Source of the DNA: Macrostomum lignano
Taxonomy: Eukaryota
Assembly: GCA_002269645.1 (NCBI GenBank)
Contig: NIVC01002746.1
Span: 79,708-143,707, forward strand
DNA length: 64,000 nt
Direction: 5' to 3'
Both the position numbers and the translations under genes were made by a program. The notes below the pieces were generated by a model, which saw nothing but the letters and a program-made list of their open reading frames with translations, was not told the origin of the DNA and did not search any database. This document shows, piece after piece, positions 1-64,000 of the stretch; position 1 is the first letter of the stretch; each line of letters begins with the position of its first letter.

Positions 1-3000
1 GCTGATGTGCCAGCGGCTGCCATCGGTCAGAGTGATGGTGTTGCCCTCGCGACTGACGACTGTCTGTGGCTCGGAGACGCCGCTGCTGAGCTTTCCGCGC
101 CTCGGCCGGCGGACGCGGACGCGGCTCCCGACAGTCAACGCTGCGTCCTTCAGCGGCTGGTTCCGCTTGCGCATCCGGCGGCGGCTCTTGGCCCGCTGCT
201 GTCGCTCCGTGACGCTGCGCCGCAGCTCCTGGTCCGTCGTTGACTCGGTGCTTGCTGGTTGAAGACGATCGAGAGGCAGGCGGAGCTTCCGTCCCAGCAT
301 CAGTTCAGCCGGCGACTTCTTGGTCAGCGCGTGCTCAGATGATCGATACGCGAGCAGCAGCTCCTGAACCGCCTGCTTCACTGGCACACTGTCGGCGAGT
401 AGTGCGCGCAGTGACGTCTTGATGAAGCCGTTGAATCTCTCGACTCCGCCATTCTGCTGTGGACAGTAGAACGGAGTGCGACGGTGCTTGATGCCGAGCG
501 AGCTGAGGAAGTCCGTAAACTCGGTTGACACAAACTGAGGTCCGTTGTCCGTGGTAATTTCGTCTGGAAGCCCCCAGCGGACGAACAGGCTGCGAAGGGC
601 TTCGATACACGCAGCGGAAGTCACGGATGAAGATGCGATGATCTCAGGCCACTTGGAGTAGAGATCGTGGACGACAATGAAAAATCGATGGGACTGAGGC
701 ACATTGGCTTCCGGCAGCTCTCCAACTATATCGACTTGCAGCTGTCGCCATGGACCCGCTGGTAGCTCCGTCGTTGACCATGGGACCTTGATCGGCTTGA
801 ACGCTTTCTCGGACAGGACGCAGGCGCTGCAGTTCCGCACGAAGGCTTCCACGTCGCTGTCGATGCGCGGCCACCAGACCGTATCGCGGCACCGCGCCTT
901 GACCTTGGCGACGCCGAGATGTCCTTGATGCGCCTCTGCCAGCACAAGGTCGCGGAGGTCAGTCGGGATGACGGCTCGGCTGCCTCTCGCCAGGCAGCAA
1001 CCATCGTTCCACAGGTAGAGCTCGTGTTGCACCTGGTGGAAGCCCTTCAGGTCGGCTGGAACCTCGACTGGCCATCCGTTGATGAGGAACCCGATGACTC
1101 GCTGCAGTTGGTTGTCGCTCTTGGTTGCGTCGGCCAGTTGAGTGACTGAGATCGGCTCGGCGCTTCTGGCCAGCACCAGGTTGATGTCGGACTCGCTCTG
1201 GTGCTGCTCATTGGACTCGTTGGCTGCGCTCTTGCCGTCGTAGCCGTAGCGAGACAGAAAGTCGGGCTGGACGTTGAGCTTGCCGGGGACGTACTCGATG
1301 TCGAAGTCGTAGACGAAGAGTCGCTCGCACCAGCGCTGAAGTCGAAGAGGTCGTTGGCCGACTCCTCGAGGTGACAGCAGGGTCGTCAGCGCTTGATGGT
1401 CGGTGAGAAGCTTGAACTTGCGACCGTACAGCAGCAGGTGCCAATGCTCGCAGCTCCAGAAAGAGGCCAAGGCCTCTTTCTCTGACGCAGAGTAGCGGCG
1501 CTCGGTGTCGGATAGGGCTCGCGAAGCAAAGGCGACTGGCCGCAGCTGTCCGTGCTCGTCGACTTGGCTCAGGGTCGCGCCCAGGGAGACGTCGCTGCTG
1601 TCGCAGGAGACGACGGTTTCGTGATCTTGGTCGAAGAACTTCAGGCACGGTGCTGATGAGATGAGCCGCTTCACCTCGCTGAAGGCCGCCTCGCATTTCG
1701 CGTCCCAGTTCCATGGCGCGTCCTTGCGCAGGAGCGCTGTCAGCGGCTCGGCGACGTGAGACAGGTTCTTGATGTAGAACTGGAAGAACTTTGCAAAGCC
1801 GAGGAATGAAGCCAACTCTGCCGTATTTGTGGGTGCCTTGAGTTCCGATACGGACTCGGTGTGCGACTGGAGAGGTTGAATTCCCGCTGCGCTGACGCGG
1901 TGTCCGACGAACTCGATCTCCGACGCCTTGAAGATGCACTTCTTGAGGTTGACGGTTACTCGATGCTGCAGCAACTTGTCCAGTACCTGAAGTACGCGAA
2001 TTTCGTGCTCGGCTTCCGTAGCGGCGTGAACGGCGATGTCGTCTTGATAGTGAACGACGCCTCTGATGCCTTGGAGGATCTTGCCGACGACCTTCTGGAA
2101 AGCCGCCGGAGCCGAGCTGATGCCGAACGGCATCCATCTGAATCGGTAGAGGCCGGATTCGGTGTGGAAGCAGGTCAGATTCTTGGCGTCATCATGCAGA
2201 GGCAGCTGTAGATACGACTGGTTGAGGTCGATCCTTGAGAAAAACTTCGAATTGGTGAATTCGGTCACCAGGTCGGCGAAGGTAGGCAGTGACATCGAGT
2301 CCGGGATGATCGCCTTGTTGACGCTTCGCAGATCAACGCAGAGGCGCAGCTTCCCATCGGCCTTGCGGGCACAGGTGACGTTGGACTGCCAGTCAGGGAT
2401 GTCGCCGTCGACTCGCTCGATGATGCCTTCTTCCTCCCAGCGTTGAATCTCGCTGTCGCACTCCTGGCGCAGCGCTAGAGGCAGTCGGCGCAGACGCTGA
2501 GCTACGGGAGGCACAGTTGGGTCAACTCTGGGACGGTGGCAGAACCCTTTGATCTCACCGAGTCCGGTGCCCAAGGCGTGGTACTTAGCTGGAATCCATT
2601 CGGGCATCGACGTGGTCGGAGGCTCCTCGGACTCGACCGCAGCAATCTGATGTCCGGAAGGCCCGAGAACTCTGCAGTTCAGCTTGTCCATCAGGTCGAT
2701 TCCCATCAGGTCATCGCCGTCCATGACGACGGTGAAGGTGAACGACGGGAGCTGGACGCAGTCGAACTCGACCGTGGCGTCGACCTCGCCGGCGACGCTG
2801 ATGCTGGAGCCGTTGTACGACACGAGATGTCTCTCCGACGGTCGCAGGGGGACCTTGGGTCCGAAAATCTTCCTGCAGGTCTGCATGTTGATGATGGAGA
2901 CCTTGGCAGCTGTGTCCACCAACAGCGGAGTGCTGAACCCGTTGATCCTGACGCTGGCTCTCTTGTACTCGCCCTTCTTGTCCGTGCTGACGGCGAAGAT

Positions 3001-3850
3001 GCTTTGCTGAGCGGAGCTGTCGAAGTCGACACATTGAACCTTCTTCTGAGCCGAGTGCGGTGCCGTGGTGCTGCTCTTGCACACGCTGGCGAAGTGGTTA
3101 AGCTTCCCGCACTTCTTACACGCTTTGCCACGGGCAGCGCAGCGCGGGTCGCTGCCTGTGCGGTGGCCCGGCTTACCGCAGTGCGAGCAGCAGGACTCTT
3201 GCGGTGGTCGCGCTGCCTGGCCTCTGGTGCCAGTCGGAGCTCTCTTGGCGTTGATCTTCCTGATGCCGTCGTCAGCTGCATTCTTGCCGGTCAAGGACTT
3301 CTCACTCTGGATAGCTTTTTCCACCTGGGCGGCAATCTGGATTGCTCCGTCCAGGGTGAGCTCTTGCTCTAGCAGGAGGCGTTCGCGCACCTTCGCTGAT
3401 GAAGTGCCGAAGATCAGCTGGTCCAGGATGAGGTCGTCGTGAAGGCTCTGGAACTCACAGTCTCTGGCGGCATGACGCAAGTTTGCCACGAATGCGTGCA
3501 CGCCTTCGCCGCTCCGCTGGACGCACTTCCGGAAGTCATGGCGCTTGGCATACACGCTGACGGTGGCTGAAAGTGCTCCTTAAGCAGTTTGCATGCCGCT
3601 TTGAGTGTCGCTGGAGCTTCAGCTGGAGACTTGATAAGAGTCCGGTAGACTCGCACTCCTTCCCGCCCGAGGCAGTGCATGAGCAGTGCGATCTTCCTGG
3701 CTTCTTGCAAGCCGTCGACTCCTGACGCTAGCAGGTAGGTGTCGAACTCAGCGGCTCAAGTTTCCATGAAACCACAGGTGTTCCTGGGTTGTCGAGAAAT
3801 GGAGGCGGTTCTCTCAGGTTTAGTCGTAGCGCTGGCGCTGTGGCGTTCAT
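1..3850 (-). CDS. Gag-Pol polyprotein; one frame open from ~3570 to the window edge, two 1-nt deletions in gag (~3765, ~3570)
   Basis: Two CCHC knuckles (CSHCGKPGH, CKKCGKLNHFASVC), protease LVDTAAKVS (~2916), RT YQDD (2049-2038), RNase H CDSS...DHQAL, integrase HHCC and D(666)-D-E (TDNGPQF, GGVERFN). Checked motif codons all start at positions divisible by 3, so they share one frame. Confidence 0.92.
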
Positions 3851-3960
3851 TTCTAACTTCACTGAGTTGAGTTTGCAGAATTGCAAGGCGATAGCGAGAG
3901 TTTGACTTGTGTGCCTTGGCTGCCGTGAGTTGAGTTTTGCGCGGGGTAGTTTTTCGCTAA

Positions 3961-3979
3961 GTCCCTGCTTGCGATGCCA
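3961..3979 (-). promoter_or_regulatory. Primer-binding site
   Basis: TGGCATCGCAAGCAGGGAC 1 nt after the LTR end; TGG start is complementary to tRNA CCA. Confidence 0.7.
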
Positions 3980-3980
3980 G

Positions 3981-4122
3981 TGTTGTGGCCGCTGGCCAAG
4001 TGAATGAAATCAATTCACGTAAGGCGAAGGAGAGGAGAGGTGGCTCTCAGCTACAGTGAGCTGGCCAATATATATTATCTGACTGATATGAGCTAGATGT
4101 ACATCGATGCGCGTACGTTACA
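3981..4122 (-). repeat. Putative short 5' LTR (~142 bp)
   Basis: Minus strand begins TGTAACG and ends CAACA, contains an AATATATATT box, directly followed by a PBS. Second LTR is outside the window, so the outer boundary is unconfirmed. Confidence 0.6.
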
Positions 4123-4152
4123 TAATAGCATTGGGCATGCACATTCAAAACA

Positions 4153-4396
4153 CCTGCGGCGCCAAAATGTGCCTGCGGCGCCAAATTGAGTGCCTGCGGC
4201 GCCAAAATGAGTGCCTGTGGCGCTAAAATGCGTGCCTGCAGCGCTAAAATGAGTGCCTGCGGCGCCAGAATGAGTGCCTGCGGCGCCAAATTGAGTGCCT
4301 GCGGCGCTAAAATGAGTGCCTGCGGCGCTAAAATGAGTGCCTGCGGCGCTAAAATGAGTGCCTGCGGCGCTAAAATGAGTGCCTGAGGCGCTAAAA
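4153..4396. repeat. 21-bp minisatellite (GCCTGCGGCGCTAAAATGAGT), ~11 copies
   Basis: Direct reading. Confidence 0.95.
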
Positions 4397-4549
4397 GTGG
4401 CAATGACATAAGGCATGGCCAGCCAGGCCAATCCGCCCCCCCCACCTAATTGAAATTCCTGGCATTTTGACTTAATACTTGACAGTTATAGTTACTTCTG
4501 CCGTTTACCCAAAGTTGCGTTAATTTTGCTTTAGGGTTTTTTACATGTA

Positions 4550-4622
4550 AGTCGCATTTTTGTTAAAACTAAGTCGCATTTTTGTTAAAACTAAGTCGCA
4601 TTTTTGTTAAAACTAAGTCGCA
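4550..4622. repeat. 22-bp tandem repeat (AAGTCGCATTTTTGTTAAAACT), ~3 copies
   Basis: Direct reading. Confidence 0.9.
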
Positions 4623-4791
4623 CGGCCGACCGAATTTTGGAGGTTGCGCATGTATGGACAAGAGTGAGACAAGAGTGATATTGTATGCTTGATAATACAA
4701 TATCAAGCATCCCGACTGCAGAAGAATACACCATTATTTATTATGCTCTCAATAAATCGTTTTTTCAACCTATGGTTGAAATATAGGTTTC

Positions 4792-5026
4792 TTAGAAATG
4801 AACTGAAGACCGGTATGAACGAATGCGTAAATCACGAGGGCTGAAGGCCCGACGGATTTATAAAATAGCTGCCGAAAAAGGCATGCCTTATATAGTCAAA
4901 AAGATTTTACGGGACATTATTGAATATTGGCAAATAAAATCCCGGAGAACACAAATAATGCCCGGAAAATGTTTTTATCTATGTTTTATGCAAATTCGTT
5001 GATACCGGTCTTCAGTTCATTTCTAA
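4792..5026. mobile_element. MITE with ~33-bp terminal inverted repeats
   Basis: TTAGAAATGAACTGAAGACCGGTATGAACGAAT versus reverse complement at 4994-5026 (1 mismatch); TA at both ends fits a Tc1/mariner-type target. Confidence 0.75.
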
Positions 5027-5073
5027 CAAATCGAGCGTAGCGTTCTACTGCAGTTGTAAATGGCTGTTGAAAG

Positions 5074-5829
5074 CTAGGACGGCAAACTCCGGTCCGTGGA
5101 AGCCTCTCTATCCGGCCCTCGGCTTTTTTGAAACTTCACACTATATAGCAATCTGGCCCGCTCATTAGGTTGTGCCTCTTCTCAGCTGTCTTTCTCTTCT
5201 CTACTCTCCTCTATTCCTGGCTCTCTTCTTCTCTCCCTTTCTCTCCCCCTCTTCTCTGCCCTTTTCTCTCCTCATATCTCTTCTCTCATCCAATCTCTCG
5301 CTTCTCCTCTTTTCTCTCCTTTCCTCTCTCTCGATTCTTTATCTGGCCTGCACCTTAAGGTAGAAAAGTTTCAGACTGCTGGTTTACACTCTCACCAATT
5401 ATCAAACTTAGCGATGGCGCCTCTAGGATGGTGATAGATAGCGATAGCGGCCCTATTCCATCACTTTATTTATCGACTCTAATGACAGTTGCTACTATCA
5501 ATTTTTATTTTGTTTTGTTGTTCCTTTTTGTGGGAAACGTTAACAATTGGGTTATTTATGAAAAATTCAAGGCAATATTAATTTCAAACACGTATTAATA
5601 AATTATTAATCTGAATAACGCATATTAAAAGAACTTTTTCAAACATTGTGATCTTAAGGAATATAGATAAAGAATCCAGCTCATGGCTGCGGGCCAGATG
5701 AGAGAGAGAGGGGGGGGGGAAAGGAGAGGCGAGAGATGGGATGAGAGAAGAGATTTAAGAGAAAAGATGAGAGAAAAGGGGAGAAGAGAGAGGGGAGAGG
5801 ATCTGAGGGCCGCAGTTCGCCAACACCTG
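5074..5829. mobile_element. Degenerate hAT(Charlie)-like non-autonomous element
   Basis: Ends CTAGGACGGCAAACTCCGGTCC and GGGCCGCAGTTCGCCAACACCTG; ATCTGGCCYGC subterminal motifs in both orientations; inverted CT-rich and AG-rich arms. No clean TSD. Confidence 0.45.
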
Positions 5830-6092
5830 TAGAGGAAACAGTCTACTAAATATGTAGTCCCATGCACCAGTGTTTACTAAATGCTCAAATTTTATATTGG
5901 CGCAGAAATGAAGTCGCACTTGTGTAAAAAGAATCTAGCAGAGCACACAATTGAGGAACAAATATACTCAATGTTTTATTTGTTAAAATCCTTCAATGCC
6001 TGTTGCCTAACTAATTTGAAGTACTATAAGTGTCGAATTTCATTTCAGTTTCAATTGTTTTTCGAAACCTCTGTTTGCTATCATTGTCACAA

Positions 6093-7277
6093 TCAGTAGC
6101 AGAGCTGCTGGAGCAGCCGAAACTCAGACTCGTTGAGCATCTCACTGCTCAGGGCAAAGCAACTCATTGTGCCGCTCAGACATCTGTCACTTGTGGGCCC
6201 GAATCCGAGTCGCAGGCAGTGAAAGGACGCCGCTGAAGAGTTCCAAGAACTTCTACTAAACGAAGACGTCGCAACCAGCGTGCCGTTCTGATACATGCGC
6301 TTCTGCTCCAGCCCGTTGAAGGTGACTCCAGCCGACAGGAGACGCACCGAGCCGTCAGTCGGTAGAAAAAAAGACGAAAATCCGAAAATTCTCTCACCGA
6401 CACTCCCGCCGCCGCTGGACAGCCAGGCGAAACCGTAGAAATAATCTGCTTTCTTGATCAGAGAGCTGCCGATGTTGGTTCCTGAGCACTCTTGGAATCG
6501 GCTGTAGTACTGATACCTGCTTGTGCAGCGGTAGAGGCGCGGCTAGAAGGTGAGCAGCGGTTTCAAAGCATCACAGACAGTTTCAACTCACTCGTCTTTA
6601 GTCATGGCGTGCCGAACCTGCGCAAAAGTCGAGTAGGTGGAACCGACTCCCAGAAGCTTCTCAAAACCGGGAGTCTCAGTGCTCAAGTAGGAGCTCGTGT
6701 TGCCCTTGAAGTGAGCACCAACTGCATCAATTGTCACATCGTGAGCCCTGAGACAGGACAGTCTCGTGTTGACCTCATTCTTCAGACCGCTCCGAGAGAA
6801 CTTGTAGAACAGCTTCAGCTTGAGCGGTTTGACCAGGGGCTCAGAAGACTCTGCAGTGGAACAGATCAATTTAAATCAATTTAAACAAAGCAAATGACTT
6901 CATTGGAGCGATACAGAATTGTCAAGACAGCTGCAGCCACTGAGCCGCTCACCGCAGTCTCCGCACAGCACATCGGTGTACTTGTAAGAGTCGCAGTCGC
7001 CGTCAGTCCATTGCTCGAGTTGAGAACACGCGTCTCCATGGTAACACAGGCGGGTGGTAATGTCGAAGTGGAATGCGTTGCAGGTGGGCAGTCGGGAGCA
7101 GGCGGCGGCGCACTGCAGCTTGCTGGCCAGGCGGTGCGGCAGCGGAGAGGCGGCCGCGGTGGGGCAGCGTCGGGTCTTTGTTGCTGCGAAGTTTGGCAGC
7201 ACCTTGGCGCTTGAAGTCGCCGCCAGGCAGCTGAGCAGCAGGAGGCAGGGCAGAGTCGACAGTCGAATCTTTTTCAT
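6093..7277 (-). CDS. Secreted PAN/Apple-domain + LamG/ConA-like protein, copy A; join(7277..6953,6850..6592,6516..6093), ~335 aa
   Basis: Signal peptide, PAN motif CAAAC..CNAFHFD...C, GT-AG introns close the frame (1008 nt), C-terminal GVTFNG...MYQNG...LRLG...FAL pattern. Confidence 0.75.
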
Positions 7278-8178
7278 TTCCTGTATTAGCAGACACTTTT
7301 CAAATCAAATTAACTGCTCAAAAATTAAGAACGGTTCAGAAGACATCCCATTCTACATTTATAAATGTAGGATTTGTTAGCTGTGTTAAATTTTCCTTGC
7401 TGAGTGCCTTTCAAGCACCTACATATATTTGTCCAGTGTTTAAAACACGCACAGTTCTCACGCCTCACACAATGGCCACAATTCCCGGATGGAATGTTTA
7501 CAGAATCCCTTTGAATAGGTACGCGCAAACTCAGTATCCAGAGTTCTAATTGTGAAATCGAAATTTCAAATACTGGAGCAGTGACCATGGTGCATATTCG
7601 AATAAATGTCACATTTTTTGCATAACAAAATTAAACTCGGGTTTACTACCGACTTCGAACTTTTCTGAATGTATTGGAACATCCTAAAACCTATTGGGAA
7701 CTTGATAAAAATTGACTGACGGTGCCGAATCGGAGACAGGCGTGGGCTGTTTTACCCAATATCATGCATCCCGACTGCAGAGGAATGTACAACTCTTACT
7801 TGTTCCGATTTCCACCTTGCCTGATGCAAGCAAAACTGCGCGTCCCGCCTTCAGAATTGTCGGATTTGCGTTTGATTCGGGTCGCTTCAATTCCAGTTAG
7901 CTTTTTAAAAATACATGCAAGGATACAGTCGCTGTTCAAACAAAAAATGCTTCATATTGTTTGACATTCTGCATGCTGCTGTCAGGCCTGACATCCATGC
8001 TTTTGATAAAAGCATCGATACTTGCTGAGTACAAAACAAAGAGAAACTCAACTTTTCTGAATTTGCAACCAGCTAGAAGGCAGAGGTGATCAAATAAGCC
8101 AGCACGAGTCAGATTTTCCTATAAAGGTAAAATAGAGAGCAACTGAGTGAATCAGCAGGCATCGATCGAAACCAAGCC

Positions 8179-9375
8179 ATGATGAAACGGAGTAAACTCC
8201 AAGCTAGGATGAATTACTTTTTAGCTCTGCTTCTTTCACTGGTCTCTTTCAGACTTGCTGCTGCTGCTGCTGAGCTGTCATTCGAGAAGACCCGACGCTG
8301 CCCCACCGCGGCCGCCTCTCCGCTGCCGCACCGCCTGGCCAGCAAGCTGCAGTGCGCCGCCGCCTGCTCCCGACTGCCCACCTGCAACGCATTCCACTTC
8401 GACATCGCCACCCGCCTGTGTTACCATGGAGACGCGTGTTCCCAACTCGAGCAATGGACTGACGGCGACTGCGCGACTCTTACAAGTACACCGATGTGCT
8501 GTGCGGAGACTGCGGTGAGCGGCTCAGCGGCTGCTGTCTTGACAGCTCTGCGTCTCTCCAATGAAATCATTTACTTTGTTTAAACTGATTATAAATTTAT
8601 CACTGCAGAGTCTTCTGAGCCCTTGGTGAAACAGCTCAAGCTGAAGCTGTTCTACAAGTTCTCTCGGAGCGGTCTGAAGAATGAGGTCAACCCGAGAATG
8701 TCCTGTCTCAAGGCTCACGATGTAACAGTTGATGCAGCTGGTGCTCACTTCAAGGGCAACACGGGCTCCTATCTGAGCACTGAGACTCCCGGTTTTGAGA
8801 AGTTTCTGGGAGTCGGTTCCACCTACTCGACTTTTGCTCAGGTTCGGCACGTTTTTACTAGCGGGTGAGTCGTTTTCGCTAGACTTGAGCAGATAGATTA
8901 GCTCGTACATGCATTTCGTAGTGCTTGACCATGAGAATGCTATCACTGCAGGAGACAGTACTACAGCAGGTTCCAGGCGTGCTCGGGCAGTGGCATTGGT
9001 TGCTCGCTCATCAAGAATGATGATTACTTTTACGGCTATGCCTGGCTGTCCGCTGACGGTACTGTTGGTGAGAAGATATACGGCTATTCGAGCTATTTTC
9101 TGCCGGTTGACGGAGCTGAGCACCTGTTCTCTGCTGGGGTTACCTTCGACCGGAACGGACACCAGCGCGTGTACCAAAACGGATCGCTGGTCGGAGTTTC
9201 ACGAACTTCAAATGCCCCTCTTGATCGATCAAACGTGGTGTTTCAGTGCCTGCGACTCGGCTCGTCATCAAGCGATGCAACCTGTCTAAAAGGTAGCATG
9301 CTGTGCTTTGCGCTGAGCACGAAACTTCTCAATAAAACAGAGTTTCTGCGGCTGCAACAGGTGTGCAACGAGTAG
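8179..9375 (+). pseudogene. PAN/Apple + LamG-like copy B; join(8179..8514,8609..8864,8952..9375) with a 2-nt (CG) insertion near 8472
   Basis: Inverted paralog of copy A with the same intron positions; GACTGCGCGACTC versus GACTGCGACTC shifts the frame (real or assembly error). Confidence 0.7.
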
Positions 9376-9754
9376 TTATTCGGTCAATCAGACCTAAACA
9401 ACATCAACACACGCACTCACAGTGTATAAATTGAATTAAACATTGAAGTCAAAGATTTTAATTGCTTTATCAGTTAATAAAGACAAAAGCTTGCGGACGC
9501 ATATTATTTGATATTTGCCGTAACAAATTATAAATTCACCGTATAGTAATATATAGAACATGTAGAAGCTTATAAATGGATATAAAACCTAGAAATAGTA
9601 CAGACGACAAAAAATACTTGTAAATGCGCGAAAGTGATAAATTCAATAAAATTATGAATTTTAGTGAAGACTTTGTGAAATGCTGTAAAATACAGCTACT
9701 AATAGTAGTTTAAAACCCGATAGGTAAATAAGGAAACAAATGATTAATATGAAG

Positions 9755-10923
9755 TCAGTGGTTGCTACCCACGTGCTCCAGCACACCCTGCCGCACTAGC
9801 AGCTCCGTGTCGCTGTGCAGCAGGTAGTGATGGCTGCCCTTCTTTAAGTTCACCAGACAGCCGTCCTCGGTCTCCAGCTGGCCGTAGTCCTGAAGGCAGC
9901 GCACTTCAACGAATAGACTCTTTGGCGGCTGGCGGTTCACGGTGAGATCGAATCCTGTAGTCTGCGATTAATATCAGGGATAATTTAAGAAATTTATGTA
10001 TACGAAATCTTTGTAAAATCAGCGAGAGATACTGTAAAATTAGCGCAACAGAGGGTGCCAGCACCCAAGGGGCGCCAGCACCCAAGGGGCGCCAGCACCC
10101 AAGGGGCGCCAGCACCCAAGGGGCGCCAGCACCCAAGGGGCGCCAGCACCCAAGTAGTGCCAGCACCCAAGGGGCGCCAGCACCCAAGGGGCGCCAGCAC
10201 CCAAGGGGCGCCAGCACCCAAGGGGCGCCAGCACCCAAGGGGCGCCAGCACCCAAGGGGCGCCAGCACCCAAGGGGCGCCAGCACCCAATGGGCGTCAAC
10301 AGCAAGGGCGCCAGCCTCATAGGGGGCAGTGAACGCCATTAATTTTACCAGTCAATTGAGGACTTGGGACCCCCTTGACCTCCCCACTGGCTACGCCATT
10401 GTGCAGGTTAAGCTGAGTTGGCCGCGGTTAGCACACAGAGCTAAACAAGCTGGATGCCCAATCTGCTGACCCCTGAGCAACCCCTGACAGTCCAACCGTG
10501 CACAACCTGCATGTAGTGGGCCAGCATCCGGTTGTAGCCGGAGAACCAGTTGATCTCCTCGTCGCGCGCATTTAGCTGCACATTGGCTGGCAGGATCGGG
10601 CCAAGCTCCCAGCGCATGCGGCGCAGCTGCACCAGTCTATGGTACAGATAGGCCAGCAGACAGCGCTTGTTCCGCTCCATCACCGCCTGACGCAGCTGGA
10701 TGCTGTTGTGCGACCGGCCGGCCCTCAGCTCCTTCTCCTGCGCGGTCAGGGCGGCGTTGTTCGAATCGGCGAGGGCTTCGCCGATGGCTTCGCGATTCTG
10801 CTGGAACAGGGCGTCGATTTCGGCTAGCAGATGGCGGACTCGGTCCTCTTCGAAGGCCGGGAGGCCGGTGGACAGGCCGCGCTTCAGGTCGGCTATAAGA
10901 CGCGTGCTCTGATTGGACAGCAT
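9755..10923 (-). CDS. GINS1: GINS complex subunit 1 (Psf1); join(10923..10507,9961..9755), 207 aa
   Basis: LPAFEEDRVR, RNKRCLLAYLYHRL..LRRMRWELG, PPKSLFVEVRCLQDYG...LVRQGVLEH match the Psf1 family. Confidence 0.95.
10053..10300. repeat. 17-bp minisatellite (AGGGGCGCCAGCACCCA) in the GINS1 intron
   Basis: Direct reading. Confidence 0.95.
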
Positions 10924-10986
10924 GACTAGTAGTAGCCGGCTGGCAGGAAGGTGGGAAGGCGTAAATTGCTATTGGTTTTAAATATA

Positions 10987-13475
10987 TCAATACATATCGG
11001 CTAATCAAGTCTCTAACTTTTAGATACTTCGATAGATCTAGCTATTCGATACATATCTGCTACCACAGATTCAATTAAAACATTTCGATACATATCGGCT
11101 ATAATAATTTTTTACACTAGTATTTCGATACATATCGGCAAAACAAGTTCAATATAGAAATTTCGATACATATCGGCTATCTGATAGTTATTAGATTTAT
11201 AAATGCCATATTCTTTATAGTAGAAGCTTTATACCTAAAGGCTAGGCTATATTTTGATAGATTTTACCACAAATCATATCTAACCCAGAATTAATATATG
11301 AACCAAACACAGGACCGGAAAAAATAATATTCAGTTTATTTAGCAAGAACAAACAGCTAAATTTAGGAGAGAGGGCTTTTAAAGTAAGCCAAGAAACAAA
11401 TAGCAAAATATATGCTTGCAAATCAAATGCCAAGATTTGTTAAAGTAGAACAAAAAACGCTTACAAAAATATTGTAGAAAGCTGTTTAATAGGACTATGA
11501 AAGTTTGAAAAATTATTATAACTTTTTCGATACATATCGGCTAGACGAAACGATGGTTGAATTAGTAGGCCTATGAGATACTGTTTTGTATCAACGTATG
11601 ACTGAGAGAAGGTATTTTTTAAGGCTTTCGATAAATATCGGTTTAATTTGCGTAAAGCTCTTAAGTACTACTGAATTAAGCAGTAGCAACAGATAAATTT
11701 TAATTTAATATTGAATTAACTTTCAGGCTGTTTAATTTAATATTAACGCGAACGAATCGAGGTTCGAACCCCGGCAGAGCGGTTTAACAGCGGACGCTCT
11801 AACCACTACGCCACAGGCCGCACTAAATATCCAACTGTCCAAGCGCGCTTACTAATTTACTGTGTCACCCTGGTCAAGCTTCTTCCTCGCCATCATCGTC
11901 GCCGCAATCGTCGGCAGCAGCGTCGCTATCGCCGTAGGCCGCCTCCTCATCGCCGTCCTCACCAACGGCTTCATCTTCATCCGATGTCGACGAAACATCG
12001 TAGTCCTCCGGCCGGCGAATCTCGTCCATCTCTTCGCCCTGGATGTTCTTCAATTTGAGCTGGCCGGGCTCGAAGGCGGCGGCGCAGTCGTGTCGGGCCA
12101 CCAGGGCGCGAACCCGGTAGATGAAAGTCTCCAGGGTGCGCCGGAGCGGCGGCACCAGCGCCGAAGTTGGCCCGTCGTTCCGATCTTTGCAGGTGTTGGC
12201 CACGGCCTGCAGCTGACGGGTGGACAGCTGGATCTGCTTGAGTAGGCGGACAGCCGGCTCGCTGCGACAGCGGAACTGACGGCCGAGAAGGGGCAGGCCG
12301 TGACGCATGAAGGCCTCGACTAGGGCCCGACCGTGGCGGAGAGCGATGGCCTGAGCGCATGTGAAAAAAGTTGGTAAGTTATGTAATTTTCAATACATAT
12401 CGGCTATTAAATTATTAAATAAAAAAACTCCAGTCTGGATTAGAATTGGATTTTATTTTTCGATACATATCGGCTTTACAGTTCAAACAATCTGTAGATA
12501 AAAATCCCACACAAAAATATTAATTTCAAAACCTCAACGGCAAGTAATTTAAACAGAGCTATAATTTTCCGTATTTTCGATACATATCGGCGACTGTTAA
12601 ATAATAAAAAACCTGTTAATGTCAATACATATCGTCTCAAAGTATATAAAAAAACAATGCTTAAAATATTTACGAAGTTGATTAGACAATGCTATCAAGA
12701 GTTATCTGATATTATTAGCGTCGACTATTCATCATTTCGATACATATCGCCAAGAGTGCACGCACCTGCAGTCGCACGCACTCGGGCCAGGCTCGCACAA
12801 CATCGAGCCCGACGTGCAGAGCAGCCAGGCTGTCTGGCCACCCGCGCATCAGCAGCTGCTGATCGGATTCGTCGCTAGCGACGCTATTGTTACTACTAGC
12901 CTGCGGCAGTAGTATGCGGCAATTGGACTGGCAGTGCCTAGCCAAATCGCCTAACAGCTGGGCGAAAGCGTCTGGCACTCCCGGCCTGGTCAGGCTCGGA
13001 CAGACGGCGTCGGGATCGTCGGCCGATTCGATTGAGGTGGAGACGCCGGCAGCCACAGGCTGGATGTGATTGGCTAGCAGGCGGCCAATCAGAGCGGGCC
13101 GTTTCGCGGGGCTAGTACAATTGGTGAAATGGTTGAAAAACGACTTACTACAGCTTTCGATACATATCGGCAAAGTTGTTAGTAGATACAAAACACGAGA
13201 ATAGTTAGGTTAAAATTTTGAATAAATTTAGCATTGAGTTTCAAAACAAACTTGCTGTCTAACTAACATTTAAATACATATCGGCTCTAGTTGGAGATTA
13301 TTTATAGGATAATCTAAATTTCCTATCTATCGATACATATCGGCTCTAGTTGAACATAATTTATTAGGGCAATCAAAATTTCCTATCTATCGATACATAT
13401 CGGGAAACTTGAACAGACAGGGCATCGTGACAAAGCAATACTAAAATTCCTTATTTTTCGATACATATCGGCTAA
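10987..13475. repeat. Dispersed palindromic motif TTCGATACATATCGGC, ~17 copies
   Basis: Copies at ~10987, 11045, 11084, 11124, 11162, 11526, 11627, 12390, 12459, 12576, 12622, 12736, 13156, 13272, 13330, 13390, 13457; none seen in exons. Confidence 0.9.
11752..11820 (-). ncRNA. tRNA-Asn-like pseudogene or tRNA-derived SINE head
   Basis: A box TGGCGTAGTGG, loop CTGTTAA (GTT), B box GGTTCGAACC; acceptor and anticodon stems pair poorly. Confidence 0.5.
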
Positions 13476-15414
13476 CACGTTAACAAAAGCGATTGCCTCA
13501 CCTGGCCGCCTCGACAAGCAGCCGGTAAACCCTGGCCAGCTGGTCCCGCTTCTTAATATCCCATCGCCGAACGAGAACTTCGCCACTCCACACCAGCATG
13601 TCGTCATTCGGAGCGCCCAGAATGCACCGACACAGAGTCAGGGCGTCCAATGCCGTCTCTAAAGTCGGACAGGCGGACGGAATCAAACGGCCAACACAGG
13701 CTGCCGCTTGCTTAGCAACCGTTGCTAGGTCGGCGTTGGGCTCTAAATCAGGCTTAGCCAACGGTATCAAAGTCGCCAACAATAGTCCCGATTTATCGTT
13801 CGACATTCGACTAACAGTCAGGCTGAGTATGCTCACAATTAGCTGGACTATTCGACCGCTACAGCTGCTGTCAAGGACGCTCTTGGAAGCTGGATGATCA
13901 GCTTCATCTTCAGAGATTGCGTCGCTGTTGCGACTCTCGTTGTTTCGATTATTCGATGGCGCCGGGGGCCTTGACGACGAAGGATCAGCGGCCTTGAGCA
14001 GCAGGCCGACCAGCCTGGCACTGAGCTGGCTGACAGTGGCCAGAAATTCATTAACGGCATCAGGATCTGCGGGCGCTGAGGAACAACTTCTACCGAATCG
14101 TCCTCGGTTGCCAGAGTGACTGCCGAGTAGACCGACGGCCCGACGATGCAGATCTTCAAGTAGGTGCAGAATTAGAGGCTCGCCCATCTGTTAATTTTAC
14201 ATGCGTTCAAAAGAGAGACCGATGTAACAAATTGATGTTTAATAACACTAGTCTTCTGTATATTCCTACACAAAGTACACAAAGTACTCTTTGAACTAAA
14301 AATACATCTTGAACACTACAATAGTACGTCTTGTACTACAATAGTTCATCTTGAACTACAATAGTAGATTTGAGCTACAATAGTACATATTGAACTACAA
14401 TAGTACATATTGAACTACAATAGTAAATATTGAACTACAATAGTACATATTGAACTACAATAGTAAATATTGAACTACAATAGTACATCTTGAACTACAA
14501 TAGTACTCGTACATATTGAACTACAGTAGTAGATTTGAGCTACAATAGTACATTTGAACTACAATAGTACACCTTGAACTACAATAGTACATCTTGAAAT
14601 ACAATAGTACGTCTTGAACTACAATAGTACATCTTGAACTACAATAGTACATCTTGAACTACAATAGTACATCTTGAACTACAATAGTACATCTTGAACT
14701 ACAATAGTACTCCTCTCACTTGCGCCCACCTGCTCATCTGTCCACTTGGCCATCAGCAGAAAGACGCTGTCAGTCAGCAGTCGATAGCAGGGGCCCAGCT
14801 GCTCAGCGCTGACCAGTTTGTTAACAGCGACCCCAGCGCCGGACTGCCGCTTCATCTGATTCTGCCCATCTTTGGCAACCGTCGCCAGATCTTCAACCAC
14901 GGACGATACAACGGCGGCCGCCGCCGCAGCCACCGAATCGTTGGCGTCGAAATGGCCGAAGCCCAAGCCGACGCTGTCGTTGTCTTCAAGCTGCTCTTCC
15001 TCGTCGTCGTCATCGCCGTCATCAGTGGCTCGCCGTCCTCGTCGGCGCTTCTTCGCCGGTCGGCTGTTGCTCTTTTTCGGTTTTGAAGGCTGCTGAGTGT
15101 TCTGCCAGCGCAGGGTGACGTGTGTGACGGCGGTGCCGTCAAGTTGGGCCAGAGGCAGCGGCTGCTCCCAGCGAGTGCTGCGGATTCCGCCTCCGCTCAC
15201 GCCCGCCTCGCTACTGTTAGCAGCATCTGCGGCGGCTGCTGCGGCGGCTGAAGAGTTTGGACGACAGATCGACAGTTCGAATTCGGCTCGAAGTTCGACA
15301 CTGCGACGAAGACGATCGAGTACGGCGGGTTCGAATTCTGGCGAGCTGGCGAACGAGTTGGCGACCTTTGGGGGAGGGGAGGAGTGAAATGAGTGAGTGA
15401 GTGAGTGAGTGAAT

Positions 15415-15477
<63 letters not shown>

Positions 15478-18400
15478 TGAATGAGTAAGTGAGTGAGTGA
15501 GTGAATGAGTGAGTGAGTGATTGAGTGAGTGAGTAAATGAGTGAGTGAGTGAATGAGTGAGTGAGTGAGTGAATGAGTGAGTGAGTGAGTGAATGAGTGA
15601 GTGAGTGAGTGAATGAGTGAGTGAGTGAGTGAGTAAATGAGTGAGTGAGTGAATGAGTGAGTGAATGAGTGAGTGAGTGAGTGAGTGAGTGAGTGAGTGA
15701 GTGAGTGAATGAATGAATGAGTGAGTGAGTGAGTGAGTGAGTGAGTGAATGAGTGAGTGTGTGTGTGAGTGAATGAGTGAGTGAGTGAGTGAGTGAGTGA
15801 GTAAGTAAGTGAGTGAGTGTGTGTGTGAGCGAATGAGTGAGTGAGTGAGTGAGTGAGTGAGTGAGTAAGTAAGTAAGTAAGTGAGTGAGTGAGTGAGTGA
15901 GTGAGTGAGTGAATGAGTGAGTGTGTGTGTGAGTGAATGAGTGAGTGAGTGAGTGAGTGAATGAGTGAGTGTGTGTGTGAGTGAATGAGTGAGTAAGTGA
16001 GTGAGTGAATGAGTGAGTAAGTAAGTGAGTGAGTGAGTGAGTGAATTAGTGAGTGAGTGAGTGAGTGAGTGAGTGAGTGAGTGAGTAAGTAAGTGAGTGA
16101 GTGTGTGTGTGAGCGAATGAGTGAGTGAGTGAGTGAGTGAGTGAGTGAGTAAGTAAGTAAGTGAGTGAGTGAGTGAGTGAGTGAATGAGTGAATGAGTGA
16201 GTGTGTGTGTGTGAGTGAATGAGTGAGTAAGTGAGTGAGTGAATGAGTGAGTGAGTAAGTGAGTGAGTGAGTGAGTGAGTGAGTGAATGAGTGAGTGAGT
16301 GAGTGAGTGAGTAAGTGAGTGAGTGAGTGAATGAGTGAGTGTGTGTGTGAGTGAATGAGTGAGTGAGTGAGTGAGTGAATGAGTGAGTGTGTGTGTGAGT
16401 GAATGAGTGAGTAAGTGAGTGAGTGAATGAGTGAGTGAGTAAGTGAGTGAGTGAGTGAGTGAGTGAGTGAATGAGTGAGTGAGTGAGTGAGTGAGTGAGT
16501 GAGTGAGTGAGTGAGTGAGTGAGTGAGTGAGTGAGTAAGTAAGTAAGTGAGTAAGTGTGTGTGTGTGTGAGCGAATGAGTGAGTGAGTGAGTGAGTGAGT
16601 GAGTGAGTAAGTAAGTAAGTGAGTGAGTGAGTGAGTGAGTGAGTGAGTGAGTAAGTGAGTGAGTGAGTGAGTGTGGGTGAATGAGTGAGTGAGTGAGTAA
16701 GTGAGTGAGTGAATGAGTGAGTGATAGCCAGACAGGCCCTCACCTGGGTGCACCAGTTGGCGGCAGCCAGCAGCACAGGCGGTGAGCACAGCTGCGGATG
16801 CGGCATGATCAGAGGGCAGAGCGCCAATCCGGCGATACCCCTGGCGGGCACGCAGGCTGCCAGCAGGCGGAGGTGGGCGGGCAGGCAGGGCAGCCGCCTG
16901 GCGGGCACGCTGTCTATGGCCACAGCCATCTGAGCGGCAGACTGGGCCAGTCCCAGCCGAGGCTGCCTAGTAGTATCGCTAGCAGCCGCCTCATCAACCC
17001 CTACACTAGACTGGGCCGTATAATTATCGAAGAAATCTTTTTTAGCAACCTCTGCCAGCCAGGCGGCCAGCTTAGCGTTGAGCTTGCCGGCCTCTAGCAG
17101 CGAGGCCAGCTCGTCTAGGAACAGAAGCGACACGTGCGGCGCCTGGGTGCACGCTTTGCGCACCAGGTTAACCAGACTGACTGCGCTTTTAACGTCCTCG
17201 GTAGATTCGCAGGCGGCCACCTGCTGGGAGCCGAGTTGTTGGGACAGTAGAAGGTGGCGCTGTTGAAGCTCCTCTGACGGTGTGATGCACTGCAGCATGG
17301 CCAAGACGCCCAGGACTCCGTAGGACTGCGGGTTGCGCGATTGAGAGAATGAAGGGGCTTGGGCAGGGATCTTCACCCTGGCTCTGAACCTACCTCTCAT
17401 TTTCCATCCCATACCTCCTATCTCTACTCCCTACCTCCTATCTCTACTCCCTACCTCTCATCTCTACTCCCTACCTCTCATCTCTACTCCCTACCTTCTA
17501 TCTCTACTCCCTACCTCCTATCTCTACTCCCTACCTCTCATCTCTACTCCCTACCTCTTATCTCTACTCCCTACCTCTCATCTCTACTCCCTACCTCTTA
17601 TCTCTACTCCCTACCTCCTATCTCTACTCCCTACCTTCTATCTCTACTCCCTACCTTCTATCTCTACTCCCTACCTCCTATCTCTACTCCCTACCTCTCA
17701 TCTCTACTCCCTACCTCTCATCTCTACTCCCTGCCTCTTATCTCTACTCCCTACCTCCTATCTCTACTCCCTACCTCCTATCTCTACTCCCTACCTCCTA
17801 TCTCTACTCCCTACCTCCTATCTCTACTCCCTACCTCCTATCTCTACTCCCTACCTCCTATCTCTACTCCCTACCTCTTATCTTTACTCCCTACCTTCTA
17901 TCTCTACTCCCTACCTCCCATCTCTACTCCCTACCTCCTATCTCTACTCCCTACCTCCTATCTCTACTCCCTACCTTTCATCTCTACTCCCTACCTCCTA
18001 TCTCTACTCCCTACCTCTTATCTCAACTCCCTACCTTCTATCTCTACTCCCTACCTCTCATCTCTACTACCTACCTCCCATCTCTACTCCCTACCTCCTA
18101 TCTCTACTCCCTACCTCCTATCTCTACTCCCTACCTCCTATCTCTACTCCCTACCTCTCATCTCTACTCCTTATCTCTCATCCCTATCTCTTATCTCTAC
18201 CTCATACCTCCTCATCTCTACCCCATACCTCCTCATCTCTACCCCATACCTCCTCATTTCTACCCCATACCTCTCATCTCTACCACATACCTCTCATCTC
18301 TACCCCATACCTCTCATCTCTACCCCATACCTCTCATCTCTACTCCCTACCTCCTATCTCTACTCCCTACCTCTCATCTCTACTCCCTACCTCTTATCTC

Positions 18401-21400
18401 TACTCCCTACCTCTCATCTCTACTCCTTATCTCTCATCCCTATCTCTTATCTCTACCCCATACCTCCTCATCTCTACCCCATACCTCCTCATCTCTACCC
18501 CATACCTCCTCATTTCTACCCTATACATCTCATCTCTACCCCATACCTCTTATCTCTACCCCATACCTCCTCATTTCTACCCCATACATCTCATCTCTAC
18601 CACATACCTCTCATCTCTACCCCATACCTCTCATCTCTACCCCATACCTCTCATCTCTACCACATACCTCTTATCTCTACCACATACCTCTTATCTCTAC
18701 CCCTACCTCTCATCTCTATACTTAACTCTCATCTCTAAATCTCACCTCAGCCCCAAATTCTCATCTCTAATCCTATCAACTATTCAATGGCTCCTTCATC
18801 AGTCTTCCAGCCTCCCAAAACAGCCTCACCTGATACATTGGCCGGCTGTGCCACAGCTGTTTCCTAACCAGAATGCACAGATCATCCTGCAGAGCCTGCC
18901 TACCGCCACCGCAGCCTCTGTAAGCCAGCCTGGCCAATGCGGAGTACAGCAGCCTGGCCTGACCCGGGCCCAGCTGGTGCAGCACGTCCAGCGCCGCACG
19001 GAGCAGAGCGGCGAAACTGGCCAGCTCAGTTGGCCAAGCGTCGGCCACATCGACGAGGCATTGCAGCGCGTGATCTGGCTCGGAGCCAAGACGGCTCAGC
19101 AGGCAGGCGACCAGGCTCTGCTGCCAGTGCGGAGACAGGCAGCCAAACATGTCGGAGCTGACTGCCCGAGCCCAGCTCTGCCCAGCTGCCAATGACGATG
19201 AGTCAGCGGCGGCGCTGTTAGCTGCCAGACCGTCGAGTAAGTCGACAAGCTGTTCAGCCATCCGCCTGGCCAGCACCGGGTGATGACAGCGAAGGTCGGC
19301 GCCGCACCTGGCCGGCAGGCGGCGGTTGCGAATCAGCGACCGGCAGAGGCGGAGCACGGCTTGCCGACGGCGTCGGGAGTTTCGAGAGCTGCCGCCGCCG
19401 CCGCTTCTGCGAGCGGCACTAAAAGCAGCGGCGAGGACAAGCAGATCGACTAGATGAAGACTGTCGACAGAACTCTGACGCTGCTGCTGCTGTTCCGTAA
19501 CAGCTGTTGTTGTTGCTGCTGTTGTTGTCGAAGTTGGGAATGCCTCGATAGCACGAAGCCAACAATCGGCTAGTTGAGGGCTGCAATAATATTTTATAAT
19601 CATATCATAATTAGACTACTGTCAGTAAAGAAAATAGAATTTTAAGCGCTTTTTACTAAGAAAAACAAAAAATGATTCCGAAATTTTTTGTTAACTCATA
19701 TTTTATTTGAATTATCAATGACTTTATAATTACTGAGATTCACATGTACAATCCCTGTGCACCCTTAGGGGCTGGCTCTCATGGCTGTGACTCGCGACAA
19801 CTCCTTTCAAGGCCAATTTGGCAGAAACTAACAAAACTGTTTCTATATATGGGTGTTATAGTTTTAAAGACAGGTTTCACCGGAAAAATACACTACGGAG
19901 ATAGGAAATTTCACGTTTTTTAACACTAAAACAGTGATTGGGTCTCTTAACAGTGTCAGAGAAAGTTCTAATCACGCTATTTTGTGCCTTACATGCTGCT
20001 CTAAGGATGCATTAATCGATTTTTCATATTAAATTGGTCTTGTCATTTATTTTAAACGTTTTTTTTCAAGTTCAAGTTGCATCCTACATATATGTTACTT
20101 CAGTAGTCCTTGATCGGCCACTGTACATTGCGTCCCCTCTCTCCCTGCAGCCAATCAGCTTCGGTCTATAGCACTAGCAATTTAATGGCCTGGACAATTA
20201 AATGAAAAATTAATAAAATTAAATGACAGTCTAGACTAATTGGTGGGCCATGTATGGTATTAACTAAGTTAGGAAAATAATTACAAATTAGTACTACTAG
20301 TAGTAAGCTAATCAGATTTAGTTTTAATTTGATTTGATTGGTCAGGCCAATAAAAAAATAACTGTCCAGGCCATTAAATTGCAAGCGAGATAGACCGAAG
20401 CTGATGATTGGCTGGCAGGAAGAGAGGGGACGCAATGCCTGATTGGCTGGCAGGAAGAGAGGGGACGCAATGTCTGATTGGCTGCAGGAAGAGAGGGGAC
20501 GCAATGTCTGATTGGCTGCAGGAAGAGAGGGGACGCAATGTCTGATTGGCTGCAGGAAGAGAGGGGACGCAATGTCTGATTGGCTGCAGGAAGAGAGGGG
20601 ACGCAATGTCTGATTGGCTGCACTGCAGGGAGAGAGGGGACGCAATGTCTGATTGGCTGGCAGGAAGAGAGGGGACGCAATGTCTGATTGGCTGGCAGGA
20701 AGAGAGGGGACGCAATGTCTGATTGGCTGGCAGGAAGAGAGGGGACGCAATGTCTGATTGGCTGCAGGAAGAGAGGGGACGCAATGTCTGATTGGCTGCA
20801 GGGAGAGAGGGGACGCAATGTCTGATTGGCTGCAGGGAGAGAGGGGGCGCAATGTCTGATTGCCTGCACTGCAGGGAGAGAGGGGGCGCAATGTCTGATT
20901 GGCTGGCAGGGAGAGTGGGGACGCAATGTCTGATTGGCTGGCAGGGAGAGTGGGGACGCAATGTCTGATTGGCTGGCAGGGAGAGTGGGGACGCAATGTC
21001 TGATTGGCTGCAGGAAGAGAGGGGACGCAATGTCTGATTGGCTGCAGGGAGAGAGGGGACGCAATGTCTGATTGGCTGCAGGGAGAGAGGGGACGCAATG
21101 TCTGATTGGCTGGCAGGGAGAGTGGGGACGCAATGTCTGATTGGCTGGCAGGGACAGAGGGGACGCAATGTACAGTGGACATAACTATCATCTCATACAT
21201 TATCCTACACTTAACTAGCTACTCACTTCGCTGCTAATTTCCGTTGCACCAACTCGCAGACCAGAGACTCGGCAGTTTCAGTAGCCGCCGCAGAAGCGGC
21301 CAAGTTAGCTGCAGATGAAGCAGCATTCGGCGCCATCGGCTGGATGCCGCTGATATTTAAGCTGGCCCAGCTGCCGCCCGTGTCTCCCGGCTGTTGCGTG

Positions 21401-22905
21401 CTGGTCAGCCATTTTGGCTGCTGTTTAATTTGCACCTGTTGCACCTGAGTCTGCTGCTTTTGCTGCTCCAACACGGGCACGGCGAACATGTCTAGCCGAG
21501 ATCGAATCTCCATCAGGAACTCGATGACAGCGTCCGGTTCGGATGGCGGGTTGTCCAGCAGGAAGCGCAGCAGCACGGGGATTGATAGGCAGCTGCGGAC
21601 GGAGGCCAGCAGTTGCATGGCGAGCCGGCGAAATTCGCCCAATTGCGATTCGCTTAATGGCAACAAGGTGAGACAATCGAATAGGGCCGGTGTTAGCGGC
21701 GTTGAACTCGCGTTGCCATGGCTACCGCTAGTGTCGTCTAGTTCTGTAGCAGATACTAGCAGACTTCTCAGCTTCTCGCACAGGCTATCGGTGGCCTGGG
21801 TGAACAGCTCGGGCAGCAGGGCGATCGTATCGCGTTTGGCGTCCAAGGATGAAGCCTCGATGATGTCGAATAGAATGGCCTCGATTCGGGAGGCTGCCTC
21901 GCGGGCAAGGGGCAGGTAGCGGAACTGGCTGAGTATGAGCTTGGTGTAGTTCACCTGCCGGATGAAGGGTTATTCTTTAGGTTGTTGTGCCATAGCAACT
22001 GGGGATCTGGGAGGCTGGCCCAGCAACTGAGGATCTGGGAGGCTGGTGGCCCAGCAACTAAGGATCTGGGAGGCTGGCCCAGCAACTGAGGATCTGGGAG
22101 GCTGGCCCAGCAACTGAGGATCTGGGAGGCTGGTGGCCCAGCAACTGAGGATCTGAGAGGCTGGCCCAGCAACTGAGGATCTGGGAGGCTGGCCCAGCAG
22201 CTGAGGACCTGGGAGGCCGGCAGCCCGCTCACCTGCAGGCACACAGGGTAGTCACTCTTATCGATGGCCACCAGCAGCTCCGCCAGCATCTCAGCCAGTC
22301 CAGCCTGCAGAGGCGGCACCTCCAGCAGGCAGCGCATCAGGGACACAGGCAGGCCAAAGTCCGACACCACATCGGCTGGCCCGGCAGCTGAATTCGAACT
22401 GCCGCAGGACAGGAGCTCGGCAGGGGTGAGCATAGCGTAGAGATTGCGCTCGGACTCCGTGGCCGTCTGTTTTTGCAATCAATTAGTAAATATGAAAAAT
22501 GAGTCAGAAATACTATTGAATACGAATTTATTGGCATTTTTATATTTAAAATATTTTGCCTCTATTTCTACTATCAGTAGTGTATCAAAGGTTATTACTT
22601 AATAATTCTAAACACGCAATATTCTGCTATTGCTACTGTAAGTAAAGTACCAAGGAAAATTTGGCTATTAGGGAACTAATAAAAAATGACCTCACCTGTA
22701 CATCATCGAGCAGAGCTTGTGCGGCGGCACTGCCGCGTTTTGTCAAATTAGCTTCGATTCGTTGGGCAACGCTGTGCCGATTGGCGCCCAGCTGAACGAT
22801 CAAGTTCCCAGAATCTTCGGCATCTTCAGCTGCCGGGTTTAAACCTGAACTCTCCCTGACTAGCTGGATATGACAGCCGCTAAGGTGATGCAGCACCTGA
22901 TTCAT
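11874..22905 (-). CDS. FANCD2: Fanconi anemia group D2 protein; join(22905..22696,22466..22233,21954..21227,19580..18830,17325..16744,15365..14730,14187..13502,13111..12766,12350..11874), ~1549 aa
   Basis: LVRKQLWH, LFLDELA, HGRALVEAF..GLPLL, QLSTRQLQ, LRRTLETFIYRV, LKLKNIQGEE match FANCD2; all introns GT-AG; summed length 4650 nt is in frame. Confidence 0.92.
14305..14710. repeat. 21-bp minisatellite (ACTACAATAGTACATCTTGA-type), intronic
   Basis: Direct reading. Confidence 0.95.
15386..16722. repeat. (TGAG)n/(TG)n microsatellite, intronic
   Basis: Direct reading. Confidence 0.97.
17410..18760. repeat. 20-22-bp pyrimidine-rich minisatellite (CTCCCTACCTCCTATCTCTA), intronic
   Basis: Direct reading. 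Confidence 0.95.
20118..21178. mobile_element. CACTG-terminated non-autonomous DNA transposon with one arm expanded into a 29-33-bp minisatellite
   Basis: CCACTGTACATTGCGTCCCCTCT... at left and ...GGGGACGCAATGTACAGTGG at right; inner boundary ATAGACCGAAGCTGAT is inverted relative to the left arm. Confidence 0.7.
21985..22215. repeat. ~30-bp minisatellite (CTGGGAGGCTGGCCCAGCAACTGAGGAT), intronic
   Basis: Direct reading. Confidence 0.9.
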
Positions 22906-23004
22906 GCTGACACTGACTGACAAAATATCGTTTCAAGTTTTCGATATTTATGTATAATTTACTGAAATTGTGTGAAACAAGTATTTAAATGAAAGATTTA
23001 TAAG

Positions 23005-23915
23005 AGTGAATCCCGCTACCTTCTTTACAGACCCCTCAGTGAATCCCGCTACCTTCTTTACAGACCCCTCAGAGAATCCCGCTACCCTCTTTACAGACCC
23101 CTCAGTGAATCCCGCTGCCCTCTTTACAGACCCCTCAGAGAATCCCACTACCCTCTTTACAGACCCCTCAGAGAATCCCGCTGCCCTCTTTACAGACCCC
23201 TCAGTGAATCCCGCTGCCCTCTTTACAGACCCCTCAGAGAATCCCGCTGCCCTCTTTACAGACCCCTCAGAGAATCCCGCTGCCCTCTTTAACAGACCCC
23301 TCAGAGAATCCCGCTACCCTCTTTACAGACCCCTCAGAGAATCCCGCTGCCCTCTTTACAGACCCCTCAGAGAATCCCGCTGCCCTCTTTACAGACCCCT
23401 CAGAGAATCCCGCTACCCTCTTTACAGACCCCTCAGAGAATCCCGCTGCCCTCTTTACAGACCCCTCAGTGAATCCCGCTGCCCTCTTTACAGACCCCTC
23501 AGAGAATCCCGCTGCCCTCTTTACAGACCCCTCAGAGAATCCCGCTGCCCTCTTTACAGACCCCTCAGAGAATCCCGCTGCCCTCTTTACAGACCCCTCA
23601 GAGAATCCCGCTGCCCTCTTTACAGACCCCTCAGTGAATCCCGCTGCCCTCTTTACAGACCCCTCAGAGAATCCCACTACCCTCTTTACAGACCCCTCAG
23701 AGAATCCCGCTGCCCTCTTTACAGACCCCTCAGTGAATCCCGCTGCCCTCTTTACAGACCCCTCAGAGAATCCCGCTGCCCTCTTTACAGACCCCTCAGA
23801 GAATCCCGCTGCCCTCTTTAACAGACCCCTCAGAGAATCCCGCTACCCTCTTTACAGACCCCTCAGAGAATCCCGCTGCCCTCTTTACAGACCCCTCAGA
23901 TAATCCCGCTGCTCT
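23005..23915. repeat. 30/31-bp minisatellite (GAATCCCGCTGCCCTCTTTACAGACCCCTCA), ~29 copies
   Basis: Direct reading. Confidence 0.95.
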
Positions 23916-24464
23916 CTAAGGTTCAACAGCATTTCAGTTGAAAGCTACACAGTAAGGCATATAAAAATGAAGTTATATTAAGGCAGCTGAGCTCTTTGAA
24001 GCATCCAGTCAAGGTTTAAAAAACCGACAATATTAATTTAACCAGTTTTATTACTCAAAGACCGTCTTAAAAATGTGTATGCCAAGACACTTCAGAGCTA
24101 CGCGGCATTATTTATATTTTGCGAGAGTCTAATATTTGCAAAACCCAATTGATGAAGTAGTACCGGTCAAAAGCAAACTAAAAAAGAAAAATGCAAAAAA
24201 ATATTAATAGAAGTTTAGTACCATTAAAAACGCTGATTATTGCAGTAAACCTTATGAATTTGGGACTAAAATAGAAATGATCAGTATGCAGTCGCTTTGT
24301 TTTTGGCTTTTCCAAAAAATATTAAGAACACAGCAATCGTGTGAACAGCGATAATTTGTGACAGGGCAATAAAAGCATTCGGCTATTTAATTTAATAAAA
24401 GTAAGAGCGACATTCTACTTTGCAATGTAGGAGGCATAATGCGAAGAAAATAAGTGATAAAAGA

Positions 24465-24945
24465 GATGAGACAGACGGGAGATTATAGATGAGACAGTGA
24501 GACTAGATATGAGAAATGTGAAGATTTATATTTGACAGGGAGAATAGATATGAGACAGGGAGATTAGATATGAGACAGAGAGATCAGATATGAAACAGGG
24601 AGATTAGATGACACAGGGAGATTAGAGATGAGACAGGGGGACTGGGGGAGATTAGAGATGAAAAAGGTGGAGACTATATTTGACAGGAAGATTATAGATT
24701 AGACAGGAGAAAGATTAGAGATTAGACAAGGGGGATTAGAGATGGCATTGGTGGAGATAAGAGATGAGACAGGTGGAGATTAGATATGAGATAGGAGAAA
24801 GATTAGAGATGAGACAGTGTGATTAGATATGAGACAGGGAGATCAGATATGAAACAGGGAGTTTAGATATGAGACAGGGAGATTAGAGATGAGACAGGGA
24901 GATTATAAAAGATGAGACAGGGAGAGATTAGAGATAAGACAGGCT
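24465..24945. repeat. Degenerate GA-rich ~20-bp repeat (GAGATTAGATATGAGACAGG)
   Basis: Direct reading. Confidence 0.8.
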
Positions 24946-25006
24946 AAGAGAATAGCGAACAATCATGAGATTAGAGTGTCAGGCGAGGCCCCAGCGCAGC
25001 CCAGCA

Positions 25007-29217
<4,211 letters not shown>

Positions 29218-29359
29218 GACGATGCTGGGCTGGCTCTTCAGTTTTCGAGCTGGATAAATTATAGAAAATATGAGGATTGCAACTGGAAGAAAAAAACAAA
29301 TCAAATATTCAAGTCGCTACAGTGGTGTTGTGCGGATTAACGCAACGCGAAACAGATGG

Positions 29360-29880
29360 GGAGGGATGGGGAAATGGGGGTGATGATGGGGAATTGTGAG
29401 TGAGGGATGGGGAAATGGGGGTGAAGGATGGGGAAATGGAGGTGAAGGATGGGGAAATGAGTGAGGCATGGGAAAATGGGAGTGAGGGATGGGGAAATAG
29501 GAGTGAGGGATGGGGAAATAGGAGTGAGGGATGGGGAAATAGGAGTGAGGGATGGGGAAATGGGGGTGAAGGATGGGGAAATGTGAGTGAGGGATGGGGA
29601 AATGAGGCATGGGAAAATTGGAGTGAGGGATGGGGAAATAGGAATGAGGGATGGGGAAATAGGAGTGAGGGATGGGGAAATAGGAGTGAGGGATGGGGAA
29701 ATAGGAGTGAGGTATGGGGAAATAGGAGTCTGGGATGGGGAAATGTGAGTGAGGGATGGGGAAATGGGGGTGAAGGATGGCGAAATGTGAGTGAGGGATG
29801 GGGAAATGTGAGTGAGGGATGGGGAAATGTGGGTGAGGGATGGGGAAATGTGAGTGAGGGATTGGGAAATAGATGAGAGA
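29360..29880. repeat. 21-bp G-rich minisatellite (GAGTGAGGGATGGGGAAATAG)
   Basis: Direct reading. Confidence 0.93.
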
Positions 29881-30574
29881 TGGGGAGTGATTGGTGGCGA
29901 AATAGTGGTGCGAGATGGGAAAACAGCTGTAGGGTGTGGGGATTTTAGTTTCTAATTCAGTTGGCGTTGAACCAGTAAAAAAAAATTGAAAGAACGGATC
30001 TGCAATTTTGTGATACAATCTTCGAAATTATTTTATAATTTGTAACTTAAAAAGCTTTGATATAGTGTATAATTTTTATGACCAAAAATTTTGCAACAAT
30101 ATTTAATTTAAGAAAGCAATCAAATACAAAATAGGACAAATAATTGCAGACAATATCAATCTTGATAGCTATTGGTAGCTTGACTATAGGAGTCAATTAA
30201 GGAACTGATTTATGAAATATTACTAAGCTTACTAAATTAGAAAAGTTATTGGAAAAATTAGAGTGATTCAAATAAATATCCAACATGAACGGCAAAAATC
30301 GAACATCTTGTACAAAGCAATTTACTCTGCAACACAGTTCTAAATACGGTTATAATCCAATAAACTGACAATCATTATTAACATAAACCAGGCATCTATA
30401 ATCACAGAGACTGTGGATTGCACAGTCGATTTGTTGGCCTTATATGAACTGACGAATCTTATAGAACTTTACTTAATAGCACGATGTACTAGGACGGGAT
30501 CCAACGCCTACTAAGCTGACCGGGATCACATAAGTATATCAAGTTCGTTTCATTCCGAAGGCTGCAGCTACAGT

Positions 30575-31070
30575 TATATTGCCTTGGATGGGAGGGTGGC
30601 TGCAGCTCCAATTTTATTACCCTGGATGGGAGGGAGGGGGTTGCAGCTCCAGTTTTATTACCCTGGATAGGAGGACACTGCAGCTCTAGTTTTATTACCC
30701 TGAATAGGAGGGGGTTGCAGCTCCAGTTTTATTACCCTGAATAGGAGGGGGTTGCAGCTCCAGTTTTATTACCTGAATAGGAGGGGGCTGCAGCTCCAGT
30801 TTTATTACCCTGGATGGGAGGGGGCTGTAGCTTCAGTTTTATTACCCTGGATGGGAGGGAGGAGTTGCAACTCAAGTTTTATTACCCTGGATGGGAGAGG
30901 GTTGCAGCTCCAGTTTTATTACCCTGGATGGGAGGGGGCTGTAGCTCCAGTTTTATTACCCTGGATGGGAGGGAGGACTTGCAACTCCAGTTTTATTACC
31001 CTGGATGGGAGGGAGGAGTTTCAACTCCAGTCTTATTACCCTGGATGGGAGAGGGTTGCAGCTCCAGTTG
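30575..31070. repeat. ~33-36-bp minisatellite (GCAGCTCCAGTTTTATTACCCTGGATGGGAGGGGGTT)
   Basis: Direct reading. Confidence 0.9.
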
Positions 31071-32004
31071 TATTACATTCACGCAAAAAAGAATTATTAT
31101 AATATAGAAAAAAGTAACGCATAAGCACATAGCACTACTTATTGCTAAATAAGTAACAACTAGTAGAAAATATTAGAAAAATGTTAATAAAACAATCAGC
31201 AATGGTTCTTCAAAAATGTGTATAGGTGACGAATCGAGAATTAGGTATAAAATTGATTATGCTTGAAATTAAACAGCATACTGCCAAAGTGAGAACTGAA
31301 TTTACTTCTTTTGTAAGCAAAACAAATAACGCCGTGACAACACGGTAAGGACAACGCTTGACTAAAGACAATAATACAAATCTAATGGCTCTTAAACGTG
31401 AAACCGATCTGTGACAGAACTGAAAAAGCACGAACTTATAAGGTATCATTATAATCAACAGCAGAGCAATAATTCACAGCCCACAATGGCTGCATCGTGA
31501 ACGCATCCAGTAAATATTGCACATTGCCTGCATAGTTATGCTGATGTAGCTAAACAATAGAATGAATGTAATATTTATTGAAATCGCGAGCAAGATTGAA
31601 AAGAGGTTAGCAATAAAATACAAAATAGAAAGAACTGCACAGAATGAATAGGTGAGATATAGAGGTCACAAATATAGATTGTAGACATTTATGATAGAAA
31701 AAAGTAGTTGGCCAACAAGGCAAGATGAAGAGACACAGATTCGTTTAGAAATCAGAATAATGAAGAAAAAAATTAATATCAAGAAATAGCATATTTATCA
31801 TCGAACTGACTACAATCAATAATAAATTCAATATAGGTATACGCTACTTGACAGAAATACATGACAGAGTGAAGTCTAATCATAGAATGTTGAATCGCTT
31901 TTTGATTATTCCTATTTCGTGGAGTTCAGTTTATTAACAAATTTATTATTTTATAAATTTAAAAGTGCCAATAGTTATAAGTGAAAACACACTACCGACT
32001 CAGC

Positions 32005-39735
<7,731 letters not shown>

Positions 39736-40569
39736 CTGAGGGACAGAATATAACCAGAAATCTGGCCTTGTAGTGTCGGATTCTAAATGATTGTGCTGTA
39801 TTCTAAGTCTACTTCTCTCACACTTATCATTAGGCATATTCTCACAGACTATAATATGCTATCCATTGCTTACAGGGATATTTTCAATTGGCAAATATGA
39901 ACTAAAATTCTGTATTTTGGCAAGTCTATATTTTGGCAAATAAACTAGTATAAATATAATATGAGTGTTGCAAAACATTTCTAAACTGTGATCACTGAAA
40001 CTATACCTAAAATCTCTTCTCTTTTAGCTTTGTTTCATATAGGCATAAAATTTCACAGCAATACCATCTACCAAAAGTTATAAGCATTTCAAAACTGTAC
40101 CCAAGAAATTTTTAACAGAACTTGGCAATGCACACAGTGCTACAGGTAGTCGCTCATAATTGCGGTCACAATCGGGAAGATAGAACTTTCTGATGCACTC
40201 CAGAACAGTGTCACCAATAGGCTTCAAAGATGATGCTTTCTTTAACTCCTTAACCATCCAGATAACAAACCTTACTTGGTCATTGCCACCATGCAAGTGC
40301 AGCCAATGCTGGATTGCCAAGTCGATTCCAATTGGCCAGGGTCTTGGATTGTGGAGGGTCAGCGTGCATCCCCATGGCAAGCCACCTACCTACCAGTGAT
40401 GACAACCCGTGACAATCTGCCAGCACTGCCATTCACACCTGGACAGAGGAACTGCTCATCAGTGTACCAAAATGCTAAGAAGAAGCAATCTCTAAGACAA
40501 ATTCTCTCTGGATGAACATGGTGCGGAGATTCATTCTCGACTGATGTAGTTAAAAGCAAATGTGCAGTG

Positions 40570-41460
40570 GAGGTATCTGTATCAAGTTCCATGCCTTGCT
40601 TTGGCTATCTCCAAAAGAGACATACAAAATCATGCATCAAGCCAAGGCAGACTCTTGTTTATCATATGACACTGTTTGTCGCTAGATGGCAAATGTTCTT
40701 GACAGCAAAGAAGACATTCAAGATAAACCTCAAAGTAGGCCTTGTTTAACGAGAACAACATAGTTGGTGCAGAAGGTAGAAGCTGCTTTATAAGAGGATC
40801 ACCATGTCACCTCTTGTCAGCTGGCTGAGTCTACTTGCATATCTCTAAACACAATCTATATATTGCTAACTGAAGATCTTGGAGTCTTGAAGATTCTCTC
40901 AAATTTGTTGTTTATTTCCTATAAAATGAGTAGAAGCTCTGCTGCACAACTCTTAGTGTAGCTTATCTGCAAAGACACAGGCGCAAGAGGATTTAGTTTT
41001 TTTCAGAGAATTGTAGCTTATAATAAGAATTAGACTTTTTTGTAGAAGGCTAAACTGAAAGGGCAGAGCGTATCTTGGTGCCAGCCTGGTTTTCCAAGGC
41101 CAATAAAGGCTGCAAAGAGCATTGCTTAGCAGAAAACCATGCATGTGACATTCTTTGATTGCAAGGGCATCATCTTCAATCAGGCTATTCTTCTCAGCCG
41201 AATAGTCAATGGTGACTATTATTTGGAAATGCTGCGCAAGGTGCAGAGCCATTTGCAACAAAAGGCCAAGCTTACATGCCTAGGGCCTATAGATACTCTA
41301 CTGCAAGACAACATTGCTCTGCATTGCAAGAAATCAATGATTGAAGCCAACTCCTTATAAGGCTTGGAAATTCTTTTATACCCACCTTATTTGCTGGATC
41401 TTAGCCTATGTACCTTTTTCCTCTTTCCTAGTATCAAGGAGACAATGCAAGGCCACTAGG
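40570..41460 (+). pseudogene. Degenerate mariner (Tc1/mariner) transposase
   Basis: VTFFDCKGII...VNGDYYLEML, LLQDNIALH, LYPPYLLDL...FLFP.IK, and LTEDLG.LK resemble DD34D mariner motifs; many stops. Confidence 0.75.
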
Positions 41461-44400
41461 GTCCCAATTGTGTAGTAGTGTATGCTAGAACAAGAATTCT
41501 ATCTTAGCTAAATGTATGCCAATGTACACCAAAAATTCTGCCTAAAAAAGTCATTTGGTTTCCACAAGTAGAGTTTCTTAAGTAAGGCTTTTGTACAAAA
41601 AGTATTTTTTAAATATTATAAATATTTTTATTTAAAACAAACTTAAATTAAACCTACATAAATAATTAGGCCTATGCAAAATTTATATTCTTAGCAATCA
41701 CTTATACTTATTTTATTAATTGTTAATTTTAAAGAAGCAAAGAGTTTATCACTGACTTTTTAGACTATATAAATTTCCTTTATTTTATATAAAAACATTA
41801 ATTTACAATATAATTTTCATGCATGGCATGAATTTATTTACCAAAATTGGTATGCCAAAAAAATTGGCATCAATTTGTGCACCAAAATTGGAATGCCAAC
41901 TTTGAAAAGGTCATTTATATGCCAGAATTTTCTAGTGTACACATACAATTTATACATGCATAACACCTATCCAACCCATCCATAGTCCAGAAGGTGGCTT
42001 TTACGCCGGAAAATTCCGGCATATTTTTGGTCTTGCTAACAATCTTGGTGTATACTTGGCATATAGAATTTTTAGGTTTGACATGAAGTGTACACATACA
42101 AAAAATAGTCAAGTTCAAGGCTAATGTAATTGTGTAGTTAAATATCAACCAACGTCTAAAGCTTTTTAAAAATATTTGAAAACTAAAATAGAAAATAACA
42201 CAAAATTATAAGGTCCAAATTAAAACAAAGAATATCAGTTTTTAGCAAAAAAATAGCCATTTTAAAGTTAGGCCCTAGGTAAAAGTTTTGAATTCCTAAA
42301 AGTATATATGCTTTGAAAAAATTACGTATAAACAATTTTAGTCTTGGTATAAAAAAAATTTTATTTTACATTGGCGACGTCGGCATAAAATTGAAAAACA
42401 TGAATTTTCATTCTAGCGTATGCCTGCCATGATCCAGACTAAGGGCCTATGGCAACTAATCCAAACCAGATGGGTGAAATGGCTGCTGGCCAAGGTAAGT
42501 TGCAAAATCAAAAACAAAAAAAATGAAAATTGGGGGGAAAAAGAAAAAAAGAAGAGAAAAGGAAAAGAAAGGAGGGAGAAGAGAGAGAAGGGAAAGAGGA
42601 AAAATAAAGAGAAAGAGAAAAGAAGATCAGAAAAAGGCAAGAAAAGTCATATACAAAATGAAAATCAAGTCGCAATTGGGAAGAACTAAGTTGCAATTGG
42701 GAGGAACTAAGTCACAATTGAAAGAAACTAAGTTGCAAATCTAGACAAAACTGTCACACCAGACAGGTGAAATTTTGGGTCACTGGTCAGATCGTCATAT
42801 TCTATTTCGTCATATTGGATGACGAAATGACTAGAAGCAAAGTAGCTTTAAAAAAATTATGACAAAGTTACCAAATATTTATTTATGCTGGATACTTCTT
42901 CATCAACCAATTAATCTATGTGAGATTCAAGTTAGTGTAAACCACCATTTTTTGTTTTTATTAACTATAAGCTGTGGCAAGCAGAACCGATTGATCAACA
43001 GGTTTTATCAATCCAGATGACAAAATGACTGGGATCATTTGGATTTTAAGTAGGCCCCGTATGTTTAACAGTTTAATTGTCACATTAATTCACTTGAAGT
43101 TGGAAATAATATAATTGGTGGATGACAAAATGACTCTCTTCAGGTAGTGCATGCATGCTAATTAAGATAGCCTAACGAAGTGACCATAGTCAAGGTAAGC
43201 ACCCCAGACACCCAGATGACGAAATGGCAGATGACAAAATGACTAGGAACCAAATTTTGAAGTTGGGCATGTATGGGCGTACATGTAAGCCCCCCTAACC
43301 CTCTGGAGTCTGGCAAGGCCAATGTTTTAGCAGCAAAGAGGAAGTCAATGAGGCGAGGCTTATCACAAAAGAATGGCCGCCACAACAAAAAGTGGCATCA
43401 GTGCTAACATTGATAGGCCTAGACTTATGCGGCAATAGAAAAAATGCCTTGCGGCTTGTAAAAGTAAAAAAATATTAAAAAATAACTTACAAGCATCCTC
43501 GCAAGTAAGTAAGGTAGGGGCCTATTATAATAATATCAACTGAAAGCTATTTATCAGCAAGGGTAAGAATAACGAAAGAGTAGGCCTATGCAGCTCAAAA
43601 ACAAGAAATTAGACCGGACCTTAAAATAATAGGTTGGTTAGACGTAGACGTAATTATTTGTAGTTTTTTTCAGGACTTCAGTCTTCACTTAACTGCATGA
43701 ACAAGTTGTATTTTTATTTTCTGCAAGTTAAAAAAACTAAATTTCCAAGATATACAAAGTAAACATCAGGTAAAACGGAAAACTAAATGTCTGTTATTTA
43801 AGGCTCGGTTTGTTTAATTTTAAAATAATAATTCACTTTAAAAGCCTAGCAGCAACTAAAAATTATTTTGGAGGTGTCAATAATACATAACAAATTTTCT
43901 TAGAAATACATGCATTTAGACTAAAATATAGGCCTATACTGTCTGGGTCTGACAAGTTATTGAAAAAATTAGTGTGTCAATATGAAAATGGACGCAAGGT
44001 TGCTGTGCGCAGTACACTTTGCTAGAATTTGTTCATTCTGCTAGAATTAATTTAAACTTTGCTAGAATTTTTTTATTAGTATAACTCATGTTTTGATGTT
44101 GACATTATGACATTTCAGCCTGTTAGTTATTATTGTCAAGAAATTGTAGCTATATAGTGTCTGGCATAGCTAAGCTATTATATTTATATTAATAGGGCAT
44201 AGGCCAAATTTTCATAGCCTAATTATTAAAATCTTATTTAAAATAGGTTGTATTGGAAAATTAGTCATTCTTATTTATTTTTTAATTAAATTTGTTATAC
44301 TTTTATATAGTACTTTAAAATAGTCTATAGATCATTTGTTAGGCCTAATAATAATATTAATAATATATCACATTTTATTTTTAAATGAAAGGCAGTTGGG

Positions 44401-45417
44401 CTGCTGGACATTTTGTCATCTTAAATAATGTAGGGCCTATTCAGCCAAATTTTTGTAGGCCTATTGTTTATTGCCAAAATGCTAAATAATAATGAAGGGA
44501 CTAGACAGACAAACCTGGTCCATTCATTAGGCCTACCTGCACAATTTATTGACTAATCTTTAATACCATGCATATCACTGCCAGAAAGAATATTTATAGA
44601 AATCAATAAGAAGCTACACTATTAACTTTTGTAATAGGTCTATAATCCTTCAAATATTGAATTTGTTTAAAATTGTATTGGGGGGGTCTAGTTAGATAAT
44701 GAAAAGGAAGGGGTAATATTTCATTTTGCAATCACTTCAATGGTAGTTTTATATCATGTAAAAGTAAATCATATTACAAAAAGGTAGCAAGTTCTCATTT
44801 TTAGCAATTGCAATAAGTTTATATTTGCTTGTTTTTGTATACAATCTAGACCATGCGCATCTCCCCTCACTTTCATCTTACAATCCTATTCACATAGTGA
44901 GTTCATTAAGATTTTTATAGATGACAAAGTGGCCAAGCTTATTGAGTACCTTTATTAATACATAACAAAGTGACCAATAGGCAATATAAGGTATAATAGA
45001 TGACAAAATGTCTAGGAACTGACAGTCAGACCTTTGACATTTCTTTTAAACTTGTATACTAAAATCTAACTAAAATGGCATGCTAAACCATTGGCATCAA
45101 TGTCAAAGATAATATAGGCCATTATAGATTTTTGACATAAAAATTGCAATGTAGAAAAATTGCACACCTGTGCAAGCAGCAACAATTGGACATTTTTTGT
45201 AACTGATTGCATTAAACTGCAATGTGATTGCACACAGGAGGCACAATTCAGAGCACTGTTGCACTATAAAGGACACTGAGATACTGGCATTTAAGTTTTG
45301 AAGCCAGGGTATCACTCATAGCACCATGTTTTGGATAGTAAAGCAGAGGCAAATGAAGCTTTAATAATGCTAAATAAGCTACTTGAATTTTCATGCATGC
45401 CTACTATAAGTAGCATA

Positions 45418-46596
45418 ATGTGGCGGCAGCGCCTATCCTCAGCTGTAGTAGTTGATAATTTTGGTCGCCAGCCCAGCCGCTGCCTGGCTGCACCCTATCT
45501 GTGGCATTGGCGTGTGAACTGGAAGCCGAAGCCCGCCCTGTCCGAGGCTGAAGTGCCGCGAGATCAGCGTCGACTGCCTATCCGACCCAAGGTGCCAACG
45601 TCCAATGCTGGCTCGCTAGTGTCGCCAGGCGCCAAGTGGCATTATACACAGAGTCGGGCAATTTTTCGCGGTCCGGAACTTGTGCATAATAAGCTTATCC
45701 ATAAGCAGTTTGGAGTGCAGGTAAATCGGCTCCTGAGTCATGCATTTAGAATTGCTCCTGAGTCGTGCATTCAGAATGGCCTCTGAGTCAAGTATTTAGA
45801 ATGTCTCCCGAGTCATCTGTTTGAAATCGTCCCTGAGCCATCTACCTGAGCCTTTAGAATCGTCCCTGAGCTATCTACCTGAGCCTTTAGAATCGTCCCT
45901 GAGCTATCTACCCGAGCCTTTAGAATCGTCCCTGAGCCATCTACCTGAGCCTTTAGAATCGTCCCTGAGCCATCTACCTGAGCCTTTAGAATCGTCCCTG
46001 AGCCACCTACCTGAGCCTTCAGAATCGCCCCTGAGCCACCTACCTGAGCCTTCAGAATCGCCTCTGAGCCACCTACCTGAGCCTTCAGAATCGCCCTTAT
46101 CAAATAACTGCCAACCCCAAACCACCGACTCTTTCAGGCCCTAGAGGCTGGCGTGATGTTACACAATCACTTCGAAACCATCCGGATGTCGTTGAACCGG
46201 AAGCTGGACCTGGACCGGATGTTCGCAGTCTGGCGCGTTGACGCCCCCTGGATGGCGGGCTACAAGCGGCCGCCCGGCCTCACCCTTGGCGGCGGTAAAC
46301 GCGATCCGAAATTCTACAAATCGCCAGTAAAAGACGAGCGAATCATTTTGGAATTGGGCGGCAATCTCGATTGGCAGGAGGCATTTCGAATGCTGCGCCA
46401 GATGGCTGGCTATCTGCCCTTCAAAGCTCGATTCGTGTCGCAGGAGATGCTCGACTTTGAGCAACGTTACGACCAGTACGTCTCGGAGGTGAACGTTAAT
46501 CCGTTCGATTTTGACTTTGTTCGCAAGCACAACCTGTGCAACGTCGAACGACACCTGACCCCGTATGCTATTAAGCACGGTCGGCGGTGGTGGTAG
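45418..46596 (+). CDS. MRPL16: Mitochondrial ribosomal protein L16; join(45418..45720,46138..46596), 253 aa
   Basis: IFRGPE, HFETIRMSLNR, MFAVWRVDAP, LGGGK, PVK..RIILELGG, LPFKARFVS, NPFDF. Confidence 0.9.
45725..46095. repeat. ~33-bp minisatellite (GAGCCATCTACCTGAGCCTTTAGAATCGTCCCT) in the MRPL16 intron
   Basis: Direct reading. Confidence 0.93.
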
Positions 46597-46854
46597 CTCT
46601 TTTGCACTGATGTTTGCTTCAATTCGCGGTACGGTGCGTGCATTTCATCGCCTTGCATTGTGCTGTCGTGTCGGTGTGTTGCAGACGTTGCACTTAACAC
46701 ATGCTTTTTGAGATTTTTTACCGTCATAAATTATACTATGTTGTAGTAGTGTTAAATATAAATTGTCAGCAGTAATTAACGTTCATTTGATCATTTCTAT
46801 GCGAGCAATATTTATTAAAAGCCATCTTTAATTGTCTTGATTTACTATACCTGC

Positions 46855-47030
46855 AGGGTTGCCGTAGCCCAGTGGTCTAGCTCTGATGTGCCAGCGGCCC
46901 AGGCTTGATTCCAAGTGCAGTCCCATTAATTTGGGGCTAAATTTTAATCTCGGCTTGGCTCTGCTCGTTCACCTTGAGGCCCAACCCTCAAGGCACAGTA
47001 AAGTGTACATGCCTAACGATAAATAAAGTT
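46855..47030 (+). mobile_element. Possible tRNA-derived SINE
   Basis: A-box-like GTAGCCCAGTGGTCTAG, degenerate B box GGCTTGATTCC, followed by a GC-rich body. Confidence 0.35.
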
Positions 47031-47042
47031 CGGGCTGCTGTT

Positions 47043-47455
47043 GTCGGATGAACATGTAGCAGCCTCTTTCACAGCTCCAAAACTTCATATTTCAGGGTTA
47101 AGGCTTCTCGGATGTACATGTAGCAGCCTCTTTCACAGCTCCAAAACTTCATATTTCAGGGTTAGGCTTCTCGGATGTACATGTAGCAGCCTCTTTCACA
47201 GCTCCAAAACTTCATATTTCAGGGTTAGGGTTAGGCTTCTCGGATGTACATGTAGCAGCCTCTTTCACAACTCCAAAACTTCATATTTCAGGATTAGGGT
47301 TAGGCTTCTCGGATGTACATGTAGCAGCCTCTTTCACAGCTCCAAAACTTCATATTTCAGGGTTAGGCTTCTCGGATGTACATGTAGCAGCCTCTTTCAC
47401 ATCTCCAAAACTTCATATTTCAGGGTTAGGGTTAGGCTTCTCGGATGTACATGTA
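47043..47455. repeat. 57/63-bp tandem repeat containing TTAGGG hexamers, ~7 copies
   Basis: Unit TCGGATGTACATGTAGCAGCCTCTTTCACAGCTCCAAAACTTCATATTTCAGGG(TTAGGG)TTAGGCTTC. Confidence 0.92.
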
Positions 47456-47559
47456 TGAAATAGATGCTTTCGGAGCATGGTGACCACACCTGCACTATTT
47501 TAGTATTTTGCACTATTTTTATTTTTCTGCTCAATTGCACAACTATTTTTGAAATACAC

Positions 47560-48416
47560 TAATAAATTTCACTAACTGCTCAAAAACTTTGAGAAGTTGG
47601 TTCAACGTGAAGCTACGCAACGCAGGTTCAACGTTGAACCTGCTATCAGCCGCTCTTGACCAGGTTTGTAGCGACATGCTGCTCAGATTTGTTCGTCCTG
47701 ACGTGGTGGAGGCGGCAACATCACTCTCCAATCTCTTCACTGCTGCAAAGGATCACTCTAACCAGCTAGTCAACGCTGAGCTGAGGAGCCAACATCAGGA
47801 CCACTATTGGCCGCCTGCCCAAAATAGATCGAGTGGGCTTTTTAAGGCAGTGCGAGACTTCTATGTTGAGCTCACCAGTCGCTTCTTTGCCTACCTGCCG
47901 TTGGAAAGCAAACTTCTACGAGCTTGCGCTTTGTTGACCCACATCAACTGCTCGATCACCAATTGAATTTGGAAGAGACGGTCATCCTGATTGCTAAGGC
48001 TATGCCGACTGTAATTGAACCCGCTCGTCTAGACGACCTGTGACTGGAGGTCATTAAGTTGCGTTGAATGCTTTGATTTAGGAGCTCGCTAGAGTCAAAG
48101 AACCGGAGAAGTTCTGGGCCGCATTGCCATGTGAGGAATTTCTATGCCTACCGCATAGAAACGCCGACAGTGAGCGGGTCATCAAATGGATTGCCAACAA
48201 TGTCACGAAGCAGCGAAACCAGCTGGCCGATTATACACTGGACTGTCCTTTGTCCATCAAGTCCTGGCTAAAGGGAAAAAGAGCCATCCGATTTTTGCAC
48301 TGACCGCTCGCTGTTGGTCCTCAGTTTTGATGCCTGTGCAAACGCTGAAGCACGTGCTAAGGCAAAGGAGCGTGAAGAAGTAATGAACCGCCTTCAGAAA
48401 AAGCTAAACATGCAGC
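47560..48416 (+). pseudogene. Degenerate hAT transposase, C-terminal part
   Basis: AVRDFYVEL...LP.ESKLL, then PHRNADSERV...TKQRNQL (hAT dimerisation-domain S.ER.FS...RN.L pattern); frameshifts and stops. Confidence 0.65.
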
Positions 48417-48684
48417 AGTAGTAGGGAAAAAGACGCGTACAGACCCAGAGCACTTTTTAAATAGCAGTTTTAAGGGTCTAGAGGGGGGACACGGGGGGGT
48501 AAATAAAAAAACACATCTAAACACCCTTAACACATCTAAACACCCATAATCACCCACAACCCCCCTTAATACCAAAAAAGCAATATAACCCACCCCCAAC
48601 ACTCCCCCTCGTGTCCCCCCTCTGGAACCTTATAAACGGCCATTAAAAAAGGTCTGATCTGTACGCGTCTTTTTCCCTACTACT
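48417..48684. repeat. Terminal foldback: ~83-bp inverted arms (48417-48499 and ~48604-48684), outer 27 bp identical
   Basis: AGTAGTAGGGAAAAAGACGCGTACAGA at 48417 and its exact reverse complement at 48658-48684. Confidence 0.92.
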
Positions 48685-49133
48685 ACACATCCCAACACTC
48701 CCCAACACTTCTAACACTTCCAAATCTCTATAACCCCTCGCACGCGCCGCAGGCGCGAAGGGGCACAGTCTGACCCAAACTGAGTCATAGAAAAGGAACA
48801 GTGTTTAACTATCTTAAAGCAGCTCACAAAAAGAAAAACTTTGCATGATCACCCCAAAGGGTCGCAGACAGTCTAATGACTAACGCGGGAATTCGGGGTT
48901 TCTATTATACTCATCATTTACCGAAGCGCAAACCTCAGACTCAAACTGGCTACAACGGGAAGGTGAGTTGCTTACTCATGAAAAGCGCTTTTATTATTTT
49001 CAGCACTCCACCCCAAGCTTTAATTGTGTGTATAAGAATGATGAAATCTAAAAAACTAGCCACAGCAAATAGTCTCTTATTTATGCACAACTCCTAATAT
49101 CTGTCTTTTACAAGAACTAACAAACGTATTATC

Positions 49134-64000: not shown

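Follow-up and report, generated by a model that had tools for sequence, protein, structure and literature searches.

Polintons/Mavericks are described as elements with 5'-(AGT)2//(ACT)2-3' ends and terminal inverted repeats (TIRs) of 46-1447 bp (PMC8097293; bioRxiv 10.1101/2023.08.22.554363), and (AGT)2 is reported as the commonest Maverick end motif (PMC8097293). Their replication is an inferred model, in which the two TIRs of a single strand pair end to end (PMC4196379; bioRxiv 10.64898/2026.07.28.741278). The element considered here, from a 64,000-nt stretch of Macrostomum lignano DNA (the window), resembles them in its end motif, in its pPolB, protease and probable capsid genes and ATPase, and, if an estimate of 676 bp holds, in the length of its TIR. 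In the available descriptions, however, the TIRs of Polintons/Mavericks pair left with right only, whereas the window TIR holds a second, inverted tip.

A panhandle model has also been put forward for adenovirus and PRD1, including for ITR repair, although direct evidence of the panhandle is still lacking (PMC11886824). As in that model, a strand displaced from the window element would rebuild a duplex end through inverted repeats, a process also invoked to restore homology between ends. The adenovirus and PRD1 partner is the far genome end, whereas the window partner lies less than 200 nt away and has no free protein-capped 5' end. Older adenovirus papers are said to describe embedded ITRs. 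In the terminal hairpins of parvoviruses and AAV, and in snap-back genomes, the 3' end primes itself on an internal inverted copy, as the window end could. Unlike these, the window element has a long unpaired loop and is a protein-primed duplex, and the 14 window ORFs scanned, from an element that extends beyond the window, gave no Pfam match to a HUH/Rep nuclease. MITEs and foldback derivatives of DNA transposons are short units with a perfect outer and an imperfect inner inverted repeat, as in the window unit, which differs from MITEs in having no TSD and in being continuous with the TIR interior in several variants.

Terminal fold-backs have published relatives. Terminal palindromes (52 nt in subtype 5) occur in four virophage subtypes of Halocafeteria seosinensis and in one PLV subtype (subtype 4), and hairpin priming or accidental annealing has been suggested for them (bioRxiv 10.64898/2026.07.28.741278). 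Like these, the window fold-back is strictly terminal in an integrated, Polinton-related element, starting directly at the boundary (48417), and is present in some subtypes only. The short spacer and the non-pPolB replicase are not shared: as described, the Halocafeteria palindromes were searched for with gaps of at most 10 nt, in a protist, and mostly accompany non-pPolB replicases, whereas the window has 83-bp arms around a 104-nt loop in an animal element that encodes pPolB. No description of a spaced, nested inverted tip in an animal Polinton, or of Macrostomum Polinton ends, was found in the available full-text literature, including the accessible part of PMC11296320, which describes no nested tips; Repbase and the TIR alignments of PMC8097293 could hold such structures.

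A fold-back unit at the left end of a degraded Polinton/Maverick

The 268-bp unit at 48417-48684 is the left end of a degraded Polinton/Maverick, as an earlier sequence-only reading had proposed: the (AGT)2 end motif sits at the insertion boundary (48416/48417) and Polinton genes lie downstream. The features are as follows.

47553-48416, plus strand: host flank, a broken multi-copy transposase-like remnant and the insertion target of the Polinton; its last 6 bp (48411-48416) are the candidate left TSD
48417-48499, plus strand: outer arm, 83 nt; the true left terminus, beginning with the (AGT)2 end motif
48417-48443: outer-arm core; a G-rich box stands at the inner end of the arm
48500-48603, plus strand: loop, 104 nt, C/A-rich, with short slipped repeats; unpaired in the fold
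48604-48684, minus strand: inner arm, 81 nt; inverted copy of the first ~83 bp, stopping exactly at the terminal base
48685-48733, plus strand: second C/A-rich tract, with strand bias as in the loop; its length differs between copies
48734-48763, plus strand: small G+C-rich hairpin (-10.2 kcal/mol), near the inner limit of the sequence common to high-copy relatives
48764-49092, plus strand: probable remainder of the TIR, giving an inferred TIR total of ~676 bp
49134-50021, plus strand: first gene, 271 aa after splicing out a 72-nt GT-AG intron (49858-49929)
52353-55813, plus strand: pPolB with endonuclease VII insert (PF02945, E 8e-7), in three frames against P0002
59989-60432, minus strand: adenain-type maturation protease (Atlas features 0.97, Peptidase_C5 clusters)
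60652-61476, minus strand: probable minor capsid (penton) protein (Atlas 0.96-0.97, DUF5901 and V18-19 clusters), a lead only
61457-62179, minus strand: probable packaging ATPase, in pieces; Walker A-like motif by eye, no relevant Pfam match
62298-63803, minus strand: probable double-jelly-roll major capsid gene, in pieces; PF21738 at E 0.0014, below cut-off; five short frames

The outer and inner arms are reverse complements that match in 73 of 84 columns of a global alignment (84.5% by BLAST, E 2e-19), and the first ~83 bp do recur inverted within the left end, as had been claimed. The inner copy, said to lie about 185 bp inside, is roughly so placed, with a measured start 187 nt from the tip. 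Columns 1-27 of the alignment are identical, ten of the 11 differences fall in columns 28-64 and one in columns 65-84. The reported identity of the outer 27 bp is thereby upheld, whereas the inner part is not simply diverged, since the block with the G-rich box is also highly identical. The probability that all 11 differences miss columns 1-27 by chance is ~0.01, and Fisher tests give p 0.0035 for core versus middle and 0.076 for G-box versus middle; the block limits were set post hoc, which makes these values optimistic. Selection on an origin core, which the identity had been taken to imply, is only one of three explanations for it, together with repeated copying from the outer arm and capture of a sister subfamily's end.

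With up to three mismatches allowed, the 21-nt tip occurs at exactly two window sites (48417 on the plus strand and 48664-48684 on the minus strand), where none is expected by chance. The similarity of the inner arm ends at the terminal base, without run-on into the host flank. No TSD surrounds the 268-bp unit, and the earlier observation to that effect is correct: the 6-mer at 48411-48416 differs from that at 48685-48690. The DNA after the unit had also been said to resemble its loop, and both are indeed C/A-rich, with a plus-strand G content of 1% at 48500-48601 and 0% at 48685-48735. As the two tracts share this strand bias, the arm lies inside one continuous tract. A 19-bp tandem repeat is found inside the loop (48510-48549), and a 13-bp direct repeat is common to the loop end (48595-48607) and the second C/A tract (48691-48703; E 1.9, not significant alone). 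Two of the nine G-quadruplex motifs of the window lie at 48474-48499 (plus strand) and 48589-48620 (minus strand).

Folded as DNA, the 268 nt reach -71.1 kcal/mol (z -14.0), and none of 200 shuffles is equally stable. In the computed fold of the minus strand, the 3'-terminal base is paired and the template continues inward. The sequence-only reading had suggested that a displaced strand could snap back locally and rebuild a duplex origin; the predicted fold allows this for the minus strand only, where the paired 3' end could equally act as a hairpin primer.

Downstream, a morphogenesis module (protease, ATPase, major and minor capsid) is present, in which the capsid and ATPase assignments are weaker than that of the protease. 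The protease ORF gave no Pfam or PDB sequence match, and the longer first frame of the probable major capsid gene no match. The pPolB has 529 homologues; among the 120 listed, identities are 39-53% and at least four carry PF03175. A PDB search with polymerase alignment A2 returned only zinc-finger and endonuclease VII chains. The polymerase of the window copy is broken by two frameshifts. An rve integrase was matched neither in 14 and 11 window ORFs nor by tblastn with the integrase of L015, a Polinton-like contig described below; the element runs past the window end at 64000, so that its right TIR lies beyond the sequence analysed. The first gene is 99% identical to P0121, a protein labelled Macrostomum lignano in a cluster of eight, and 52% identical to a second Macrostomum lignano cluster of six proteins, while the alignment of P0126 to its residues 1-271 contains a gap of 24 codons. 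Intact vertebrate Mavericks are reported to have intronless core genes (PMC8097293). Two minus-strand ORFs by the protease (58083-59608) look like accessory fibre-type genes, one with a weak YadA-stalk match (E 0.013).

The host flank has many variant positions and a weak hAT dimerisation match (E 0.058, below cut-off). Dense minisatellite arrays (4153-47455), with periods from 2 to >60 bp, occupy much of the host DNA left of the Polinton. A ~2.6-kb element at 6417-9051, whose inverted arms are long (93-98% over 260 and 187 nt), is possibly a foldback or Mutator-type transposon, and short MITE-like inverted repeats are found at 4788-5030, 20154-20405 and 34110-34261, with arms of 37, 47 and 60 nt.

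Variants and depth in sequencing runs

Contigs of four of 20 listed runs (X1, X6, X13 and X18) were aligned to 47900-49700 at 85% likeness. The four runs come from as many studies and carry two organism labels between them; other runs, with shares of 0.14-0.15, were left out, and the best-matching runs may include the source sample. The evidence on variants comes from 40 of 170 substitutions, 12 of 30 indels, 24 of 135 loose ends, 32 of 733 pieces and six joints.

Together these contigs locate the insertion boundary between 48416 and 48417. In run X1, loose ends occur on both sides of 48416, representing the flank repeat without the element (two contigs) and the tip with other flanks, and the empty-site continuation behind 48416 is unlike the sequence after 48684. 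At joints 48687-48727 (X13, depth 34) and 48687-48732 (X1, depth 301), the same downstream DNA comes after the inner tip across a shorter spacer; these joints have short sides of 24-30 letters at 85% likeness and are flagged weak. An X13 loose end before 48726 (three contigs) has the inner tip and downstream DNA with a variant core, and an X6 loose end before 48743, from the second organism, fits the inner-tip layout in the last tip letters visible. In an armless form (X18, depth 604), 48555 is connected to 48685 through 23 other letters, the inner arm being absent. Near-zero cover of X18 at 48571-48631 and the lack of X6 cover at 48632-48692 were not counted as absence. The variant tip core, with ~5 of 29 differences by eye, stands beside both outer-type sequence (X18, 48441) and inner-type sequence (X1, 48660; X13), and at 48459 most outer arms carry the inner arm's base, not that of the window copy. 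One X6 contig tracks 48743-49092 and then continues with 255+ unlike letters, for which a diverged relative is the alternative reading to the end of the TIR.

As the inner tip and the same downstream DNA occur in further variants, the fold-back is neither a stand-alone MITE at this locus nor unique to the window copy. The unit had been judged integral to the element, and that judgement survives both objections raised in advance: at this locus a free unit flanked by TSDs is contradicted by the lack of a TSD and of empty-site sequence after 48684, and a unique or chimeric copy by the inner tip and downstream DNA of the other variants. Sharing of the structure by other copies applies to several variants (X1, X13), but not to the abundant X18 form, and junction support extends to the joints of inner tip and downstream DNA in independent runs, but not to a contig across the whole unit, none being present among the 32 of 733 pieces listed. 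Since an abundant relative has no inner arm, the arm is not required across the group. The fold-back end is real and heritable, but optional.

Depth relative to ORF1 is 65x (X13), 41x (X1) and 26x (X18) on the outer arm; in the same order it is 6, 2.7 and 0.1x and 10, 3.5 and 3.6x in the inner-arm bins and 22x, 14x and 18x just past the inner tip, reaching body level near 48767, where summed contig depth is not equal to copy number. The terminal excess is absent from X6. It had been proposed that the inner copy could fire to make 268-bp mini-replicons, which the depth does not support: the excess is greatest over the outer arm and continues beyond the inner tip as far as ~48767. As for dispersed free copies with unrelated flanks on both sides, the excess does not follow the limits of the 268-bp unit, and 24 of 135 loose ends were listed. 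The terminal depth of 14-65x body over 48417-48767 (~350 bp) in three runs suggests a large family of short or diverged elements sharing this end. The diverged continuation after 48767 retains a TGAGTCA motif, also found at ~48780, which we take to be AP-1-like.

Terminal fold-backs in other elements

Polymerase profiles yielded 100 loci, which were scanned with the window from 6202 AG-type anchors, using plus-strand matches only. A tip-anchored inverted copy 60-700 nt away was found in L007 (257 bp), L020 (200 bp) and the window. The L007 arms meet at the centre with almost no loop. A motif at the left edge of the sister L008, in which no inverted tip copy was found, shares homology with the L007 tip (score 45, against 31 for the best of 1000 shuffles). 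A third, direct 17-bp tip copy lies in L007 between a small ORF and the pPolB start (L007:948-964). The 200-bp unit of L020 has similar AGTAG ends and lies ~900 bp from a pPolB gene; it is not counted as a Polinton end, since its association with that gene is only putative. Local fold-backs at L067, L070 (with a 12-bp direct flank repeat) and L072 failed the tip-motif scan and were treated as unrelated MITEs.

Altogether 29 ends were tested, three of them preselected as positive. None of the other 26, which are non-independent and include several that are only TIR edges or contig starts, has a tip-anchored inverted copy 100-1000 nt inside. Five of the 26 beat all 200 shuffles, four through short hairpins within the first 71 nt and one through a marginal match not at the tip. 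One contig, L015:16-16779, is a near-complete 16.8-kb linear Polinton-like element; it encodes an rve integrase, its TIRs are 108 bp long and its first 61 nt include a short hairpin.

A further 77 stretches came from G004-G008, mostly from G005, a bin rich in Polinton-like elements, of which 23 ends were folded. A terminal hairpin of ~62 nt is present at all 16 T2 ends (from the first base in 13; -15 to -23 kcal/mol) and at none of the seven ends of the sister group T1 (-5 to -8 kcal/mol). Three T2 elements bear the hairpin at both ends, and a C/A-rich tract follows it, as in the window. The T2 elements have no AG ends, no TSD at two pairs checked by eye and no integrase in the 12 ORFs of one element; they are therefore relatives, not members of the same family. 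The pattern of window variants with and without a fold-back thus recurs in L007 versus L008 and in T2 versus T1.

G005 is filed as a bacterial MAG, yet its 100 Polinton-polymerase matches, spread over dozens of contigs, suggest a bin of eukaryotic Polinton-like elements; one to eight such matches are found in each of several further MAGs. In G005 elements such as C30, C77 and C579 the pPolB C-terminal match is split in two, at a position common to many copies and with ~1.3-2.5 kb between the parts, which points to an intron or an inserted gene. At L125:17651-19019 (G005:C579), the genes of a TATA-binding protein (PF00352, E 2e-18) and a TFIIB-like protein are neighbours in a Polinton-like element that has pPolB and an A32-like ATPase. 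The exact 21-nt tip had no match in viral or metagenome contigs, and a degenerate 20-nt version none in viral contigs. In viral contigs, neither the N-terminal piece of the polymerase nor alignment A2 led to a confirmed relative, and A2 led to none in genome contigs either, whereas the broader alignment A4 did recover relatives.

Origin and role of the inner arm

It is proposed, with a probability of about one half, that the fold-back unit is a built-in TIR feature of one Polinton subfamily that arose by fold-back template-switch duplication and may serve as an optional local panhandle or hairpin primer. A template switch is suggested because the inner copy ends at the terminal base, is embedded in a single unbroken C/A tract and begins at a point where a C-run can pair with the G-run that closes the outer arm. 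On the free linear form of the genome, a plus strand being synthesised from a primer at the left end would have stalled in the C/A-rich tract, and its C-run would have paired with the G-run closing its own outer arm. The strand would then have used its own first ~83 nt as template up to the terminal base, run off and rejoined the C/A tract. The rearranged end would have passed to several copies, an inheritance visible in the variants, while repeated copying or selection may have kept the tip core in step between the arms. When the far origin fires, the displaced minus strand could fold its 3' end onto the inner copy, as computed, which would form an 83-bp panhandle locally, independently of the far TIR, and offer either a duplex origin or a hairpin primer. 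The fold-back would be dispensable, since close relatives spread without it.

Some points tell against this reading. Although it lies farthest from the tip, the G-rich box is almost as well conserved as the core (one of 20 positions differs), contrary to the prediction of simple run-off copying; the polymerase of this copy is broken; and a nested insertion followed by deletion would give identical junctions. The latter would apply if a sister Polinton had inserted in the C/A tract of the TIR and had later been deleted save for its last ~81 bp, a neutral capture that we regard as unlikely. The inner arm would then be the terminus of another subfamily, and its conservation pattern that among real termini; two conserved blocks round a variable middle are the expectation for sister termini and are explained better by capture than by a template switch. 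An integrase would also produce an outer junction at the terminal base, inner-type sequence is abundant (depths of 2959, 6519 and 260 at 48644, against 4246, 17462 and 982 at 48459, in X13, X1 and X18), and the inner arm's base at 48459 is common to most outer arms. Against this, on the inward side of the inner arm the sequence keeps the C/A-rich orientation of the host TIR, where a captured end should have brought the G/T-rich complement, the variant core on both arm types would need exchange or repeated capture, and the L007 arms meet with almost no loop. It is rather more doubtful that the inner end is itself active, firing as an origin or being cut by integrase, so that the 268-bp unit would be a mini-replicon or MITE and the high-copy terminal DNA its progeny. 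The perfect 27-bp core at both unit ends, the outer-arm excess of 26-65x in three runs and the L020 unit near its pPolB gene are consistent with such activity, but there is neither a TSD nor empty-site sequence after 48684, the excess drops on the inner-arm bins (0.1-10x) before climbing past the inner tip (14-22x) on the way to ~48767, and no host-DNA loose end lies behind 48684 among the 24 of 135 listed. Internal protein-primed origins are also generally inefficient, which counts against this activity.

An obligatory role in the window's subfamily, with a parvovirus-style second-strand start from the hairpin 3' end and later resolution at the tip core, is improbable. The geometry of the minus-strand fold, the retention of the arm in several variants and the fixed hairpin of the G005 T2 elements, at both ends in three of them, would agree with it, and the same model has been proposed for the 52-nt palindromes (bioRxiv 10.64898/2026.07.28.741278). 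Those palindromes, however, are described there as mostly accompanying non-pPolB elements, whereas the window element retains pPolB and the (AGT)2 repeat typical of protein priming; a 104-nt loop and diverged middle are unlike tight priming hairpins, no resolving nuclease was found among the ORFs scanned, and relatives exist without the arm. An assembly or long-read chimera peculiar to this record is very improbable. It would account for the lack of a listed contig spanning the unit, for the scarce X18 cover from loop to inner arm and for frameshifts in several genes, which are possibly assembly errors, but in a fold-back read chimera the copied arm should be nearly identical to the outer one, whereas the arms differ at 11 of 84 columns, and the inner tip is joined to downstream DNA in independent runs.

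The preferred reading, of an optional, built-in fold-back, could be extended to a bolder one that we hold to be a long shot: that some Polinton lineages have, more than once, acquired ends at which the second strand is made from a local, self-primed hairpin instead of a genome-long panhandle, and that the same tip also releases ~270-bp protein-capped mini-replicons. If true, adenovirus-type and parvovirus-type end replication would be combined in one animal element, with both forms within one laboratory species. If the arm is merely a tolerated by-product, it would still be a trace of replication on a free linear genome, of modest importance. For annotators, the nearest inverted copy of a Polinton tip may not be the far end. 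A locally pairing terminus, present and absent among sister subfamilies in three data sets, offers a natural comparison for TIR pairing, hairpin priming and end repair.
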